A stretch of DNA of 64,000 nucleotides from a virus (Duplodnaviria; Caudoviricetes): positions 64,001-128,000 of IMG/VR virus record IMGVR_UViG_3300050142_000050. One strand, 5' to 3'. The notes beneath the pieces were generated by a model. It searched no databases and was not told the origin of the DNA. It saw nothing but the letters and a program-made list of their open reading frames with translations. Of this stretch, positions 1 through 64,000 are shown in pieces. How positions within the stretch are numbered: the first letter of the stretch is position 1; each line of letters starts with the position of its first letter. The position numbers were made by a program, and so were the translations under genes.

Positions 1-1
1 T

Positions 2-562
2 GAGCCCACCGCCATCATTTTCGACATCAACAATCTCTATCATCGGTCGCGAGCCAAAGGCTTCCGTATCGATTACAACAAGCTCCTTAAGGAGTTTTCT
101 CGCCGGTGCGATCTTCGGGTCGCTAAAGCCATGATGGCTATTGACACGTCAGAGCCCAGTGCTATGCGCTGGCTCGAGTTCATGAACAATGCTGGGTATG
201 AAGTCCACCACAAACCCATTAAGCGGTTCAAACAGCGTGACTCTGAGCGTCAGGAAGTAAGTGGTAACATGGACGTGGAGATCGCTATGGAAGCTTATCA
301 GCTCCCTCGCGTGATCCGTCACGTCATCATTGCGTCTTGTGACGATGACTTCCTGCGGGTGGTCAACGACATCAAGCGCAAACAGGGTAAGAAAGTATCC
401 GTTATGGGGGTCGGTAGTGGTAGCTGTGCTGGTATGTCGCGCAAACTTATCAAATCAGCAGATTACTACTACGACCTCGATCGTCTCAAGCCTTTGATTG
501 GTGGGGTGCAACGTGCTAAGACAGGTGGTAACGACTGTCATGAGGGTAATCACAACTCATGA
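2..562 (+). CDS. NYN-domain (LabA/DUF88, PIN-like) protein, 5'-truncated by window edge
   Basis: Frame is open from nt 2 (EPTAIIFDINNLYHRSRAKGFRIDYNKLL...), upstream of the ORF-track start. Has NYN motifs D-x-N-N-L-Y, GNMDVEIA and IASCDDDF. Confidence 0.85.
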   Translation, partial: EPTAIIFDINNLYHRSRAKGFRIDYNKLLKEFSRRCDLRVAKAMMAIDTSEPSAMRWLEFMNNAGYEVHHKPIKRFKQRDSERQEVSGNMDVEIAMEAYQLPRVIRHVIIASCDDDFLRVVNDIKRKQGKKVSVMGVGSGSCAGMSRKLIKSADYYYDLDRLKPLIGGVQRAKTGGNDCHEGNHNS

Positions 563-1595
563 CATCTATGGTCGTAAACAGATCATCGTAAAGACTCAAC
601 TCGACGATGACTTTCGTGAACAAACCTACGTGATGTTTCAAAGCGTGGGCAATCCGCTCAATGACTTATGGCTGGCTACTGTAGAACCAGGGGATCAAGT
701 GGCCGTTACCGATGTCATGTCGGGTGCTTGTTTCACGAGCGACTATACACCGGTCGACGGTAAGTACACCTCCATCATCACGCCCTCTTACGGACGTCCG
801 AATGTCTGCTCATGCGGTACGCCCTTATTGGGAAGTGGTGATGGAGTATATTGCACAAATACCTACTGTCCACTCACTATGGCAGCTAGGATCTCAAAAC
901 TCTCGTGTTGTGAACTAGTACCAAGGGACTTCATCAATATTGAGGAACCTCCTTTACGGTTTCAGTCCGGTTCATCCGAAGCCGCTTACTGGACTCGGGT
1001 AGCTCACCTCAGGCGTCCATTTCACCGACTGACCACTCCAACTTTCTGGGGTAGGAGCGGTGATCATCATGTCGACATAGCCGAAGTGATCACCCGAATC
1101 GGTAGCCAGGTTAACCTGGCTACCTTCTTCTGCGAATATCTGGCTCAGACGTTTTGCGACCACTATGGAAGCAATATCAATCCGGTGTTTGTAAATGCGG
1201 CCTACGGAGAGATCGGTCAATATCTCTCGTTGGTCAAGGATTACTCATTCAGACAAACAGATCGGACCCCAGCCGACTGTGAGATGATGATGAGTCTCCT
1301 CGATTCGTTATCCATTCGTTTCTTAGGCTTAGATAACATACAAAGACTAGTGGACTATGAGAGACGGAACTTCTACGGGTTGGATAGGTTCTGCACGTAT
1401 GCAGATATCTTGACGAGCGAAAAGTCTCTTATCGAAGTATGCGGTGCTCATCCGATCACTGCTAGATCGATACTCAGGTCCATCAAGATGAGACAGAATG
1501 AAATCTTCTCCATCTTCGCAGAATTCGGTGAGGTGGATTACATCGCCACATCGTTTGATAGACTCAACAGAGTGAACGCATATGCGATAGGGTAG
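540..1595 (+). CDS. NAD-dependent DNA ligase-like C-terminal half (OB-like region, C4 zinc finger, HhH-like); no adenylation domain
   Basis: CSCGTPL...YCTNTYCP resembles the LigA zinc finger; IRFLGLDNIQRLV is HhH-like. No KxDG motif. ATG at 540 chosen. Confidence 0.55.
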   Translation: MRVITTHDIYGRKQIIVKTQLDDDFREQTYVMFQSVGNPLNDLWLATVEPGDQVAVTDVMSGACFTSDYTPVDGKYTSIITPSYGRPNVCSCGTPLLGSGDGVYCTNTYCPLTMAARISKLSCCELVPRDFINIEEPPLRFQSGSSEAAYWTRVAHLRRPFHRLTTPTFWGRSGDHHVDIAEVITRIGSQVNLATFFCEYLAQTFCDHYGSNINPVFVNAAYGEIGQYLSLVKDYSFRQTDRTPADCEMMMSLLDSLSIRFLGLDNIQRLVDYERRNFYGLDRFCTYADILTSEKSLIEVCGAHPITARSILRSIKMRQNEIFSIFAEFGEVDYIATSFDRLNRVNAYAIG

Positions 1596-1615
1596 GGGGC
1601 TTGCGCCCCCTACCC
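1590..1615. terminator. Intrinsic terminator hairpin between convergent genes
   Basis: GGGTAGGGGGC-TTGC-GCCCCCTACCC, 11-bp perfect stem, followed by a T-rich tract. Confidence 0.85.
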
Positions 1616-1622
1616 GTCTCGT

Positions 1623-1829
1623 TTATTTTTTTCTCAGTCTTCCGTCGGAAGTCACCTTGAAGGAGAGAGGGGCCAGAAGGAAAGCCTTCGAGTCCGACTC
1701 TTTGGTAGCCTTAGGAAGATCCACGAATTTCCACGCAGGATCACCCAGATGACGAGCTTCAAACTCCGCGAACGTACCGACATTGTAGCCGAGTACTTCC
1801 GACTGACTGTTCACCTTAACGTGGAGCAT
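1623..1829 (-). CDS. Small hypothetical protein
   Basis: 68-aa ORF directly downstream of and co-oriented with 1835-3799. Confidence 0.55.
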   Translation of the reverse strand: MLHVKVNSQSEVLGYNVGTFAEFEARHLGDPAWKFVDLPKATKESDSKAFLLAPLSFKVTSDGRLRKK

Positions 1830-1834
1830 GATCG

Positions 1835-3799
1835 TTACACCTTGAGTCGAATGATACGGATGTTGTCCGTCAGAACATTGGCGATACTCTGAAGGGACAG
1901 TGAGACAGTGATATTGCGAGCATTGAGCTGGTTCTCAAGGTCCGTCAAGAGACTCGCGAGATTGACGACGGAGTCACCGACATTGAGAGAGATTGTGACT
2001 GCTCCCAATTCCGAACGCATCAGACGTGCCGAGATAGGTACGTCTCCCATGCTGGAAGTGGCCATAGTGATACGGCCAGTGCGCGTGGAATTGTCAGACC
2101 CATTGAGCGGGATCGACACATCATAGATGAGCGAGCCATCATCTGTCGTCAGAGTCAGGACCACTTCCTTCACCGAATCGATGTTGAAGTAGTTCGGAAT
2201 CTTGGACGGGAACTGTGATGCCGTCGAATTGGTCGTCTTGATATCCGACAGGTTCACACCTGCACCGTGATAGAGGAGGTATCCGCCATCGAGTACCGGG
2301 GTGTAGGGATACGACTTGGAATTGACATTCGCTGTCGACCAAACCGACGACCCATCGGGGAGGGCGATCGCATTATCACTGGGAGTACCCGTGGTAGCGG
2401 TATCCGTGATCCAGCAGGATTCGACCGAGGAGAGGTCCTCGACTTCCATATGGCTGGTGAGCATACCGATGGGTACACCAACTTGCAAGAATGCCCCAGA
2501 GAAGGTCGAGCCCACCTGATTGGTGATCACACGGAACATCGGGTAGACAGCCGCTGCTGCCGACACATCCGTGAGGCCGGTATAGAGAGGATCGACGATC
2601 AGACTCTCGGTGCGGAACGAAACTGGTTTACGTGTGGAGTTCCAATCCACATCGACCACGATCGAGACTGTGACCTTGAGCTCGGTGAAGCGTACTCGTA
2701 CGCGGTATTGATCGGTCAGGACGATATCGTCCGAGCCGGACACCTTATAGAGCCTTGCCAGGTTATACCAGTGGAAGCCGGCATCAGGCGCAGTGACCGT
2801 GCGTTTTGCGACAGTACCACCGGTCGCGTCCTGATAGGTCGGAGACCCAGAAAGTAGAGCGCGCATTTGATTCTCCAGTTCAGCCTGACGGGCGGCCAGG
2901 TGCTGATAAGCAGTTGTCGAAGGGATGGATGAAGCAGTCACGAAGTTGTTGCCTGCCAGGAAGACACGCATAGCTTCGATCTTCTCGTAGAGATTGCGCA
3001 CATCCTTCTGGGATACACTCCCACCTACCGCATGATAGTCGACATTGACACTACCTTCGATTTCCTTGTTGATCACCAGGAAACGGTAGATACCGCTCGT
3101 GTTCGAAGTATGTGCAGTCAGAGCGGAGAAGCCGCCTACTGTGAAATCCACATCTCGAATCAGAGCCACATTGTTGTAGCGGACCACCGTGGAGTCACGG
3201 AAGAATTCCCCATTGACTGGGATGATGATCCGCTTACCAGATGCGGTGCTGATATCGTGGACTTCATTGGTGATCAGGTTGGCACTACGCTCCTTCTGGA
3301 TATCCTCGAGGAGAAGTGTGGGTGCTGCTGTCGTATCGCTCAGGGTAGAACCTGAGGCCGACACCTGATTGCTCAGACCGGCCAATGTCGAGAGGATGTA
3401 GCCCAGGGTATCGGGATTGAGCTCTACAGGGGAACCATCACCGGATACCAGACCAGGAGATGTCATCTTCCATTCCTGGAAGGACATGATCACCTTCTGG
3501 TTCAGGTAACGAGTACCGATGAACTTGATCGACTTGATCAGATCCCGATCGAAATCGGGATTAGCCAACTTAGCCTGACCGATGTAGTGAGACGAGAGAT
3601 CATCTCCTTCATAAGTCCAGTCGGTATCCTTGACCAGAGTGGTATCAGATCCATCGGCTAGTTTGACGACAAGCGTGTCGGCAAAGATAGGAGAATCCAC
3701 GAATTCAAAAACAGCCCCATTCTTGTAGACGAGGAATGCGACATTCTGTTTCTTGAACCGAGGATCCGCCCCGGTATAATCGGGGAGACTATAGCTCAT
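1835..3799 (-). CDS. Putative virion structural protein (jumbo phage)
   Basis: 654 aa, S/T/G-rich and beta-rich, in an operon of similar genes. Function inferred from composition and context. Confidence 0.55.
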   Translation of the reverse strand: MSYSLPDYTGADPRFKKQNVAFLVYKNGAVFEFVDSPIFADTLVVKLADGSDTTLVKDTDWTYEGDDLSSHYIGQAKLANPDFDRDLIKSIKFIGTRYLNQKVIMSFQEWKMTSPGLVSGDGSPVELNPDTLGYILSTLAGLSNQVSASGSTLSDTTAAPTLLLEDIQKERSANLITNEVHDISTASGKRIIIPVNGEFFRDSTVVRYNNVALIRDVDFTVGGFSALTAHTSNTSGIYRFLVINKEIEGSVNVDYHAVGGSVSQKDVRNLYEKIEAMRVFLAGNNFVTASSIPSTTAYQHLAARQAELENQMRALLSGSPTYQDATGGTVAKRTVTAPDAGFHWYNLARLYKVSGSDDIVLTDQYRVRVRFTELKVTVSIVVDVDWNSTRKPVSFRTESLIVDPLYTGLTDVSAAAAVYPMFRVITNQVGSTFSGAFLQVGVPIGMLTSHMEVEDLSSVESCWITDTATTGTPSDNAIALPDGSSVWSTANVNSKSYPYTPVLDGGYLLYHGAGVNLSDIKTTNSTASQFPSKIPNYFNIDSVKEVVLTLTTDDGSLIYDVSIPLNGSDNSTRTGRITMATSSMGDVPISARLMRSELGAVTISLNVGDSVVNLASLLTDLENQLNARNITVSLSLQSIANVLTDNIRIIRLKV

Positions 3800-3827
3800 G
3801 GTAAATAATCCTCACTTCCTACACAGA

Positions 3828-4442
3828 CTACGAGGCACTCGAGGCGATAAGCTTTCGCTCATACTCCTGAATGAGGACGGCCTGTTGTTGGTTTATTCGG
3901 CGCAATTCTTCGATCTGTACCGACAGAGGTGCGAGCGCCACTTTGTTCGCATCTCGAGCCGCCTGGATCACCTCATACTCCGACTCAGTCAGATAGACCT
4001 TACGGGTCGAATCCGACAGTACCGACGGAGGTGTCGATATACCCAGCTGTGACTGGATTAGATCGGTAGCTTGTTGGACGACCGGGAGGACGACCTGTGT
4101 GTTGGAGAAGGCTCCCATCGGGAGTACCAACATGAGATCGTAATATTCACGGACCGTGGGGTCGGGCACTAGCCGGAAGAAGGATCCCGGCATGTGGAGC
4201 AGAACATCGCTGTTGGATACTGACTTGAGAAGATAGACCTGATCATTCTTGATCGAAGGATAGTCCACGTCAAAGTCAGAACTCGAGAGACCTGCTCGTG
4301 TATAGATCGAATCGACGAAATTCACCCCCGAAGCTACCGCCGTACCAAAGGTCATCGTCGCCATGACGGTATAAATACCATCCAACGACGAGAACCTAGT
4401 CACGAACGAGAACTTACAGGTAGAGCCATTGTCTGGGGTCAT
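3828..4442 (-). CDS. Putative virion structural protein
   Basis: 204 aa with C-terminal coiled coil; overlaps upstream gene by 4 nt (ATGA-type coupling). Confidence 0.55.
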   Translation of the reverse strand: MTPDNGSTCKFSFVTRFSSLDGIYTVMATMTFGTAVASGVNFVDSIYTRAGLSSSDFDVDYPSIKNDQVYLLKSVSNSDVLLHMPGSFFRLVPDPTVREYYDLMLVLPMGAFSNTQVVLPVVQQATDLIQSQLGISTPPSVLSDSTRKVYLTESEYEVIQAARDANKVALAPLSVQIEELRRINQQQAVLIQEYERKLIASSAS

Positions 4443-5863
4443 GTAGCACTACCTTTCAGGCGGGTGTAGCAGTCCTTCGTGATCACGCAGAACTCATAGG
4501 CACCCACAACGAATCCGAAGAACTCAAAGAGGCTCTCAGTCGATTTCTGATAAGCCGACGAAGTCGTCTCAGCAAAGTCCAGAGCGAGAATCGCATTGAG
4601 ATGTGTGGAGAAGGCCTGAGTGTCAGCCAGCATATACTGGAAGTTGGCTTCCGTGGGCGAGAAAGCCTGATAGTCAGGGAACAGAGTCGCTGCCGACGAG
4701 ATTCCAGTGATGCCCGATAGTTCGGGTACGATTGTGGAAATCATGCGGTCGAAAGATACTGGCATGATCTCGATGTAGTCACCGACATTAGTCCAAGCCT
4801 TGGAAGCCATCACATCCTTGGTGTTATCGATCACCTTGGGTACATTGAGGATGTTCTGGAAGACTGTCTGACCAGGCTTGGTGAAAGTCTCATTCCACAT
4901 CGGGATGATGTAGAAGCGTCCTTCGATGAATAGACCGGGGATACGGAGACGCCATGCCGCTTCGGTCCCTACACCGCTTCCCAATACGGCTGCCTTAATA
5001 GTAGCGCGAGCTTCCACCATTCCAGGGACACGTCCCTTATAGAGGATCTGGAAAGGTACTGTCAACCGGTGCTGGGCACTATCGATTAGGACAACAGTGA
5101 ATTCAGCCGTACCCGTCGGTTGATCCAGAACGAAAGCAGCATTGGTGTTGTCATAGATCAGTCCACCACTCTGTCCAGCGACTGACAGAGCATTGCTGTT
5201 TTCAGCCAGGAGCGATCCTGAGAGCAAATTCTGATACGAGGTAGGCGGCACTACCTTGAGGACCGTCGTCGAGCTGTAGCCTGCCTTAAAAGCCGAAGAT
5301 TCGGTAAACAGGGTAATATCGAACTGACGAGTCGTCGAACCAGAAGGAAGAATGACCGAGAACCTGATGAAGTCAGGAATCGATACACTCATCGTAGTAT
5401 TCGACTGGAGGTATACCGTGTCCGTCACGATGCGGGTGGAGAGTTCCAGTGTACCTGGGACATAGATCGCATGCGTGTCAGTATCGGTATTGAGATAGGT
5501 CTCCACAGTTGATACAGGGATCGACGATGAATAGCGGAAAGCCGCACGGTCGATCAATTCGAAAAATTTGGATGCGATGTTCTGCGGGAGTGCATTGACT
5601 ACATCGATGAATGAACCGAATACTTCGCTGTCGATGACAACACTGGGTGCGGTATTCGGGGCCCAATTGACATCACGCGACGACGGTGAGCGTGTGTCGT
5701 CGATAGTCGTCGGTTGGTTGAAGAAGGAGAGTGTATTCTGGGTCAGAGTACCGATTGCGGTAGCATCACCCAGAAGGATGCCGTTGAAGGCTTTTCGTTT
5801 ATCAAGAAAGGCCTCGTCGAGGATAAAACCTTCGACTGCCGTACTGTTGGATGAGGTCGGCAT
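4439..5863 (-). CDS. Putative virion structural protein
   Basis: 474-aa ORF heading a coupled minus-strand operon. Confidence 0.55.
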   Translation of the reverse strand: MPTSSNSTAVEGFILDEAFLDKRKAFNGILLGDATAIGTLTQNTLSFFNQPTTIDDTRSPSSRDVNWAPNTAPSVVIDSEVFGSFIDVVNALPQNIASKFFELIDRAAFRYSSSIPVSTVETYLNTDTDTHAIYVPGTLELSTRIVTDTVYLQSNTTMSVSIPDFIRFSVILPSGSTTRQFDITLFTESSAFKAGYSSTTVLKVVPPTSYQNLLSGSLLAENSNALSVAGQSGGLIYDNTNAAFVLDQPTGTAEFTVVLIDSAQHRLTVPFQILYKGRVPGMVEARATIKAAVLGSGVGTEAAWRLRIPGLFIEGRFYIIPMWNETFTKPGQTVFQNILNVPKVIDNTKDVMASKAWTNVGDYIEIMPVSFDRMISTIVPELSGITGISSAATLFPDYQAFSPTEANFQYMLADTQAFSTHLNAILALDFAETTSSAYQKSTESLFEFFGFVVGAYEFCVITKDCYTRLKGSAT

Positions 5864-5960
5864 GTCACTATTCCCTATGCCTAGATACTGACACCCTGGC
5901 GGTGGTCAATATTATCACCGATGGGGGTGATACCTTATGAGTTATTCATGAGGTGAGAAA

Positions 5961-6617
5961 ATGAGTCAGGAGTATATTACCCTCCAGAAGCCGGGGGTAG
6001 GTATCATGAACGATCGAGATCTGATCGGGAATCCGGATATGATCCGTCCATTCCAGCGAGTACTGACCCGATGGGGTGATGGTGGGAAGAAGAAGATCTC
6101 ATATGGACTCTCCTCGATGGGATATGACGTCAGCATGGGGCGTGACTATAAGCTCTTCACCCCCGAAGGTTTCTTCGCTAAGTGGAGGCGTCGTTTGCGT
6201 CGTTGGGTTGGGCTTTCACCCAAGGACGGCGATGTGATCGATCCTCACAACCTATCCAATGACTATTTCGTAGAATACAAGGATGTCGACTATATCGACA
6301 TTCCTCCCGGAGGGTATCTCTTGGGTCACACCAAAGAAACCTTCGATATGCCGGATGATGTACTGGCAGTCTGTTTTGGTAAGTCCACATATGCACGTAT
6401 CGGTGCGGTCGTGAATGTGACACCAATCGAGCCAGGCTTCAAGGGTCAGGTGGTTATCGAGATCACCAATGGTACGGAACGTCCCATCCGTATCTATTCG
6501 GACGAGGGTGTATCTCAGTTCATCTTCCTGCGGGCGAACAGCCCATGTCTCACGACATATGCCTCACGTGGTGGGAAGTACCAGAATCAATCTGGTGTAC
6601 AAGGGGCACTCGTGTGA
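5961..6617 (+). CDS. dcd: dCTP deaminase
   Basis: SYGLSSMGYDV, GKSTYARIG, TPIEPGFKGQVVIEI, EGVSQFIF and Y..RGGKYQNQ.GV motifs. Confidence 0.95.
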   Translation: MSQEYITLQKPGVGIMNDRDLIGNPDMIRPFQRVLTRWGDGGKKKISYGLSSMGYDVSMGRDYKLFTPEGFFAKWRRRLRRWVGLSPKDGDVIDPHNLSNDYFVEYKDVDYIDIPPGGYLLGHTKETFDMPDDVLAVCFGKSTYARIGAVVNVTPIEPGFKGQVVIEITNGTERPIRIYSDEGVSQFIFLRANSPCLTTYASRGGKYQNQSGVQGALV

Positions 6618-6624
6618 TATATAA

Positions 6625-6658
6625 CGATAGTGGGTGGGCACATGCCCACCCACTATCG
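6625..6658. terminator. Terminator hairpin between convergent genes
   Basis: CGATAGTGGGTGGGCA-CA-TGCCCACCCACTATCG, 16-bp inverted repeat. Confidence 0.85.
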
Positions 6659-6662
6659 AGTA

Positions 6663-6962
6663 TCAATGCGCCGGTTTATGCATTCGCCTCTGCACTTTGA
6701 GTAAGTGCACGTGTGCCATCTCCCTGGCGGCTGGTAGGAAGTATCGCCAGTTTGTCGGAGATGAACAGGAGGGTGAGACTGCACGTCGCTCGAGATAACG
6801 AGCAAGGTTCTCGATCCCACGATGATCTGTGGCTTTGGACACCAATGCGATGAACGTACAGTGTCGCGACCCTATCACCATAGCCAGGAGAAAGAGTGCA
6901 CAGACTAGTGCGATCAAGAGAGACATGATAGCGCTCATAACGGGGTCTCCGCATCCTGACAT
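6663..6962 (-). CDS. Hypothetical membrane protein
   Basis: N-terminal hydrophobic segment; ends at the terminator. Confidence 0.5.
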   Translation of the reverse strand: MSGCGDPVMSAIMSLLIALVCALFLLAMVIGSRHCTFIALVSKATDHRGIENLARYLERRAVSPSCSSPTNWRYFLPAAREMAHVHLLKVQRRMHKPAH

Positions 6963-7123
6963 CGCTGGTACTAATACGAGGTCAGGAGGTTAGAGGGGGA
7001 AGAATGCAGAACATTGCTATCCTGCACATGATGGTCTTCTCAAAGAGAGATAGATCGATGTAGTTTATTTAGATCTATAATGGGTATTACGTGTGACGAG
7101 GATTCTCAATGGAATCTTAGAGT

Positions 7124-7138
7124 CATATTACCATAGTG
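7124..7138 (+). promoter_or_regulatory. Putative phage early promoter
   Basis: CATATTAC-CATA-GTG, resembling the phiKZ early consensus TATATTAC; upstream of the gene at 7198. Confidence 0.65.
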
Positions 7139-7197
7139 GATCGGGACATCCAGTCCTTACCCCAACGAAGATCCATTTTACAAAAGGAACACTAGCT

Positions 7198-7734
7198 ATG
7201 TCTTCCGTCCTCAACATTCGTCCTGTACCGCAGATCGGTCAGAAGGGTCGTTTCCATCCTGATACCATCCATGACCTGGGTGCTGATCATCTCAACGTCC
7301 TCTCGATCATGGTCGATGATGTCGCTCTGGCTCTGACCATCTTCCTCGAAGGTGACGGCAAGCGTCTCCACCCTTCCGACTATTCGGTCGTCAAGCAGAT
7401 GGAAACCGAACTGCGTTTCTTGAGTGGTCGTGCGACAGCTCGCTTCGACCTCGAAATGCGTGAAGGCGACAAGGGTCGCAAGCTCGACATCCGTGAATTG
7501 GTCTTGGGGATCTCCGATACTTCGAAGGAGATCAGCACCGGCCGGTTGGTCACCACTTCGACGGGCGTGTCCTACAACCAGTCGCTCCAGGATGTTTCGA
7601 TTGCATCCATCTTGGCTCTGCGTCCTCTGGTTGAAGATACCATTCTCAAGCTGACCGAAGCGTCGGTGTATGAACCCGCCCCTCGCACGGGTATCCTGGG
7701 TGGATTCATCGGACTGTTCGATTATACCCGGTGA
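7198..7734 (+). CDS. Hypothetical protein (probably early)
   Basis: AAGGA RBS before ATG 7198; C-ending codon bias. Confidence 0.75.
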   Translation: MSSVLNIRPVPQIGQKGRFHPDTIHDLGADHLNVLSIMVDDVALALTIFLEGDGKRLHPSDYSVVKQMETELRFLSGRATARFDLEMREGDKGRKLDIRELVLGISDTSKEISTGRLVTTSTGVSYNQSLQDVSIASILALRPLVEDTILKLTEASVYEPAPRTGILGGFIGLFDYTR

Positions 7735-7805
7735 TCGTATGGACTCCAGTTAGGAGACCATGTTTCACAAAAGGAGGTGCATCCTCCTGAGTCTGGAGAT
7801 CACTC

Positions 7806-7991
7806 ATGTCCAGCATGCGCGAGCTTATGAAGGAATGCGCTGACACCCATATCGAAAATGGTGATAAGGTAGCTGGTGAAGCTATCCTGGTAGCCATCGA
7901 TGATATACGTGAGGCTAAGCGTAAGTTTCCTCAGAAGGTCACTGCGATCGACAATGCTCTCAACTACGCACGGAACGAAAGTCGGTTTTGA
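7806..7991 (+). CDS. Small hypothetical protein
   Basis: GGAG RBS; 61 aa; ends before a terminator. Confidence 0.65.
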   Translation: MSSMRELMKECADTHIENGDKVAGEAILVAIDDIREAKRKFPQKVTAIDNALNYARNESRF

Positions 7992-8005
7992 GCATCAGTG
8001 ATTAT

Positions 8006-8033
8006 TAGGAGAGGGCTCATGAGCCCTCTCCTA
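8006..8033 (+). terminator. Terminator hairpin
   Basis: 28-bp perfect palindrome TAGGAGAGGGCTCATGAGCCCTCTCCTA. Confidence 0.8.
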
Positions 8034-8060
8034 TTCCATCCTTTATGTTTGAGGTCAAAC

Positions 8061-8150
8061 ATGCGAGATTTCTTTTTGATACTTTTCATCGTCGTTGTTT
8101 TGGGAGTGATACTCGGATGTGGTCCGAGCATCCTCGAATATGGAGGCTAG
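8061..8150 (+). CDS. Putative 29-aa membrane micro-protein
   Basis: GAGG RBS; MRDFFLILFIVVVLGVILGCGPSILEYGG*. Below the ORF-track cutoff; the next ATG follows 1 nt after the stop. Confidence 0.5.
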   Translation: MRDFFLILFIVVVLGVILGCGPSILEYGG

Positions 8151-8151
8151 T

Positions 8152-8484
8152 ATGGCTGCTGAACGTGAACGCTACAGTTATCAGGAAGTAGAACGCATTA
8201 CGCGCGAAGTCGAAAAGTGGGTGGACCGTAAGGTCTATGCCGTCTTCCAGGGTCGTGTCCTTAAGGGCATCGGTGAGATCGGTACTTTGTGTGACCGTAT
8301 CGGCGACAATGTCGAACTCAAGAATGCGATGACCCAGTATCATGACGTCGAAGGTCGATGGATCATCGTACCGGGTGTTACCTTCAGTGGTATCACGCAG
8401 GCGATCGAGTGCGATGTCGCTCAGTTCCGTATCTTTGCAGAATCGTTCGATATTTCGTTCGACTATATTTGGGGCAAGAAATGA
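8152..8484 (+). CDS. Hypothetical protein
   Basis: GGAGG RBS before ATG 8152; coupled to the next gene. Confidence 0.7.
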   Translation: MAAERERYSYQEVERITREVEKWVDRKVYAVFQGRVLKGIGEIGTLCDRIGDNVELKNAMTQYHDVEGRWIIVPGVTFSGITQAIECDVAQFRIFAESFDISFDYIWGKK

Positions 8485-8843
8485 TCGCTCGAATTCGCAG
8501 ACCCATCATCATCAGGACGACTAAGGGAAAGGCGTATATCGGTTCCCTGCGTTCGTCGAGTCACGCCAAGATCGTGCTCTCTGATGTCAGTGAGCTCTGG
8601 GTGCGAGGGTCGAGTACCGGAAGGGAAGCCTACGATCTGATATGCGGCCTGACGGGTACGGATATCGTCCCAGAGGTAGCAGAGAGGCTGACTGTGGCAC
8701 GCAGGTTCGATCAACGCGAATTCTCGCGCGATGAACTCAAGAGTGCCACCTATGGGATACCGGAGTGGGTAGTGAACCACTGTTCACTCCAGGAGCCAAG
8801 TCCGAAGGAACCTATCGATGTCAGGGACAAAGTCGACACCTAA
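8481..8843 (+). CDS. Hypothetical protein
   Basis: ATG 8481 overlaps the previous stop. Confidence 0.6.
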   Translation: MIARIRRPIIIRTTKGKAYIGSLRSSSHAKIVLSDVSELWVRGSSTGREAYDLICGLTGTDIVPEVAERLTVARRFDQREFSRDELKSATYGIPEWVVNHCSLQEPSPKEPIDVRDKVDT

Positions 8844-9471
8844 CGGGACGGGATGTCTCGCTGTAGTGGGTACTGCCGGACGCGGAAACGATGCGATATT
8901 CTTGAATAGGGATGTCTATATCCGGATGGTAAGTGCCACGGTGAAGTTTATCGAATCGTTAGGGGATCTGAACAGGATTCGGTTAGTATCAGGAGGTGCA
9001 GCATGGACAGACCATATCGTAATAACGATGGTACTCCAACGAATAGTACGTCCTGAGAATGTGACTGTGTTTGCTCCATCGAAATTCGTCGAAGGTGAAT
9101 ATTACGGTACAGGGTATGCTGAAAGGACATCCCGTACTGCTAATCACTATCATCGTGAGTTCAGTAAAGCAGTCGGTGGTAATACCCTGACTGAGATTGA
9201 GACTGCGATTCACATGGGTATCCATTTCATACCTGGGTCTGGGGACTTTAAGGCTCGCAATACCCAGGTAGCCCGTTTCGTATCACCAGGAGGTCATCTG
9301 TTAGCCTTTACGATGGGTAGTAATACCAGTCGTCAAAAGCCGATGACTATCCATACCTTCGGGATGGATGATGATGCGATAGTCGGTGGACTCAAGGATG
9401 GGGGTACAGCCGATACTTGGAACAAGAGCAAGTGTGTCAAACATCATGCTAGGTTAGGGATCTGTTTATGA
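8818..9471 (+). CDS. SLOG-superfamily nucleotide-binding protein
   Basis: LAVVGTAGR, LVSGGAAWTDH, FKARN and GGTADTW match the SLOG pattern (G-x-R, SGGAxGxD, RN, GGT). Confidence 0.7.
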   Translation: MSGTKSTPNGTGCLAVVGTAGRGNDAIFLNRDVYIRMVSATVKFIESLGDLNRIRLVSGGAAWTDHIVITMVLQRIVRPENVTVFAPSKFVEGEYYGTGYAERTSRTANHYHREFSKAVGGNTLTEIETAIHMGIHFIPGSGDFKARNTQVARFVSPGGHLLAFTMGSNTSRQKPMTIHTFGMDDDAIVGGLKDGGTADTWNKSKCVKHHARLGICL

Positions 9472-10034
9472 TCACGAAGACCATCCTTACTCTCTCGAGT
9501 GATATCCCTCGCGTGATTACATTCTTCAAGATACTGGTAGTTGTCGGATTGATTTCTATCGTCTGGAAGTTCACCGCATCGACATTGTTTGTGCGCAAGC
9601 TCAGACGGATGGAGAATCAACGCTCAGAGATGCAGGAGAATATCTACGACATCAATTGTGCGATCAAACTGATCAAAATGTGGGACGGCTACCACAGAGG
9701 TGAGCGGAGTAGCTTCCAGGTCAAGTACTGGAGGCTCTATGCCATCGGTGTGAAGTATCTCCACTATCCCACTGACTTCTACAGTTTTGGCTACGAGATA
9801 CGTGAGAAGGATTTACATCTCGTAATGGGGTGGTTGAAAACCAAGGGGATCGATATCGGTATCTCCAGGGTCAAGAGTAATCTGAACTACTTCATTCAGT
9901 ACAAGTCCGATGCCTGTATCGAGGACCTCATTCAGCGCAGGATGAACCTACATCGGGAATGTTCTAAGCTGGGTGAACAGATCAAGGAAATGACCACTCT
10001 GTCCAGAAAACATCCTTGGGAGCCCTTCCGATGA
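9468..10034 (+). CDS. Hypothetical membrane-anchored protein
   Basis: N-terminal TM segment; coupled to neighbours on both sides. Confidence 0.65.
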   Translation: MITKTILTLSSDIPRVITFFKILVVVGLISIVWKFTASTLFVRKLRRMENQRSEMQENIYDINCAIKLIKMWDGYHRGERSSFQVKYWRLYAIGVKYLHYPTDFYSFGYEIREKDLHLVMGWLKTKGIDIGISRVKSNLNYFIQYKSDACIEDLIQRRMNLHRECSKLGEQIKEMTTLSRKHPWEPFR

Positions 10035-10405
10035 TTCGCGTCGGTAGTGAGCCGTTCTTGGAGTGTTCCTCAAAAGGTGAGAAGCGTCTGTCGTCTCTAT
10101 ATGCGAAGATAAGACGACGCAATAATCGAACCATCGAGGAACTCTATCAGAGGATGAAGATGATCCCAGATGGATCTGGTAATCTCCAACACAATCTCTC
10201 CTTCAGGGAGGCTAAAGGTAAAGTACCTGCCAATCTGGATCAGTGTAGGTCTTTCTTCAGCTTACTTTGGGATGAGTACATGGATGAGAATCCTGATCTC
10301 ATCGAGCTGTGTAAACAGTATAACGGATTCTCCGATATATTCGGTCAGCCCGGAAGCTGTTGTCAGGCAGTCGAAATCCATCGCATAGTTTCACAATACA
10401 GGTGA
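10031..10405 (+). CDS. NADAR-like protein (putative ADP-ribosyl hydrolase fold)
   Basis: ECSSKGEKRLSSLYA...TIEELYQRMK resembles the NADAR E-x2-YQ-x2-K motif. Fold is inferred. Confidence 0.45.
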   Translation: MIRVGSEPFLECSSKGEKRLSSLYAKIRRRNNRTIEELYQRMKMIPDGSGNLQHNLSFREAKGKVPANLDQCRSFFSLLWDEYMDENPDLIELCKQYNGFSDIFGQPGSCCQAVEIHRIVSQYR

Positions 10406-10426
10406 GGGGCACATGCCCCTCACCTG
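10399..10426 (+). terminator. Terminator hairpin
   Basis: CAGGTGAGGGGC-ACAT-GCCCCTCACCTG, then CCTTTATTTTTT. Confidence 0.85.
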
Positions 10427-10504
10427 GTATCCTTTATTTTTTACATCTGAAACTAAGTACAAACCCTGATCGTATGGTTATAATCGAATTTATTGGAGTC
10501 ACGT

Positions 10505-10888
10505 ATGACAGACACTCCGTTTCCATTCAGTCAGGTGCATGTAGCAGCTATCTCGACCCCTCTTGCGACCAGTAGTTCCGGCAATGCGAGTTCCGCAACC
10601 ACTACTGGGGCATTCGCCCCTGAAGTAGGTAGGCCGATCTACCTCACAATATCGGCTCCCACTGGATCTCCCTATACGGGGACCGTCGCTATTCTGCGCA
10701 GCCGTGACGGTGGTACCACGAAGGAGAACATCACTCTGGGTGGTGATGTGTGGGGTAATTTCTCACTGACCGGTCGTAGCGGTACGATCTTCAATGAGAT
10801 TATCGACACTCCTGAGTCGTCATCTTTTACCTACTACATCCAACACCAGAGTTCTAGTGGTACCGCTACTATCACTCTGTACCAATAA
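10505..10888 (+). CDS. Small beta-rich virion/tail-associated protein
   Basis: GGAG RBS; GRPIYLTIS...GTVAILRSRDGGTT motif, recalled from alphaproteobacterial phage-type proteins. Confidence 0.55.
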   Translation: MTDTPFPFSQVHVAAISTPLATSSSGNASSATTTGAFAPEVGRPIYLTISAPTGSPYTGTVAILRSRDGGTTKENITLGGDVWGNFSLTGRSGTIFNEIIDTPESSSFTYYIQHQSSSGTATITLYQ

Positions 10889-10900
10889 GGAGGTTGTCGG

Positions 10901-13585
10901 ATGAGCAATATGACAATACCTTTCGTCAGACAGCGAATGTTCACTGTCTCCAAATTCTCTGACATTTCCAAGAAGGCTATCGCTGAAGAGGCGAGTGCTA
11001 TCTTGGTGACAGGTCATTCCGATATCGGAGTGGGTATGGCCTACTACGTATCGGATAGCAAGTGCACTAACGCATTGTTGGCTGCACACCCGCTGTTCGT
11101 GACACGTACCACCAATGGGAGGATCTTCCGTCTGGTGGGTGATCAGAGTGGGGTCTATCCTGAGCAAGCCGGTGTCATTAAGGATGATACCACGAAAGCT
11201 GTATCCAACGTCACTACCATGAAGGCACTCGTCGCCTATATGAGCGCGGTGGGTATCAAGGTACTGCGTGTTTCGGAAGGTACCATCCATCTGGATAACA
11301 CCACTCTGAGTGGTGGCATCGCACCGGCAGGAGATATCGACATCGTCGGTAATTCTCAAGCTGCTACTTTCAAGAACACCAATCCTGCGTCTGACGCGAA
11401 TGTCATCTTCTCGATCGTGGGTAATACCCGTATCCGGAATGTGACGATCCAAGGACGTGTGGTCGGTCAGAACAAGACCGGTGGCGGTCTGGAGAACTGT
11501 GTCATCATCGGAGGTCTCTCCAATGAGGTGCAGTATGAAAAGGTCGATATCGATCTGGCTGCACTCTTTACTTCCCCGACATTTGTCGATGAGACAAATG
11601 TTACCGCGCCTAATGACTACACGTGGTCTAAGACCGGCAGTGTGGTGAGTATGCAGCTCGACACTAACACGTCCATCCAGGGTCAGGTGCAGTATGGCCG
11701 CTATGCTAAGTCGGCTATGTTCGATGTCGATCCGACCAAGCGGTATGTGTTCTATTTCAACAAGGGCTTCTATACTGGAGCTGGTGCAGCAGTACCGATG
11801 ATCGAATGCTTCGATGCATCCGGTAACCCTCAGTCCATTTACATGGAAAAGATGCCATATACCACATCCACGGTGGATAACGTATATCAACCCAACGCCA
11901 CCGGTCAGGGTGTAGCTGACAATATGCCGGGTAACTGGCAGACTGCTCTCATCTATGGTGTATCGAAGATCCGCCTTACTCTGGGTGGATATCGAACCTA
12001 TGACACCCCAGCTGGTCTCACTGCGACATTCGATCTTTCAGCCATCACTATTCTGAAGCTGACGAATGACTTTGCGTCATGGTCGTTCTCGGATCTTCCT
12101 ACGGGTAAAAACCAGACGTTCTTCTACAACTGCGTGAACACATCGGTCCGCGACTGTACGTTCAAATATGTTGCTGGGTACACTGCTGGATTCGCATCAT
12201 GTACCGGCTGTGACTATACGGGTAACCGTGTGGTGACTTCCACCGGTGGTGTATCAGTTGACGACTCCAGGCAATGTGTGGTGGATGGTAACTACTTTGA
12301 CTTGAGGTTCAAGGATACCTTGGGTACTATCTACAGCACTCGGGCATATCGATGGAAAGCCATCAACGGTGCTCGGGTTAAGGATTGCACCTATAGGAAC
12401 AATAAGGCACTCGGTGCTTCTTGGGCCTATGAGATTCTACCCTACAGCACTACCAGTCGAAATGTGTTCGTCGCGAATGAAGCCATCTACGCGATGTGTG
12501 CTGCATCTCTCGGTACTGGTGACTGGGTGGTCAAGTCTCTGACTGGGTCAATCGTGGGCGATGGATGTATCGGTCTCGAACTCCCTGGAGGTACCGCGGA
12601 CACAACAGGTCCTCTGCCTGGCTACGAATATGCATACGTGGACTCGTGTACGATCATCTGGGACGACTTCACTGGATATCATGGTGTGGGCATCTCGTGC
12701 GCACAGGCTTATCGTCAGCGTATCCGAGACTGCTACATCGAAGCTCCTCTGATGATCCTGGCCAATGGTAATACCGACGGCGACGGTCTCGTGACGATCA
12801 GTGCAGTCAGTGGTCGATATGCGATGGGTGCTCTTCAGGTTCGTCAGAACACTGAAGTACATGCCTCGTTCGATCGGATTGTCGCATACAAACCGTCATG
12901 TACGCAGCCCCTCATAGCCGATGCTTCTATATTCTCGATCGGCTCTGGTAAGTATACCTATCGCCATTCCATTTCTGCAAACTATGTCGATGTGGGTATC
13001 GGTAAGTATGTTTTGGCATATGGCGGATATAAGGAGATCACCGTCTCCCTGAAGGAAGTGGTCAACACCGGACAATATCGGTATAACCAACCTTTCCGAT
13101 TCGACATGAATACTTCATGGGCCCAGACTGTCCGTCTTATCGACAACAACATCACCAACTCTCCGTCTGCCGGCACTCGAGCTTTCCAAATCGGCGGGAC
13201 GCCCAATGCTAGTTCGATCTTCTATATGAAGAACAATCGGTTGAAAGAGACCGAGATGGGGTGTCCTGGCGGTACTTACCCTCGCAATATTCTGCGTGGT
13301 GACTATCGCATGCGCGCTTATCTGACGAACATCGTACTAGGTACTATCAATCCATATAGTTCAATCGAAGTACCAGGTTTCACGCTCGATGGATTGACCT
13401 ATGGCTTCCAGCCCGTGACGTGGCAGTTTGCGAGCTACCTTCATAATGGGTTGGTGGATCTCAAGTTGGATGCGTATCCGACAGCTGAGGGGGTATTCAC
13501 ACTGGTGGTGCGCAACCTGAAGAACTCGGCCGTCACGCCGAGTACTCAGTCGATTGTGTGTCAGGCCTTCAACGTCGGTCTGTGA
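10901..13585 (+). CDS. Tailspike/depolymerase-like protein (parallel beta-helix)
   Basis: 894 aa; AGGAGG RBS; N/G/T-rich beta-helix-like repeats (NTSVRDCTF, CTGCDYTGNRV, CVVDGNYF, CTYRNNKA). Confidence 0.65.
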   Translation: MSNMTIPFVRQRMFTVSKFSDISKKAIAEEASAILVTGHSDIGVGMAYYVSDSKCTNALLAAHPLFVTRTTNGRIFRLVGDQSGVYPEQAGVIKDDTTKAVSNVTTMKALVAYMSAVGIKVLRVSEGTIHLDNTTLSGGIAPAGDIDIVGNSQAATFKNTNPASDANVIFSIVGNTRIRNVTIQGRVVGQNKTGGGLENCVIIGGLSNEVQYEKVDIDLAALFTSPTFVDETNVTAPNDYTWSKTGSVVSMQLDTNTSIQGQVQYGRYAKSAMFDVDPTKRYVFYFNKGFYTGAGAAVPMIECFDASGNPQSIYMEKMPYTTSTVDNVYQPNATGQGVADNMPGNWQTALIYGVSKIRLTLGGYRTYDTPAGLTATFDLSAITILKLTNDFASWSFSDLPTGKNQTFFYNCVNTSVRDCTFKYVAGYTAGFASCTGCDYTGNRVVTSTGGVSVDDSRQCVVDGNYFDLRFKDTLGTIYSTRAYRWKAINGARVKDCTYRNNKALGASWAYEILPYSTTSRNVFVANEAIYAMCAASLGTGDWVVKSLTGSIVGDGCIGLELPGGTADTTGPLPGYEYAYVDSCTIIWDDFTGYHGVGISCAQAYRQRIRDCYIEAPLMILANGNTDGDGLVTISAVSGRYAMGALQVRQNTEVHASFDRIVAYKPSCTQPLIADASIFSIGSGKYTYRHSISANYVDVGIGKYVLAYGGYKEITVSLKEVVNTGQYRYNQPFRFDMNTSWAQTVRLIDNNITNSPSAGTRAFQIGGTPNASSIFYMKNNRLKETEMGCPGGTYPRNILRGDYRMRAYLTNIVLGTINPYSSIEVPGFTLDGLTYGFQPVTWQFASYLHNGLVDLKLDAYPTAEGVFTLVVRNLKNSAVTPSTQSIVCQAFNVGL

Positions 13586-13594
13586 GGACTACTT

Positions 13595-13831
13595 ATGACT
13601 GTTTTCAAAAGCCGTATCAATAATGAAGAATTCGATGATTGTCTACTGGCGGTCAGTGGGATCACTATTCTCGAAGTGGCTATCGGCCATTTCGGTCATG
13701 ATGATTTCTACGTAATCGGACCGTCACCGATTGTCACGAATGATGTCAACAACCCTGTGGTGGGTGAGATTCCTCAGAGTGAGGAATTCCCCAACGCTAT
13801 CGTCACCAACATCGTGGCTCAACCGGAGTAA
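13595..13831 (+). CDS. Small hypothetical protein (possible spike chaperone)
   Basis: GAGG RBS; directly downstream of the spike gene. Confidence 0.65.
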   Translation: MTVFKSRINNEEFDDCLLAVSGITILEVAIGHFGHDDFYVIGPSPIVTNDVNNPVVGEIPQSEEFPNAIVTNIVAQPE

Positions 13832-13837
13832 TCTGTG

Positions 13838-14041
13838 ATGACCAAGTTCACGTGTAACAACACTGGTGAGGTCTTCGATACCGAAGAAGATCCTGCGGAC
13901 ATCAATACAGAAGTCGCTAAAGCCAAAGAACACTTTGGTCACAGTAACTTCTTTATGAGTGGTCTGACTGACGACACGCCTGTGTCGTACAAGAAGCCTG
14001 ATCTCAATATCTCCTTACCTGAGGAGCCAGCCCCTGAGTGA
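13838..14041 (+). CDS. Small acidic hypothetical protein
   Basis: GGAG RBS; same operon. Confidence 0.6.
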   Translation: MTKFTCNNTGEVFDTEEDPADINTEVAKAKEHFGHSNFFMSGLTDDTPVSYKKPDLNISLPEEPAPE

Positions 14042-14092
14042 TCCATGGAATCTTATGGCCCTTTGTAAGGAGGGTACGTGAGGAGAAACACC

Positions 14093-14389
14093 ATGGACTT
14101 CAAGGCTGTAGCCCGTGCCTGGTTTGCTCGTCAGATTCGTCAGAAGTCGACATGGTTCGGCATTGTGTTTGTAGTCATTTCGGTCATCTTCCCGATTATC
14201 CGTGATGTACTGCTTCCTCACTTTCTGGCGAAGAATGAATCACTGAGTCCCTTGACCGTACAGGTTATCCAGTACGCGTCGATGGGGCTGGGTGCTCTCT
14301 TGGGGGTATTCAACGAAGAGGCGATCAAAAAGATCTCCTCTGATGTCGGAGCCGATCCTCCTACTGACGATACCGCAGCGCAACCATAA
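14093..14389 (+). CDS. Two-TM membrane protein (holin-like)
   Basis: GAGGAG RBS; two hydrophobic helices, basic N-terminus and acidic tail. Confidence 0.45.
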   Translation: MDFKAVARAWFARQIRQKSTWFGIVFVVISVIFPIIRDVLLPHFLAKNESLSPLTVQVIQYASMGLGALLGVFNEEAIKKISSDVGADPPTDDTAAQP

Positions 14390-14392
14390 ATG

Positions 14393-14424
14393 GTAGGGGA
14401 TGGGGCTTATGCCCCATCCCCTAC
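14393..14424. terminator. Terminator hairpin between convergent genes
   Basis: GTAGGGGATGGGGC-TTAT-GCCCCATCCCCTAC. Confidence 0.85.
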
Positions 14425-14435
14425 TATCCTTATTT

Positions 14436-14738
14436 TTAGATGATCTTCGGAATGATGATAGCGAGTATACTACTCACTACCATGGGTAGTACCCAGTCTA
14501 ACCATGGGTCTAGTTTTTTCCAGACTCTGATGTCGAATGGTGCCCACCAGGGCATGTTTGCGCGCTTACCTTGCCCGAGCATACTGATCCATCGATATTC
14601 TGCTTGGGTCCATTCTCTGGACGTGAACCACATGGAAGCGATAATCGCTCCTGATGTGTAGTCCTTCAGAATGTAGCCGAAGATGAGTTGGATGATTATA
14701 GTCAGGTAGATGTGAGACCAGGTGATAGATTTGAACAT
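14436..14738 (-). CDS. Phage membrane protein of unknown function
   Basis: REWTQAEYRWI...GKRANMPWW motif plus TM segments. Confidence 0.7.
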   Translation of the reverse strand: MFKSITWSHIYLTIIIQLIFGYILKDYTSGAIIASMWFTSREWTQAEYRWISMLGQGKRANMPWWAPFDIRVWKKLDPWLDWVLPMVVSSILAIIIPKII

Positions 14739-14739
14739 A

Positions 14740-15201
14740 TCACTGACCTCCTGATGTGTTTGCGATGGATGTATCTCGAAACTCCTCGGCGATCTGAAGA
14801 TACCGAGGAGTGATGTCGAGATCCAGATTTTCGTAGAACTCGAGATCTTTGGTATTTTTCTCAGTCCACATCGGCACTAGACCTGTCGTGAACTTCAGAC
14901 TAGCCCAAAGGAGCTCTCTGGTCGGTAGATAGAATTCGAAGTGCCGAAACCGGGTCTTGCCGGGACTTACACTGTGGAGGAACTCCAAAGTATCGTCTGA
15001 CATGACGTGAGTGTCGAACTTGAAACCAAAACCTCTGAAGGTTCTGAAGTTCGAAGACTCCTTGGTTTTGATACATTGATCCTCGAAGAATTCAATGTCC
15101 GAGGTGGCTATGATGACATCGATGTCTTTTATAGCCGAAGGATCTCTCCAGGATGGAAGAGATTCGATCCGGAGAGATCCCGTCGATCCGATGACAATCA
15201 T
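14740..15201 (-). CDS. Hypothetical protein, nucleotidyltransferase-like N-terminus
   Basis: IVIGS...DIDVI (GS...DxD) motif. Confidence 0.45.
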   Translation of the reverse strand: MIVIGSTGSLRIESLPSWRDPSAIKDIDVIIATSDIEFFEDQCIKTKESSNFRTFRGFGFKFDTHVMSDDTLEFLHSVSPGKTRFRHFEFYLPTRELLWASLKFTTGLVPMWTEKNTKDLEFYENLDLDITPRYLQIAEEFRDTSIANTSGGQ

Positions 15202-15920
15202 GGTGCCCTCGCCACAATGATGGGTGTATCTGTAGATTGGAAGAAACCAATTGCCGGATCCCAGAATGTACCCCCGTTACTCCTACCGTACGACGCCACA
15301 CCATTGTCGGTGCAATAGTAGCCGGTAAAAGATTCGTAGTATATAAATGAGAATTCGGGTATACCGTCCGAGTCTGCGTCGTTCTCGAACTCCTGAGTAT
15401 ATCCGGTTATGAAGCCGTTTGCTAGGAACATGTACCGACTGGTGGGTAGGTCCTGAACAAGTGGACTAACCGGAGTGTATACCCTGGATACAACGAGGGG
15501 TTGAAAATTGAAGTTTGCCAGAAGATTACCCGAGGCATCACGTGTTTCGAACACGATGTCGGACGGTAGGCCCAGACTACTCTTCGCTTTGTCGTAGATG
15601 TAATAATCCACTACAAGATTTGGAGGAACATCTGAGCCTACCACCATGGCCACATTGAATGTCCATGTGCTACCGCTTTGTGCTCTACTGATCATAGCCA
15701 CGGACGCTTTACCGAGATTGTTACCTGGGTAGAAGCTGAGGAAAAGCATTGGTGCGGAAGCCAGATCTTCGTCCTGATACACGATAGATCGGATTCGAGA
15801 ATCGTAGCTTCCTATACCGTTGAAGACGATCTGACCTTTTTTGACCAAATGGACGTTGGAGCCGAGTTGATCGACAACTACTACACCATTTGTATTTCTG
15901 AATTCGACCACGGTTTCCAT
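15198..15920 (-). CDS. Tail fibre-associated protein
   Basis: Beta-rich; internal duplication (VEFRNTNG / VFETRDASG); downstream of the fibre gene. Confidence 0.55.
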   Translation of the reverse strand: METVVEFRNTNGVVVVDQLGSNVHLVKKGQIVFNGIGSYDSRIRSIVYQDEDLASAPMLFLSFYPGNNLGKASVAMISRAQSGSTWTFNVAMVVGSDVPPNLVVDYYIYDKAKSSLGLPSDIVFETRDASGNLLANFNFQPLVVSRVYTPVSPLVQDLPTSRYMFLANGFITGYTQEFENDADSDGIPEFSFIYYESFTGYYCTDNGVASYGRSNGGTFWDPAIGFFQSTDTPIIVARAP

Positions 15921-15921
15921 A

Positions 15922-16257
15922 TCAGCAATATCCGTAGACTATGTTGGCACTACCACCGTTGACCCACGGTTGTAGGAGTTGGTAGGTGAGTCTCGCAGTG
16001 GTACTATTGACCCGCGATACCCAGGCATTGACTCCTACACCATTGGTCCCAAATGGGAGTGCCCATGGTGAAGCATTTGCGTGACAGGGGAAGTCCCGAT
16101 ACCAGGTATATTCACCAGCTGGGGTGTCACTCGTAGAATAGACTGATGGATGTACGTTTATTGAGAAGTTACCGAGAATTCTCCCCAGGGCGTCGTTATT
16201 ACCACACCAGAGAGTACCATCCGGTCCTCTTATCTCAAAGACCACTTCCATCGTCAT
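15922..16257 (-). CDS. Tail fibre-associated small protein
   Basis: Starts 1 nt after the fibre stop; resembles small genes that follow J-like host-specificity genes. Confidence 0.55.
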   Translation of the reverse strand: MTMEVVFEIRGPDGTLWCGNNDALGRILGNFSINVHPSVYSTSDTPAGEYTWYRDFPCHANASPWALPFGTNGVGVNAWVSRVNSTTARLTYQLLQPWVNGGSANIVYGYC

Positions 16258-16258
16258 A

Positions 16259-19200
16259 TCACGTACTCCTCAGACCGAAGGTTAAACGAGCAATGTTGTT
16301 ATTGTCGATGATTTTGGTCAAACCATTCTTGTACTCGTACCTAGGTCCACTCGCCGGTGATGCGATCTCGAATACATCCGCCAAAACCTTGAACGAACTT
16401 ACCGTACCAGTATTGGTGGATTCGGTACCACTGATGTATCCGTTGTTACTGAGCACTACGGCACTACGGGCCAATGCAGATGCCACACCTCCTTGAATAG
16501 AGACGATAGCTTCGTTGATCGTAGAGACTGAAGCGTTCAGTTCGGTGACATCGGTGATCTCGAAGAAGTTGAGACGACATTCCATCCCTGTAGTACCCCA
16601 GTCGCCATTAAGACAGACCCAGGGGGTGATAGCGATGGCGTTTGCCCCGATAGTGACTTGGAAGTCGACATTGAGGTAGCTGGCAGCACCAGCAGCCGCA
16701 TTCGAACTGCCTATCCAATCGAAGGTCCCATTCCGATAGGTGACTTTGAAACCGATCAGAGATGGTCTGGTCGAGAATTGGGCAGAGAGCGCCCCTCGGA
16801 CTCGAAGAGTACGTGCAGCCCAGTTACGGTACAGAGGTCGATCCAGGAAGTCTCTACGGCCTCCAGGACCGCCTGAGAGCTGGAGTACCCTCGTACCGTA
16901 CGGAGGGATAGTCTGTCCGAAGTCGCTAGGGGTCAGAATCTGAACACCTGATCCCATTCCGGAATCGATGTTGTTGATCCACTCTCCCATGACACCGGCT
17001 TGGAAATCACCCTGTGATACGAAGTTGGTACCATCATTGTTGGTGAGAGAAGACTTCACTGTACTGATGAGACTACTCAGAGCATTGTCTGCATTCACAC
17101 GAGCCTGTGACTCGGTGGTTACAGATGCGCTCAACTTCCTGACCAGACTACTGGCATTACCAGGAGTGTAAGGATTGAGTGTAGTTTGACCTTCACGTCC
17201 ACGACCCAGGTAGGGTTGATAGATGCGGAGCATCGATGATGAACTACCAGGTAGCGTGTCGTACTTACGAATTTCGAAGTAAACGGCCACAGTACCAGCA
17301 GGTGCCTGCTTAGAGGTTATCCCAGCCTGCACGAACTGATTAGCGCCCGATCCACTCGTTCCAAAGTTAGTACGACCACTTCCATAGGGAGTCCATGCAT
17401 TGTCACTACCCCTGATGAATATCAGGAGGACTTCCGCTTGACAGTTGTCAGTGATGAATTGAGCATGGGCTTGCCACCATTCACCTTCCTTAGCAGGAAG
17501 CATCTGGGAGAACCACAGATATGGATCGCCATTACCCACCCGGTTACTCTGCGAGAGCTGGATGTAGTTTGCAGAGGTGGTGGCGCCACTAGCCGCCGCT
17601 ACCTGACCCTTAGTAGTTGTAAACGGCATGGTGAGATTCGCCGGAGAACCGTAATACCAGCCATCGATAGTTTCGAGGTCGAAATTGGTATCCGACAAAT
17701 AGTTACCAGACGCAGTAGGAACTGCCAACACAGAAGCGTTGGTACTGTCGATCCTCTGTCCGAGTGCCCCAACGGCGGTTGAGCGAGCAGTCGACTCAGA
17801 ATTCAGGTCAGCAAATGACTTCTGGATAGCGACACCGGCACTACCATTTGAGAATGGAGTCCATTCGGTCAGGGTCGAGCGCACACGTCCGCAGAACGGA
17901 CGAATGAACCAAGCCCAGCTGTCACCTTCGCCGCTATTGGTCCCCTTCTTACGCATTTCAAACTTGACGTAAGCTGTACCGGCAGGTGCGAGCTTAGGGG
18001 TCTTGAATCCGATCTGCGAGTAGCCGGTGAACTGCACACCACCGGTACCGACAGTGGTATCACCCAGTGTCCAGGAGTTACTCCCGATGACGTTGTAATT
18101 GGCATCGAGGAAGACGAGCCACATGTCGACCTTACAGCGATGGGCTGCTGCCCAGACGTAAGCCTGCCAGTATTCGCCAGCAGATGCAGCTACGATCTGG
18201 TAAGCATATCGGTAGCCATTAGGTCCATTCGTACCTGCGTTCTTCTGCCAGATAGTGAGCGAGCGCTCCCCTGCCGGGTAGAAGTTAGCACCACTCAGAG
18301 TGGGGCCTTGGTCATAGGTACCATTCGGTTCATTGACTGTACCGATACCCCAACCCGCGTAGGTACTACCGTCGGCGTAATCGGTGTTGACAAGTGCATT
18401 GGCGGACACCAGAGCAGTCGTCTCGAAAGATGACTTCAGATCCGTGATGCGGGTGGAGAGAGCACCATCTTCTTGACTGCGAGTATAGGCTTCATCTGAG
18501 ATAGACGCATTAGCAGCCTCGATGAGTCCACGGTTACCGCCATGTACGAACGGATTGAATTCCGTCTGTGTGGCTGTGGAGAGACCCAGATAAGGCTTCC
18601 AGAACCAGGCAAACGAGTCGCTATACCCGGCTTCGGTACCGTACTTACGGACCTCGAACTTGACATAGGCGGTACCCGCAGGTGCAAGTTTAGGGGTGAC
18701 CCCCATTTGCTTGTAATTACTGGCCAGCTTCCCAGTGGCATCGTATCCGTACTCAACCGCGCTCTGGAAGAAGTTCGTACCGATCTGGACACTATTGACA
18801 TCGAGATAGTACAGACAGACTGATACCTTACAGCGATGTGAAGCACAGAAGGCGTATGCCTGCCAATACTCACCCGGCTTTGCTGGATAGACCTGATTGA
18901 TCCACACATATTTCGAGGTGTCGTTGTTGTTGTTCCACTGCGATGCGACGATGACCTTCTCATTACCAGGCCAGTATTGTGAGTCGGTGGTATTGACACC
19001 CACGTTGTAGGAGATCAGACCTGATGGATCATAGGTAGACCATCCCCAGGAGGTCATCTTGTTACCGGAAAGCTCCGTATTGAGCAGAGCGTTGCCGCCT
19101 GCCAGAGCACTGGCTTCAAATGAAGACTTCAGGGTAGTAATGCGACCGGACAGCGCGACGTCTTCTTGGTTACGAGTATAGGACTCGTCAGAAACCAGGG

Positions 19201-21433
19201 ATACTGATTTCTTGAAGAGTGCATTACCCGTACCGGGTGCATATGGGTTGAGTGTAGTTTGACCTTCACGTCCACGACCCAGGTAGGGTTGATAGAGCTT
19301 CGCCCACGAAGTCGATTGACCGGCGAGGGTATCGAACTTGCGGATTTCGAAGCACACTGCTACAGTACCAGCGGGAGCCTTCTTGGAGGTAATCCCGATC
19401 TGGGTGTAGGACGATGGGCCTGCATTACCCAACCCACCATTGTTGGCGACCGTCTCGTAGTTACCGAGTGTGACACCGTCGGCCGACTTGAAGTACATGG
19501 CCAGCTGTACATTACAGTTGGCAGTGGCCACCTTAATGTGAGCCTGCCACCACTCATCCTCACGTGCGCTGTGCCATTGTTGCATGTAGATATAGTTGGA
19601 TGCAGTACCCTGACGATTGGTCTGGTTAATGATCCAAACCTTATCGGGATCGACGGTCAGTGTACCGTTCCAGAGATCACCCCTGCTGAGGGTATAGATC
19701 ATCGCGTTCGCGATAGTTGTGTTATAGAGCCAACCAATCGGATCGGTATAAGCCCACTCAGTGTTGTCCAAGAAGTTACCACTACCTGTAGGAATGGTGT
19801 TAAACGAGGACGATAGAGTATTCACCGTTCCGGTAACCGTATCGATAGCCGTACTGCGCGACTGTGCCTCGGCACTAACCAAGTTGGCAGCTTCAGTCCG
19901 GTTCGTACTGACAGTCGTCGTCAGTGCGGTAACCGACTGAGCGACAGCTTCCACGGCATTCGCACGAGTGGTCTTCTCGTCTGTGATGTCGGCTTGGGCC
20001 TTCAGGATCTGAGCACGACCGTTACCAGGTGAATAAGGATTCCAATCCGTAGTGGTGGACTTCACTCGTCCCAGATAAGGACGATAGAACCACATCCAGC
20101 TGTCGCCATACCCAGCAAGCGTACCGTACTTACGGAACTGTACCTTGACATAGGCGGTACCCGTAGGAGCCTGGAGCTTCTTCACACCGATCTGGCGATA
20201 AGCCGATAGGTTAGGGGATGCAGAAGTTCCTCGATCGGCATTACCCGGCACTCGATCGGCTGCCCCTGACCACGAAATCCAAGATCCATCCTGACGACAG
20301 AATATAATCAGAACATCGACATCGCACCTATGGGCTGCCATCCATGCATAGGCCTGCCACCATTCGCCTTCCGCCGTGGTGATATTTTGTTCAGCGAAGA
20401 TATAGGCACCAGTATTGTTGTTCTGATTGGTCTGGTAGATCGTCAAGGGTAGATCATACATCGGACGCCATTTGGCTTCCGAGATTTCAGTGCCCTGAAT
20501 ATAGGTCTGAGCGATACCGCCAGCATCATTCTTGGAGATGGTCCAGCCACTGAAGTCACTATTGATGAACTCAGTGTTGGTGAAGAAGTTCCCACTACCA
20601 GATGCCAGAGCATTATAGTCACTACGCAGACCAGTGATTAGTGTAGTATTCGCAGTATCCCCATCCACACGAGCCTGCGATTCCTGCTGGAATGCGGCTG
20701 TGAAAGAGATGCTACCATCAGAAGACGCAGCTGACAGAAGAGAGATCTGTTGGGCTAGTGCACCGATCTGATTGGTCAGAGCAGTGTTCTGATTCGAGAT
20801 CTGGGTTTCCAGACTGGTCTTATCAGAAGACTGCTTTACCGAGAGGGTGTTGATCTGCTGTGCCAGGCCACCTTCGGAGGTAGCACGCGACGTGGACTCG
20901 TTTGAAATGAGTGTTTCCACAGCAGTGCGATCAGTGGAGACCTTTGTCTCCAGGGTACTGACACGGGTGGTCAGTGCACCCACAGCAGTAGAGCGAGCTG
21001 TGGTCTCTTCCGAGATCAGAGTGCGTACCTGTCCCAGGTCAGTATTGACCCCAGTACTGAGGGTCGTTATCGTCTGAGCCAGTGAACTATACTGGGTACT
21101 GCGAGCAGTGCTCTCGGTATTGATGAGACCCTGGGTAGTAGTGACGAGTGTGTCGTAGCTGGTGTACAGCTCGTTTACCCTATTGACCAGTCCACCGGAC
21201 TCATTGACCACAGATTCGATCTGTTCGGACAATTGTGCGGTGATGGTGGTACCGATCGCGGGAGCCAGTTGTTCTTCCAGCTTAGAGACCACGTACTGCA
21301 TCTCGATCGAAAATGTCTCATCGAGTGCTTTACTGTAGAAGGGTACCCGATCGGTAGGATCAAACTGAGTCCTCGGGTCGAGTTCACCGATCGTAATTGT
21401 CGAGTTACCATCCTGGTTTACCGGATCGGTCAT
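16259..21433 (-). CDS. Large tail fibre / host-specificity protein with six tandem beta-sandwich modules and a DUF1983-like C-terminus
   Basis: GGAGA RBS before ATG 21433. Coiled-coil segments alternate with repeats (GNxxxNTE...WQA...KxAPAGT.YV.FE.RKY...PYLG). C-terminus is FKVLADVFEIASP. Confidence 0.85.
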   Translation of the reverse strand: MTDPVNQDGNSTITIGELDPRTQFDPTDRVPFYSKALDETFSIEMQYVVSKLEEQLAPAIGTTITAQLSEQIESVVNESGGLVNRVNELYTSYDTLVTTTQGLINTESTARSTQYSSLAQTITTLSTGVNTDLGQVRTLISEETTARSTAVGALTTRVSTLETKVSTDRTAVETLISNESTSRATSEGGLAQQINTLSVKQSSDKTSLETQISNQNTALTNQIGALAQQISLLSAASSDGSISFTAAFQQESQARVDGDTANTTLITGLRSDYNALASGSGNFFTNTEFINSDFSGWTISKNDAGGIAQTYIQGTEISEAKWRPMYDLPLTIYQTNQNNNTGAYIFAEQNITTAEGEWWQAYAWMAAHRCDVDVLIIFCRQDGSWISWSGAADRVPGNADRGTSASPNLSAYRQIGVKKLQAPTGTAYVKVQFRKYGTLAGYGDSWMWFYRPYLGRVKSTTTDWNPYSPGNGRAQILKAQADITDEKTTRANAVEAVAQSVTALTTTVSTNRTEAANLVSAEAQSRSTAIDTVTGTVNTLSSSFNTIPTGSGNFLDNTEWAYTDPIGWLYNTTIANAMIYTLSRGDLWNGTLTVDPDKVWIINQTNRQGTASNYIYMQQWHSAREDEWWQAHIKVATANCNVQLAMYFKSADGVTLGNYETVANNGGLGNAGPSSYTQIGITSKKAPAGTVAVCFEIRKFDTLAGQSTSWAKLYQPYLGRGREGQTTLNPYAPGTGNALFKKSVSLVSDESYTRNQEDVALSGRITTLKSSFEASALAGGNALLNTELSGNKMTSWGWSTYDPSGLISYNVGVNTTDSQYWPGNEKVIVASQWNNNNDTSKYVWINQVYPAKPGEYWQAYAFCASHRCKVSVCLYYLDVNSVQIGTNFFQSAVEYGYDATGKLASNYKQMGVTPKLAPAGTAYVKFEVRKYGTEAGYSDSFAWFWKPYLGLSTATQTEFNPFVHGGNRGLIEAANASISDEAYTRSQEDGALSTRITDLKSSFETTALVSANALVNTDYADGSTYAGWGIGTVNEPNGTYDQGPTLSGANFYPAGERSLTIWQKNAGTNGPNGYRYAYQIVAASAGEYWQAYVWAAAHRCKVDMWLVFLDANYNVIGSNSWTLGDTTVGTGGVQFTGYSQIGFKTPKLAPAGTAYVKFEMRKKGTNSGEGDSWAWFIRPFCGRVRSTLTEWTPFSNGSAGVAIQKSFADLNSESTARSTAVGALGQRIDSTNASVLAVPTASGNYLSDTNFDLETIDGWYYGSPANLTMPFTTTKGQVAAASGATTSANYIQLSQSNRVGNGDPYLWFSQMLPAKEGEWWQAHAQFITDNCQAEVLLIFIRGSDNAWTPYGSGRTNFGTSGSGANQFVQAGITSKQAPAGTVAVYFEIRKYDTLPGSSSSMLRIYQPYLGRGREGQTTLNPYTPGNASSLVRKLSASVTTESQARVNADNALSSLISTVKSSLTNNDGTNFVSQGDFQAGVMGEWINNIDSGMGSGVQILTPSDFGQTIPPYGTRVLQLSGGPGGRRDFLDRPLYRNWAARTLRVRGALSAQFSTRPSLIGFKVTYRNGTFDWIGSSNAAAGAASYLNVDFQVTIGANAIAITPWVCLNGDWGTTGMECRLNFFEITDVTELNASVSTINEAIVSIQGGVASALARSAVVLSNNGYISGTESTNTGTVSSFKVLADVFEIASPASGPRYEYKNGLTKIIDNNNIARLTFGLRST
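17175..17223. repeat. 49-bp exact direct repeat, copy 1 (copy 2 at 19248-19296), inside the fibre gene
   Basis: TTGAGTGTAGTTTGACCTTCACGTCCACGACCCAGGTAGGGTTGATAGA is identical at both sites. Confidence 0.95.
19248..19296. repeat. 49-bp exact direct repeat, copy 2
   Basis: Identical to 17175-17223. Confidence 0.95.
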
Positions 21434-21559
21434 GGTCGGTTCTCCAAATTCAAGGTTCGTCGATTGGTTCAACAGGAAACATATTTATCAGTTCTATCCC
21501 ATTGTACGACGATACGCCATAAAATCGAGTGGTATGGGGAATCAGGTGTCCTGAAAATC

Positions 21560-21574
21560 CATATTACATTCACG
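21560..21574 (+). promoter_or_regulatory. Putative early promoter
   Basis: CATATTAC upstream of the gene at 21617; followed by ACG rather than RTG. Confidence 0.5.
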
Positions 21575-21616
21575 GATATGGTAGTGTATCAGTCTTTTCA
21601 CTAAGGAGGAATCTCG

Positions 21617-21922
21617 ATGTCTCGTATTTTTGCGGATGGTGATCCGTTAATTGAAGTCATCCGCGGTACGCTCGTAAAGCGTAAGAATGGATCTTGGTAT
21701 GGTGTGATCGTGGGTGACTATGAGACCCACCGTACGGACGGTGTGGCGGTGATGTCCCTATTGGAGTTCGGTGCAGTCCACGTCGAACCCAAGGGAAATC
21801 TTCTCCACTGGGACGGGATATTCCGTCTCGATGAGAATGCCGTGGCGATCATGAATGCATGGCGCAAGGGCGGTACTCCTGAAGAGATGACCCAGATGCT
21901 CCTGTCCATCAAACAAAAATAA
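21617..21922 (+). CDS. Hypothetical protein
   Basis: AAGGAGG RBS; 101 aa. Confidence 0.75.
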   Translation: MSRIFADGDPLIEVIRGTLVKRKNGSWYGVIVGDYETHRTDGVAVMSLLEFGAVHVEPKGNLLHWDGIFRLDENAVAIMNAWRKGGTPEEMTQMLLSIKQK

Positions 21923-21927
21923 GGATC

Positions 21928-21955
21928 AGGTAGGAGGGCGCGAGCCCTCCTACCT
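21928..21955. terminator. Terminator hairpin (GNRA loop)
   Basis: AGGTAGGAGGGC-GCGA-GCCCTCCTACCT between convergent genes. Confidence 0.85.
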
Positions 21956-21963
21956 TACCTATA

Positions 21964-22350
21964 TCACAGAGCGCCACGAATCAGACAAACGGGGGCGGAA
22001 TCACCCGGATCATATCGGAAGAAGGCACCACCTTCGATCTTGTACACGCCATCGGCAGTCACTTGATCGAAAGTCCGAGTATACCCCTGGTCGAAGAAGC
22101 CTGTGAGCTGGATCGTGGCATTATCCAGATCACGATACAGAGTGATGGGGCGTGTCACCTGCTTGAATTGGACTTCTGCCACAGAGCAGTACCGCAAGTC
22201 TGCCACGGTGAGCGGACGCAATGTGGTGATGGTGGCCAGGTCTGAAGTTGGCAGAGGAGTCTGGTCACTCGCTAATGCGACTGGAGCCGAGTCCGTCATA
22301 CCCTTCTGACCGACCACACGATTTCTTGCAATTGTAATTGGATTAGGCAT
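21964..22350 (-). CDS. Small virion/tail-associated hypothetical protein
   Basis: GGAG RBS; GQKGMTDSAPVALASDQTP motif recalled from phage tail-associated proteins. Confidence 0.55.
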   Translation of the reverse strand: MPNPITIARNRVVGQKGMTDSAPVALASDQTPLPTSDLATITTLRPLTVADLRYCSVAEVQFKQVTRPITLYRDLDNATIQLTGFFDQGYTRTFDQVTADGVYKIEGGAFFRYDPGDSAPVCLIRGAL

Positions 22351-22412
22351 AGTGGCTCTCCTGATGGATATTCAATAGAATATCGAGGGGCCGTATTTAC
22401 GAGGAGATTAAG

Positions 22413-22829
22413 ATGGCTAGATCGCAAAAGAGTATCATCCACTGTGGATTCAAAACTCTCCCAGAGGGTGATTTACATCCCCTGCACTGTAAGCAAGTCA
22501 GGACTGGTTTCGGAGACACCGTGAGTCTTGATCTGTGGGGTATCCGAGTACCTGAATTGCCAGATATCCGCGCTTTCAGGATTATCTCCAAAACAGCCAT
22601 GGAGATCAATGGTGTCCTCATGTTGGGGTCTATCAATGGTACCCAATTCCATGTATGGGATGTCAGTGTCGGATGGCAAATTGTCGACGTGGAAATCGCG
22701 GAGACTGGACATGAGATCTTCTACAAATTCAAAGTTCCAAGGTCCGATGTACAGGTCGAAGTGACCCTGTCTAACACGAAGATGGACTACCACAATAGCA
22801 GACTCTCCAAGCATCTTTGTAGGGCATAA
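22413..22829 (+). CDS. Hypothetical protein
   Basis: GAGGAG RBS; ends at a terminator. Confidence 0.75.
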   Translation: MARSQKSIIHCGFKTLPEGDLHPLHCKQVRTGFGDTVSLDLWGIRVPELPDIRAFRIISKTAMEINGVLMLGSINGTQFHVWDVSVGWQIVDVEIAETGHEIFYKFKVPRSDVQVEVTLSNTKMDYHNSRLSKHLCRA

Positions 22830-22837
22830 ACCTGATA

Positions 22838-22864
22838 GTGAGAGGGGCTTTACGCCCCTCTCAC
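22838..22864. terminator. Terminator hairpin
   Basis: GTGAGAGGGGC-TTTAC-GCCCCTCTCAC, then CTTATTTTTT. Confidence 0.85.
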
Positions 22865-22962
22865 CTCGGTCTTATTTTTTAGTTTTAGGACAAAATCTGA
22901 CATCGATCACTAAAATCGAATACCCTCTAAAATCGATTCTAAGCGCTCTAGGAGCTCGAAGA

Positions 22963-23463
22963 TCAACTTACCGTCTCAGTATTGCTCTGAGACCCATCTT
23001 CGCTCTCTACGGGCTTCTGAGAGGAAATGAGAGTATTTTGAGCTCGTGTGATCTCCTGAACACTCAGAAGTTGATATTCGAGATCCTCAAGATCATCATC
23101 GTTCGCTACAAACCGAATGATCTCCTCGGGATGTTTCAAATACCGGAAGATGATTTCTCGTTTCTGGGAGGTGGTAGGATCAGTCACCGAGCCGCTAACC
23201 GGGATCCCTGATTTGGGAATCGGTAGGTGGGATAGGAACCTGACCAGCTCGCGGATCGTCGAGACCGTCCCTGGGTAGGAATCACCTCGACCACGGATAG
23301 TGATCTCAAAACCTCCACGAGGATCACCTGTGACGGATGGACCGATCTCCAGATCGTTGAACGGGACCTGACCGTCGCGGAGCCCGATCCGAGGGATGCG
23401 GGTGACGAGCAACCGAAGCTCGAAGCGGAGCGGTAGGTCGATCATCGTTCGCAAGTCGGGCAT
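22963..23463 (-). CDS. Hypothetical protein
   Basis: 166 aa; AAAGGA upstream of the start on the minus strand. Confidence 0.6.
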   Translation of the reverse strand: MPDLRTMIDLPLRFELRLLVTRIPRIGLRDGQVPFNDLEIGPSVTGDPRGGFEITIRGRGDSYPGTVSTIRELVRFLSHLPIPKSGIPVSGSVTDPTTSQKREIIFRYLKHPEEIIRFVANDDDLEDLEYQLLSVQEITRAQNTLISSQKPVESEDGSQSNTETVS

Positions 23464-23469
23464 GGTCAG

Positions 23470-24110
23470 ATCCTTTCACAGGATCAGGGTCCAACCTGGT
23501 AGGAAATTTACAACCGATCTGTTTACAGATACTGGAAAAATCGGCGGGGGGTCGCGGGCGCGCGGGCGCGCTAAACCTTCAGAGCGCTTCGCGCTACGTT
23601 TCGCTTCCGCTAGGAAGCTTTCGTGAATGTTTTTTGTTTCTTCCAGTCTCCTGACTGGTTGAAATTCCATGAATTGAAAATTCAAACCATTTCTGGATTT
23701 CCAAGAAATCCAAATCCAAGTTTGGTATTTGATTTTCAGGATTTTTGAAAAATCCTGATTTTCACTTTGTATTCCGTGTGCGCGCACACGTGTCTAATAG
23801 ATTATACTTACGTAGTAAGTATTCTTTATTGAGATATATTAGTTATATATAACTAATATCTAGATATTACTTAAGTAATATCTAGTATTAAATATATACT
23901 AGTATATTAATACATATACAGAGTATATGTATATTAAAATATATATTTATATATATAAATAAATTAATAAACGCGTGGGCGGGCGCACGTGCGCAGGCGC
24001 GGGCACGCACACCCGGGCGCACACGCACGCGGTATTAATAAAACCCGCGCGCGAGCCCAGGGTTTTTATACCCGCACATCCGTGCAGGGTTTTATATAAC
24101 TCATCGTAAA
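23470..24110. other. AT-rich palindrome array flanked by GC-rich alternating purine/pyrimidine tracts; candidate replication origin
   Basis: Between divergent genes. Perfect palindromes at 23775-23790, 23836-23859, 23860-23885, 23894-23907, 23944-23961 and 23983-23994. Confidence 0.55.
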
Positions 24111-24238
24111 AAAACTCCAAACTCGGAGTGTTATGTTTTGAGCACCCAGCGAACGAACCGATCTCGGAATAAAAACTTCCACTCGGGACTCCATCCCGTG
24201 AGTGAAAACCATTCACGATTTTTGGAGGATTCGGTGAA

Positions 24239-25180
24239 ATGATTACCCGATACCGAGACGCTGACTTGGCGTACCAGGATTTAATCCGGTACGTGGACCG
24301 GCATGGTGAGATTACCCACGACCGGACTGGGGTGGGGACCAAGGAAGTTTTCGCTACGGCGGTGGGATTCGATCTGGAACCGGATGAGGTCCCAGTCATC
24401 TCGCTCAAGCGGGTGTTTTGGAAAACCGCGATCAAGGAAATGTTGCTGTTCCTGCGAGGTGAGACTCGGTTGGAGGAGTTCCTGCGATGGGACGTCCACA
24501 TCTGGTCGGAATGGCCCTACCGCAAGTTCCTGGATGATCTGGACAAGACCCGCGGAGATGGGGTTCGGACTGAAATCACCCCTATCGGCCTCAAGCTGTT
24601 CGAGGATCAGATCCTGAGTGATCCTGAGTTCTCAAAGACCTGGGGGGACTTGGGTCCGATCTATGGGGGTACCTGGCGTAAGTGGCAGGGGAATGATGGG
24701 AAGATTTATGATCAGGTCGCTGACTTGGTCCATGCCCTCAAGCATAACCCCACGAGTCGTAGGAAGCTCTTCTCGGGATGGGATTACCCCAAGCTCGGTG
24801 AAATGGCTCTTCCGCCGTGTCACCTACTGTACCAGTATCACGTCCGCCAGGATGGCCGTCTCGAAAGCCTCCTATTTCAAAGATCCGCAGATTGCTTTTT
24901 GGGAGTTCCGTTTAATTGGACGGGACAGCGAGCACTCCAGATGATGCTGGCTAAGACCTGTGATCTGACTCCAGGAGATATGTTCTGGATTGGTGGGAGT
25001 ACTCACCTCTACACGAACCATTTGGAGCATATTCCGACGATCGAGAGTCGGTGGACTAGGAATAACCCTCGTCTCATCCTGAAGACCAAGCGGAATCGCC
25101 TCGAAGATTACGTGATCGAAGATTTCGAAATGGTGGGTTATGATCCCCACCCTGCTATCTCAGCGCAGGTCGCTGTCTGA
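24239..25180 (+). CDS. thyA: Thymidylate synthase
   Basis: DRTGVGT, GDLGPIYG..WRKW, NPTSRR, MALPPCH, QRSADCFLGVPFN and HLYTNH motifs. Confidence 0.97.
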   Translation: MITRYRDADLAYQDLIRYVDRHGEITHDRTGVGTKEVFATAVGFDLEPDEVPVISLKRVFWKTAIKEMLLFLRGETRLEEFLRWDVHIWSEWPYRKFLDDLDKTRGDGVRTEITPIGLKLFEDQILSDPEFSKTWGDLGPIYGGTWRKWQGNDGKIYDQVADLVHALKHNPTSRRKLFSGWDYPKLGEMALPPCHLLYQYHVRQDGRLESLLFQRSADCFLGVPFNWTGQRALQMMLAKTCDLTPGDMFWIGGSTHLYTNHLEHIPTIESRWTRNNPRLILKTKRNRLEDYVIEDFEMVGYDPHPAISAQVAV

Positions 25181-25212
25181 CCCATCCGTTTTTGAAGAAG
25201 GTTCCTTATCCC

Positions 25213-25536
25213 ATGACCGAAGTCATCATCGATGAAAACAACCCCACCGTGACCACGGAACCCGTCGAGAAGTCGACGAGTGTGCAGACTCTGGAAGCTG
25301 ATCTGATCGATCTCCAGACCAAGCTGGACAAGTACCAGACCGAACATGACGATGAAGTGTTCGATTCGTTTGTTTCGGGTGACTACATGGCCCTGAACAA
25401 CCTGATCAGTGCGCTCAAGCAGAGCATCCTGATGATCCAGGGTCGCATCGAAGCTCGCAAGCTTTATCTGGCTACTCAGCAGTCGGAGGCTGAAGCCGGA
25501 GCATCTGACGACACCCCGACCGACACTCAGGGCTAA
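25213..25536 (+). CDS. Acidic coiled-coil hypothetical protein
   Basis: Downstream of thyA; strong coding-like codon bias. Confidence 0.7.
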   Translation: MTEVIIDENNPTVTTEPVEKSTSVQTLEADLIDLQTKLDKYQTEHDDEVFDSFVSGDYMALNNLISALKQSILMIQGRIEARKLYLATQQSEAEAGASDDTPTDTQG

Positions 25537-25542
25537 CCTCGG

Positions 25543-26256
25543 GTGTTGTTTTTCAAACGAGGAAAAGATGGAGGGCCCGATTCGAATGTTTTCGGGCTCT
25601 ACATCATCGAGATCAAATGGCTCTTCTCCATCGTCCTCTTACGATTCGATGGGGAGAGTCGTGAGGCTTTTCACACACATGCCTTCAATTCGATGGCATG
25701 GCTCCTGAAAGGCCAGCTCCGTGAGAAGATGAAGGATGGACGTGAGTTCATCTATCGACCTTCTCTGTGGCCTTTCTTCATCACCAGACGAGACTACCAC
25801 AAGGTGTCTTCGGATACTCCATCCTCTTGGGTACTCAACTTCCGAGGTCCTTGGAAGAAAGAGTGGCTCGATCACGATCAGAAGACTGGTGTGACTAGTA
25901 TCTTGAGGAATGGACGTAGTGTCGCCGATAGTTACTCTGAAGAGATCAGACCATCGACCGACCGTAGTCGCCTGGAGAAGGAAAACTCACGGCTCAGTTC
26001 TGAGCTTCTCGAGTGCAAAGAAGCACTGTCAGAGAAGAGCGGTATGTATCTCGACGCAGTCGATTGGTTGAAAGTTGGTATCTCTGGATACCCGGCTGTC
26101 CTCCTAAATCAGCTGCGCCGTGAGAGGTTTCCCAACCCAGCGTCATCGGACTTCCCTCGACTGAAAGAGTTTGCGAAGACACTTTCGGCATCGGATGTGG
26201 CGACATGGCCCGATTATGCAAGAGCTGATCTCAAAGCCTTTGTCGAAAGCGAATGA
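25543..26256 (+). CDS. Hypothetical protein with a cupin-like N-terminal domain
   Basis: FHTHAFN...YHKV...WVLNFRGPW cupin-like pattern; GTG start. Confidence 0.55.
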   Translation: MLFFKRGKDGGPDSNVFGLYIIEIKWLFSIVLLRFDGESREAFHTHAFNSMAWLLKGQLREKMKDGREFIYRPSLWPFFITRRDYHKVSSDTPSSWVLNFRGPWKKEWLDHDQKTGVTSILRNGRSVADSYSEEIRPSTDRSRLEKENSRLSSELLECKEALSEKSGMYLDAVDWLKVGISGYPAVLLNQLRRERFPNPASSDFPRLKEFAKTLSASDVATWPDYARADLKAFVESE

Positions 26257-26259
26257 CAT

Positions 26260-26589
26260 ATGGGTCGATATACCGAGAATCTCCTACGGAGACGAAATAA
26301 GAAATCACGACTCATGAACAAGAAGCCGGAGGTACTACCCTGTGAGGAGTATCTTTCGGCATGTGGAGTCATGATCGATGGGAATCTCTATTCAGGTTAC
26401 CGCACACATCAGGCCCTCATGGAAGCCCATTCTCTGGAGGGAGTCCATGAGCGTGAGAAAGGGTATGTGACATCGACTGGTAGATTCGTCAGTCGGCGTG
26501 AAGCATGTGAAATCGGAATCGACTCTGGTCAAGTACAACCAGGTCCCATCCGAGACATCCTGTCGTGCGATATAACCTGGGTGGATTGA
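26260..26589 (+). CDS. Phage hypothetical protein
   Basis: GYRTH...KGYVTSTGRFVSRREA motif, seen in many phages. Confidence 0.7.
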   Translation: MGRYTENLLRRRNKKSRLMNKKPEVLPCEEYLSACGVMIDGNLYSGYRTHQALMEAHSLEGVHEREKGYVTSTGRFVSRREACEIGIDSGQVQPGPIRDILSCDITWVD

Positions 26590-26634
26590 GGAGAGAACCT
26601 AACCATCATATAGTCCTCCAGTAGGAGTAGTGCG

Positions 26635-26988
26635 ATGGCTAAGGTATCGAATATTTTGAGATCCACGACAGATGGATATGTCTTCTTCTGTCCTGGATGC
26701 AAGAACATGCACCAGGTGCGCGTTAAGGGCACTCCGGCGTGGGGATGGAATGGGAGTCTGGATAAGCCTACTTTCTCTCCTTCCATCCTCATTAGGTCAG
26801 GTCACCATGTACCTGGGCATGAGGGAAGTCAATGTTACTGTACTTGGGATGATAAGGAAGAGTTTCCTGATCTCAAGTGTGGGGTATGTCACTCATATGT
26901 GACGGATGGTAACATTCAGTTCCTCAGCGACTGTACGCATGAGCTTGCGGGGCAGACTGTTCCTATTCCCGATTTACCTGGCGAGTGA
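26635..26988 (+). CDS. DUF6527-like Cys/His metal-binding protein
   Basis: FFCPGC...H, KPTFSPSIL and CHSYVTDGNIQFLSDCTHELAGQTV motifs. Confidence 0.8.
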   Translation: MAKVSNILRSTTDGYVFFCPGCKNMHQVRVKGTPAWGWNGSLDKPTFSPSILIRSGHHVPGHEGSQCYCTWDDKEEFPDLKCGVCHSYVTDGNIQFLSDCTHELAGQTVPIPDLPGE

Positions 26989-26991
26989 GGT

Positions 26992-27017
26992 GGTAGGAGG
27001 GCGTGAGCCCTCCTACC
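26992..27017 (+). terminator. Terminator hairpin (GNRA loop)
   Basis: GGTAGGAGGGC-GTGA-GCCCTCCTACC. Confidence 0.8.
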
Positions 27018-27047
27018 TACTCTATCTATCCAAAAGATTCGAAAGCT

Positions 27048-27062
27048 CATATCACCTTAATG
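27048..27062 (+). promoter_or_regulatory. Putative early promoter
   Basis: CATATCAC-CTTA-ATG, upstream of 27112. Confidence 0.65.
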
Positions 27063-27111
27063 GAGAATAGGTAGTGAGTAGACTATCATCCTCTATCTAA
27101 GGAGAAAGATT

Positions 27112-27543
27112 ATGGCACACATCGTCCACGATACCAATGCACTTTCCACCAATCCCAATTTCACAAGCACACATCTCTGTGTGGTAGAATCGAAAAATGA
27201 TGTCGACTTCCTCACAAACGGTGCGACTGTGTACGGCCCGTTCGGTTCGGAATCCGATGCCGAGGCGTTCATCGACGACTCGTCGTGCGGTCTTTACATT
27301 ACCGTCCCCATGACAACCACCTGTCCTGACAATACGTTCAAGTCAGTCGGCTTCTCGCGGAATAGTGGGGTATGTATCATCGCGGCACTGAACGGTAAGA
27401 ACTACCTCTCTGGTGGTTCGCACTTCGTCGGCCCGTTCACAACCAATGACGAAGCTCGGGCGTGGGCAAAAGAACATATCACTGATACTCCTTACGACAA
27501 CCCATATTGGGAAGTCATTCCGATGCAGGTCATCCTCGACTGA
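27112..27543 (+). CDS. Hypothetical protein with an internal duplication
   Basis: AAGGAG RBS; two similar halves (YGPFGSESDAEAF / VGPFTTNDEARAW). Confidence 0.75.
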   Translation: MAHIVHDTNALSTNPNFTSTHLCVVESKNDVDFLTNGATVYGPFGSESDAEAFIDDSSCGLYITVPMTTTCPDNTFKSVGFSRNSGVCIIAALNGKNYLSGGSHFVGPFTTNDEARAWAKEHITDTPYDNPYWEVIPMQVILD

Positions 27544-27561
27544 CAAGTCGTCTCTGAACAA

Positions 27562-27587
27562 GGTAGGGAGGCTCGCGCCTCCCTACC
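27562..27587 (+). terminator. Terminator hairpin
   Basis: GGTAGGGAGGC-TCGC-GCCTCCCTACC, then CCTTTATTTTTT. Confidence 0.85.
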
Positions 27588-27634
27588 CCATATCCCTTTA
27601 TTTTTTGAAAACCAGAATCAAAAAAATACATCAC

Positions 27635-27649
27635 TATATCACCACAGTG
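27635..27649 (+). promoter_or_regulatory. Putative early promoter
   Basis: TATATCAC-CACA-GTG, preceded by TACATCAC and an A-tract. Confidence 0.65.
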
Positions 27650-27700
27650 AAGTTAAGGTAATGAATGGTTCGTTATCGACTTTCTAAGGAGTGTCCTAAC

Positions 27701-28333
27701 ATGTCCGCAATCAATTTCGCAATCAACGGTGCCCCTATCCACATGACCTTCCGTTACAACGAACATCTCGGTTTCGACGGATCGGTCCTGATCTCCTCGA
27801 TCTATTCTTTCGCAAAGATCGCACTGAAGAAGCTGGGGGATCACGAAAAGCTCGACGAATATCACGCAGTGATCGATCGGCTGATCTCGATGGAGAATCC
27901 CCTGATGTCCCTCGAAGAAGCCGACATCTACGTCTCGTCGTTCAGTTATCTTCTCCCCGAAGAGATCGGTGATATCACCTCGAACTACAGTGAAGTGTTC
28001 AGCAAGAATGTTGCTGCTCTTCAGCAGCAGCGCACCGCTACCATGACGTTCCCCAACATCTCGCCCATGTTCGTCAATCTCGTGAAGAGCCAGGCCGGTG
28101 CACTGATGACTCTCCCTACCGCAGACCGCGAGGCTATGGGTCTGACGATCGATACTGATGAAGCGATGACTCAGCAGTTTGATCGCATGGAGAAGTTCTT
28201 CAGCAACAGCGATTTCACCGATGATGAATTCTGGAACATGATGGGTGAGTTTATCACCACCGAGCAAGTTACCTGGATTCGCACCGCCGCAGAAGTCGCC
28301 TACAATTCGCCTGTGATGCAACCCGCCAACTAA
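27701..28333 (+). CDS. Hypothetical protein (probably early)
   Basis: AAGGAG RBS; C-ending codon bias. Confidence 0.8.
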   Translation: MSAINFAINGAPIHMTFRYNEHLGFDGSVLISSIYSFAKIALKKLGDHEKLDEYHAVIDRLISMENPLMSLEEADIYVSSFSYLLPEEIGDITSNYSEVFSKNVAALQQQRTATMTFPNISPMFVNLVKSQAGALMTLPTADREAMGLTIDTDEAMTQQFDRMEKFFSNSDFTDDEFWNMMGEFITTEQVTWIRTAAEVAYNSPVMQPAN

Positions 28334-28373
28334 CTTCCTACGTGGTGTGGACATATGTCCACACCACTATTGA
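28334..28373 (+). repeat. Intergenic hairpin repeat, copy 1
   Basis: CTTCCTACGTGGTGTGG-ACATATGT-CCACACCACTATTGA. Confidence 0.9.
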
Positions 28374-28408
28374 ATTTAGTCCTAAGCCAATATACAAGGA
28401 GAATACAC

Positions 28409-28729
28409 ATGACCACTCTCGAAATCAACATCGCTATCGTCGTGACCATGATCATCATGGTCGCAGCTCACAGCCTCTATCAGGCTATCCGCTTCAGGTA
28501 CATCCCCATGATCCATCATCTGCGTGCACTCCGCAAGAACGCAATCTCGATCACCTCCTCGATCGTCTGGAGCGCGATCTGCGTGTACTTCGATCTGCAC
28601 ACTGTTTCCATGATCTGCCTGGGCATCACTGTTATCGGTGCCGTGATCCTGCTCATCGGTGACATCCTGTCGGTACTCAATGTCAAGTTTATCAACCAGG
28701 GCTTCGAAGCCGTCATCCGCATGCAGTAA
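28409..28729 (+). CDS. Three-TM membrane protein
   Basis: AAGGAG RBS; three hydrophobic segments. Confidence 0.75.
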   Translation: MTTLEINIAIVVTMIIMVAAHSLYQAIRFRYIPMIHHLRALRKNAISITSSIVWSAICVYFDLHTVSMICLGITVIGAVILLIGDILSVLNVKFINQGFEAVIRMQ

Positions 28730-28733
28730 CTAT

Positions 28734-28772
28734 CTTCCTACGTGGTGTGGGACTTACCCACACCACTATTGA
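28734..28772 (+). repeat. Intergenic hairpin repeat, copy 2
   Basis: CTTCCTACGTGGTGTGG-GACTTAC-CCACACCACTATTGA, 400 bp after copy 1. Confidence 0.9.
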
Positions 28773-28810
28773 GAATAGTTCCAACCAATCTTCAAATCAA
28801 GGAATTCACT

Positions 28811-29032
28811 ATGTTCGGTTTTAACACCAAGAAGCCTGCTCCCATGACCGATGCTCAGATCAAGGAGATGGCGTCCAAGATGACTGTCGAAGAAGCTGTT
28901 GCATATACAAAGGCGGCATCTGACAATGCTGCACGCGATATCGAGCGCGGCCATATGGTCCTCAAAGCGATCACCACAGTTACCATGACCACTGTAGCCG
29001 TAGTCGGAGCTCTCGCTCTCCTCACAAAGTAA
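28811..29032 (+). CDS. Small protein with a C-terminal TM segment
   Basis: AAGGA RBS before ATG 28811. Confidence 0.75.
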   Translation: MFGFNTKKPAPMTDAQIKEMASKMTVEEAVAYTKAASDNAARDIERGHMVLKAITTVTMTTVAVVGALALLTK

Positions 29033-29046
29033 TAGAGGATAAACAG

Positions 29047-29211
29047 ATGTCAAAGTCCATCTCGAAGTTCGATTCCTATATCGAACAAGCTCGCAACAAG
29101 AAGCCCTCTGATAAACCTTCCAATAGCGACGCTGTGAAGGTCACCCTCGAGTCGGTGATCGGAGTACTCATCGAATCGGCTAAGAACGGTATCGATCCTA
29201 GCCAGAAGTAA
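29047..29211 (+). CDS. 54-aa hypothetical protein
   Basis: GAGG RBS; MSKSISKFDSYIEQARNKK...GIDPSQK*. Not in the ORF track. Confidence 0.65.
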   Translation: MSKSISKFDSYIEQARNKKPSDKPSNSDAVKVTLESVIGVLIESAKNGIDPSQK

Positions 29212-29237
29212 TACCCCCCCCCCAAGGAGAATGTCCT

Positions 29238-29519
29238 ATGCCTGGTGATTATCTCAACCGGAACAACGCACGCTGGTTGGCTCACAGTGCCAAAACTTTC
29301 AGCATGGAGTACAATGGAGATCGTAAAGAGTTCTTCTTTACCATCAATCACAACTTCCCCATCCCGGAGGCGCGTCGCCATGACTGGGTACCGTGCTCCT
29401 ACAACTCCGTCGATATCGACTATTTCGACAAGACTCTGAAGGATCTCCTGGGCGAGGGCTATACGGAAATCAATCCTTATACCACCTGGCCCGAGTTGTG
29501 TACGCCAAACGAGTCGTAG
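29238..29519 (+). CDS. Hypothetical protein
   Basis: AAGGAG RBS; ends at a terminator. Confidence 0.75.
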   Translation: MPGDYLNRNNARWLAHSAKTFSMEYNGDRKEFFFTINHNFPIPEARRHDWVPCSYNSVDIDYFDKTLKDLLGEGYTEINPYTTWPELCTPNES

Positions 29520-29520
29520 A

Positions 29521-29550
29521 TAGGAGGGAGGGCATAAGCCCTCCCTCCTA
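29521..29550. terminator. Terminator hairpin between convergent genes
   Basis: TAGGAGGGAGGGC-ATAA-GCCCTCCCTCCTA, then CCTTTATTTTTT. Confidence 0.85.
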
Positions 29551-29568
29551 CTCTCCCTTTATTTTTTG

Positions 29569-30135
29569 TCACTGTTTGGAAAAGTCAGGTTCCCAATAAG
29601 TACCGAAACACAGGTCGGTCTCACCGACCCTACGCTCGATCAGATTGGAGATCTGACAGTAGTATTTTGTAGTACCAGGTTTAGGCTTACAATATGCACC
29701 CTTCTTAGGTCGATCATACGTTCCCCATACCCAGTACCCGGTAAACGACTCACAGGCCTTCTTGATGTCTCCTGCGGCAAAATAGACGGACATAGGAGAA
29801 CCCTCCCATGCTCCGATCCCTGCATTGAGAGTGAAGTCACCAGCTGCTTGGAGACCTGGAGTATATTTGAGGAGTTCAGGATTCTTCTTGGCCACAAAAG
29901 ACATGGCCTTAGTCATGTCCTTTTGGTAGTAATGACGACAGGTTTCCTTACTGGCCACATCTCCTAGATGCACTCCTTCGGCGTGTCCATTACAGATAGA
30001 CACATGACCTGTATCATCAACATAGGCTTTGTAGACTTCACCTTCAAAGCCTATGGTAAAGGTAGCCACCGCTGCGACAGAAAGAGCTATCACAGCCAGC
30101 ACACCTGCTTCAGATTTGGGATCATGATGAGTCAT
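29569..30135 (-). CDS. GH24 phage lysozyme with an N-terminal SAR/TM segment (endolysin)
   Basis: VLAVIALSVAAVATF hydrophobic segment, then FEG-x7-D-x5-S-ICNGH; C-terminal NLIERRVGETDLC. Confidence 0.85.
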   Translation of the reverse strand: MTHHDPKSEAGVLAVIALSVAAVATFTIGFEGEVYKAYVDDTGHVSICNGHAEGVHLGDVASKETCRHYYQKDMTKAMSFVAKKNPELLKYTPGLQAAGDFTLNAGIGAWEGSPMSVYFAAGDIKKACESFTGYWVWGTYDRPKKGAYCKPKPGTTKYYCQISNLIERRVGETDLCFGTYWEPDFSKQ

Positions 30136-30191
30136 ATCCCCAACCTCCTTTCATAGGTGGTGGAAAATCATAAAATACCATATGTGTAGTA

Positions 30192-30524
30192 ATGGGACAG
30201 GAGTCTTCGGTAATGAGGCGACGTACTCGTTATGATGACATTGTCCAAGAGGCGTACAATCGAGCATTAGTCGCTATTTTGGAACCTGTCATCACCAAAG
30301 TGTTTTCCGACGAAGCCATCACATTCCACATCCACTCCGAATTGAATGAGAATATCACCATCTCTCTAGTAGGTCACAGTACTGAAATAGGTGTCACCCT
30401 TTCTCATTTGATAAGAGACCAGATATGCTGGTGCATAGTCGATGATAACTCTCCTCCGGGTGAGGATATACTCATCGTCCACTGTGGTCAGAACAGAGCT
30501 TATATCTTTTTGAAATATGAGTAG
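30192..30524 (+). CDS. Hypothetical protein
   Basis: 110-aa ORF ending before a hairpin. Confidence 0.55.
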   Translation: MGQESSVMRRRTRYDDIVQEAYNRALVAILEPVITKVFSDEAITFHIHSELNENITISLVGHSTEIGVTLSHLIRDQICWCIVDDNSPPGEDILIVHCGQNRAYIFLKYE

Positions 30525-30529
30525 CGTAA

Positions 30530-30556
30530 GGGGGAGGGGCATGTAGCCCCTCCCCC
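30530..30556 (+). terminator. Terminator-like hairpin
   Basis: GGGGGAGGGGC-ATGTA-GCCCCTCCCCC. Confidence 0.7.
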
Positions 30557-30565
30557 TCTCATCCT

Positions 30566-32647
30566 ATGCTACATTTTTCAGGAGTAAGTCCTGTGAGACT
30601 CTTAGAACGTACTGCTAAGCTTTTCGGAATGGTCTCTGTGAAACAGAGAGGTAACATCGTCCATGTATCTGGACTCGATGGTACTATCGTGGGATCGCAT
30701 ATCGCCCAGATCTGGAAGACCAAGTATTTCAACAAATACATGTTCAGTCAGATAACGGACACATCTCTGACACTCCCCGCATTCTTCGTACCAGACTTCC
30801 TCTATATGCTCAGTATGATCAAGGTGTCACATGACATACCTTGGTATGCTAAACGCTACATCATCAAGATCATCGATGGAATCGAGAAGAACACCTGGTG
30901 GAAACATACTCTACTGGATCATCCTTCAATCATCGATGAGAAACGACTCAATCTTCTCAAGTGGTCTCCTTTGGTAAAACAAAGAGAGTTCCTCGATCTA
31001 TACGGAGAACGCCTTCCTAAATACGACCTGCGTGGATATCTCCTAGCAGCAGCGCCAGGCACGGGCAAGACCTTTGCGGCACTCATGGTGGCTACATGCC
31101 TCATAAAACCATCGGTAGCAGAGGTAAAAATCATCATCTCTCCAAAGAAGGCTCTCCATCTCGTTTGGGAAAAATCAGTACGAGATGTCTTCAAGAAAGC
31201 TCCTACTTATTGGACATCGGACTCACCAGGAGTATGCCCCTACCATGGGGTCGAGTATTACATATTCCACTACGAGAAACTAGCAGAGGCTAACAAGCTG
31301 GCTGACTATCTCGAATCACAGAAGCGAACCTTCTTTGTGGTGGTGGATGAGTCCCACAACTTCGCTGACGATAAGTCCAATCGGACGAAGTCTCTAGTAG
31401 AGCTACAGACCAAAAAGAAGGATTCCTATTTCCTCTGGCTATCTGGGTCCCCTATCCTTAAGTCAGCTGCTGAGCTCACTTCATTCCTAGCATGCTCTGA
31501 TAAATGGTTCGATGCAGATGCTGCTCGTAGGTTCAAGAAGATCTTCAGTGCATCACCAGGAGCTGCTGCTGAAGTCTTCAGACATCGTCTGGGACAACAG
31601 ATGGCATTTAGTGTGCCTAAGTCAGAAGTCTCCAAGTCAAAACCGACTATCAAAGAACTCCCTATCAGATTACCTCCCAATAAGGCTCATCCCTTTTTGA
31701 TGAGCACTGTACGAGAGGATATGAAGGCCTTCATCGCGGAGCGTCTCAAGTTCTACGAGCCTAAGATGAAAGAGTATCGAGCCTATGTCCAAAAGTGGCT
31801 CGATCATCATGAGAAGAGACTCAGGACTAAGGAAGACAAAAGGCGGTTCCAGGAATATCTTCGTTGTATCAAACTCATCAGTCGCAATATGGACAAGATG
31901 ATGATCGACGAGATGGCTTTTGCAAAGAAGTACGAGCGTCAACATCTCATGCCGGATATCCCCCTGCATGAGAGAAAGATATTCCGAGCTAAGCTCTCTG
32001 CTATCAAAAACATCAAACTCAAGGTCAGAGGTGAGGCTCTAGGTACAGTCCTATCCAAACGTAGGTCCGATTGCGCAGCGATGCTCGCAGTCCACTGTAA
32101 ACCAGAGAAGATCATCAAAGAGAGTAAGAGTAAGACTCTCTTCTTCGCATCATCTGTGAGACCTATGAAGCTTTTGGCTGAGAGCCTCAGATCCAAGGGT
32201 TTCAAACCAGCTCTCGTATATGGAGGGACTAATACCGATCTGACTCGCATCATGCATGCATTCGAGAATGATCCTGATGTCAATCCGGTATGTGCCACCA
32301 TGCAGTCTCTCTCAGAGGCTGTACCTGTCACAGCAGCTTCGACTATCGTCCTAGCAAACAGGCCATTCCGTCAAGCTACTTGGGATCAAGTAGTGGCTCG
32401 TGCTGACCGTATCGGACAGATCCATGAAGTGACTGTCTATGAACTCACCCTAGACACAGGTAATGTCCCTAATGTGTCGTCTACTACTGATGACATCCTG
32501 GCTATGGTCAGAGATGAGATCAGTGCTCTAATCGGTCCTGAGTTCTCAGGTCCTGAACTAGATGAACGCGATATCGAAAAGGCTATCGATCTCTCATTGG
32601 AGAGTGATGAAGCCATGAAGCAACAAGAAGAGTTGGAATTGATTTGA
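30566..32647 (+). CDS. SF2 (SNF2-like) helicase
   Basis: Walker A AAPGTGKT, DESH box, LSGSPI, QVVARADRIGQ (motif VI). Confidence 0.9.
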   Translation: MLHFSGVSPVRLLERTAKLFGMVSVKQRGNIVHVSGLDGTIVGSHIAQIWKTKYFNKYMFSQITDTSLTLPAFFVPDFLYMLSMIKVSHDIPWYAKRYIIKIIDGIEKNTWWKHTLLDHPSIIDEKRLNLLKWSPLVKQREFLDLYGERLPKYDLRGYLLAAAPGTGKTFAALMVATCLIKPSVAEVKIIISPKKALHLVWEKSVRDVFKKAPTYWTSDSPGVCPYHGVEYYIFHYEKLAEANKLADYLESQKRTFFVVVDESHNFADDKSNRTKSLVELQTKKKDSYFLWLSGSPILKSAAELTSFLACSDKWFDADAARRFKKIFSASPGAAAEVFRHRLGQQMAFSVPKSEVSKSKPTIKELPIRLPPNKAHPFLMSTVREDMKAFIAERLKFYEPKMKEYRAYVQKWLDHHEKRLRTKEDKRRFQEYLRCIKLISRNMDKMMIDEMAFAKKYERQHLMPDIPLHERKIFRAKLSAIKNIKLKVRGEALGTVLSKRRSDCAAMLAVHCKPEKIIKESKSKTLFFASSVRPMKLLAESLRSKGFKPALVYGGTNTDLTRIMHAFENDPDVNPVCATMQSLSEAVPVTAASTIVLANRPFRQATWDQVVARADRIGQIHEVTVYELTLDTGNVPNVSSTTDDILAMVRDEISALIGPEFSGPELDERDIEKAIDLSLESDEAMKQQEELELI

Positions 32648-32677
32648 GGTATAGGGAGCCAGACGGCTCCCTATACC
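32648..32677 (+). terminator. Terminator hairpin
   Basis: GGTATAGGGAGCC-AGAC-GGCTCCCTATACC. Confidence 0.8.
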
Positions 32678-32694
32678 CATCGTAAGTGAACAAA

Positions 32695-32709
32695 TATATT
32701 ACCCTTATG
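32695..32709 (+). promoter_or_regulatory. Putative early promoter
   Basis: TATATTAC-CCTT-ATG; exact phiKZ-type octamer. Confidence 0.7.
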
Positions 32710-32758
32710 AAAAAACATACTTTGAGAAAAAAGCTTTCCCTTCTGAGGAATCTAGGAG

Positions 32759-33385
32759 ATGCGAAAAACTAAAAGACTATCGCTACGAGAAAAGACACTC
32801 GAAGATCTCACCGTCAGACTCGACGTAGTCGGTATGGTGGCAGGCCATGCCCGACTGAAACCTTTGGTAAAACTGCACAAGAAAATGATCCATGGGAGTA
32901 AGATCTCCTCCTCCCGCTATATCAAATTCTTAATCAAATGCGCAGACCATGTATTGGTGACGACCTATATCGGAATGGAAAATTCTGATGTGTGGGAGAA
33001 CAGTCTACCTTCAACCTCTTTCGAACAGCACGAGAATAGTGCTGTGAAACTAACGGGTCTCATCGATTCCCTCATCAGTGTATATTCGATCGAGGATCGG
33101 ACGATCTTAGATCTGCACAGAGTCAGCGGTAGGATAAAGACCTGCCTGCTCAGGATGCCCTCTCCCATGGCGGGTAATTATCTCGAGCTCAAAATCCTCT
33201 CCGCATTCGATGACATCTACATGGCCTTTGACGAATTGTTTGAAAGACCATGGGGCTCTAGGTTAGAGCATGAGGACATCCACCCCATCCTTTTGAAGAT
33301 GATAATCCTTATCAGGAAATTGAGATACCGGATCGCAGATAGCTACGGTATATTTCCTTCTACTCTCGGAGCATTCGATGAATAA
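32759..33385 (+). CDS. Hypothetical protein
   Basis: AGGAG RBS; 208 aa. Confidence 0.7.
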   Translation: MRKTKRLSLREKTLEDLTVRLDVVGMVAGHARLKPLVKLHKKMIHGSKISSSRYIKFLIKCADHVLVTTYIGMENSDVWENSLPSTSFEQHENSAVKLTGLIDSLISVYSIEDRTILDLHRVSGRIKTCLLRMPSPMAGNYLELKILSAFDDIYMAFDELFERPWGSRLEHEDIHPILLKMIILIRKLRYRIADSYGIFPSTLGAFDE

Positions 33386-34145
33386 TCCCGATCAAATCCA
33401 GACACCGAGCAATACCCGAATCGAGGTACCCCAGGAAGAAATCGATACCATCCTGGCAGCGGTGAACAAGATCATCTCCAATGATCGCAAGAATGATCCG
33501 ATCTATCCCATCTTCTGTGCAGTCGAATCGATGGTCGGTGATCGCAAGTTCGACAACATGCGTCATCGATCCTACACGTATTTCGTGTACTTCACAGAAG
33601 CCTACCGTCAGTATGTGTCGGCTCTCTACAGCACCGACAGTAAGATCCCTGTTAATGATGCCCGTGTCTACGGTGCGGCGCTCTGCGCGGTGTTTGAGCT
33701 GATGTCCCAACTGGTCAAACGACCGGTGGTCGGTTACATGGCCGACCTGGCTGCAACCAACATCCTCTCGACGATCGATATCATGCGATCCAGCCGACCA
33801 GCCATGGACGGTATGCTCGTCGAGTATGCAGTCGCCAAGATCACCACAGTGATGGGCAGTGTACCCACCTATCGTACAGTACCCAAGCATACGGGCCATG
33901 CTAACAACGAGGCTATGCGCTCTCTGTTCTTCATGTGGCTCGCTCAGTCGACCCTCCATGTGATCCAGTACCTCAACGAGGGTAACCTGGACTACTTCCT
34001 CGGTACGGTCAACAACCCGACTTACGATTCGGTGATTCGTCAGATCCGAGGGCATGCCCGCGCGATCGATGTATCGGCTGTATCACATGACAATCACAGT
34101 CATTCACATCGCGGCAACCGCCGCCAGCGTCGCGCTCGGCGATAA
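33378..34145 (+). CDS. Hypothetical helical protein with an Arg/His-rich tail
   Basis: Overlaps the previous stop; C-terminus HDNHSHSHRGNRRQRRARR. Confidence 0.8.
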   Translation: MNNPDQIQTPSNTRIEVPQEEIDTILAAVNKIISNDRKNDPIYPIFCAVESMVGDRKFDNMRHRSYTYFVYFTEAYRQYVSALYSTDSKIPVNDARVYGAALCAVFELMSQLVKRPVVGYMADLAATNILSTIDIMRSSRPAMDGMLVEYAVAKITTVMGSVPTYRTVPKHTGHANNEAMRSLFFMWLAQSTLHVIQYLNEGNLDYFLGTVNNPTYDSVIRQIRGHARAIDVSAVSHDNHSHSHRGNRRQRRARR

Positions 34146-34158
34146 ATTGACAAAGGAG

Positions 34159-34186
34159 AGGTAGGAGGGCTCGCGCCCTCCTACCT
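34159..34186 (+). terminator. Terminator hairpin
   Basis: AGGTAGGAGGGC-TCGC-GCCCTCCTACCT. Confidence 0.8.
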
Positions 34187-34211
34187 ACTCTATTCAAAAC
34201 CTATAAAACCT

Positions 34212-34226
34212 CATATTACCAAAGTG
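34212..34226 (+). promoter_or_regulatory. Putative early promoter
   Basis: CATATTAC-CAAA-GTG, upstream of 34365. Confidence 0.65.
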
Positions 34227-34364
34227 TAGACTAACATCTCGATTAAAACTTTAACACTCACCGATGAGAATCGTGTGTAGTTCTTAACTCTCCAGTAAAT
34301 GGATTTGAAGAGAGATAAGGACTATCCACGGATCTTCTCTAGGTAAAACCTGAAGGAGTTCCCC

Positions 34365-35153
34365 ATGTTCTTTAAGATCGCAAACTTCATCGACAGTCTG
34401 TTCTATGTGACGACTGTCACCACCACTACCACGACTATCGTGGAAGAAGAACTTCCCATCGTGGTCACCCCTGTGTCTCACACTGGTGGTACTCCTCCTG
34501 CACCTAAGGATGAGATCCCCCATTGTCATCATGCGATTGCCGATCGTCGTGATCGCATCCGTACTTCGATGATTCCCGTGTTCATTAATGAGCATGCAGT
34601 ATCACTCACCTCGTCTGAGGAAAGCGTACGTGTACCTGCTCAGGTAGTGCGTCGTCGTCCTCTCTTCACACCCGAAGGTGAGCTCGATACCAAAGAGACA
34701 GCATCGATGCTCAACAATCCCATCTTCATGAGCATCAGTAGCGACCAGTCGAACCTCATCTTCCATGATACTTATCGCCTGACGCGTAATTGCCGTCCTA
34801 AGAACCCTGAGTTCTCTCGCACTCGTGTGCGCGACCTACTTCGTGCTCCTGGTACGAAGATCATCACAACAGCCGACAATCGCCGTATCACTCCGAGTGG
34901 TTTCGACATCGTCGGTGAGCTTACCCCTCATCACATCCGACTGGTGATCACCACCAAGACTGGTCGGAACATCATCGTCTACCACAAGAATACAGGCCAG
35001 CTCAACACTAAGCCCGACCTCGTCTTGTTCAGCTTCTGTCTGGCCCGAGTGCTCATCCTGAATCTGGCAGGGATGAACGAATATGTAGATCCTAAGTTCG
35101 AGGGTGAAATCGGTCTCTATACTGCTGCCATCCTCTCACTCCAACTCCGGTAA
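34365..35153 (+). CDS. Hypothetical protein
   Basis: AAGGAG RBS; 262 aa. Confidence 0.75.
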   Translation: MFFKIANFIDSLFYVTTVTTTTTTIVEEELPIVVTPVSHTGGTPPAPKDEIPHCHHAIADRRDRIRTSMIPVFINEHAVSLTSSEESVRVPAQVVRRRPLFTPEGELDTKETASMLNNPIFMSISSDQSNLIFHDTYRLTRNCRPKNPEFSRTRVRDLLRAPGTKIITTADNRRITPSGFDIVGELTPHHIRLVITTKTGRNIIVYHKNTGQLNTKPDLVLFSFCLARVLILNLAGMNEYVDPKFEGEIGLYTAAILSLQLR

Positions 35154-35170
35154 ATGAAAAGGAAGTTAGG

Positions 35171-35803
35171 ATGGGTAATGAGCCTATAGTGGGTGCCATC
35201 TATCACCCACTGATGGGAGAGGTGGCTATCAACCACCGACGTGGTAATAAACCACGGCTCTTTTGGAAAGTCTATATCAATCCATCCAACAACCGGCAAT
35301 TCCTCTCTATCGATGTAGGTGGGCGCGACACCCTCGTCGGTGAAGTAGGAGAGAAACAGCAGATCATGATCTCCGGATTCCGCAGACGCAGGATCGGAGA
35401 AAAGGATATGTTCTACCTTTCAGGTATCCCTGTCATAGGGACGGATGTCCTGGTGGCTATCACTCCTTTTGTCCGGAGCGAAGTGATAGAAGATGGTGAA
35501 CCTCAACGCTATACCAATGCGAGTGGTGTCATCATCCCATCATCCAGATATGACCGACTCCCTATCAGGAAGGTACCTACCCTCACTGTGAAACCGGGTT
35601 CGACGGGTCCTATCGTCAACCCTATCCTCAAGAAAGAGTATCATCGCGACAAAGCACCCAATCGATCCATGAATGTTTGGGTGGACGGGAATACCCTGAC
35701 AGATAATCCCGAGGATGTATTGATGACTATCGGTCTCAATAGTCCTAAGGACCATCGACACTTTTCAAAACTGGCATGGTGTTACGACACCTACAGGAAG
35801 TAA
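35171..35803 (+). CDS. Hypothetical protein
   Basis: AAGGA RBS; 210 aa. Confidence 0.7.
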   Translation: MGNEPIVGAIYHPLMGEVAINHRRGNKPRLFWKVYINPSNNRQFLSIDVGGRDTLVGEVGEKQQIMISGFRRRRIGEKDMFYLSGIPVIGTDVLVAITPFVRSEVIEDGEPQRYTNASGVIIPSSRYDRLPIRKVPTLTVKPGSTGPIVNPILKKEYHRDKAPNRSMNVWVDGNTLTDNPEDVLMTIGLNSPKDHRHFSKLAWCYDTYRK

Positions 35804-35826
35804 TCTCTTTCACAAGGAAGAACGCT

Positions 35827-36072
35827 ATGTTTGACCCAGACACAGTCATCGTCCAGAATGTTCATCTCATGATCACCCATTTGGGCATCGGTGATGTCGC
35901 TTGGAAACATCGTTCCAGAACTGAGCGCTACAATCCTCTGCGTTATGAGGTACGCATCAAGGTAGGGGCCATCCCCTTCCACTTTAACAAAGACGGAAAC
36001 CTGCTCCTCAAATGGTTCAAGTTCACTCGTCGCATCAAACACGCTTTCAGGATCATCGTGGAATCCTGGTAA
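35827..36072 (+). CDS. Hypothetical protein
   Basis: AAGGA RBS before ATG 35827. Confidence 0.65.
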   Translation: MFDPDTVIVQNVHLMITHLGIGDVAWKHRSRTERYNPLRYEVRIKVGAIPFHFNKDGNLLLKWFKFTRRIKHAFRIIVESW

Positions 36073-36129
36073 GCATCCTTTTGACAAAGGGACGCCAGTA
36101 AAGCCTCCCTACCTATCTGGAGAATTCCT

Positions 36130-37629
36130 GTGATCAATCATCATTGGCTTTTCGAGAAGACCACTGAACCCAAGCGCATCTTCGTGCTCCATTCGGGCGG
36201 ACTCGACTCGACCTACATGGTCACCAAGCTCATCGCCGCCGGGCACTTCGTGACAACCGGATATGTCGTGATCGAGAACAACTACACGAAGGTCGAGCGC
36301 GAGAGGAAAGCCATCTCGCATCTGACTACCTTGTTTTACAAATATGCCGAAGAGCACCGCCCGAAGAACGTATTCCACACCGAGTGCGACCTTCTCACAT
36401 ATCGGGTGAAGGGAGAGTGGAATAAAGCACTCGGCTACAAACAGCTACCAGGATTCCTTCTCGGACTACTGGCATCGGTGGATACCCAGCGGTTCGACAT
36501 CGTCGCTATGGGCTATGCACTGGGTGATCAGATGATCTCACACATCAGTGACATCGAGTCGATCTGGAGCGCTTTCGAAGGGGTATGCGTCAGCCCGCTT
36601 CCCAAGCTCGAGTTCCCTCTGAAGACCTTCGCCAAAGCGCATATGGTCGACAACCTCCCGGATGAAGTGTTGGCTCGCATCACGTGGTGTGAATCCGAAG
36701 GTCAGTATGACTTCTGTGGAGTATGCGGCGCATGCGAACGAGCTAAAGCTGACCGCGTGTATATACCGATTAGGCGTCTACGTGATGAGGTCGCCGACGA
36801 GCCCGAAGTAGCCTCCGCTGAGAATGTTAAACTGGAGGCGGCCACCAAATCGGAGATCGATGACAGAAAGGAGTCCGAAGTCACCACTGCCCGTGACGAA
36901 GAATCCGAAATATGGTCCGTATTGGAGCCCGATCTCGATGAAGATCCCCGCCCAGTCGACTCCGAAGATCGTACACTCCTTGATGATCAGGATGACGTGA
37001 TTGTAAGAGAAGAATCACCTCCGGTCGTCGAGGGCGACATTATCATCGAAGAGCGAACTGGGTTCGAAAAATGGTGTACCAACGTCCTCGAACGACGTCT
37101 ACCCGAACCCTCAGATATCGCTGCATCGAAATCTCGTATCAGACTACAAGACGTACGGTCGGTGCGTCAGCATATTACCGAGACTCTTTCTTCACGCTGT
37201 TATACTAAGACGACGGACGAGCTCGTCGGACATTTCTTCGGTATACTACAAAGTGAAGATTTCGTGGTGGATGCCCCAGTTATCGTACAGGCAGACGATT
37301 TCTATTACACCTATAAGTCATTGAATGCGTTCATTGGCTCCCTCTTACAGGGAGATAAGGAAGTCCTCCATATCAAGTTGACAGAATCTGGATATTCGTG
37401 TCTGCATTTCGATTTCGACACGAAAGAAAAGCTCTTTGAGTTCCTCGAAGCCACCACCATCGATCGAGATTCCGTGTTTGTTAAACTCTCCAGTAGGTAT
37501 GGTTGGGGGTCTTCCTATAGGAATCTCAACGAGTTTCTTGCAGCCCATTCGGTAGAGAAGGGTAAGGAATTCCCCATCGCCAGCATTACCTCCGAGTCGG
37601 AAGGTCAGGTGAACCATGAAAGTCGGTGA
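36130..37629 (+). CDS. QueC-like PP-loop ATPase fused to an acidic linker and an unknown C-terminal domain
   Basis: HSGGLDST PP-loop; TWCES...CGVCGAC zinc motif at about aa 190-205. Confidence 0.75.
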   Translation: MINHHWLFEKTTEPKRIFVLHSGGLDSTYMVTKLIAAGHFVTTGYVVIENNYTKVERERKAISHLTTLFYKYAEEHRPKNVFHTECDLLTYRVKGEWNKALGYKQLPGFLLGLLASVDTQRFDIVAMGYALGDQMISHISDIESIWSAFEGVCVSPLPKLEFPLKTFAKAHMVDNLPDEVLARITWCESEGQYDFCGVCGACERAKADRVYIPIRRLRDEVADEPEVASAENVKLEAATKSEIDDRKESEVTTARDEESEIWSVLEPDLDEDPRPVDSEDRTLLDDQDDVIVREESPPVVEGDIIIEERTGFEKWCTNVLERRLPEPSDIAASKSRIRLQDVRSVRQHITETLSSRCYTKTTDELVGHFFGILQSEDFVVDAPVIVQADDFYYTYKSLNAFIGSLLQGDKEVLHIKLTESGYSCLHFDFDTKEKLFEFLEATTIDRDSVFVKLSSRYGWGSSYRNLNEFLAAHSVEKGKEFPIASITSESEGQVNHESR

Positions 37630-38272
37630 TGATAACATCCGCGCACAGGACGTCGGACTGATTGTTTCCCACCTTAGAGAACACTACGAGGGTTGGGTGT
37701 GGTCTATCGGTATATCCGATGAGGGTATCGAGGTGATGATTGCACCTGATGAAACTACACCCAGTGCGGTGGCCAGAATCTTTGCTCGTCATAAAGACGG
37801 ACAAGATGAATTCCGTCACCTATTCCAGCACCGAGCTGTGAACCACACCACTCTGGGTATGTTTGGACTTAATGTGCAGAACGCACTAGAGTCTTTTCTC
37901 GATAACACAAATTTGGTGTATTCTGACATCATCCCTCTGGAGCCAAATGGTCCAGATGGAGACTTTCTGTACGCCAAAATTATAGATGAGCATCAAATTC
38001 CGATGACCGTGGAACGCGCTCTGGCCAATATCCAAATCATCCAGGAGACTACCGAAGGTCTTGAGATCGAAAGACTCTACTTCGGTCAATGCTATCGCTC
38101 ATGCGATGCGTCCATCTACTGGAAGCATCCTGAGTTCGGTGAGGGAGGTTTTGACTGTGATATCAGATCACTCTCAGTATCGGGACCCCTCAAGGAGGTA
38201 ACGACCCTCCTTACTCTTGCATCACGGTGTCCTGAGGTTTTCGAGACGAACAGCTATTCTCATAAAAAATGA
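37616..38272 (+). CDS. Hypothetical protein
   Basis: Overlaps the previous stop; 218 aa. Confidence 0.7.
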   Translation: MKVGDDNIRAQDVGLIVSHLREHYEGWVWSIGISDEGIEVMIAPDETTPSAVARIFARHKDGQDEFRHLFQHRAVNHTTLGMFGLNVQNALESFLDNTNLVYSDIIPLEPNGPDGDFLYAKIIDEHQIPMTVERALANIQIIQETTEGLEIERLYFGQCYRSCDASIYWKHPEFGEGGFDCDIRSLSVSGPLKEVTTLLTLASRCPEVFETNSYSHKK

Positions 38273-38277
38273 AATCC

Positions 38278-38292
38278 CATATCACTCTTATG
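38278..38292 (+). promoter_or_regulatory. Putative early promoter for the RNA locus
   Basis: CATATCAC-TCTT-ATG, with no downstream protein gene. Confidence 0.6.
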
Positions 38293-38344
38293 AATAAATC
38301 GGGATGTCCGACATTGAAAAAATGTTAGTCTGAACGAACCTTAT

Positions 38345-38820
38345 TCTGTTGGAAGAGAGTCATCGATCATACCCCCTCTCTCAGAGCCGACCCCACCTCG
38401 GCGATCGGTGATTTCTCTTCCAACCTATTTGACAACCATGGACCATCCCTCCCGAAGGTCAGACCCGTCCCTCGAGGTCCATGGTTGTCAAATGGATATT
38501 CCAGTTTCACAAAGCAGTGCGGTAACGCACTCGCCCTTTTGTGGTCGCAGTCAGGACAACGATCCTGACTAGAGGGTAACCAGAGGTCGTGAGCTCCACT
38601 CGACTACTTGACATGTACACGACCCCCATGTCAGGTGGAAGAATCTTAACGACCTCTGGTTATTCTATACGAGATTCGCACGACGGCTGATGTAACCACC
38701 GGCGGTTGGGCGAAAGCTCGGTACTCGAATGATTCCTCCTGCATGTCGGCTTAGGACACTGCATGTGGGGGTTGTTCCCTCTTCCTCCTTGGAGGGTAGA
38801 GTCGATCGAGTACCGAGTAC
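38345..38820 (+). ncRNA. Candidate structured ncRNA(s): tandem long hairpins with C-rich loops
   Basis: Stems 38348-38358/38414-38424, 38428-38444/38476-38492 (17 bp perfect), 38577-38590/38649-38662 and 38717-38728/38806-38817. No ORF. Confidence 0.6.
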
Positions 38821-38828
38821 TTATTACT

Positions 38829-38904
<76 letters not shown>

Positions 38905-38909
38905 CAGAT

Positions 38910-39322
38910 TCGGTCTGAGGAGACGCGCCTCTCATCGAGTAGTCGCTGTATATGACACTACTCGCAACAGTGATCAGCAGCTGTAGAAGTCACACCCTCA
39001 CGGTGGTCGAATCTTAGACGTGAGATTCGATAAGAGCTTCAGCTACAACCCCATGGAAACCAGTAGGGCCGCTACTGCGGTGATCGTGTCGGTACGGTAA
39101 CGATGATATAAGTCGCGTCTCTTGTCGCCAGTGCGTAATGTCGCTCTGGCGGAGTCGTGCATCATACGACCCTCCGATAATCTGGATTTCCATGGGGATC
39201 CTATTCCCTACCATTTGATGGATAGACGTAGGGGTGTACCTTATTAACCATCTAGGTCTTCCTGCTCACCGGGGTGATACCGAAAATAAGTCGATCGGTT
39301 TATCCGGTCGATTAGGGTGAGC
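38910..39322 (+). ncRNA. Candidate multi-branched structured ncRNA
   Basis: CCCCATGGAAA/TTTCCATGGGG closing stem enclosing several hairpins, plus TCGAATCT/AGATTCGA, CGAGTAGT/ACTACTCG and CTCACC/GGTGAG stems. Confidence 0.5.
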
Positions 39323-39351
39323 CATTTTTGAGTCTAGTGCAGGAGAAGGTT

Positions 39352-39729
39352 ATGGCCGATATCAAACTGACAGACTCCGCAGAAGCTAAACGCGAGCTGC
39401 GAAACAAGAAAACCTATGAGCTCTTCAAGAAGCTGGTCAATATGTCAGCTTCACAGATCGAGAAATTCCTCGAGACTGATGAGAGTAAGAAGGTAGGCTT
39501 CAAGAAGGAAGGTAGTGATGAGTCAGTAGGACATCAGTCTGGACGACGTATCATCAAGATCCTACGTACACCTAAGTCACAGCTCGATGAGAGTGACTAT
39601 GCCCACATGCGTAAGGTATGTGCATACATCACACGCCATCTGGCTCAAGGTGGTCCTGAGACAAAAAAGGAAACGAGCCGCTGGCGCTATTCCTTGATGA
39701 ACTGGGGACATGATCCCCTCAGGAAATAA
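39352..39729 (+). CDS. DUF3140-family protein
   Basis: VNMSAS.IEKFLETDESKKVG...ESVGHQSGRRII.IL...DYAHMRKV..YITRHLAQ...WRYSLMNWGHDP. Confidence 0.85.
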   Translation: MADIKLTDSAEAKRELRNKKTYELFKKLVNMSASQIEKFLETDESKKVGFKKEGSDESVGHQSGRRIIKILRTPKSQLDESDYAHMRKVCAYITRHLAQGGPETKKETSRWRYSLMNWGHDPLRK

Positions 39730-39737
39730 ACGAATAT

Positions 39738-39825
39738 GGAGGGTACTGAGGTTGGCTCCTCACACGGATTTGAAACCCGTAGGTGCGTTAATTCGCGGAT
39801 GGTTCGATGCCATTGCCCTCCGCCA
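39738..39825 (+). tRNA. tRNA-Ser(UGA), atypical
   Basis: 88 nt; GGAGGGT/GCCCTCC acceptor, G discriminator + CCA, TTTGAAA anticodon loop, long variable arm, GGTTCGATGCC T-arm. Lacks U8/A14. Confidence 0.8.
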
Positions 39826-39950
39826 CAGATAAGGATCTCGTGCTCTCCTTTTCCGTCCTTCATGTGCCTCTACGGAGGCCGTCGGGCGATGTACTTCGGC
39901 ATTACGATGCCGATGGCTTAGAGCGCTATAACGGGATTCTTTAGGGTGAC

Positions 39951-39974
39951 GGGTGAGGGCTTACGCCCTCACCC
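39951..39974 (+). terminator. Terminator closing the RNA locus
   Basis: GGGTGAGGGC-TTAC-GCCCTCACCC, then CCTTATTTTTTT. Confidence 0.85.
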
Positions 39975-40039
39975 TGATCTCCTTATTTTTTTTTATCATA
40001 TGGTGCACTCGCACCTGACAATATCGGAAGGGTATCGAC

Positions 40040-40294
40040 ATGGCTTCTTCTCCCGAAATCGATCAGCTTCAGATGCAAGTACAAGTACTCTCAGATCAAG
40101 TGAGTACCCTCGCACAACGTCTGAGCGGACTCGAAGCTGGAGCTGCGGCGGCTGACATCTCGCGCGGTGCGACCGATCAGTACATCGTCAATCGTATGAA
40201 CAATGACGATGCAGCTGACGCATCGACCTTCGCCGTGATGAGCAGCAAGATTGCTCATCTGGAAGCACGTCTCGCCGGCGCCGGTATCGCATAA
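40040..40294 (+). CDS. Small coiled-coil protein
   Basis: AAGGG RBS; heptad pattern. Confidence 0.7.
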   Translation: MASSPEIDQLQMQVQVLSDQVSTLAQRLSGLEAGAAAADISRGATDQYIVNRMNNDDAADASTFAVMSSKIAHLEARLAGAGIA

Positions 40295-40302
40295 TAACAA
40301 GT

Positions 40303-40328
40303 GGAGGTGGGGTAAAATCCCCACCTCC
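40303..40328 (+). terminator. Terminator hairpin
   Basis: GGAGGTGGGG-TAAAAT-CCCCACCTCC, then CCTTATTTTTTTTT. Confidence 0.8.
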
Positions 40329-40418
40329 TATCACCTTATTTTTTTTTGTATTGATTGATCTCAAAAGTTCAATCTTATGGTTCAATCCTGGACTAACTTC
40401 ATCAAAAAGTTTTCACAT

Positions 40419-40637
40419 ATGGCAATCCAGCTAGGTAGGCGATATCGCCAACGGGGGGCACCCGGCTTCGTCACAGTCAAAGCTACCCTGAATCGACATG
40501 ATCAGGACTACAAGGAAGGGTTCCGGTTCCTCGGATCGAATGGTCGTACCTATCGTGAAGATGGTACCTACAGCTCCACGCGTGGAGCTATTTCAGATCA
40601 CGACCTCATCGAGTGGGTCGATCGTCCTACTGAGTAA
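40419..40637 (+). CDS. Small hypothetical protein
   Basis: ATG 40419; GRTYREDGTY...HDLIEW phage-type motif. Confidence 0.6.
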   Translation: MAIQLGRRYRQRGAPGFVTVKATLNRHDQDYKEGFRFLGSNGRTYREDGTYSSTRGAISDHDLIEWVDRPTE

Positions 40638-40655
40638 CTCGATACTTTTACAAAA

Positions 40656-40686
40656 TGACAGAGGGGGCGATGAGCCCCCTCTGTCA
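40656..40686. terminator. Terminator hairpin between convergent genes
   Basis: TGACAGAGGGGGC-GATGA-GCCCCCTCTGTCA. Confidence 0.8.
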
Positions 40687-40692
40687 GTGTAG

Positions 40693-43600
40693 TTATCCGT
40701 TGAAGAAGATATCGACGAGCTTTGCTTTTCCGACCTCCATGTTCCTCTCTGCGATACCTAGGAGAGGACTCTTCACGATACGGTTGATGATCGAGGTGAG
40801 TGAGAACAGAGCACCCACAGGTACACCCGATTCCGTATAGTGCGATTCTTCGGAAACGTGTGAGATGATTGCCTTATTGGCATTACCGAAACAGAGCTTA
40901 TCTCCAGCTTCAGCCGTGAGAGTCTCTTGGATCATGTATTCCAACAAAACAGTATCCTCAGTGAACTCGATACCCTTGTAATAGGTACCAGGTGCCACAT
41001 ATCCAGGACGCTCAGAGATCTTCGAACCTGGGATAGCAGAGAGAGCAGCGTTCTGTTGACGCTCTTCTTTCTCATATACCTTCAGGATCGATTTGAGGCT
41101 GTCTGAGAGCTCATTTCGGTCACAGGCGTAAAGTATGCGCAGCTTACTTACAGTGCCTGTATAGCCCGCTGTAGGCGTCTGACGACTAAGCTTAGCCATC
41201 AGGTCCAACTTAGACTGCGTCTGGTAGAGTTCAGTCTGCACCATGACGTCATCGCTGATCACACATAGAGGAGTGGTCGTATCGACATGATCACCAGGTT
41301 TGACAGTCGATATGAGGATGGCATTCTTCTGAGTGACCACTGGACACTGGTGAGCAGGCGTCATATTCAGACGATTAGCCATAGCGCGAGTGATCTCGCA
41401 GGCGTCTTCGTGATTACTCCCTTTTTCACACAGAGCCACCGTTTCGATGATACCATGCTTGAACGTCACTTGCTTGGACATCGGATCGGGTACGAAGAAC
41501 CCATCGTTGTAGATGAGGATATCTCCTTCCTTGATCTTCTCTCCCACATGGACATTGACCTTCCTTGTTTGGAGGAGGAATGCCCCTGAGATCTGCGAGT
41601 AAGCATCCTTGTAGGAATAAGACTTCACTTCACCAGGAGTAGTGGTACCGATCAGTTCCAGACGGATGTAGTAGAGACAGCTCTCGCTACCATCTGAGAG
41701 AGCTTTCACCAACTGACTCTGCTTACGCACCAAATCACGATCAGGGATACCATCCACCGAATCACATCGTAGACGAGATACCACCTTACCATAGGTGGAA
41801 TTCGTCAGAGCGAAGATACCGTTGGCTGGATAAGAACCCAGTGACCGCTCGGTGACCAAGATACCGACGAAGTTGTGATCCTTGCGATACTTGTCGATGA
41901 TGGGGTCGGAATAAGGAAGAGTCAGCTTCCGCAAAGGATCGATAGGCTTATCAGCATATCGGACCCGCAGTACCTTAGCTTTCTCATCGATAGACTCGAC
42001 TACGCCATCTGCTTCAGCAGCGATAGCGAATGTGTCACTGACCAGATGAGGAAGAACCGCATCATACCCAGTACGCACAGAAGCTGTCTCACCATCTCCA
42101 TGGTTAGGTACATAGTGAGAGATCTGGATGCTCAGGTAGGAAGCACGCTTACCATCGTCCGTGGTACCACCAGGCATCACGTTAGTACCGATGGCGAGCA
42201 TCTGAGGAGCTTCTAGCTCATCACCCTCCTTATACGCCTTAGGGATACCGTGGACGTTGTCGATGTTAGGAGATGCCGACAGATAGGAGGTGATACCTAC
42301 CTTACCAGAGTCAGGTACAGCATCAGAGACGATACCTAAACCATCCTTGGGGTAGATACGAGACTCCTGTGTGATAGCATCCGCAGATCGACCGCCACGA
42401 CCCGTGAAGGTGTAGTTAGCAGACTGTTTCACTTCATGGATTGGATTGATCGTGTCGTTGATCGCCACAGTAGCATCCTGGACGATCTTCTGGAAGACAT
42501 CTTCAGGATTGATCGAGAATGACTTCTTACCATTGGTACGACGCCACCTGGAGAATTCCTTGAAGATAGACTCATAGACGATCCCATTCCACCGTTCAAA
42601 CTTACGGAAGCGGTGGTTAGCGATAGACGCCGTATCGATCGCGTAATAGTCGGTGACCATCATGTTTGCACGGAGTAAGAGAGCTGACCACACGGTCGGC
42701 TCGCTCATATCCCGCAGGACGGTCTCGGTGATGGGATCAACAAAGAAATCGACGAATTGTGTAACCGTCTGGATAGTCCCAGGCTTCATCTTCTTGGACA
42801 CCAGTACCTTTGTGTAAGGAGCTGGGAAGTTCAAGTCCTTGAAGTTGATATCCTTGAGATCAGCCCAAGTCAAACCGGCTGCGATCAAAGACCGCTGGAG
42901 GGGATATCGGTTAAAGACCAAGAAACCATCAGCGAAGCGGATCGAGATATCATCGATCCCGATCACGGGTCGGTTACCACTCGAATAGAAACGATACTGG
43001 AGATTGATCTTCTTGAACAGATTCTCCAGACCCATCTCATATCCCAAGGTGAATACCAGAGGGATCTTCTCACCCGGGAAACTGACGAGCGTGTATTCAT
43101 TAACCTGCTTTTGGAGACCAGCCTCACTACCCAGTACATCGACCAAGAGTTGGTTGAAGGACTTCCAATGAGAAAGCTCCTCACCCTTGTGCGATACTTT
43201 ACGAATGGAGTTCTTAAAGTCCCAGAACAGGAGCTCCATATCACTCGTGATACCGACAAAGATACCAAACTTCGATGACAGAGATGTCGCCACCTTTTGG
43301 ATAGCCGACATCCGATCAGTGATAGGTGCACCATCCTGACCGAAGTAGAAGGTCATACCTCCCACAGTGATCTCAGTGAAGCCCTTACTGATCGCTGAAT
43401 AGTCATAGGGGAGAGGCTTTACGGGATCTTCAGCCTTACCCACCTGAGCAGTGAGCATACCTTCTGCGCGCAGTTTCAGGATATGAGCGATGATCACGTG
43501 TTCGAAACTATTACGCTTCGATTCCACACGTGATACGAGCACCTTCCCGAAGTGCGAAGAGAGGGATACTTCACTATCACTGATCTTACAGATCGGAAGA

Positions 43601-45303
43601 GTGACAGCCTGGCGAGTCAGGATATACTCAGTACCACTGATCGTGATCGTACCATCCTTCGAGATGGTAGGACGAGAGAACTTGATGGTGTGAGACCTAC
43701 CATCGATATCCCGCATGGACACCTTGTAGGTGGTCGTCTTATCCATCTCAGTGCTGTGATGTTCTTCCTCGATATGAGTGATGAACAAACCATGCTTAGC
43801 CGTAGAAGCCAGTACCTTCGCCAGATCGGCATGGTACATCTTCTCCTGATAGGCCTTATCGATAGCCACCAATGTGGACTGCTTGTGAGACTCCTCAGGA
43901 GCTCCTGTCAAGAAGTCCATCTTCTTGGGCTTAAAGCTCTCAGGAGGCTGCTCCTGGATCAGCTCACTCAAAGTCTTACCACCGATGGTTACATTGAAGT
44001 GATTGTCCACTAGCTCTCGTTTACGAGCTTCCTTCTTGGGTTCGACAGCCACCTTCTCAGCGACCACCTTGTCCACATGCGTACGGATGTGATCTTCGAG
44101 CTTAGTATCCTGCTCACCCAATTCGATCGGTCTTACCACCACCTGCGATACAGGAGTGGTATGGTCGTCATGGAGATAACCACCAGCAGCATCAGCTGGA
44201 TCATGCTTTACCGCGAACTTGTCTTCTTTGGGGAGCTCTTTGACCTTCTCCTCGATAGGAGCACTCGTCTCACTGTCGATGATACCCTGCTCTTCGATCT
44301 CACCTGTCTCTTCATGAGGATCAGTCTCCATATCGATGAAGTCACCACTGGGATGACGCAGTGTCATGAAGTGTGTGTAAAGCTTCCCAAAGAAGCCAGG
44401 GTCATTAGAGAACTCGATGATGTCACCCAGGTTATAGATGACTGCCTTCCTACCCTTGTACAGGACGATGTTGATCACCTTAAGGACATCCGTCGGAATT
44501 CGCTCCAGGAGCGACGAGGAGCGCAGGTCCCGTAAGGATGGGTGATCCTTACCCAAGAGCTTAAGATCCGTCTTATACGGCGTCACATTCAACCTACGGC
44601 TACGTCCTAGGACATATCCCAAGATATGCACCAAAGGAAACAGCGTGGGATCATGACGCAGTTTAGCCATGGTCGAATTCGACAGCTCTTTTGCAGCTGC
44701 GACAAAAGCAGCCTTCGTCGTCGTGCCCTCATTCTGAGGTAGGAACAAAAAGTGCTGACATCCAGTACCGATCGATTCGATCGAGTTCAAGATAGTGCGG
44801 AAGATCACATCGAACTTGCGATACTCCTCATTGACACCCGGCGTCTTGAGATACATAATCGGCGAATAGTCGACACGCGTGATCGTCCCAGGCATGGTCC
44901 CGATAGTGCGAGGTACCATGATCTTCTTATAGTCACGGTGATGCTGATACCAATAACTGATACCCGCCATCATCGGAGTAGGACGGAAGACCAGATTCTC
45001 CTTCACTGGGAGAGGCTTCGAATGCTCATCTGCGATCTGATTGTAGATCAGGATATAGCGAGGAGCCTTAGCCTCATCGATCGGACTGAAGTGAGGAGTA
45101 GGGAGACAATCACCCTCAGGTTCGAGAGTCTCCATATTTCCGATAGTGTGGACCACCGACCCGATAGGCATGGCCAGCTCTGTGAAGTCATCGATCTTCT
45201 TAGGAGCCTGTCCTATACGCCGGGTATGAAACATCGTGTAGAAGCGCTGGTAGGAGATGCGCATAGCCTCCATACCCAGCCCGGTAAAGGGGTTAAAGTC
45301 CAT
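40693..45303 (-). CDS. Virion RNA polymerase beta-like subunit (phiKZ gp178-like)
   Basis: 1536 aa; beta-type motifs SDAVPDSGKVG, DDGKRASY..IQISH, NHEDACEI and GDKLCFGNANKAII; synteny with beta' and tape-measure genes. Confidence 0.9.
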   Translation of the reverse strand: MDFNPFTGLGMEAMRISYQRFYTMFHTRRIGQAPKKIDDFTELAMPIGSVVHTIGNMETLEPEGDCLPTPHFSPIDEAKAPRYILIYNQIADEHSKPLPVKENLVFRPTPMMAGISYWYQHHRDYKKIMVPRTIGTMPGTITRVDYSPIMYLKTPGVNEEYRKFDVIFRTILNSIESIGTGCQHFLFLPQNEGTTTKAAFVAAAKELSNSTMAKLRHDPTLFPLVHILGYVLGRSRRLNVTPYKTDLKLLGKDHPSLRDLRSSSLLERIPTDVLKVINIVLYKGRKAVIYNLGDIIEFSNDPGFFGKLYTHFMTLRHPSGDFIDMETDPHEETGEIEEQGIIDSETSAPIEEKVKELPKEDKFAVKHDPADAAGGYLHDDHTTPVSQVVVRPIELGEQDTKLEDHIRTHVDKVVAEKVAVEPKKEARKRELVDNHFNVTIGGKTLSELIQEQPPESFKPKKMDFLTGAPEESHKQSTLVAIDKAYQEKMYHADLAKVLASTAKHGLFITHIEEEHHSTEMDKTTTYKVSMRDIDGRSHTIKFSRPTISKDGTITISGTEYILTRQAVTLPICKISDSEVSLSSHFGKVLVSRVESKRNSFEHVIIAHILKLRAEGMLTAQVGKAEDPVKPLPYDYSAISKGFTEITVGGMTFYFGQDGAPITDRMSAIQKVATSLSSKFGIFVGITSDMELLFWDFKNSIRKVSHKGEELSHWKSFNQLLVDVLGSEAGLQKQVNEYTLVSFPGEKIPLVFTLGYEMGLENLFKKINLQYRFYSSGNRPVIGIDDISIRFADGFLVFNRYPLQRSLIAAGLTWADLKDINFKDLNFPAPYTKVLVSKKMKPGTIQTVTQFVDFFVDPITETVLRDMSEPTVWSALLLRANMMVTDYYAIDTASIANHRFRKFERWNGIVYESIFKEFSRWRRTNGKKSFSINPEDVFQKIVQDATVAINDTINPIHEVKQSANYTFTGRGGRSADAITQESRIYPKDGLGIVSDAVPDSGKVGITSYLSASPNIDNVHGIPKAYKEGDELEAPQMLAIGTNVMPGGTTDDGKRASYLSIQISHYVPNHGDGETASVRTGYDAVLPHLVSDTFAIAAEADGVVESIDEKAKVLRVRYADKPIDPLRKLTLPYSDPIIDKYRKDHNFVGILVTERSLGSYPANGIFALTNSTYGKVVSRLRCDSVDGIPDRDLVRKQSQLVKALSDGSESCLYYIRLELIGTTTPGEVKSYSYKDAYSQISGAFLLQTRKVNVHVGEKIKEGDILIYNDGFFVPDPMSKQVTFKHGIIETVALCEKGSNHEDACEITRAMANRLNMTPAHQCPVVTQKNAILISTVKPGDHVDTTTPLCVISDDVMVQTELYQTQSKLDLMAKLSRQTPTAGYTGTVSKLRILYACDRNELSDSLKSILKVYEKEERQQNAALSAIPGSKISERPGYVAPGTYYKGIEFTEDTVLLEYMIQETLTAEAGDKLCFGNANKAIISHVSEESHYTESGVPVGALFSLTSIINRIVKSPLLGIAERNMEVGKAKLVDIFFNG

Positions 45304-45359
45304 ACTACCCTCTTATTGTGAGATAAATATCATACGATGAGTAGAGTTAGATAGAGGAT

Positions 45360-45389
45360 ATAGACTGGGGCCATGTGGCCCCAGTCTAT
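45360..45389 (-). terminator. Terminator hairpin at the end of beta' exon 2
   Basis: ATAGACTGGGGCC-ATGT-GGCCCCAGTCTAT, abutting the exon-2 TGA. Confidence 0.75.
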
Positions 45390-45565
45390 CAATCCAAACT
45401 ACCAGGTTCTGTATAGGTGAGATTGTGCAACCAAAGATCGATAAGGTAAGTACTCCCACCTGTCACGAACCTTAGGTCAGTATTGATCACACTCGAAATA
45501 CCACTGAGGTAATCCCGGTTCTCCTCATTGGCATCTTTAGTGTACAAAAACTCGATGGAAACTTT
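45389..45565 (-). CDS. Virion RNAP beta'-like subunit, exon 2
   Basis: Reads KVSIEFLYTKDANEENRDYLSGISSVINTDLRFVTGGSTYLIDLWLHNLTYTEPGSLD*, in frame with exon 1 after splicing. Preceded by an intron-terminal G. Confidence 0.85.
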   Translation of the reverse strand, partial: KVSIEFLYTKDANEENRDYLSGISSVINTDLRFVTGGSTYLIDLWLHNLTYTEPGSLD

Positions 45566-47373
45566 CCTGATGTTCAGCAGTGCTCGTTAGACACTACCCG
45601 TCCTTTCTTCCTTAGGAAAAGAGGACTGCTTACACTCTCGTGTAAGAGCAGACTATATCTTCACCCTCTCGTTGGAGTAGGGTGCTCCCCATTTCGGGAT
45701 CACTCGATCCCTACACCGTGGCAGGTGGTTAGTCGTTGAGCACATCGCATGACCTATAGAGGCTTTAGCGACTTCGCTGCGGATTTTCTCTATCTCTGTA
45801 ATTTTTACCATCTCGATGTGATTAGCATCGCCCCTCACTATCTAGTTTCCTAGGTGGGTTGGTATACAGAGCCTAACGAGACGTTCCCGCAATTAGAGGA
45901 GATTCACTTTACCATCTCTGATAAAGAGGACATCGCTTATTGCATAAAACACGACTTTACTTCAATGACAGGAAACTTCTTTAGGTCCACATGCTGGATA
46001 TTCCAACTCCTCCAGCGCATGGTACCATCACTCGACTTAAGCATCCGGGACATTACCGCCGGATCACAACGCTTCTCTCGATCCTCATTACACCACTCCG
46101 TCACACTGGTGTAATATCTCACTACTCCATCGCCCCCTACGATATTCAGAGGACGATCCGTCGCCTTAGTCCGATCGAAGATATCTAAGACCTCCTCAGG
46201 ATATACAGGCCACTTCACGAGCTCGCCTTCTTCTGCGAGGCGGAAACCCATACCCTTCCAAGGTATGACTGTCTCATACATCAACAGACGATCGAGCACA
46301 TAGTGACGCATCCCATACTTCACCGCTACCTCAGAGCGATTCCCCATGGCGAGCACTCGATGGGTCTTGAGATCCATCACCACGATTGACTTATCGGCCT
46401 TATCGCCGATACGACTCGGATTACGAGACAACTCCTCCCAACTGCGCGGATCATCAGCCTTCTTAAAGATATACCCATGGAAAGGCTTCCCATCAGTAGT
46501 CCTCCGCTCCACCGCCTGGTGAGCACTTTGAGGAGACACACCGAGGAGCCTCGCCATCTCATGGTATCCACCCACCACGAACTCCTGCCCATCACTCAGC
46601 CTCCTGAGGAGTATCTTCTTCTGAGTCTCACCCCGCACACCATCAGTGAAGGCATGCATGTTGTTATCAGAGTAAGTAGCCCACTCGAGATTTCGGATGG
46701 TGTTATTGAGCTTATTGGAGTCCTTATGGTTGACCGTAAGATGTTCAGTGTCCAGAGGATGATCCAAGAAGGTGAGAGCCAACAGTCGATGGAGACGTTG
46801 TTGCTTACCATCGATTTTAACAGTAGTCTCCATATATCCGTTTCTCGGAGAGACACCGACGGGATACTTGTCGACGTACCGTCGCAACTCAGGACCACGT
46901 TCTACAATCCTTATTTCCAAGGACACCCCAGGTACCTTGAACCACACTCCCAGTGGGATGTGTTCTCCTATCCTCTCACGGACTCTATACTGACGATAAT
47001 CCCATTCGAGATTTTCTATCCGGAGATCATCACGATTCCCATTTCGGAAAGACACCGACAACCACTCAGGATCCTTGTCGGTCGGCTTATACGTTATCAG
47101 CATCAGCCTATCGAGCGGGTGCGAAGAAGGCTTGTGACTTTTACCACGGATCTTAACTGCACGTCGACAGTGTCGACTGATGTATTCTTTCTGAACCTCT
47201 CCGGTAGATATCAGCGTGACGACTGCATCTTCGGAGATGTCATATAGAGGATTTGTTGGAATTCTCATAATTCACCTAGTTGTTATTTCACCATATAATA
47301 CTAGGTAAAATTTTCACACCTTTTTACAAGGGTATTTTCCTGTCAATTATCGTGTTCTATGCACTAAGGTCAA
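45566..47373 (-). mobile_element. Group I intron (about 1808 nt) with an HNH ORF
   Basis: Minus-strand core: P AATTGCGGGAA (45884-45894), Q AATCCGCAGC (45776-45785), R GCTCAACGACTA (45730-45741), S AAGATATAGTCT (45650-45661). 5' exon ends in U; intron ends in G. Confidence 0.92.
45937..47268 (-). CDS. Intron-encoded HNH homing endonuclease
   Basis: LHRLLALTFL...VNHKDSNKLNNTIRNLEWATYSDN motif, a degenerate upstream copy, and C-terminal NUMOD-like segments. Confidence 0.92.
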   Translation of the reverse strand: MRIPTNPLYDISEDAVVTLISTGEVQKEYISRHCRRAVKIRGKSHKPSSHPLDRLMLITYKPTDKDPEWLSVSFRNGNRDDLRIENLEWDYRQYRVRERIGEHIPLGVWFKVPGVSLEIRIVERGPELRRYVDKYPVGVSPRNGYMETTVKIDGKQQRLHRLLALTFLDHPLDTEHLTVNHKDSNKLNNTIRNLEWATYSDNNMHAFTDGVRGETQKKILLRRLSDGQEFVVGGYHEMARLLGVSPQSAHQAVERRTTDGKPFHGYIFKKADDPRSWEELSRNPSRIGDKADKSIVVMDLKTHRVLAMGNRSEVAVKYGMRHYVLDRLLMYETVIPWKGMGFRLAEEGELVKWPVYPEEVLDIFDRTKATDRPLNIVGGDGVVRYYTSVTEWCNEDREKRCDPAVMSRMLKSSDGTMRWRSWNIQHVDLKKFPVIEVKSCFMQ

Positions 47374-48900
47374 ATCGCCGTCATGATCGGCACCCATAGC
47401 TGCCATCTTACTCGGATGGACCATGGCTGCATCCATGAATGCATTCTTGAGAATTGGGTATTGCTTCAGGGTGGTACTGAAACTACCACCAGAGACCAAG
47501 TCCACCAACTGCACCGCTCGGGACGGTGTCGTCGATACCACATGGACTCTACCTGGATATGTAGAACCCTGTTCAATCACCGGATAACGGGTGACTAGAC
47601 AGTGTGCTCCATTACTGCTCACCTCAGCTACGATGTAAAGCATCTCAGCATAGGTGATAGGTCTGATCTTCTTCTTGTCGATAGGACGAGGCCATCCGTT
47701 CTCCAAGTCGACGATACTGCGGAACAGTGCGATTTCATCACCCTCGTCATATACGAAGAGGAGTGCATATTTGTCACCTGTTATATCCTCGATCATGACC
47801 GGTGAACGTCGTAGTTCCACGTTTCGGAAATCGTTGAAGATATCCTCATTACCAGAGGTGGTCATCCACTTATCACGGACTGGCGAATCTACTCTGGTGT
47901 ATACCAGCTCGAAAGTCTTTGGATCACTCAATGCCACATTGGTAGTGGTCTCGGCTTTGAAGATAGGAGTCGAGAAGATCTGTCGCAGATTGAAGGCTGC
48001 GATAGGAGTGAGTCCCTTGACAGTCTGGTAGATACCCACCATCACGTCGTCAGCTCCCAGGAGCTGTACGTCTTCTGGGGAGTTGGCTAGGAAGGGAGCA
48101 GCGGTGATCACATTACGAGTACCACCAGCCACATGGCGGCGTGCGAAGTTGCTCTGGATGAAACCGCGCTTACCATCGAGGAAGTTCTCGATATATTCGT
48201 AGATCTCCTGAGCTTTGGACTGGAGCTGCCATCTCACTGGATCATAGAGAGGTGAGTTGGATCCACGAGGGATAGCTCTGGTGTACATCTGTAGGGAATT
48301 GTAGAGCTTGTTGATCTCATCCTGGATCAGTCGACCAGAACTATCATTGGCGATATCACGCAGACCTGCTGGTATCACGATATGCCGATCAAACTCTGTG
48401 ATCTTCTGATACTTGAGGATCACCTCGATGTTTTCATCTCGTTTGCTAGAACCAGTGCGAGGGAACTCGATTTCATGGAAGTGACTCATGAAGAAGGAGT
48501 AGCCAGTATCGGCTTGATCATTCTCAAGAGGATCACCTGTGAACCGAATGAAGTCATTCTTGACACGATCAAAGATCGCATACTCAGCGCCAGACATGAT
48601 GTCCTTATAGAGGCGCTTGAGCTTACAGAGGATGGCGAAGATCTTGGGATGGAGGATCCTGGTACCCAGATCGATCCACCCGAATTTGAGCATGCGATCA
48701 GGGGAACCTACTTGTCCGAAGATCTCTTCGGAGTAAAGACCTTCTGCATGGTAGATAGAAGTCGATGGTTCAAATACCATCGAGCTAGTTACCTGACGAG
48801 CTCTCTTCTCATGGATGAACTGATTGACATCCATGATTCTGATATTGACAGGATCATCGATTGTCCCGATATCCCCAGGTAGACGTTCGGTAGATACCAT
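47374..48900 (-). CDS. Virion RNAP beta'-like subunit, exon 1 (phiKZ gp180-like)
   Basis: GLYSEEIFG, GKRGFIQ, TRYP and the catalytic GADHDGD at the exon end. Spliced product is about 567 aa. Confidence 0.9.
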
Positions 48901-49027
48901 AAATCACCTTTGTGATTGAGGCTCTCCTCAACAGAGTCGAGCATAAATGTAATGCGGCCAGGGCCGATCATACTATTGACTCCCCCCGGATAGTGATACT
49001 ATCTGAAGGAAAAAAGAAAGACGACCC

Positions 49028-49957
49028 ATGTCAGAAGAACCAAAAGCATTCGATCCTGTTTTACAGCAGAAGATCAATGACGAGCGTCTGGCTAAGACCT
49101 TCTTCACTCCAGACTTCATCTATGTCGATCTAGTCCTATTCAAGGACTTCAACCTAGGAGCTATCCTCTACGAGGGTTACCTCCAGGGACGTGGGGTGTT
49201 TGAGGAATACACCCAGGTCATCAAGGACAAGATCGAGAAATACCAGACTCGTCGCTATGACACAGTCGGTAACCTATTTGCGACGATAGGGTTCAATGAC
49301 AAGCGGATCGAGTCCCTACTCTCCGATAAATCGAAACACCTATCACAATTCATATTCGCCCCCCAGACCAACTTCCTGATCTACTTCATCAGTCATATGG
49401 CTCGCAATAAGAACCATTCGGCTCCTGCTGAGAAGTTCGAGAAAGTCAAGATCGATGAAGGTAAACACATCCGTAACTACGATGAGGTAACAGTCCTCAT
49501 CAACACATGGCCCTTGACTCTCCCTGAGAATGTGATATACGCATTCGGTGAGACGCTAGGTAGTGAGTTAAGCGTGAACATCTTGATGATGAACAAAGAC
49601 CCATCTACGTTTGATGAGGAAGATTGGACCACCTGGGTACGTAAGGTAGATTGCTTCTATAGTAATCTGATCGGTCCTATGTTGGGTAGCGATATGATGC
49701 AGAATCATCAGGCAGAACTAGACCTCTGCGGGAAGTACATGTTTGTCAGAAAGAGGTTCGAGCGTGAGTTTGCTCTTATCAATCAGAAACTGACTGAGAT
49801 TGAGTTTGAGCGCATCATCGCTGAGGACTCGTCTAAGCAGAGTATGTTGATCGACCTCGAGTGGATCGCTAATCGAGATCTGTCCTTCCCCGAATACCAA
49901 GATATACCCGACACCATTGATCCGGATGTGGAAACTACCCTCCGGAATAACCCTTAG
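49028..49957 (+). CDS. Hypothetical protein
   Basis: 309 aa, divergent from beta', upstream of the tape-measure-like gene. Confidence 0.75.
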   Translation: MSEEPKAFDPVLQQKINDERLAKTFFTPDFIYVDLVLFKDFNLGAILYEGYLQGRGVFEEYTQVIKDKIEKYQTRRYDTVGNLFATIGFNDKRIESLLSDKSKHLSQFIFAPQTNFLIYFISHMARNKNHSAPAEKFEKVKIDEGKHIRNYDEVTVLINTWPLTLPENVIYAFGETLGSELSVNILMMNKDPSTFDEEDWTTWVRKVDCFYSNLIGPMLGSDMMQNHQAELDLCGKYMFVRKRFEREFALINQKLTEIEFERIIAEDSSKQSMLIDLEWIANRDLSFPEYQDIPDTIDPDVETTLRNNP

Positions 49958-49967
49958 GAGATGACCG

Positions 49968-52900
49968 ATGGATCCGTCGGATTCCACACCTTCAACGAGC
50001 ATGGACTCCGAACTCTCCCAAGTACAAGTAGGACCTAAAGTAAGGCCTGAAAAGTACACGGGCGGTCTGGCTAAGTCTCATGCTAAACCCCACGCTGACG
50101 AACCTGCTCGTTCAAAGAGTATGTCAACCATCGACCGATTGGTCCAGAATGGCATCCTCCCCAATTCCAGACAGCGCCGTGATCAGTTCGGCGCCAAGAT
50201 GGATGCGAAGGACTCCTTTAAGATCAAGACTCTGACTCGTAAGCTCGAGCGTGAGATAACGATCCGGCACAAGACTGAGATAAACGATGGACCCTCGCAT
50301 ATGCGGGTACGTCGTTTCGACATAACCTCTCAGTCGATGCGGATGATCACGGCTAATGCTACTCTGGCAACACATCAGTTCCAGAAGACGCAGATGCTGC
50401 CTTATATGCGCAAGAGCCTGGCTCTGAGCTATAAGAAGGTAGAGATCCTCCGGGCAATCAATGCCAGTATCCAGACCATGCATCGCAGTAGTCTTGAGAA
50501 GCTCGAAGCTATCAAGATGAATACAGCAATGCGCGACGCAGGTAAGGGAGGCATATTCAAGAGGCTCAAGGACTCCGTCACTGATCGAGCTCTGTTCAGA
50601 GTAGGCGACAACATCGCAGCAGCGTATCTCGATCGATACGACCAGATGTATGTCAAGCATATCTCACCACGTCTCGCTCGCTTGGAGCAACTCTTCAATC
50701 GTGATGGTGCGAAAGGTACTGTCAACGGGGTAGGTCGTACCCTCCGAGGTACCCTCAATCGTCAGCGCGGTAAACTCCGCAATGTCAGTAACTCGACAGG
50801 TGACACCCATGGTAAGTGGACCAAGCGTGCGGCTGGTCTGGGTGCACGAGTCCTCGATACTGCCGTTAAGGTAGGTCAGAAGACAAAGCTTCCTGGTTTT
50901 GTAAATACCATCGCGACTGAATCTGTCAGAGATCACACTTCGGTGTGGGGATCACTACGACCTCTACAGACGAAGTTCGACCAGAACAAAGATGACGATG
51001 ATCTACATTCCAGCAATAAGGTCGTCGACGTCCTACAGCGCACTCGCGTCGACAATGAACGATACTTCGCGAAGTCTCTTACCCACTTAGCCAATCTCGA
51101 CCGCATGGTCTCTGATATCCGCAATATGGGTAAGAGTGGTATCGGACCATCCTCAGACATGACGCCTGACTTCGACCTCGGTGGAGATAAGGGAAGACCC
51201 AGTGCTTCACCTTCACAGCCAGCACAATTTGGTCCTCCTAAGCCTGGTATGTCGGTACGTGCACGTCGTCGGTACGAGAAGGCGAAGAAAGACTTCGAAC
51301 AGCGTCAGCGTGGTACAGGTGGTGCAGCGAACATTCGTAATCGCATCCACAGCGTCAACGAGACTCTCAGAGATCGTCTTGAATCCATGCGAGCCCTTCG
51401 CGAAGAACGCAAGGCTCAAGGGAATACCAAGAAAGAAGAATCTGCTGAGGATGCAGCGGCGCGTGAGCACGCTCGTGAGTTAGCAGCTGAGAAAGCCAAG
51501 GCTCGTCGTGAGCGTGAACTCGAGAAGAAGCGCATCCGCGATGAACGTCGTGCAGCTGCTGCCGAACGCACTGCTAAGGGTAAAGCTCGCAATGACTATA
51601 TCCAGACCAGTAAGGTCTCTGAGGCAACCAAGAACCGATTCAGAAACGGTTTCACCGAGACAGGTCTCAATGCCAAGAAACCACCCAAGGCTCCACGCAA
51701 GACGATAAAGCAACGAATCGGCGGTTGGGCTGCTTCTAAGTTCGAAGGACCTGGTGACGATTATGGTCTGCTAGGTAAGGCTTGGAACCTTTCATCGAAC
51801 TTGGGTATCAATCGTGCGACAGGTAGAGGCGCTCGTAAACTCGGCCGAGGACTCTGGAAGGGCACTAAGTGGGCCGGTAAGGAACTCGTCAAGTCGCCCT
51901 GGACCGCAACGAAAGGTGCATGGCGCGCCACAAAGGTCGCCGGTAAGGTGGCCGTCAGCGCTACCAAGACCGCTTGGAGCGTCGGGAAGACTATCGCTAA
52001 GTTGGGTAAGGGGGGTGTCGGTATCGGCCTCGCTGGTGCAGGCGTCAACTATCTGTCCGATAAGTATCTGACAGGTGGAGCCAAACGTGCTGGTAAGACA
52101 CTGGGTACGGCGATGGAGTATGGCTCCATCGGTTTCATGCTTGGTGGACCTGTCGGCGCAGCAATCGGTGCCTCTGCTGGTGTCCTCATCGAGAACTTCG
52201 ATGTGGTCTCCCACTATGCCAAGAAAATCGGTATCGACTTCGCAGCGATCGGTCGAGGTATCTCCAATGCAGCGTCCTATGTCTGGGAAGGCACTAAGGG
52301 TGTTGTCAAGGGGATGTGGACCGGTCTTGTAGGTCAGGATGCAGAGTACGATTGGACTGGTCGTGTTAAGAAGCAGGAGAAGCCATCCATCGTAGGTCGC
52401 ACCATCGGATTCTTCTTCGGTAGAGATGCCAAGAAGGATCGCTTCGGTAACATCGTAGATGCGGGTCAGACATCCGTATTCGGACACATTAAGAATGGTT
52501 TCACGAAAACCTTCTTTGGTGACAAGGATAAGGATGGTACGTTCAAGCCTGGTACCTCGATTATTTCGATGATCAAGGACAAGGCAGGTTCGATCCTCGA
52601 TACATTCTCACAGGCGCTGACAGGTATCGGCAACTCGATCGCCAACTCATCGGTGGGTAAGGCAGTCCAGACTGCTTATAACACCACAGCCGGTGCAGTA
52701 CAGCAGACAGCTGGGGATATCGTCCAGGGGGTACAAGGTGCCGTCGGGGCGTTTACCGGTCTGAAGCCTGGTCAGAAGGCGACACGAGCTGACCGCAACA
52801 ATAATCCGGGTAATGTGATTGCGAATAAGTGGACTGCTACACTACCTGGTTACGTAGGTAGTGATGGTAGGTTTGCTATCTTCGCTTCTCCCGAGCATGG

Positions 52901-54143
52901 GTTTGCGGCACAGATCAAAGTCATTGAGGGATATATCCGTAAGGGTACAAATACCCCACGGAAGATCATTTACAAATACGCACCTCCTCATGAAAACGAC
53001 ACCGGTGCATATGTCAACAACGTGTGTAAGTCTCTTGGGGTCAACCCCGACGAACCGCTACCTGTCGAAAAGGTGCCGGCTATGGCAGCAGCTATGGCTA
53101 AGATCGAAGGTTGGCATGGTGGTGTGGGTAGTAAGCCATCACCCGTCCCGGCCGCCGGTACCGGAACCACAGCGACTCCAGCTAAACCGGGTGCACCAAC
53201 AGCTGCTACTCCCGGTAAACCGGGATCTACCCCGACCGCACCGAAACCGACAGGTATCGCGGCAGTAGTAGCTACCAAGGGCGTCTCCTCGGTCATGGGG
53301 TCGGCTACTCCGTCTTCGACGGGTCCTACCACTGTGACTCCTGCTGCTTTTGCAGCTCTGAAGGATAAGCAGAAGGTAGGTGCAGCCAACTCGAATAACA
53401 AACCCACAACCGCTCCGGCTCAGACACCAGCGGCTAAACCTGCGGTACCTACGCCTAAGCCGGCTACCAATGACAACCGTCCTTCGGTGGCTTCCACATC
53501 CAAGCGAGGTGACGTCACTAATGCAGTGGTACCCATCCCTGTCCACTATGGTTCGGAAGAACCTTCATATGGGTCTGGGAATACACAGCAGAAGTCGGCT
53601 AAGCCTGCGGCCAGCAATGCAGCTGTCGTACCAGTAGCTTACGAGATCCCATCGTCAGTGTCGCCCAAGAGTGGTGCTGGCGACATCGGTACTCTCGTAC
53701 GAGCCCTGTTCGATAACACAGCTGCTCTGGAACGCAATACGTCTGCACTCACTGGTGAGCCTACCACTAAGTCGAAGACCATGGTGCCTTCTAACATGCA
53801 ACCCTCCAGGGTCGCTATGAAGAGTTCCACACCAGTCGTGAAGACATCGAGTGTGATCTCACCTTCAGTGGTCAATAAGACCATTCCGACAGTAGCTACA
53901 CCTGCTCCTACGACCACACCGACACCTACTACACAGATAGCAGCGGCTACCCCAGCACCTGCATCATCTGTTATCTCGAAACCTGTCACCCCAGCAGCGA
54001 CTCCCGTCTCTGCACCAGCGCCCACACCTGCACCTGTAGCTCCATCTGGTCCCCAGATGGCATTCGCCCCACCGGTACCTAGTGCGAGTAGTGGGAACTT
54101 CCCATCGCTTAAACGAGCCGGTAGTCGATCAGGTATGGCTTAA
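49968..54143 (+). CDS. Tail tape-measure-like protein with a lysozyme-like domain (phiKZ gp181-like position)
   Basis: 1391 aa; helical charged and Gly/Ala-rich regions; RNNNPGN...FASPEHG...KYAPPHENDTGAY domain; P/A/T-rich C-terminus. Confidence 0.75.
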   Translation: MDPSDSTPSTSMDSELSQVQVGPKVRPEKYTGGLAKSHAKPHADEPARSKSMSTIDRLVQNGILPNSRQRRDQFGAKMDAKDSFKIKTLTRKLEREITIRHKTEINDGPSHMRVRRFDITSQSMRMITANATLATHQFQKTQMLPYMRKSLALSYKKVEILRAINASIQTMHRSSLEKLEAIKMNTAMRDAGKGGIFKRLKDSVTDRALFRVGDNIAAAYLDRYDQMYVKHISPRLARLEQLFNRDGAKGTVNGVGRTLRGTLNRQRGKLRNVSNSTGDTHGKWTKRAAGLGARVLDTAVKVGQKTKLPGFVNTIATESVRDHTSVWGSLRPLQTKFDQNKDDDDLHSSNKVVDVLQRTRVDNERYFAKSLTHLANLDRMVSDIRNMGKSGIGPSSDMTPDFDLGGDKGRPSASPSQPAQFGPPKPGMSVRARRRYEKAKKDFEQRQRGTGGAANIRNRIHSVNETLRDRLESMRALREERKAQGNTKKEESAEDAAAREHARELAAEKAKARRERELEKKRIRDERRAAAAERTAKGKARNDYIQTSKVSEATKNRFRNGFTETGLNAKKPPKAPRKTIKQRIGGWAASKFEGPGDDYGLLGKAWNLSSNLGINRATGRGARKLGRGLWKGTKWAGKELVKSPWTATKGAWRATKVAGKVAVSATKTAWSVGKTIAKLGKGGVGIGLAGAGVNYLSDKYLTGGAKRAGKTLGTAMEYGSIGFMLGGPVGAAIGASAGVLIENFDVVSHYAKKIGIDFAAIGRGISNAASYVWEGTKGVVKGMWTGLVGQDAEYDWTGRVKKQEKPSIVGRTIGFFFGRDAKKDRFGNIVDAGQTSVFGHIKNGFTKTFFGDKDKDGTFKPGTSIISMIKDKAGSILDTFSQALTGIGNSIANSSVGKAVQTAYNTTAGAVQQTAGDIVQGVQGAVGAFTGLKPGQKATRADRNNNPGNVIANKWTATLPGYVGSDGRFAIFASPEHGFAAQIKVIEGYIRKGTNTPRKIIYKYAPPHENDTGAYVNNVCKSLGVNPDEPLPVEKVPAMAAAMAKIEGWHGGVGSKPSPVPAAGTGTTATPAKPGAPTAATPGKPGSTPTAPKPTGIAAVVATKGVSSVMGSATPSSTGPTTVTPAAFAALKDKQKVGAANSNNKPTTAPAQTPAAKPAVPTPKPATNDNRPSVASTSKRGDVTNAVVPIPVHYGSEEPSYGSGNTQQKSAKPAASNAAVVPVAYEIPSSVSPKSGAGDIGTLVRALFDNTAALERNTSALTGEPTTKSKTMVPSNMQPSRVAMKSSTPVVKTSSVISPSVVNKTIPTVATPAPTTTPTPTTQIAAATPAPASSVISKPVTPAATPVSAPAPTPAPVAPSGPQMAFAPPVPSASSGNFPSLKRAGSRSGMA

Positions 54144-54158
54144 TACGGAGAATGAGTA

Positions 54159-56150
54159 ATGTCATCGGGAGTCAATGAAAGGGTACCAGATACAGCTTCC
54201 TGGGTCAAAGGGTGCTTTACCTTGAAGGTGGGTACCACCTTTGAAACCTACAAAGCTATGCTCGAATACTCAGAGTCCGATGAATCCTTCGGCGGGAATA
54301 TCACAAAGCCCGCCTTGGATCCAGCAGCTAAGACTATTCTGAATGAATTTTCAAAAGCTGACATGTCGGTTAGCCCTGTCCCCATCTACTACTCTAGGAA
54401 GAAGTGTCGTGATACTTCTCTTGGCGGTAACGATGCCATCAATCCCTTACCTCAGTTTGGGTATGATGATGACATCTCCTTCCCGATGTACAATGCGTAT
54501 GTCGGGGGTAATGTCGCTATGGGACAGGTCTATTCTGAAGTCTATGACGACAACCAGCAGATCCTGTATCTCAACATGGGTACCCCTGCCTTCAATGACA
54601 TGGGTGCATTCTGGGGTACAGCCGCTGACATGAAAGTGGTGGACTTCGTCAATAAGGGTAGCGGGATCACCGCCGAGAAGATCGGGTATCTGGTGGGTTC
54701 CGCTCCCTTGCGGCTCTGGAAGATCGCTACGATCCCTAAGCAGCTCATCGCTATGATGATGAACACCCTCGAGTATGTTCCGATCACGAAGTATTACGCA
54801 TTTGAATCTCAGATGCCGATGTATTTCCGATTCGTGAACCACATCCTAGTGATGCTCGCAGTGAACCTTGGGTTCATGGCCACAGACCCCGAATCCAACA
54901 CCACTGGTTCTACTACCACAAACACATCCGCGATCGACATCGAGAAGAATGGTTCCAAGGGAACAGACCTGCAAGGTCTAGGATATATCTTCACAGATCG
55001 CGGGCTGGACATCGCCAAGATCATCACTAAGCGATTCATGTTCGAGCACGGCTACCAACATCAGGTCGGTAAACGAAACACCGACGAGGCGTTGTTCGCT
55101 AAGCATAAGCCAGATGATGGTTCGGGTACATCAGCTGCACCTACATCTGATCCCACCACCGGTGCTACCACTACGGAGAACAGTAGTTCGACTGCCCGTA
55201 CTTGGAAGTCAGGTTGGGTGAACGCTTTCTTCGCTGCTTATGGAGCTACCTTCTACGACGGGCATTTGTTCATCGGATTCCGAGTGGACAAGATCGGTTC
55301 AGTTACCGAATCCTTCTCTAACTCGACAGGTGAGTCCAAGATTGCAGAGTTGGCCAATGCTAAGTTTGCAGAAGCCAATGCAGCATCATATTCAATGATG
55401 CAAGGTAACGTCGGTGACGGTATTCTCGCATCGGCGGTAGAAGGTGTATACTCAGCAGCAGCTGGTCTCATCAAGGGTGCCACCGAAACACTCAAGCTCG
55501 ATATGCTCGGTGCAGCTGCTACTGGTGCGTCCAAGATCGATATCCCTGAAGTATGGACGAGCAGTACCTTCTCTCGTTCCCAATCATTCCACGTGACGCT
55601 CATGTCTCCTTATGGCGACATCGAATCGATCTATCAATCAGAGCTGGTACCTTTAGCATGCGCTCTTGCAGCAGCACTACCTCGTGGTACTGGCGAGAGC
55701 TCACACTCGGCTCCTTTCATCTGCCAGGCCTACTGTCGTGGTGTGTTCTCATCTCCTGCATGTATCATCGAGAGTCTGGAAGTATCACGAGGTGCCGATC
55801 AGTTCGGATATAACTTCATGCGTCTTCCTCTGGAGATGAGCCTCTCGTTCACGATCAAGGATCTATCACCTACCATGAGTCTCAACCTCGGTGGTGACAC
55901 AGGCTTTGGTGAACAGATCTTCGGATCGGATGATGCCTTCCAGGAATACATGTGCACACTCTCGGCTATGAGTCTGCGAGCACGACTTGCACCATTCAAA
56001 CAGCTGGCTCGAAAGGCCACTATTTTCTGGACGAGCCTACGTCGCAATAAGCTCAGTCCCTATCTCATGGGTATGGATCGGGGTACCGATCTACCAGCTC
56101 GTGTGATCTCGTCTTTCTTCTCTGGTGGTAAGGGCCTCCAGAACAACTAA
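54159..56150 (+). CDS. Virion structural protein (phiKZ gp182-like position; baseplate?)
   Basis: DTSLGGNDAINPLPQF, PEVWTSSTFSRS and LMSPYGD motifs; synteny. Confidence 0.7.
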   Translation: MSSGVNERVPDTASWVKGCFTLKVGTTFETYKAMLEYSESDESFGGNITKPALDPAAKTILNEFSKADMSVSPVPIYYSRKKCRDTSLGGNDAINPLPQFGYDDDISFPMYNAYVGGNVAMGQVYSEVYDDNQQILYLNMGTPAFNDMGAFWGTAADMKVVDFVNKGSGITAEKIGYLVGSAPLRLWKIATIPKQLIAMMMNTLEYVPITKYYAFESQMPMYFRFVNHILVMLAVNLGFMATDPESNTTGSTTTNTSAIDIEKNGSKGTDLQGLGYIFTDRGLDIAKIITKRFMFEHGYQHQVGKRNTDEALFAKHKPDDGSGTSAAPTSDPTTGATTTENSSSTARTWKSGWVNAFFAAYGATFYDGHLFIGFRVDKIGSVTESFSNSTGESKIAELANAKFAEANAASYSMMQGNVGDGILASAVEGVYSAAAGLIKGATETLKLDMLGAAATGASKIDIPEVWTSSTFSRSQSFHVTLMSPYGDIESIYQSELVPLACALAAALPRGTGESSHSAPFICQAYCRGVFSSPACIIESLEVSRGADQFGYNFMRLPLEMSLSFTIKDLSPTMSLNLGGDTGFGEQIFGSDDAFQEYMCTLSAMSLRARLAPFKQLARKATIFWTSLRRNKLSPYLMGMDRGTDLPARVISSFFSGGKGLQNN

Positions 56151-56194
56151 TCGCCTCGATTTTGATATTATGACAGGCTAAAAGGAACCGTGCT

Positions 56195-57706
56195 ATGGTA
56201 GATAAATTGACGGCGAGTGTTTACAGCGCTTACGCCAAATTCTTCATCGAAGGCTACGCCAAGCGTATGCTGATCGACACCAACTTCGCGGATGGAACAA
56301 ACGCAGCTTATCTGGCGACCTATGTCTCCAACCGTCTGCGCAACATGATCGGTGAAGGCGTGGATGTCACCCATCCCAATACCTTCTCGCTGTTCATCTC
56401 GGAGTGTGTCGATCTAGCCATCCGTTCGGGTCGTGAGAACCCTGAGTCTTATGACGTGTGGGACTGGGTCTCTGAACTCGATTCACCTCACCACGATGAG
56501 ATCCTTTCGGCTATGAACCAGGAAGTCCAGAACTTCTCTGATGCAATCCGTCTGATCATCGGCGGCAACGTCGCATCGGACGTGAAGCAGACTCTGGAGC
56601 TGATCGAACTCTCGGTCAAGAACCGTGTCAACTACGACACCATGGGTGTCACAGTCGAGGACTTCACCTGGGGTGTCCTGGCCGATGGTCGCTGGGTCAA
56701 CAACGCGATCACGATTGCACAACTCCAGTGGAACATCTTCCACGACAATCGTCCTGTGACCGCCTATTACGCAGAGATCATCAAGGTCCGTATCCGTGAA
56801 CGTCTCAACTTCGCCACGGACACTGACTTCACGAGTCACCTCGATGAAGACGGTATGGCGGCGGCTACGGTCGCTGACTTGTATCGTGCATCGTCTGCCT
56901 GGATCGAAGGTTATGATGACATCACGCGTGTGGCTGCATCTGTCCAGAAGGCATCTCAGTTCATCACCAGCTATGACAGCATCTGCGAGAAGGTCCGTAC
57001 ATCGGAGTTCATCGAAGAAGAGCAGATCGAAGAGCTCCTGGAACGCCTCGCTCATGTGAAGCTTCTGGCGACTATGGCTCTGGTCGGCTACGAAGCACTC
57101 CGTCAGACGCTGTATCGCGACAGCCTCATCCTGAACCTCAAAAAGGATGAGAGCGGCGATATCAATGTATGTGTGAACGCCGATCTCATGCGTCAGTACA
57201 CCTCCAACGGTGGTGACGAACAGGAGCTCGCTCGCTTCGCTACTTGGTTGACTCGTCGTGAGTCTGTCTTCCCTCGTGATGGTTTCACCCTCACTTGGGT
57301 CGAGTCTGTCCGTGACAATGTCAACAGTGACATCTACGAACAGTCTGAGCATCGCACTGCGGAACTCGATCTCCAGGTACAGTCTGAGACTCTCGCTCAG
57401 TTCCGTGAACATGCTGGTGGTCTGATCCTCTCCTATCTCGAAGATGGGTCGCTCACTGAACTCCCGGTGGAATATGCAAATGCCATCGGCGATGTGGCCG
57501 GCTCGATCTCGAGTGAGACTGGGTCCAGTGCGTATGACGGTCTGATGACGCTCGTCATCAAGGCTCTCAACAACGAGTTCATCTCGTCCATCTACGAGAG
57601 CTTCCGCGGTCACGCCTCTGCGGAGGATGAAACCGAGAAGGCAAATGCACTCGCTCTGGCTGTGGCCGACGTGGCAATCAACGACGCGTTGGTTTACTTC
57701 CAATAA
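56195..57706 (+). CDS. Acidic helical hypothetical protein (possibly virion/head-associated)
   Basis: AAGGA RBS; 503 aa; strong codon bias. Confidence 0.75.
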   Translation: MVDKLTASVYSAYAKFFIEGYAKRMLIDTNFADGTNAAYLATYVSNRLRNMIGEGVDVTHPNTFSLFISECVDLAIRSGRENPESYDVWDWVSELDSPHHDEILSAMNQEVQNFSDAIRLIIGGNVASDVKQTLELIELSVKNRVNYDTMGVTVEDFTWGVLADGRWVNNAITIAQLQWNIFHDNRPVTAYYAEIIKVRIRERLNFATDTDFTSHLDEDGMAAATVADLYRASSAWIEGYDDITRVAASVQKASQFITSYDSICEKVRTSEFIEEEQIEELLERLAHVKLLATMALVGYEALRQTLYRDSLILNLKKDESGDINVCVNADLMRQYTSNGGDEQELARFATWLTRRESVFPRDGFTLTWVESVRDNVNSDIYEQSEHRTAELDLQVQSETLAQFREHAGGLILSYLEDGSLTELPVEYANAIGDVAGSISSETGSSAYDGLMTLVIKALNNEFISSIYESFRGHASAEDETEKANALALAVADVAINDALVYFQ

Positions 57707-57712
57707 GAGATG

Positions 57713-57740
57713 GTGGGATGGGGCTTACGCCCCATCCCAC
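57713..57740. terminator. Terminator hairpin between convergent genes
   Basis: GTGGGATGGGGC-TTAC-GCCCCATCCCAC. Confidence 0.85.
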
Positions 57741-57745
57741 TACCT

Positions 57746-60700
57746 TTATGGCTTCTGTATGAAAGTGATCGTGATATCGGGGACACGATCGATCGTACCA
57801 TCATCGAGGAGCTTGAGCACCTGACCCACACTCGTGCCGGTACCCTTCTCATTGAGAGCCAAGAACCGAAGTGACGGATCATTGTTGATACCACCCATTT
57901 CCACTCGGGTAGAATCATCACTGACTGCATCATCGATAGCTTTTCCGATACGTTGGATATCGATATAGTCATCATCGACCGCGTCGTTGATCGTTGTGAT
58001 GATCGTCTGCTCCATGAGATCACGAGCATCTTCGTTGTTGTAAGTCGACTCGTCGACATAGAGTGTCACGGAGAAACCGACTGTGAGAGGGAGAGTCAGA
58101 TACTGACTATTACCCTTAGCGAAGGAGGAATACCCCATGGTCCGATAGGGACGATAAAAGGTACTGCATACCTCACGCATGTTCTCATCGATCGTAGCGA
58201 TCTGATCAGCATGTGTCGAGATGGTATCATGGATCGAACTTACCAGAGCTGTATCCTCAGGACTCTCCGAGGCAAAGATCCTACCATCGAACAAGATCGC
58301 TGGGATGCGATACTTGTTGCGAGCATAAGACTCGATCAGAGCCTTACCGTCCACACCCAGGAGGACATCTCCCTTAGCGATCTTGATCACGCCATGTGCA
58401 GTCGCATTCACGAATGTGATCAATCGACCAGCGGGGAGTACCGCCTTTGGATCGGCCGATACTGTCACTGAAGAACCCGTAACTGAGACCACGGTGGTAC
58501 CTCGATTGAAATCGATACAGTGAGCAGTCATACCAGGATAGATCCCAGTGGTATGAGCCATCGGGATGGTACGACTGATTGCTGACTGTACCGCACTGGT
58601 GCGCACCATGACCTGACTGTTGGATCCAGTGATGACACTTCCCGCAGGGATAGCCGCAGTGATCACTTTGTTGATCGTGATCAAATTACCATTCTTGGTC
58701 TGTACCGTCGCGTTGGTAGGGATGTTGAGCCCACGTACTGGCATACCGATCAGGAAGCCAGTGGCATCTACCACTTCGATGACTGTCGTAGTACCCGAAC
58801 TGGGTACGGCGATATTGCGGGCAGTCTTGGTGACGATGTCACCGGTGTCAGGCGGAGTGTCACCTGCCTCATACATCAGACAGACCTTGAGTGATCCATA
58901 TCCCAGAGGATCTGAATCTGTATAGATGATACCACTCTCATCGTACTGATAGATAGGAGCGGTAGCCTTGTGGTAGACATTCTCAGTCGCAGTCTGATAG
59001 ACATCACTACCCCATGTCACATTGACACCAGTGTAGAGCTGATCAGTCAGATCCTTACCGAATTCCATCATGACGGTCTGATAGCACATCGCAGTCGACG
59101 GAGTCTTCAGTGTGGTGGGGAGAAGCGCATTGAGTGTCGCGTCCTTAGGGATTGTCGAATCATACGAGGTCTTGAAACTGTAGATCAACTTGAACTCTTG
59201 ATTCATGTTGATGACGGCTGACGACTCGGTATCGTTCTCATCGTACATCACCAAAATGATGGTGTTCTCCGAGGTGATGCGATAGTTCGTTCCCAGGATG
59301 GCCTGCCATACATCATCACCATCAGTGGACGAGGCACAGGTCAGTGGGAGATAGTACTTCTCTCCCTTAGTGTCGATCACTGTCAGGACGACTGAGAGCA
59401 GAGAAGCATCCAAGTCCACGATGTTAGCCGAACGCTCCACATGGAGGTTGAGTAGGAAGCCACCTGTACCATTCGCACGATGCACCAGAGCACCTGCGAT
59501 AGCCGACATCTGAGGAGCAGAATGAGCATTCTCATCCTTGAACACCAGATTGGTGAAGGTAGGTGACATCATGTGGTAAATCTTCGCAGTAGGGCTGCGA
59601 GGGTCTTCCTGGAGCACGATGTGGAAGGGCTGACGTACGTAGTTGCCTTTGTTGAGCTCATCCACGATCTCCTGCTTGGACATCGTCTTGAAGTTGTTAG
59701 CTTCGGCAGTGGTGAGAGGCGTACAAACAGTCGACTCACCAGGGAGCTTATACACTGTCGTGGGGAGGATGGTGTGATAACCATCATCGAAGTTAATGAT
59801 CGTCTCAGGATCACCATCGAGCGTGTCAGCATCCAGGAGGATGCTACCACTCAAGGTAGGGATGATCATATCACTCGAGTCGCGCAGCGTCTTCCACACG
59901 AAGTAGAGACGATCGGTGACATTGTCAGCCTCACGCGTGATAGCCTCGAAACCAGCAGCGATAGCCTTCTGTTCGAGTTGAGCCATGGTGATAGCCACCG
60001 CATCGCTGAGTCGATTATTGACGACAGCATCACGCAGTTCTGCATAAGTCATCGGATCACTGCCTCCTGAGATAACCTCAGATACGGGCAATAGGCCCCA
60101 AGACGGCATCTTCTCCATAGGAGCTGAATAGACCGAGTCAGATGTCACCCAATGCGCAGCGATCGACTGGAGGTCGGTCATATTGACAGAATAGTTGATA
60201 GCACCCTTGGTCGTATAGATCATGACCTTGATCGAGTTGCGCAGCAACCCTGTGGTGAAATAGACCAGAGGGATCTTGATTCCGATCTGATTGTTATCAG
60301 GATCCAACGAGATGATCGCTGTGGGTACAGTTCGATCATAGTTCATCGTGGACAGCGAGATGGTCATCTCCGACCAGAGTCCGCTATCCAAGCGGTGCAT
60401 CACTCGGATCGCATAGAACTTGTCAGTGTAGGTCAGAGTCTTTGCAAAGCCCTGATTGGAGCTTGCATTGAACGTCTGCACATCCATCGCATATTGAAAC
60501 ATGTTGAAGCTGATGAGGAACCACTCAATACCGTCCTTCACCTCGGTGTAGGACCGCAATAGAGCATTGGACTCCAGTGTATAGAGAGGATGTGTATCAT
60601 CCAATCGATAGGTCGCGCTGAGCGCATCTGTGTTCCGATTGATCAGGAACTGGATCGGGTAGTAGGTAGCAAACCGAGTGCCAGACATCTCGATATACGA

Positions 60701-61087
60701 CTCTGCTGGGATTTCCAGCATATTGTAGTTCTCGTCATACTGCACGGAGTTCTTGCGCAGCCAATCAGAACTCATCTTCAGCGCAAAGGGCACTGTCGCT
60801 GGTTTACCCATTACCTTGGAATAGGTGAACTCTGAGAGATGGGTCAGAAGGTGCTTGGCGGTACGAGCCCTGTTCTTGTAGAGATAAGAGAGCCGATCAT
60901 CGATCTCCTCATTGAGCTTGGAGAAGATGTGGCACATGGACATCATCTGGATCACAAAACCATTGAAGGGATCGACGATTGATACTTCCTGAGTATCAGT
61001 ACTCTCCAGAGCATCGATCATCGTCGAAGCCAGGAGTGACGGAGTTCGGATGAGATCCGTTGTCACGGTGGACTGATTAATAGCCAT
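57746..61087 (-). CDS. Large virion structural protein (baseplate-like)
   Basis: 1113 aa; VISGGSDPMTYAELR motif; internal beta-rich repeats (GMPVRGLNIP / GMTAHCIDF). Confidence 0.65.
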   Translation of the reverse strand: MAINQSTVTTDLIRTPSLLASTMIDALESTDTQEVSIVDPFNGFVIQMMSMCHIFSKLNEEIDDRLSYLYKNRARTAKHLLTHLSEFTYSKVMGKPATVPFALKMSSDWLRKNSVQYDENYNMLEIPAESYIEMSGTRFATYYPIQFLINRNTDALSATYRLDDTHPLYTLESNALLRSYTEVKDGIEWFLISFNMFQYAMDVQTFNASSNQGFAKTLTYTDKFYAIRVMHRLDSGLWSEMTISLSTMNYDRTVPTAIISLDPDNNQIGIKIPLVYFTTGLLRNSIKVMIYTTKGAINYSVNMTDLQSIAAHWVTSDSVYSAPMEKMPSWGLLPVSEVISGGSDPMTYAELRDAVVNNRLSDAVAITMAQLEQKAIAAGFEAITREADNVTDRLYFVWKTLRDSSDMIIPTLSGSILLDADTLDGDPETIINFDDGYHTILPTTVYKLPGESTVCTPLTTAEANNFKTMSKQEIVDELNKGNYVRQPFHIVLQEDPRSPTAKIYHMMSPTFTNLVFKDENAHSAPQMSAIAGALVHRANGTGGFLLNLHVERSANIVDLDASLLSVVLTVIDTKGEKYYLPLTCASSTDGDDVWQAILGTNYRITSENTIILVMYDENDTESSAVINMNQEFKLIYSFKTSYDSTIPKDATLNALLPTTLKTPSTAMCYQTVMMEFGKDLTDQLYTGVNVTWGSDVYQTATENVYHKATAPIYQYDESGIIYTDSDPLGYGSLKVCLMYEAGDTPPDTGDIVTKTARNIAVPSSGTTTVIEVVDATGFLIGMPVRGLNIPTNATVQTKNGNLITINKVITAAIPAGSVITGSNSQVMVRTSAVQSAISRTIPMAHTTGIYPGMTAHCIDFNRGTTVVSVTGSSVTVSADPKAVLPAGRLITFVNATAHGVIKIAKGDVLLGVDGKALIESYARNKYRIPAILFDGRIFASESPEDTALVSSIHDTISTHADQIATIDENMREVCSTFYRPYRTMGYSSFAKGNSQYLTLPLTVGFSVTLYVDESTYNNEDARDLMEQTIITTINDAVDDDYIDIQRIGKAIDDAVSDDSTRVEMGGINNDPSLRFLALNEKGTGTSVGQVLKLLDDGTIDRVPDITITFIQKP

Positions 61088-61149
61088 TATAGTTCACCTA
61101 CGGTAAGTTTCTAGGATCACATGATAGGAATGATAGTGCATAGTTAATA

Positions 61150-61175
61150 CACTCCTCCCCATGTGGGGAGGAGTG
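61150..61175 (-). terminator. Terminator-like hairpin
   Basis: CACTCCTCCCC-ATGT-GGGGAGGAGTG, just after the stop of 61182-62324. Confidence 0.7.
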
Positions 61176-61181
61176 GTATCA

Positions 61182-62324
61182 TTACAATCCGATAGAATTA
61201 CTAGCGCTCGACGATGTCGAAGAAGACACCGCATTACGCAATGCCTGTGTAGCAGACTCGATGTCAGACGCCTTAGGTACCAGCGAAATCTCTTCCTTAC
61301 GAGCATAGAAGTCAAGAAAGTTCGTACCCCCGAAGAGATCGATGTATGGTACACCCATCATGTTGTATTCAGCACCATGCTCCACCTTGGTGCGAGTCTC
61401 GGTCAGATTAGAACCAGCATAACGCTCCACTAGGTGGTTAAACATGCGCAGATGGATAGGATCCATATAGGCGATGTGGTTGGCCACGAAGTTGCATGTG
61501 AACTTCTGTCCACTATGAACAAAGCTCTCACCCGGACCATAGTTGAACTTATCACCGAGAGGTACTGAGGTAGGGTAACACCCAGTGGCCTTAGCCCATC
61601 CAGTGATACGACGCTGGGTAGCATCCAGAGTGAACCGATAGATCGAACATGTATAGTTCAACCGATTGAGTTCGCGATCCTCTGGATAAGGGACGATGCG
61701 ACCTTCCATCTGGAGAATCATCGCCAGGATCCAGTAATAGAGCATGTTGATCACATACCCATTCTGGATGTCACGGAACTGACAACTCAAGTTGTAAGTA
61801 CGACGACCCAGATCACCACCACGGACCATGGTCATGTCTTCGCCGAACAGACCGGGATCGGTGGTCTTGTATTCCGCAGTCACATCAGGGAAGCCACCGA
61901 TACTCTCAATCGAGTTCGAGAGGGGGACATTGAAAGGAGATTCATCGTTGAAATAAGGAGACGCAGCAGCAAACTGTCGGATAGCTGCCGAACGTGACCA
62001 CACTGTATCGAGATTGGCCCGGATAGAAAACATCCACGAGAGAGCATCGATATCATCGAGCATCGCTAGAGTACGATCTTGACGGATAGATGTGGTCGTG
62101 AAGTTCAGTCTAGGACGAGTGAAGAAGACTAGACCTGTCTTCTCCATATTCGGTTGGATAGGGACGGTCCCATACCGATCATGCTTTGTCAGGAATCCCT
62201 GAAGTGAACTCGAGTATCCTCCTCGTCCAGACCCCACATAGGCTGACGATCTGATCGCCGATAAGAGGGCCTCTCGACTGGTGGTATCCATCCTCTGATA
62301 GTTAAAAGTGGAGATGTCTGCCAT
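61182..62324 (-). CDS. Virion structural protein (tail tube/baseplate-like)
   Basis: GLVFFTRPRLN and LNYTCSIYRF motifs, recalled from phiKZ-like structural proteins; AAGGA RBS. Confidence 0.6.
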   Translation of the reverse strand: MADISTFNYQRMDTTSREALLSAIRSSAYVGSGRGGYSSSLQGFLTKHDRYGTVPIQPNMEKTGLVFFTRPRLNFTTTSIRQDRTLAMLDDIDALSWMFSIRANLDTVWSRSAAIRQFAAASPYFNDESPFNVPLSNSIESIGGFPDVTAEYKTTDPGLFGEDMTMVRGGDLGRRTYNLSCQFRDIQNGYVINMLYYWILAMILQMEGRIVPYPEDRELNRLNYTCSIYRFTLDATQRRITGWAKATGCYPTSVPLGDKFNYGPGESFVHSGQKFTCNFVANHIAYMDPIHLRMFNHLVERYAGSNLTETRTKVEHGAEYNMMGVPYIDLFGGTNFLDFYARKEEISLVPKASDIESATQALRNAVSSSTSSSASNSIGL

Positions 62325-62452
62325 AATTAATTCCTTAAAGGAAGTCTAATATTGGCGACTATATCGCCCGGGTCAATATTATGATAGTTTCGGCAAGGCC
62401 GTGTTTGCGGCGCTGTCTGGTCCTAGCCCTCATCATCATTCACAGGTGGAAC

Positions 62453-63712
62453 ATGACGGATATCAAGGTAAATCAATCTACCGCAGACGGTGCAGCCATC
62501 GGCACGATTTTTGGCCAGATTGCTACCGGTCTCACTCAAGCGAGTGCCCTCCTGGGTAGCCCGGGCACGATCGCCAATCAGACCAAGGCAGCTCGCCTCG
62601 AATATAACATCTTCGTCGACGAGAACTTGTCGGGCGAGCCCGTCCTCGAAAACATCCCCCCTATCTGTCACAAGTGGTACATCGCCCAGATCATGACTGT
62701 CATGCATCTGAGCCGCCTGGTGACATCCGGAGTGAAGGTCGCTGACATCCTGTCTCCCATCACCGGTCTGACCACCGTGCAGGCTCGTGCACAATCGCGT
62801 CGCTTCGGGCTGATGCGCGCAGCTTCCGGTGGAGGTCGTCGTAAAGACGACTGGCGTGATCGTCTGGACGATGATCAGTACCAGCGTGTACAAGAACAGG
62901 AGATGTTCGACCACTTCAACAAGCTGGTGGACTCGAAGAACAAGATCGAGCAGACCGTCAAGGATGCCGAAGCCAAGGCTGCTGATGACAAGTATCAGCG
63001 CGAGAGCTCGCAGATCACGATCAACTCGGTCGAAGTCGGCAAGAACCTGATCTCGCACATCGGTGAGCTCCTCGAAGTCAAGATGACGCATCCTGAGAAT
63101 GCTTCGCATCAGATCACTGTCCCGCTCTATGTCTCGATGCGTCCGAGTGTCATGAAGGCAGAGGTCGCTCCTCGCTTCATCGACCTGGGCGTGACACGTT
63201 CGTTCTGGGAACGCTGGACGATGTGGCGGCACGGTGAGATCTCCTTCTTCAAGGAGCTCCTGGGCATGCAGGACATCCTGAAGGAACGCAGGCAGGCTTT
63301 CCATGATGAGGAAACTCGTCAGGCTTTCGCCAACTTCCGCGATCTCCTGGATCAGAAGGATGTCGGCTATTTCGGTCCGCTGCTCCATGCATTTGCTACA
63401 GGCAAGGTCAAGGCCAGTGGTAACTTGGCTAACACCGTGATGATCTTCTCGGCCGACACTGTGGAACAGGCTCGTCTGGAGAGCGGTATCAATATCTACA
63501 AGAACATGCAGCGCTACTTCGATCAGACCTATTCGATGATGGTCATCATCGTCGATCCGTCACATCGCCGTGTGCAGATCTTCATCAACGGGATCAAGGG
63601 CGATATCAATCTGTCCTATGACCAGCTCAAGCCCTCGGGTAAGGGTGGATCGATCGATCTCGATGACATGATCAAAGCGATCACCGCCGGCAACATGGGT
63701 CGTATGCGCTGA
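62453..63712 (+). CDS. Putative virion structural protein
   Basis: AGGTGG RBS before ATG 62453; RWTMWRHGEISFFKELL motif. Confidence 0.65.
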   Translation: MTDIKVNQSTADGAAIGTIFGQIATGLTQASALLGSPGTIANQTKAARLEYNIFVDENLSGEPVLENIPPICHKWYIAQIMTVMHLSRLVTSGVKVADILSPITGLTTVQARAQSRRFGLMRAASGGGRRKDDWRDRLDDDQYQRVQEQEMFDHFNKLVDSKNKIEQTVKDAEAKAADDKYQRESSQITINSVEVGKNLISHIGELLEVKMTHPENASHQITVPLYVSMRPSVMKAEVAPRFIDLGVTRSFWERWTMWRHGEISFFKELLGMQDILKERRQAFHDEETRQAFANFRDLLDQKDVGYFGPLLHAFATGKVKASGNLANTVMIFSADTVEQARLESGINIYKNMQRYFDQTYSMMVIIVDPSHRRVQIFINGIKGDINLSYDQLKPSGKGGSIDLDDMIKAITAGNMGRMR

Positions 63713-63743
63713 TCCTCAGGTAAGATATTGAAGGGATAGTTTC

Positions 63744-64000
63744 ATGGGAATTCTCAACAAGATCCAAGAGTGGCTCATGGGTACGCCCGCGCAGTCGCTC
63801 GATCGTTATAAGGTACTCGCTGAAGCGACGGGTACTCTTAACTTCCTCGACCGTGCTGACCGTTATGTCAATGCGGTCTCTTCGGATTATAACATCCGTG
63901 AACTCCTGACCGGTCGTCAGGCTCCCGATGGTACCTACAAGACCAAGGCGCTGGCCGGTTATAAGGCCTTCGTGAAGTCTGCTCCTCGCTATATTCAGCA
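63744..64000 (+). CDS. Hypothetical protein, 3'-truncated
   Basis: AAGGGA RBS; MGILNKIQEWLMGTPAQSLDRY... is open to the window end. Confidence 0.7.
   Translation, partial: MGILNKIQEWLMGTPAQSLDRYKVLAEATGTLNFLDRADRYVNAVSSDYNIRELLTGRQAPDGTYKTKALAGYKAFVKSAPRYIQ

Follow-up and report, generated by a model that had tools for sequence, protein, structure and literature searches.

A chain of seven RNA hairpins with C-rich loops upstream of a tRNA gene in an uncultured jumbo phage: a probable early non-coding RNA

Introduction

The genome of a phage from leaf litter carries, within about 480 nt of its + strand (38346-38818 of the window, i.e., the whole 64,000-nt stretch of DNA that was analysed), a chain of seven contiguous RNA hairpins located between a copy of an early-promoter motif and a tRNA gene. 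The structural observation is confirmed and statistically strong, and the hairpin chain is probably a novel early phage non-coding RNA, an assignment that has a single sequence as its basis. That the chain is a functional RNA, both transcribed and structured, is judged likely, and its C-rich loops may target ribosome-binding sites, a hypothesis with modest statistical backing.

To our knowledge, hardly any work has been done on the non-coding RNAs of lytic jumbo phages. In the transcriptome of phage phiKZ, a single small RNA was predicted, and it could not be confirmed by Northern blot (PMC8244752).

The Phage and Its Probable Host

The window corresponds to bases 64001-128000 of the IMG/VR record IMGVR_UViG_3300050142_000050, which is 249.6 kb long and 89% complete, and near-identical DNA is found in ~20 leaf-litter metagenome runs; among the runs listed for the hairpin stretch, none is of RNA. 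The record encodes the subunits of a phiKZ-type split multisubunit RNA polymerase (RNAP), one of which contains a group I intron detected by the gathering-threshold Rfam scan of the window, and these two features together indicate a chimallivirus-like jumbo phage. The intron (45629-45968, - strand, Rfam 75.2 bits) lies between two RNAP subunit ORFs and is adjoined by an HNH endonuclease ORF (45937-47268). The closest cultured relatives reach only ~32% identity in the RNAP beta subunit, and the lineage is uncultured.

The host is probably an alphaproteobacterium. This is inferred from the DUF3140 protein encoded beside the hairpin chain, which among cellular sequences matches Sphingomonas and Methylobacterium best, and from the alpha-type permuted tmRNA of a related phage described below. 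The ribosome-binding sites of the phage are of the AAGGAG type (own consensus AAGGAG/GAGGG). The phage encodes neither an RNase III gene nor an evident RNA chaperone, no Ro60/TROVE domain or RtcB gene was found in it, and its 250-kb record has no match to the reverse transcriptase domain RVT_1.

Fold of the Hairpin Chain

The chain lies between the stop codon of a 218-aa gene (38272) and the start of the DUF3140 gene (39352), an interval that, the tRNA apart, contains no credible ORF. The longest ORF on either strand of 38273-38828 spans 54 aa, and gene callers run on three independent assemblies make no call in 38273-38762, which upholds the claim of the first-pass annotation that the stretch is devoid of ORFs.

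When 38278-38828 is folded as the + strand, the minimum free energy (MFE) is -237.6 kcal/mol, compared with -165.8 +/- 6.3 for dinucleotide shuffles (z -11.4), and none of the 100 shuffles is as good; the reverse strand has an MFE of -210.3 and a z of -5.6. The composition of the stretch, 51% G+C, is that of the genome. A scan of the 250-kb genome by 300-nt MFE with GC regression ranks the locus second on the + strand for structure. Rank one is held by an AT-rich palindrome array (23600-24000, 28-35% G+C), which comes out on top on both strands and fits a DNA-level element, e.g., an origin or a packaging site.

The seven hairpins, H1 to H7, range in size from 22 to 101 nt, are separated by linkers of 1-13 nt, and have z values from -3.3 to -6.6 when each is folded alone. 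At least four domains had been described at first; their independence is borne out, and the number was an undercount, as all seven hairpins are individually significant. H1, H2, H5 and H7 measure 67-101 nt and have closing helices of 12-21 bp, and two of them, H1 and H7, are branched. The elements of the fold are as follows:

38293-38345, + strand: A/U-rich 5' leader that folds into two small weak hairpins
38348-38425, + strand: H1, 21-bp stem with two G-U pairs and one bulge; at its top lie a C-rich loop and a small hairpin whose loop reads CCCCACC (z -6.5)
38427-38493, + strand: H2, 18-bp perfect stem formed by an 18-nt inverted repeat (100% complementary), the top of which carries AUCCCUCCC and GUCCCUC (z -5.4)
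38507-38544, + strand: H3, 15 pairs (z -3.9)
38549-38570, + strand: H4, 8-bp stem with a 6-nt loop (z -4.5)
38573-38666, + strand: H5, lower stem of ~21 bp, internal loops, upper stem of 12 bp and an 11-nt loop with ACGACCCCC (z -6.6; five G-U pairs)
38676-38713, + strand: H6, 14 pairs, interrupted (z -3.3)
38717-38817, + strand: H7, domain with a two-way branch, closed by a 12-bp stem and displaying UUCCUCCUU at one tip (z -5.5; seven G-U pairs)

The fold of the + strand holds 20 G-U pairs, against 10 in that of the - strand, and is 27 kcal/mol more stable. Per 300-nt window, this energy difference has a z of -0.2 to -1.7 relative to the genome as a whole, and because it is ordinary, it is chiefly the orientation of the promoter, the tRNAs, the protein gene and the terminator that assigns the RNA to the + strand.

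Promoter and Transcription Unit

The hairpin chain is flanked on the same strand by the following features:

38278-38292, + strand: copy of the early-promoter motif, CATATCAC-TCTT-ATG, with an AT-rich stretch before it; fits YATATYAC-N4-RTG
38829-38904, + strand: tRNA-Thr(UGU) with encoded CCA (ARAGORN; Rfam tRNA model, 69.6 bits)
38905-39330, + strand: second ORF-free structured segment (z -4.8; unpaired C 17% vs 23% in shuffles)
39352-39729, + strand: DUF3140 protein gene (Pfam PF11338, E 9e-36), the sole protein gene of the unit
39738-39825, + strand: tRNA-Ser(UGA)-like gene that has a long variable arm and scores 45.4 bits with the Rfam tRNA-Sec model (gathering score 47; found by ARAGORN at the relaxed threshold only)
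39951-39994, + strand: terminator-like element, read from the sequence, with a 10-bp G+C stem, ~10 nt, CCUUA and a U run

The pattern YATATYAC-N4-RTG occurs seven times in the window, where 0.3 sites are expected, and the whole genome has 20 sites (forward, 18; reverse, 2), compared with none for a reversed-pattern control; alignment of the contexts places most of the sites in intergenic regions, behind AT-rich DNA. The motif coincides with the published consensus of the early (virion polymerase) promoters, namely TATATTAC in phiKZ and TATATTAC-DWHD-GTG in 201phi2-1 (PMC7058600, Table 2). No sigma-70-type promoter was found in 37500-40800, where two TTGACA words are located in stems and have no -10 partner.

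The promoter copy at 38278 stands 55 nt ahead of H1, and the chain ends 10 nt upstream of tRNA-Thr, with no terminator-like site in between. The stretch had been described as downstream of an early-promoter motif and upstream of a phage tRNA, and both statements stand, the motif being statistically real and the tRNA lying on the same strand. From this context, we infer that the hairpin chain is transcribed early. In phiKZ, the tRNAs have early transcription start sites of their own (PMC8244752).

On the + strand, no terminator-like site was found in 38293-39950, and the lack of a terminator before ~39951-39994 defines a unit made of the promoter, the hairpin chain, tRNA-Thr, the structured segment, DUF3140 and tRNA-Ser. 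The terminator-like element has an unusual build, seen at 39951-39994 and again at 40303-40347 (+ strand), in which a G+C hairpin is followed after ~10 nt by CCUUA and then by nine U; the CCUUA-U9 tail of the second copy (40334-40347), behind a different G+C hairpin, is identical over 14 nt. A standard scan for + strand terminators misses both sites because the U run does not abut the stem.

Within the unit, tRNA-Thr is the only tRNA of the genome that ARAGORN finds at default thresholds. The score of the tRNA-Ser-like gene falls just under the gathering score of the tRNA-Sec model, and hence this gene may be a non-standard or decoy tRNA. The second structured segment has no Rfam match, and a search for a solved structure of DUF3140, or for a paper dedicated to it, returned none.

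Two further observations concern the early genes of the phage. At G000:C1:2791-3300 (L030:1501-2000), a tRNA-like element lies within ~25 nt downstream of a copy of the early promoter and directly precedes an 86-aa ORF, which has a strong ribosome-binding site and a terminator; such a tRNA-like mRNA leader is a hint of repeated use of tRNA-type processing marks by this phage. In addition, about ten + strand copies of an intergenic hairpin family are present, with the build TCYTAC, 10-12-bp stem, loop, stem and YRTTGA. The sequences of their upper stems differ while the pairing is kept, and these hairpins look like a phage-specific RNase III-type processing signal between early genes. Their positions are:

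28336-28373 and 28736-28772 of the window, + strand: TCYTAC-stem-YRTTGA hairpins
142470, 142734, 143247, 144059, 144510, 194776, 198363 and 204469 of genome G000, + strand: TCYTAC-stem-YRTTGA hairpins

The C-Rich Loops

The first-pass annotation held that the loops repeatedly expose C-rich tracts. All of these tracts are present, and most of them are unpaired: the ensemble probability of being unpaired is 0.81-1.00 for five of the six tracts examined in the loops, the exception being GUCCCUC, which is half paired (0.45). The values are 0.81 and 1.00 for the two tracts of H1 (38371-38382 and 38391-38397), 0.82 for AUCCCUCCC, the companion of GUCCCUC in H2, 0.89 for ACGACCCCC in the loop of H5, and 0.84 for UUCCUCCUU in the tip loop of H7. 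The last of these is a further tract, not listed at first; it is a 7-nt match to the anti-Shine-Dalgarno core, and its loop contains CCUCCUU, the anti-Shine-Dalgarno core of 16S rRNA.

The loops of the chain hold 10 words of the type CCYC or CYCC, compared with 3.6 +/- 1.9 in shuffles, of which 1 in 200 reaches 10. Likewise, C accounts for 36% of the unpaired positions, compared with 31% in shuffles, a value that 2 of 200 reach. The enrichment is modest (p ~0.005-0.01) and concerns a feature picked after seeing the data. It is specific to the hairpin chain: the loops of 38905-39330 lack it, and so do the spacers in a related phage. The anti-Shine-Dalgarno reading is weakened by the fact that any C-rich loop "matches" a G-rich ribosome-binding site.

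Known RNA Families and Rejected Identities

A cmscan of 38100-39500 against all 4227 families of Rfam 15, with E up to 10, returned the tRNA and chance-level matches only; GOLLD, ROOL, tmRNA, Y RNA, 6S and ribozymes are absent. The scan of the whole window at gathering thresholds returned the tRNA, the group I intron and nothing else. The Rfam check proposed in the earlier annotation has thus been run, and no known family, GOLLD and ROOL included, matches the hairpin chain.

Several more specific identities were considered and rejected. Membership in GOLLD or ROOL (RF01998, RF03087) is contradicted by covariance models that give no match even at E up to 10. An array of tRNA remnants or pseudogenes is not supported, for 38278-38828 has no match to the tRNA model at E up to 10, a relaxed ARAGORN run yields Thr and Ser alone, and the two short collinear matches to tRNA-Thr (11 and 16 nt) are at chance level, as 50 of 500 shuffles attain the same local alignment score. 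A tmRNA, standard or permuted, was an idea prompted by the permuted tmRNA of the relative; neither the tmRNA models nor ARAGORN give a match, and the alignment to the tmRNA of the relative scores no better than chance (20 of 200 shuffles). For a bacterial Y RNA of the YrlA type, the phage lacks a TROVE partner gene and Rfam gives no match, and for a retron ncRNA the 250-kb record contains no reverse transcriptase (RVT_1).

The cuckoo RNAs (CcsR/NfeR1/ar14) were also rejected as an identity. Their motif CCUCCUCCC is absent from 38278-38828 when at most one mismatch is allowed; with two mismatches, four copies appear, and the window-wide counts are at chance, with no enrichment. As for the build, two to four adjacent simple hairpins of 24-50 nt that lack multiloops would be expected, and the chain has seven, of 22-101 nt, with branches in H1 and H7. 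The CIN1 subgroup of these RNAs would call for a DUF1127 neighbour, and the only protein gene of the unit is DUF3140. Finally, the chain is not a member of the TCYTAC-stem-YRTTGA family of the phage itself, the motif of which is missing from the operon.

Relatives and Conservation

No homologue of the hairpin chain was found in phage records, in IMG/VR as searched through the neighbouring proteins, in metagenome contigs or in the tRNA islands of the nearest relatives. A nucleotide search of 50,697 phage records gave the tRNA as the sole match, the 20-mer of the H7 tip hairpin has no exact match in IMG/VR, and no paralogue of the chain exists elsewhere in the genome. A match of this 20-mer to a Gemmatimonadales MAG was dismissed as chance, being confined to 24 of the 25 nt of the palindrome. 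Covariance models built from the single sequences of H5 and H7 recover nothing but themselves from 217 kb of loci of the relatives and from the G000 and G001 genomes searched in full. Of the proteins encoded upstream, the 218-aa and QueC-like ones have no homologues beyond the phage itself in IMG/VR and in a set of 5.8 billion proteins. Four leaf-litter assemblies of the phage are identical over 38150-40050, with no variant.

Relatives were identified through the proteins instead. A search with the RNAP returned one relative in IMG/VR (48% identical) and six metagenome contigs (53-61%), and in none of the seven is the polymerase gene flanked by a tRNA, by DUF3140 or by any similar sequence. 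The DUF3140 search led to a related phage represented by four variants (L011-L014) that differ elsewhere only; its DUF3140 is 68% identical and the RNAP of L012 is 61% identical, with the order of DUF3140 followed by the polymerase common to L012 and the phage under study. Upstream of DUF3140, this relative has a gene-poor tRNA island of 4.4 kb (L011:637-5000), in which two weak tRNA-like genes accompany an 85-nt tRNA-Met, along with an HD_4-domain gene and ORF-free spacers with long stems. These spacers have closing stems of at least 20 bp and z values of about -6 to -7, and they have neither nucleotide similarity to the hairpin chain nor C-rich loops.

A second relative, with a genome of 308 kb (G001), has in its tRNA island a structured segment with a 16-bp closing stem, plus a permuted tmRNA. 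The latter is of the two-piece alpha type (L039:2506-2836, - strand, equivalent to G001:C1 ~302915-303245) and scores 73.5 bits with the Rfam model tmRNA_permuted and 59.3 bits with alpha_tmRNA; the phage under study has no tmRNA. A third source is a contig of 556 bp (L018), the DUF3140 gene of which is 85% identical and which is too short to reach the hairpin chain. It carries a tRNA with a long variable arm (390-556) after DUF3140, behind a different spacer of ~90 nt, and the linkage of DUF3140 and tRNA is therefore conserved. Taken together, these sequence comparisons indicate that what the clade shares is an architecture, namely long-stem RNA spacers in tRNA islands by DUF3140, and not a sequence family.

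Proposed Mechanism and Alternative Explanations

The reading that we favour regards the hairpin chain as the 5' non-coding module of an early RNA operon of ~1.7 kb driven by the phage RNAP, with an RNA that is freed by tRNA processing and possibly has anti-Shine-Dalgarno loops; taken as a whole, we hold this to be slightly less probable than an even chance. The virion RNA polymerase would transcribe the operon early from the promoter at 38278, in the order of promoter, hairpin chain, tRNA-Thr, second structured RNA, DUF3140 mRNA, tRNA-Ser and terminator, and the tRNAs would serve as processing marks in the polycistronic RNA. Cleavage by RNase P at the 5' end of tRNA-Thr (38829), 10 nt past H7, would free a compact RNA of ~530 nt, whose dense and tight helices would make it long-lived. 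The length of an RNase III substrate (about two helical turns) is reached by several of the stems (H1, 21 bp; H2, 18 perfect; H5, ~21; H7, 12+6), and the 18-21-bp helices and the A/U-rich linkers (38494-38506, 38667-38675 and 38818-38828) could act as sites for the RNase III and RNase E of the host, the cuts of which would yield small RNAs of a single hairpin. The CCCUC/CCUCC loops could then pair with G-rich sequences of the Shine-Dalgarno type (AAGGAG/GAGGG, as in the phage and in typical bacteria), so that the RNA would act in trans on translation, or else as a sponge. The anti-Shine-Dalgarno mode of action taken specifically is doubtful, and both the release by RNase III and the decoy action are offered as hypotheses.

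The reading as a structured RNA is favoured by the significance of the fold, its rank in the genome, the G-U pairs, the promoter statistics and the location of tRNA-Thr, DUF3140 and tRNA-Ser on the same strand. It is also favoured by the enrichment of C words in the loops, the AAGGAG-type ribosome-binding sites and the long-stem, ORF-free spacers of the related phages, along with the precedent of small RNAs that have multiple anti-Shine-Dalgarno loops, share a transcript with a small protein gene and are cut out by RNase E (PMC8034643, PMC4615179). It is weakened by the lack of a homologue, and with it of covariation, by the identity of the four assemblies, the ordinary strand preference, the modest and post hoc C enrichment, and the lack of an RNase III or chaperone of the phage.

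The chain might alternatively be a spacer that acts only in cis, in which case the hairpins would punctuate or protect the precursor, as entry sites for RNase III or RNase E or as 5' stabilisers, with no target in trans and with C-rich loops that are incidental. A structural role independent of sequence fits the long-stem spacers of the relatives, which are unrelated in sequence and have no C-rich loops; moreover, helices of 18-21 bp match the substrates of double-strand-specific nucleases, and the phage has a separate conserved family of hairpins between its early genes. However, seven hairpins over 480 nt far exceed what the processing of one tRNA needs, the standard intergenic hairpin motif of the phage is missing from this operon, and the C-rich loop bias is specific to the chain; we regard a purely cis-acting role as rather unlikely. 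The placement of the chain behind an early promoter, its several long and near-perfect helices, and the repetition of accessible tracts that are C-rich and G-poor would also suit a protein decoy or sponge, the stems or loops of which would titrate early in infection the host RNase III, a defence sensor that binds dsRNA or C-rich RNA, or Rho. The partner is hypothetical, no nearby phage gene for a matching binder is present except the uncharacterised DUF3140, and the decoy explanation is given a low probability.

The inverted repeats fold on both strands, with a z of -5.6 for the - strand and a strand asymmetry that is not extreme, and another array of palindromes in this genome is clearly of the DNA type, all of which would agree with a feature that operates at the level of DNA. 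Such a feature would consist of protein-binding palindromes or cruciforms that serve replication, recombination or packaging, or of the scars left by a decayed mobile element or tRNA array, and the RNA fold would be a by-product. Against this stand the excess of G-U pairs on the + strand (20 vs 10), a G+C content of 51% that equals that of the genome, the lack of repeat copies elsewhere in it, a similarity to tRNA-Thr that is at chance (50 of 500 shuffles), and the location of the stretch within a promoter-to-terminator unit; a DNA-level explanation is likewise given a low probability.

Returning to the structured RNA, its boldest version would make of it a new class of regulatory RNA, i.e., an early chain freed by tRNA processing whose CCCUC/CCUCC loops bind Shine-Dalgarno regions or a host factor that binds C-rich RNA. 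Within minutes of the start of infection, a phage of the nucleus-forming type would by such means reprogramme host translation or blunt a defence that senses RNA, and the chain would be a viral counterpart of the cuckoo RNAs. This version in full is considered quite unlikely. Because no cultured phage comes closer than ~32% RNAP identity to this uncultured lineage, the chain is to be taken as a lead for metatranscriptomics and synthetic tests and not as an established element. The fusion of a promoter-driven folded RNA to the only standard tRNA suggests that tRNA processing releases other RNAs as well, and functional C-rich loops would further suggest that regulators bearing several anti-Shine-Dalgarno heads can be carried by phages.

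Comparison with Known Systems

The RNase III processing hairpins of the T7 type are single sites between protein genes in the early transcript. The phage hairpins resemble them as irregular hairpins of ~20 bp in an early polycistronic transcript, which is here a predicted one, and differ from them in forming a chain and in lying outside the phage's own TCYTAC-stem-YRTTGA intergenic family. Species 1 and 2 of phage T4 (rnaC and rnaD) are small stable non-coding RNAs, the function of which is not known, that belong to the tRNA cluster; they are co-transcribed with the tRNAs, released by the tRNA-processing machinery, and are single molecules of ~120-140 nt. The chain would resemble them in its co-transcription with a tRNA and its release by tRNA processing; a relation in sequence is not expected, and here seven hairpins stand upstream of a lone tRNA. 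GOLLD and ROOL are, like the predicted RNA, large structured phage non-coding RNAs that adjoin a tRNA gene, but each of them adopts one large multi-branched fold, whereas the chain is a linear series of independent hairpins.

The cuckoo small RNAs of Alphaproteobacteria (CcsR1-4 and NfeR1; Rfam ar14 group) consist of tandem hairpins with anti-Shine-Dalgarno loops, are co-transcribed with a small RNA-binding DUF1127 protein, and are matured by RNase E (PMC8034643, PMC4615179); they comprise 2-4 adjacent simple hairpins of 24-50 nt, with no multiloops (PMC4615179). The phage chain resembles them in its adjacent hairpins, its C-rich loops similar to anti-Shine-Dalgarno sequences, the small protein gene of unknown-function type in the unit, and the likely host group, which is the same. 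It differs from them in that CCUCCUCCC, the loop motif that defines the cuckoo RNAs, is missing and the loop tracts of the chain differ from each other, and in that its hairpins measure 22-101 nt, with stems of up to 21 bp, against 24-50 nt for the cuckoo hairpins. Moreover, its neighbour is DUF3140 and not DUF1127, it has no Rfam match, and it is borne by a phage and joined to a tRNA. Judged by analogy, the cuckoo small RNAs may serve as the nearest working model for the hairpin chain, which by its design appears to be kin to the phage RNAs associated with tRNA operons, here in a multi-hairpin form with C-rich loops.

Follow-up and report, generated by a model that had tools for sequence, protein, structure and literature searches.

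A chain of predicted stem-closed RNA modules between tRNA-Thr and a DUF3140 gene in a phiKZ-like giant phage

Results

The locus described here lies in the genome of an uncultured phiKZ-like giant phage (~250 kb) from leaf-litter metagenomes, which carries split multisubunit RNA polymerase genes. Coordinates refer to the window, the 64,000-nt stretch of DNA that was analysed, which corresponds to bases 64001-128000 of a 249,638-bp IMG/VR virus record (IMGVR_UViG_3300050142_000050). A gene-free region at 38273-39327, the second-largest such gap in the genome by crude gene calling, houses tRNA-Thr(UGU), the sole tRNA called by ARAGORN across the whole genome (Table 1). This gene sets the strand of the stretch under study, 38905-39325, and bounds it upstream; the stretch extends almost to a DUF3140 gene. 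The + strand carries the flanking genes as well as the two tRNA-type genes; the RNA polymerase beta gene converges from the - strand and ends with canonical terminators at 40686-40656 and 40328-40303. The promoter-like box at 38279 has a single look-alike, at window position 32696, ahead of a gene at window position 32759. No promoter-like box was found between tRNA-Thr and DUF3140 (38905-39351), and with the DUF3140 start 22 nt past a U-run at 39325-39329, itself about 12-13 nt from the ribosome-binding site, a promoter of the gene's own would not fit. A different intergenic box, TCAC-N-N-TGGTAATATGA, occurs in 6-8 copies, all on the - strand (e.g. window positions 90036, 125854, 142219 and 154784), and looks like a phage promoter class.

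Table 1. Features of the gene-free region and its surroundings (window coordinates).
Feature	Position	Strand	Details
ORF	37616-38272	+	First upstream in the local gene order
Promoter-like box ATATCACTCTTATGAATAAA	38279-38298	+	Upstream of the entire gene-free region; context only
Hairpin array	38337-38817	+	Between promoter-like box and tRNA-Thr
tRNA-Thr(UGU), encoded CCA	38829-38904	+	ARAGORN; Rfam tRNA 69.6 bits
Spacer with a single modest hairpin	38905-39005	+	Three pieces, z -0.06, -2.0 and -0.5
11-bp hairpin	39006-39031	+	-13.5 kcal/mol; z -4.71; 0/200 shuffles; P 1.0
Stem-closed domain E	39049-39197	+	149 nt; P1 + P2 + P3; domain z -5.04
Linker, no significant structure	39198-39263	+	39203-39240, z 0.03
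Y-shaped terminal module	39264-39329	+	-27.5 kcal/mol; z -4.34; P 0.97-1.0
Shine-Dalgarno GGAGAAGG	39342-39349	+	By sequence; ahead of DUF3140 gene
DUF3140 gene	39352-39729	+	Pfam PF11338, E 8e-36
Type-II tRNA-like element, anticodon UGA (Ser)	39737-39822	+	7 nt past the DUF3140 stop

The tRNA-Thr at this locus has no enclosing helix of its own. All 76 nt of it are matched with 100% identity on two bacterial-looking JGI metagenome contigs (L034:236-311 and L035:977-1052), in which the flanks of the tRNA are unrelated, and this identity suggests that the gene was captured recently from an uncultured host lineage; no exact copy was found among 185,579 species genomes. The closest bacterial relatives of the DUF3140 protein are from Sphingomonas and Methylobacterium (59-66%). 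The serine-type element beyond DUF3140 was missed by ARAGORN, contains several non-standard pairs and reaches 45.4 bits against the tRNA-Sec model (cut-off 47). In the closest relative, a contig of ENA assembly ERZ27249320 (L029) whose DUF3140 is 83% identical at the nucleotide level, there is likewise a tRNA-Ser(UGA)-like sequence, which has a canonical T-arm, begins ~90 nt past the DUF3140 gene and cannot be aligned with that at 39737-39822.

The stretch is non-coding, as the initial annotation had supposed. It contains only ORFs of 40-66 aa, none of which matches a Pfam or PHROG family, and the idea of a hidden gene was rejected on these grounds. A cmscan search with all 4227 Rfam families, at the gathering threshold and at E<=10, returned no family: tRNA, tmRNA, RNase P, SRP and 6S RNAs, group I and II introns, riboswitches, GOLLD and ROOL are all absent from the matches, which extends the earlier failure to recognise a tmRNA, RNase P RNA, SRP RNA or group I core. 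Domain E contains neither a tRNA-type T-arm nor any other tRNA feature, there being no tRNA-model match in 38905-39325 at E<=10.

Folding of the whole 421 nt is better than that of shuffled controls and is better on the tRNA strand, with a free energy of -158.6 kcal/mol and a z-score of -4.22 on the + strand vs -2.89 on the - strand (a difference of 18.5 kcal/mol in favour of the + strand). The initial annotation had drawn from this region a single multi-branched RNA of about 400 nt. That picture gives way to three local modules with unremarkable spacers between them: the centroid lacks the long-range pairs seen in the 421-nt minimum-energy fold, and three sub-stretches (38905-38936, 38966-39006 and 39203-39240) fold no better than shuffles. 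When a 1080-nt context is folded, the closing helix of domain E acquires a competitor, a 9-10-bp helix between 38918-27 and 39114-23, which we dropped as a candidate since ~0.4 such occurrences are expected by chance. Because the long-range pairs are lost from the centroid, the signal is local, the spacers are unremarkable and the closing helix competes with a chance-level helix in the longer context, our modelling favours a chain of separately folding modules rather than a single RNA fold.

The most prominent of these modules, domain E, is sealed by helix P1, in which CCCCATGGAAA-CCAG (39049-39063) pairs with CTGG-A-TTTCCATGGGG (39182-39197), and which bears out the closing helix originally proposed. 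P1 comprises 15 bp (11 bp, the bulged A39186, then 4 bp) with no extension possible, and its pair probability is 0.95-1.0 both for the isolated domain and when folding starts at the tRNA. The domain with its immediate borders (39045-39201) folds at -69.3 kcal/mol, and none of 200 shuffles was as good. Its favoured fold is predicted to be a three-way junction of P1, a P2 hairpin (39068-39081) and P3, a single long irregular arm (39087-39179) capped by a hairpin at 39126-39151. The inner hairpins that had been drawn fared unevenly: CGCCAG/CTGGCG (39126-31/39146-51) is formed with P 0.95, whereas GTAG/CTAC, ATCGT/ACGAT, GGAG/CTCC and TCGT/ACGA have P 0-0.15, two of these disfavoured hairpins reusing bases of neighbouring helices. 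Taken together, the drawn five-way fold reaches -37 kcal/mol against -69 for the minimum-energy fold and is thus 32 kcal/mol worse. The signal of the domain comes mostly from its closing helix, because the 118-nt folded interior that P1 encloses has a z-score of -2.2 alone; 150-nt windows that cut P1 have unremarkable fold scores. Both strands of domain E fold alike (z -5.04 on the + strand vs -4.97 on the - strand), and in a genome-wide scan of 160-nt windows the one at 39041 ranks ~23rd of 6238.

Two of the three flanking stems of the earlier drawing also hold. TCGAATCT/AGATTCGA forms the hairpin at 39006-39031 (z -4.7), which has two terminal G-U pairs on the + strand, and CTCACC/GGTGAG belongs to the terminal module (39264-39322, z -4.3). 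The third, CGAGTAGT/ACTACTCG, proved modest (z -2.0) and unstable in the ensemble; the hairpin of the first spacer is an 8-bp stem (38936-38943/38957-38964) with P 0.09 in the ensemble of 38905-39352. The terminal module is Y-shaped, with an outer 7-bp stem (39264-39270/39316-39322), an inner 10-bp hairpin (39289-39313) and, on its 3' side, CA followed by five U (39325-39329). Its outer stem encloses 45 nt, and because of this large loop a terminator scan makes no call here, though it does call canonical terminators nearby. The module may act as a weak terminator or may stabilise the DUF3140 message at its 5' end.

Long perfect helices are concentrated in this one gap. Perfect inverted repeats of >=10 bp with a 30-400-nt loop number 111 in the genome, but only 7 of these are both >=11 bp and fully intergenic, and five of the 7 are consecutive within 38348-39197, P1 being one. 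The hairpin array upstream of tRNA-Thr contains perfect long-range helices of 18, 14, 12 and 11 bp, and its 150-nt windows score z -6.6 to -8.5, far stronger than the stretch studied here. A pairing of the DUF3140 ribosome-binding site with 38337-38347 was considered and dropped, as it was no better than 15% of shuffles. The genome has three other large gaps lacking genes (33111-34363, 136506-137361 and 26301-26957 in coordinates of the whole genome, G000); in two of these, perfect inverted repeats of 11 bp span 325-396 nt, and these two may host other structured RNAs.

Sequence searches returned no homolog of the stretch. In a blastn search against 50,697 phage records the tRNA was matched and the rest of the stretch was not, and the phage's own genome holds no paralog of it. 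Scans of IMG/VR with the 218-aa, 499-aa, DUF3140 and RNA polymerase beta proteins, and with an RNA polymerase beta alignment, led only to one distant relative, G001; by blastn, nhmmer and a whole-record search, similarity to G001 was confined to DUF3140. A single-sequence covariance model of domain E (R1), run over 15 loci, G000 and G001, matched only itself. The exact pattern of the P1 arms had no match in JGI metagenomes, and pattern scans with tRNA-Thr retrieved unrelated phage or bacterial contigs only. The contig of the closest relative is 556 nt long and starts 14 nt before its DUF3140 gene, and so offers no ortholog of the stretch. The locus occurs in 24 metagenome sequencing runs, all as DNA contigs of one clone, and its sequence is identical in all four runs compared, so that there are no natural variants to draw on; with no homolog found, there is likewise no covariation for any of the helices.

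What does recur in related phages is architecture, not sequence. The RNA polymerase beta protein has ~38 relatives at 54-68% identity. In the five that we fetched (60-68% identical) the syntenic place is taken by ordinary small genes and the RNA locus is lacking; the locus therefore occupies a variable spot in the genome. In the distant relative G001 (307,821 bp; RNA polymerase beta 48% identical overall and 59% in the C-terminal third), four modules of 144-219 nt, none with a tRNA inside, are interspersed in a tRNA cluster; each has two to five inner hairpins, a sealing helix mostly of 22-30 bp and a z-score of -5.9 to -11. Two of these modules share their arms and have unrelated interiors; most mismatches in the arms are G-U when read on the tRNA strand, and this speaks for RNA-level selection. 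Also in G001, tRNA-Asn is wrapped by a 20-bp and tRNA-Leu by a 17-bp leader-trailer helix. At the head of the tRNA cluster of G001 ARAGORN predicts a permuted tmRNA with a 27-residue tag (L012:4325-4775, - strand), adjoining two paralogous stem-sealed modules.

A second phage, phage B (L030-L032), has a DUF3140 protein 68% identical to that here; ~5 kb further downstream, and as here on the opposite strand, lies its gene for RNA polymerase beta. Its large gene-free stretches contain tRNA-Met and a pair of tRNA look-alikes, together with modules whose arms are 20-25 nt long; one module directly follows tRNA-Met and one wraps a tRNA look-alike. The wrapping helices of both phages (L012:3396-3498 and L014:1799-1944, both on the - strand, for the tRNAs, and L030:3819-3928 for the look-alike) are leader-trailer helices of 17-24 bp, which lengthen the acceptor stem and score z -4.9 to -6.6; the arrangement is familiar from rRNA and RNase III, and such a helix would block RNase P until it is cut. 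The modules of G001 and phage B show no likeness to domain E by sequence or by covariance model. The search for homologs proposed by the initial annotation thus yielded no homologous sequence but did yield a like architecture in two related phages. No structured leader is shared with the DUF3140 genes of G001 and of a further contig, L033, which have only a short gap upstream (in G001 a small possible ORF and a short hairpin); phage B has ~1 kb without called genes before DUF3140, with a canonical terminator separating that stretch from the gene.

Discussion

Ever since work on T4 in the 1970s, structured RNAs have been known to lie next to tRNA genes of phages, and they still await an explanation. 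The stretch described here is an orphan case of this known but unexplained kind, a structured small RNA inside a phage tRNA operon. As an orphan, it is by itself of modest weight. Its interest lies in adding a phiKZ-like giant phage to the cases of RNAs beside tRNA genes, and in the comparison with its relatives: in this clade the recurring trait is a long sealing helix with a folded interior, set among tRNA genes.

The stretch is non-coding and lies on the tRNA strand, its folds are significant, and its architecture recurs in two related phages. We tentatively favour a reading in which the chain of modules is co-transcribed with tRNA-Thr and cut by host RNases, with domain E persisting as a processed, stable module; transcription, cutting and stability are here inferred. 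On this reading the stretch would be the downstream part of a + strand phage RNA operon comprising, in order, the box near 38280, the hairpin array, tRNA-Thr, the stretch itself, DUF3140 and the tRNA-Ser-like RNA. A single transcript from ~38280 through DUF3140 would be the simplest arrangement, because the + strand carries the tRNA, the flanking genes and the better fold, no internal promoter-like box was found, and the DUF3140 ribosome-binding site lies close to the U-run. Host RNase P and RNase E would first cut the precursor beside the tRNA, and further cuts would follow at or beside the long helices. Domain E, whether released by cutting or simply persisting, would then outlast its surroundings as a discrete RNA of ~150 nt, with paired ends that would withstand exonucleases, in the manner in which RNAC and RNAD emerge from the tRNA cluster of phage T4. 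The last module would probably serve as the 5' end of the DUF3140 message or as a partial terminator before the gene.

The first of these steps has a precedent in E. coli-type processing, where a tRNA with an encoded CCA is cut just downstream by RNase E and at its 5' end by RNase P (PMC2190699). By analogy, a cut by RNase E after tRNA-Thr is a plausible way of freeing the 5' side of the stretch, in keeping with the suggestion of the initial annotation that processing of the tRNA 3' end could generate the 5' end of the RNA. For the later steps, the relatives' tRNAs, wrapped in the style of rRNA, point to a processing step on double-stranded RNA, and because they are so wrapped we suggest, again by analogy, that cleavage of double-stranded RNA may be part of the processing route in this clade. 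P1 is, however, short for a classical RNase III site, and no RNase III gene was found in G000 or G001, so the enzyme would have to come from the host. It also counts against the favoured reading that domain E scores alike on its two strands, that most of its signal lies in the closing helix, and that it has no counterpart to the T-arm of T4 RNAC.

The closest parallels to domain E are RNAC (species 1, 139 nt) and RNAD (species 2, 119 nt) of phage T4. These too are non-coding, are ~120-150 nt in size, and immediately follow a tRNA gene on the same strand as the tRNAs, and T4 likewise carries tRNA-Thr and tRNA-Ser. T4 RNAC folds with paired ends (z -4.6), as domain E is predicted to do. There are, however, clear differences: no similarity was detected by sequence or by model; RNAC has a tRNA-type T-arm whereas domain E has no tRNA feature; and the closing helix is much longer than that of T4, being 15 bp here and mostly 22-30 bp in the relatives' modules. 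Furthermore, the T4 species have been demonstrated as RNA, whereas domain E is a prediction. The two T4 RNAs arise by transcription of the tRNA region and their biological role is unknown (PMC3014915). A further parallel is provided by the phiKZ-like giant phage 201phi2-1, in which long-read RNA sequencing revealed an sRNA directly upstream of a tRNA (PMC11512511). There, as in PAK_P3, a small RNA occurs in the context of tRNA transcription, but it lies upstream of the tRNA and arises from premature termination, whereas the stretch here is downstream.

The strongest competitor, which we nevertheless consider unlikely, holds that the helices act in cis only, processing, insulating and stabilising a polycistronic transcript with no trans-acting RNA as product; they would part the tRNA from the DUF3140 message and form a protective 5' end or a leaky terminator. 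Long helices between the units of a polycistronic transcript are familiar from the RNase III stems of the phage T7 early region and of rRNA leader-trailer pairs, and the helices of the related phages enclose genuine tRNAs exactly as rRNA stems enclose rRNA. The pair of related G001 modules, which have their arms but not their interiors in common, speaks for the same view, as does the terminal module with its U-run, followed directly by the DUF3140 ribosome-binding site. At the locus itself the fit is poorer, since a folded interior of 118 nt, which is not a tRNA, is unnecessary for a cut site, and tRNA-Thr is not wrapped in a helix. P1 is also short for the purpose. A classical RNase III site has roughly two turns (~20 bp) of coaxial helix, for which 15 bp with one bulge is borderline, and P1 falls below the 17-30 bp of the relatives' helices.

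It is less probable again that the stretch has no function and is fast-decaying filler at a variable spot, in which inverted repeats are tolerated rather than selected, perhaps left over from tRNA cassettes since lost or from small palindromic mobile DNA. Such a view would account for a locus that is lineage-specific, replaced by ordinary small genes at the syntenic place in five relatives, and for which no conservation at the sequence level was found. The identity of tRNA-Thr with copies on bacterial-looking contigs, suggestive of recent capture, and the equal folding of domain E on both strands would also agree with it. Against this stand the extreme clustering of long perfect helices, with five of the seven in the genome falling in one gap, and the preference for the + strand over the full 421 nt. 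The same architecture, built from unrelated sequences, also recurs in two related phages, where G-U pairs fall on the tRNA strand; the repeated genomic copies expected of a mobile element are missing.

A bolder proposal is that domain E and the unrelated sealed modules of the two related leaf-litter giant phages together form a new class of stable, trans-acting jumbo-phage RNAs, which we regard as somewhat more improbable still. Members of such a class could be freed from tRNA operons when double-stranded RNA is cleaved, could evolve in sequence too fast for homology searches, and could act, for example, as decoys for host defences that target RNA or tRNA.

Two further readings seem to us very improbable. 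In the first, the stretch would be a ligand- or factor-sensing leader, with domain E as the sensor and the terminal module and U-run as the platform controlling DUF3140. The long structured 5' region, ending in a stem and U-run 12 nt before the ribosome-binding site, has the appearance of such a leader, and phage B also has ~1 kb without called genes ahead of DUF3140; but no riboswitch or leader family is matched, no alternative pairing joins P1 to the terminal module, and the ribosome-binding site has no more complementarity than chance would give. Moreover, DUF3140 is preceded by only a short gap in G001 and L033, and in phage B by a canonical terminator that cuts it off from the upstream stretch.

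The second would make the whole gene-free kilobase, with its embedded tRNA, one large ornate RNA that assembles in the manner of GOLLD or ROOL, which are phage RNAs often found near tRNA islands, GOLLD sometimes with a tRNA in a linker (bioRxiv 10.1101/2024.12.08.627333). Like those RNAs, the tRNA-bearing ~1 kb of structured non-coding sequence here is phage-encoded, close to or around a tRNA gene, multi-branched and of unknown function (bioRxiv 10.1101/2024.12.08.627333; PMC5737381), but it matches no Rfam model at E<=10, its folded units are much smaller and local, the one long-range pair across the tRNA is at chance level, and it shows no conservation and no sign of pseudoknots, conserved junctions or a homolog family.

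Other parts of the window provide observations of a different kind. A group I intron at 45629-45968 (- strand, 75 bits) adjoins an HNH endonuclease ORF (45937-47268, - strand), and the pair lies directly upstream of a 1536-aa RNA polymerase beta-like ORF; the RNA polymerase gene is probably split by the intron. The 499-aa protein encoded at 36130-37629 has no Pfam match at E<=0.01, and its N-terminal third carries a PP-loop motif (SGGLDS) and a QueC-like cysteine cluster. In one relative (L022), a 209-aa protein encoded a few genes downstream of RNA polymerase beta has a faint QueC match.

Follow-up and report, generated by a model that had tools for sequence, protein, structure and literature searches.

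Group I introns with homing endonucleases in the virion RNA polymerase (RNAP) beta' gene are a known arrangement in phiKZ-like phages. The phiKZ gp180/gp179 intron was predicted by Mesyanzhinov 2002, as cited in PMC11512511 and PMC10914365. Under the conditions of one long-read transcriptome study of phiKZ, none of the predicted introns showed spliced reads (PMC10914365), while gp180 is treated elsewhere as containing DFDGD (PMC10612078), which requires exon 2. In PhiPA3, an intron in gp211/209 carries gp210, a nicking HNH endonuclease of the I-HmuI type that was shown to put an intron-less co-infecting phage at a disadvantage (Birkholz et al. 2024; PMC11620839). Further phage group I introns at conserved sites of essential enzyme genes include those of the SPO1/SP82 DNA polymerase gene (I-HmuI) and of T4 td, nrdB and sunY (IA2).

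Here we describe a locus in a 64,000-nt window of a tailed jumbo-phage genome from leaf-litter samples (IMG/VR record IMGVR_UViG_3300050142_000050, positions 64,001 to 128,000), in which the virion RNAP beta' gene is very probably interrupted by a mobile, self-splicing intron of group I that shows features of subgroup IA. All features below lie on the minus strand.

The beta' gene and its neighbourhood

The beta' ORF (47347-48900) terminates in GADHDGD-LTLVHRTR-stop in both the ORF list and the sequence, as the first-pass annotation of this DNA had reported. Its exon 1 (47374-48900, 509 codons) encodes the N-terminal part of a virion RNAP beta' N-terminal subunit of the phiKZ gp180 family and ends with the Mg-binding motif GADHDGD, the last base, 47374, being T (U-1). 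From there, the exon-1 frame runs 8 codons into the intron to a TAA at 47349-47347. Exon 1 matched PHROG 2986 'RNA polymerase beta subunit' (E 4e-141) and PDB 7S00/7S01 (AR9 RNAP beta'), and a tblastn search with it found matches in 314 jumbo phages, including RAY gp163 'vRNAP beta' subunit 1'. Aligned with spliced phiKZ gp180 over 542 aa, the predicted spliced protein is 33% identical (E 5e-81); with RAY gp163, the figure is 34%. Its homology to the gp180 family includes the DxDGD Mg-binding motif.

The neighbourhood is conserved as well. A divergent gene for a lysozyme-domain tail protein lies upstream, and the uninterrupted gene for a virion RNAP beta-like subunit of the phiKZ gp178 family (40693-45303; PHROG 3148, 8e-218) lies downstream; the order of gp181-like lysozyme protein, beta', HNH ORF and beta matches phiKZ gp180-gp179-gp178. 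By orthology with these phages, the subunit is probably packaged into virions. A megablast search of the region against the phage collection gave no match, and the closest isolated phages are ~35% identical at the protein level.

Intron boundaries and the predicted spliced product

Excision of 45566-47373 (1808 nt; last base 45566, G) joins GAT in frame to AAA, giving ...GADHDGD|KVSIEFLYTKDANEENRDYL... up to the stop at 45391-45389. Exon 2 (45389-45565; 58 codons plus stop) encodes KVSIEFLY...INTDLRFVTGGSTYLIDLWLHNLTYTEPGSLD, and the predicted spliced protein has 567 aa, in which GADHDGD is followed by KVSIEF. Since GGCGAT|AAAGTT is the sole option with D|K in frame, U at -1 and G ending the intron, we placed the junction there. 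The boundaries rest on the gap-free alignment of the spliced product and on the matching boundaries in five relatives, and they bear out the excision proposed in the first-pass annotation, with T47374, G45566 and a frame continuous to the stop.

The 119 nearest homologs in public protein sets fall into 57 intact proteins and others that break off at the motif: 37 directly after the first D, 2 after DxD and 23 after the full DxDGD. Truncation at this motif thus affects about half of the set. The first-pass annotation had named intronless homologs lacking exon-2-like sequence after DGD as the observation that would speak against the intron. Instead, the exon-2 segment is what comes after DxDGD in all intact homologs, and the last 50-58 residues of the 57 intact proteins match predicted exon 2. 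Across the junction, the spliced protein aligned without gaps to the intact homologs P0005 (68% over 559 aa) and P0012, P0015 and P0020 (61-63%), all four of which read DHDGD-K(V/C)S.E(Y/F)...SVINTDLRF.TGGS.YLIDL.LHNLT. No intact homolog has an insertion after DGD. In five relatives (L090, L092, L093, L094 and L011), an intron occurs at the same codon boundary, in every case with T (U) directly before it and G as its final base, so the proposed junction recurs; the intron-encoded tails after DGD vary freely among relatives (LTY, LTFG, none, RN and VTFV). Two further introns are present in this genome, in active-site motifs of the non-virion RNAP.

Two details of the first-pass annotation need adjustment. 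Its 'hidden' second exon is real, yet not hidden in general, phiKZ gp180/gp179 being the same gene with a related intron. The terminator that it placed after exon 2 corresponds to a G+C-rich 11-bp hairpin directly 3' of the stop (45362-45387), but this hairpin has no U tract, and a terminator scan made no call at it.

The ribozyme core

The core, P2-P9 (45629-45968), matched Rfam RF00028 over model positions 1-253 with 75.2 bits (E 2.9e-17; gathering score 50). It includes P7.1/P7.2 hairpins and the conserved AAGAUAUAGUC as the 3' strand of P7, and the P/Q/R/S elements previously assigned to 45650-45894 fall within it. The full-length core together with the gap-free spliced alignment upholds the initial assignment of a group I intron after the catalytic DxDGD. 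The Rfam E-value and the match of exon 2 to 57 intact C-termini place these sequence features far beyond chance.

RNAalifold analysis of 8 related introns predicted 68 core pairs, 51 of them with compensatory (both-side) changes, which cover P2, P4, P5, P5a, P6, P6a, P7, P7.1, P7.2, P8 and P9. P7.1/P7.2, between P7 and P3', correspond to alignment columns 225-240 and 244-259, which pair with compensatory changes, indicating subgroup IA. Downstream of the core, peripheral hairpins (P9.x) and the tail CUGAACAUCAGG (45566-45628) lead to the terminal G at 45566. This hairpin-plus-tail layout is kept with compensatory changes in phiKZ, L090, L092 and L094, and every intron is G-terminated. The phiKZ ribozyme is related (92 bits to RF00028), alignable throughout, and ends in the same 3' hairpin and a CUGAACAU.A.G tail. 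Different from the intron described here (DHDGD|K), however, it is inserted after the first Asp (GAD|FDGD), 12 nt (four codons) upstream, and its guide reads GUCC, matching GGAU.

The same insertion point, DYDGD|, is used in the same gene of Vibrio phage VP4B (NC_042136; FDJ61_gp015/gp016). The VP4B intron has a group I core of 51 bits but is only ~0.5 kb long and without an ORF, the host protein is merely 35% identical to the one here, and the 3' junction of the VP4B intron is placed with less certainty, the alignment having begun at residue 10 of the query tail. In RefSeq, its two pieces are separate CDSs, both annotated as 'RNA polymerase beta subunit', and jumbo-phage RNAP genes are divided elsewhere (PMC7598289). 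The gene here might likewise be truly split, with the ribozyme a dead relic and the 58-residue tail translated separately as a small subunit; a 52-aa ORF with a TTG start at 45547 is indeed listed at 45389-45547. We consider this very improbable. The core is full-length and well over the Rfam threshold, its helices are kept through compensatory changes in relatives, and U-1 and the terminal G are retained in all six introns at the site after DGD (site B). Moreover, the frame runs on without a break precisely at D|K, a start at the TTG would lose conserved KVSIEF residues, and exon 2 has no well-spaced ribosome-binding site 5' of it.

A predicted extended P1 and the 5' splice site

[quoted passage not shown] Its 5' strand (47336-47373) comprises intron positions +11 to +25 (47363-47349) and +29 to +38 (47345-47336), which pair with 45955-45941 and 45975-45966 at the end of the endonuclease ORF. 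The 3' strand (45929-45975) overlaps the last 13 codons of that ORF and includes the internal guide GUC at 45931-45929. RNAduplex gave -38.2 kcal/mol for this helix, whereas shuffled sequences averaged -16.3 (z -6.6). L090, L094 and L011 can form equivalent duplexes from other sequences, and L092 and phiKZ can form weaker ones; relatives' duplexes reached z values of -7.2, -5.2 and -4.7, again with differing sequences.

All 8 related introns carry (A)GUC(C/U) right next to P2, on its 5' side. In our proposed model of the P1 register, G45931 of this guide would pair with U-1 (47374). At the family-conserved guide, the exon side of P1 has just 3 bp (GAU/GUC) with an adjoining internal loop, and the exon end has a possible alternative partner in a second G, 45955. 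A P1 formed by AAGUCGU (45957-45951) with GCGAU|UU was set aside in view of the conserved GUC guide directly 5' of P2. When P1 partners were sought throughout the ORF without restriction, only noise came back, and inspection of the sequence gave no convincing complementarity by which the guide could form P10 with the 3' exon.

Other junctions were considered too, such as a 5' site after CACGAU (47349), which would pair with GUCGUGUU over 8 bp and leave LTLVHRTR plus extra residues after DGD. The AACACGAU/GUCGUGUU helix is perfect and ends in a U.G pair, and LTLVH loosely resembles QMAVH, the residues after DFDGD in bacterial beta'. However, joining this site to the sequence after the terminal G at 45566 creates a UAA stop, the extra residues would form an insertion found in no intact homolog, and the corresponding tails differ freely among relatives. 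The 8-bp helix is better accounted for within the extended P1 stem, which relatives form with other sequences, a further reason for setting aside the AAGUCGU pairing. We regard a junction other than GGCGAT|AAAGTT as likewise very improbable, slightly more so than a split gene.

Least plausible by far is a chimera or misjoin in a contig of this metagenome-assembled viral genome, because the whole stretch lies within one 39-kb contig without differences and is tiled by independent contigs of other runs, no joint falls at the intron borders, and the architecture is shared by relatives recovered from unrelated samples; the identical sequence recurs in contigs of many metagenome runs, indicating that it is not an assembly artefact. 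No RNA run was among the runs listed as containing exon 1 or the intron region. A search for an intron-less allele in contigs of four DNA runs, which drop rare variants, found no joint at 47374/45565, a result with little bearing on whether such an allele exists; the two joints reported in that comparison trace to one low-identity contig, from another organism or intron copy.

The intron-encoded endonuclease

Within the P1 loop of the intron, an ORF (45937-47268) encodes an I-HmuI-like HNH endonuclease of 443 aa and has its own ribosome-binding site, AGGTGA, 5 nt before the ATG. The protein matched Pfam HNH_3 (1.4e-11, 44.3 bits; cut-off 24.8), PHROG 59 (6.9e-32) and I-HmuI itself (PDB 1U3E, E 2.7e-5), and its HNH_3 domain carries the conserved His/Asn residues. 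Comparison with five orthologous intron ORFs showed the catalytic motif VNHKDSNKLNN...NLEWATYSDNNMH to be conserved in four; in the fifth, L090, it was missed by the search pattern. The position of the HNH ORF, upstream of the core and overlapping the guide, is the same in phiKZ, but the phiKZ enzyme has 357 aa and shares ~20% identity.

The introns of SPO1/SP82 and T4 interrupt other host genes, yet they share with this one P7.1/P7.2, a nicking-type HNH endonuclease and a stop codon in frame shortly downstream of the 5' splice site. Their ORFs sit in P6a, P8 or P9.1, whereas the ORF here is enclosed in the P1 loop by a ~35-bp long-range stem. The introns of PhiPA3 (gp210) and 201phi2-1 (gp273/274) are likewise group I introns at active-site aspartates of a virion RNAP gene, but they lie in the beta-subunit gene (phiKZ gp178 homolog); 201phi2-1 was rejected as a same-gene case for this reason. 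The competition between co-infecting phages that the first-pass annotation ascribed to jumbo-phage intron endonucleases has accordingly been shown for PhiPA3 gp210, in the beta rather than the beta' gene.

Proposed mechanism

We propose that the primary transcript folds into the ribozyme, with U-1 pairing with G45931, and that the long P1 extension would draw the intron ends together, looping out the endonuclease gene. Guanosine-initiated splicing would then remove the intron and join GGCGAU to AAAGUU, yielding the mRNA for the 567-aa subunit, while unspliced RNA would give a 517-aa product without the last 58 conserved residues. There are good grounds to expect that functional virion RNAP needs splicing. 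If the endonuclease behaves like I-HmuI and PhiPA3 gp210, it may nick intron-less alleles of co-infecting relatives near the DxDGD codons, after which repair would copy the intron in.

Implications

For annotation, the virion RNAP beta' of this phage is very probably 567 aa rather than 517 aa long; gene callers truncate it inside the active site, as they do in many relatives. The locus represents no new category. It is a well-defined added case of a pattern in which the RNAPs of phiKZ-like phages harbour numerous self-splicing elements in their catalytic motifs, with a second insertion point, 12 nt from that of phiKZ, occupied by a related ribozyme and a diverged endonuclease. It thereby offers material for studying site changes by homing elements and possible phage-phage competition.

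More tentatively, the DxDGD codons of jumbo-phage beta' may be a contested landing pad, with at least three nested group I sites (after the first D, DxD and DGD) and an intein site (after DGD) in use in different lineages, and occupied in about half of the sampled homologs. Shifts of 3-12 nt, combined with a guide change and a diverged endonuclease, could allow an element to invade or exclude alleles shaped by another, and the endonuclease here might then serve as a weapon, a reading we hold to be possible rather than probable. If true, the enzyme would act like PhiPA3 gp210 on intron-less or differently occupied co-infecting relatives, aimed at the catalytic codons of beta', which have not yet been described as such a target.

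Interruption of the virion RNAP beta' gene after the catalytic motif

As the first-pass annotation had described, exon 1 of the virion RNAP beta' gene (47374-48900, minus strand) lies in an ORF (48900-47347, minus strand) ending in ...MGADHDGD-LTLVHRTR-stop, which is borne out by the ORF list and the sequence. Exon 1 closes with a T (47374), and the proposed intron with a G (45566). Deletion of 45566-47373 (1808 nt) indeed fuses GAT to AAA in frame, and reading continues through exon 2 (45389-45565, minus strand) to the stop at 45391-45389; only one choice of splice sites satisfies an in-frame D|K, U at position -1 and G at the intron end together. Hundreds of relatives of the 517-aa ORF fall into two length classes, peaking at ~505-520 aa and ~560-567 aa. 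After D.DGD, the long relatives continue with K(V/C)S.E(Y/F)...(D/E).N.E....YL.S..SV(I/L)NTD(L/M)RF.TG.S.YL.DL.LH.LT, which is the sequence encoded by exon 2, as anticipated for intronless homologs. The spliced 567-aa product aligns through the junction with 0 gaps to the homologs P0005 (68% identity over 559 residues) and P0012, P0015 and P0020 (61-63% identity); identity falls to 33-34% with spliced phiKZ gp180 and with intact gp163 of Erwinia phage RAY, annotated as 'vRNAP beta' subunit 1'. Full-length beta', and with it an active virion polymerase, is inferred to require splicing. Translation of the unspliced RNA would stop eight codons beyond DGD, short of the 58 residues that all intact homologs conserve.

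Group I core and architecture of the intron RNA

The Rfam group I intron model matched 45629-45968 (minus strand) over its full length (positions 1-253) with 75.2 bits (E 2.9e-17; curated threshold, 50 bits), and the P, Q, R and S elements recognized in the first-pass annotation fall within this match. Eight related introns were aligned over their post-ORF portion, namely those of the window, five relatives with the same insertion site and phiKZ, and the non-virion RNAP beta' intron of the same genome. RNAalifold yielded 68 pairs, 51 of which keep pairing through two-sided changes; the covarying pairs cover P2, P4, P5, P5a, P6, P6a, P7, P7.1, P7.2, P8 and P9. The presence of P7.1 and P7.2 indicates subgroup IA, the usual phage type. 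The intron 3' end, a hairpin with a conserved UAACGA loop followed by CUGAACAU.A.G, is common to the window, phiKZ and the relatives, and with this shared layout the terminal G coincides in every one of them.

In all eight introns, (A)GUC(C/U) stands immediately 5' of P2. We take the window copy, G45931-U-C, as the putative internal guide, in which G45931 would lie opposite U-1, with U-A and C-G pairs to the exon A and G. The guide closes P1 as a simple hairpin in two introns lacking an ORF, that of the non-virion beta' gene (L008) and that of one relative (L093); the L008 hairpin is the compact GGAU|UAA-CUA-UUAGUCC. In the ORF-bearing introns, the first ~40 intron bases pair with the ~50 bases preceding the guide. 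This P1 extension comprises in the window 15 bp (47363-47349 with 45955-45941), 10 bp (47345-47336 with 45975-45966) and additional shorter helices closer to the splice site. The duplex has a predicted energy of -38.2 kcal/mol versus -16.3 in shuffles (z -6.6); equivalent duplexes built from other sequences gave z -7.2 in L090, -5.2 in L094 and -4.7 in L011 and are weaker in L092 and phiKZ. Since the intron 5' bases pair with those before the guide, the endonuclease gene would be looped out of the extended P1, its last 13 codons belonging to the stem. On the exon side, only 3 bp form at the conserved guide, followed by an internal loop, and no convincing P10 pairing was found; for these reasons the register of P1 is a model rather than a result. 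In this model, U-1 (47374) would pair with G45931. Splicing would remove 45566-47373 to give GGCGAU|AAAGUU and a full-length beta' subunit. Judged from sequence, it is highly probable that the element is a functional self-splicing intron with this junction, on which full-length beta' and active virion polymerase depend. The first-pass observation is confirmed overall, and its interpretation is supported.

The intron-encoded endonuclease

Between the end of the exon-1 ORF and the ribozyme core, a 443-aa ORF (47268-45937, minus strand) preceded by AGGTGA was found, carrying a Pfam HNH_3 domain (reported as two HNH_3 stretches) and matching PHROG 59 'HNH endonuclease' (6.9e-32). Its sole solved relative is I-HmuI (1U3E, E 2.7e-5), a nicking homing endonuclease from the SPO1 DNA polymerase intron. 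The enzyme is probably active, given an undamaged HNH motif that most orthologues share (four of the five compared; the search pattern missed that of L090). Compared to I-HmuI (174 aa) it is much larger, and matches to known families are limited to residues ~132-290; the ~130 N-terminal and ~150 C-terminal residues may be DNA-binding modules. Its target and any role in phage-phage competition are proposed by analogy. The PhiPA3 gp210 intron, for which a role in competition was shown, lies in the beta gene (gp178 homolog), as does the 201phi2-1 gp273/274 intron, whereas the window intron lies in the beta' gene.

A sigma-70-like match (TTGACC, 16 nt, GATAAT; 10/12) at 47373-47346 (minus strand) begins exactly on intron base 1, 5' of the endonuclease ORF. 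It is probably a chance match, as such matches are no more numerous in the region than in shuffles and transcription by the phage's own polymerases is expected.

Intron copies in relatives and insertion sites at the catalytic loop

The contigs of six truncated relatives were fetched for comparison and one further relative came from IMG/VR; five of these (L090, L092, L093, L094 and L011) extend to exon 2. In all five, the GAT that closes DGD immediately precedes the intron, whose last base is G, and an AAA or ACA codon then opens an exon-2-like tail. An ORF of 440-449 aa follows exon 1 in five of the six fetched relatives, with an HNH_3 hit recorded for four. The intron of the sixth, L093 (5034-5425, 392 nt), is ORF-less, as is that of Vibrio phage VP4B (L002, about 4438-4920, ~0.5 kb) at the same place, suggesting that the endonuclease was lost and the ribozyme retained. 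Unrelated minus-strand ORFs separate exon 2 from the beta gene in L093. Compared to the window, the orthologous endonucleases are 43-48% identical and the host exon-1 proteins 59-64%, which fits an element that has long been resident and evolves faster than its host gene, rather than one recently transferred.

The best 119 homologs (P0005-P0123) comprise 57 intact proteins, 23 that end within a few codons of DxDGD (the site used in the window), 37 that end behind the first D (as in phiKZ, and including phiKZ gp180) and two (P0082 and P0122) that end behind DxD, so that three nested sites of insertion fall in a stretch of five codons. More distant IMG/VR relatives carry an intein-like insert after DFDGD, with a continuous frame that resumes at TVSFN... 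or TVNW...; that of L031 (about 5890-7500) has a LAGLIDADG_3 domain (42 bits) and weak Intein_splicing hits, and L015 (about 5960-6900) is a weaker case, in which the third Asp reads N ahead of the insert. L013 and L042 also have an intein-like insert after DFDGD. Insertions crowd at the beta' catalytic loop.

Genome setting and comparison with known phage introns

The source IMG/VR record (249,638 bp, ~89% complete) contains a stretch found in leaf-litter metagenome runs; among the DNA contigs of four runs examined, only the intron-bearing allele and no intron-less allele was found. The gene order, a divergent 1391-aa lysozyme-type protein, beta', intron and a 1536-aa beta-like subunit, equals phiKZ gp181/gp180/gp179/gp178. 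The 1391-aa protein (49968-54143, plus strand) has long Ala/Pro/Thr-rich low-complexity stretches; its counterpart in relatives carries Phage_lysozyme2 and corresponds to phiKZ gp181, a tail-associated endolysin. A phage tRNA-Thr (anticodon TGT) was located at 38829-38904 (plus strand; Rfam 69.6 bits and an ARAGORN call).

Two further group I introns, ORF-less and related to that of the window, lie elsewhere in this genome, outside the window. One (367 nt, 76.5 bits; G000:C1:41261-41627, plus strand; L008 4762-5128) interrupts the non-virion beta' gene at NAD|YDGD, where insertion follows the first Asp as in phiKZ. The other (76.4 bits; G000:C1:58658-58968, plus strand; L009, about 4670-5030) interrupts the non-virion beta gene within ...KLTDKSGG|KGVSAVI..., the counterpart of the bacterial GNKGV motif. 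Their 3' modules are nearly identical.

The closest known case is phiKZ (L003 3194-4636), with a related ribozyme in the same gene; its insertion point, behind the first Asp, lies 12 nt upstream of the window site. As annotated, phiKZ gp180 ends in ...LGAD, followed by the gp179 HNH ORF and a 92-bit group I core; FDGDTVSFNAV... is encoded after this core, ahead of gp178. HNH-ORF-bearing insertions at phiKZ gp56, gp72 and gp179 form a pattern recurrent in this phage group (PMC11512511), and these genes appear to match the three interrupted in the window's genome. Group I introns and inteins are well documented in essential jumbo-phage genes (e.g. PMC12880540). A phiKZ transcriptome study found spliced reads absent for predicted introns (PMC10914365), a reminder that splicing of such elements is assumed more often than documented. 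The window intron belongs to a known kind, and its modest extra interest lies in the shifted insertion site and the nested sites at the catalytic loop.
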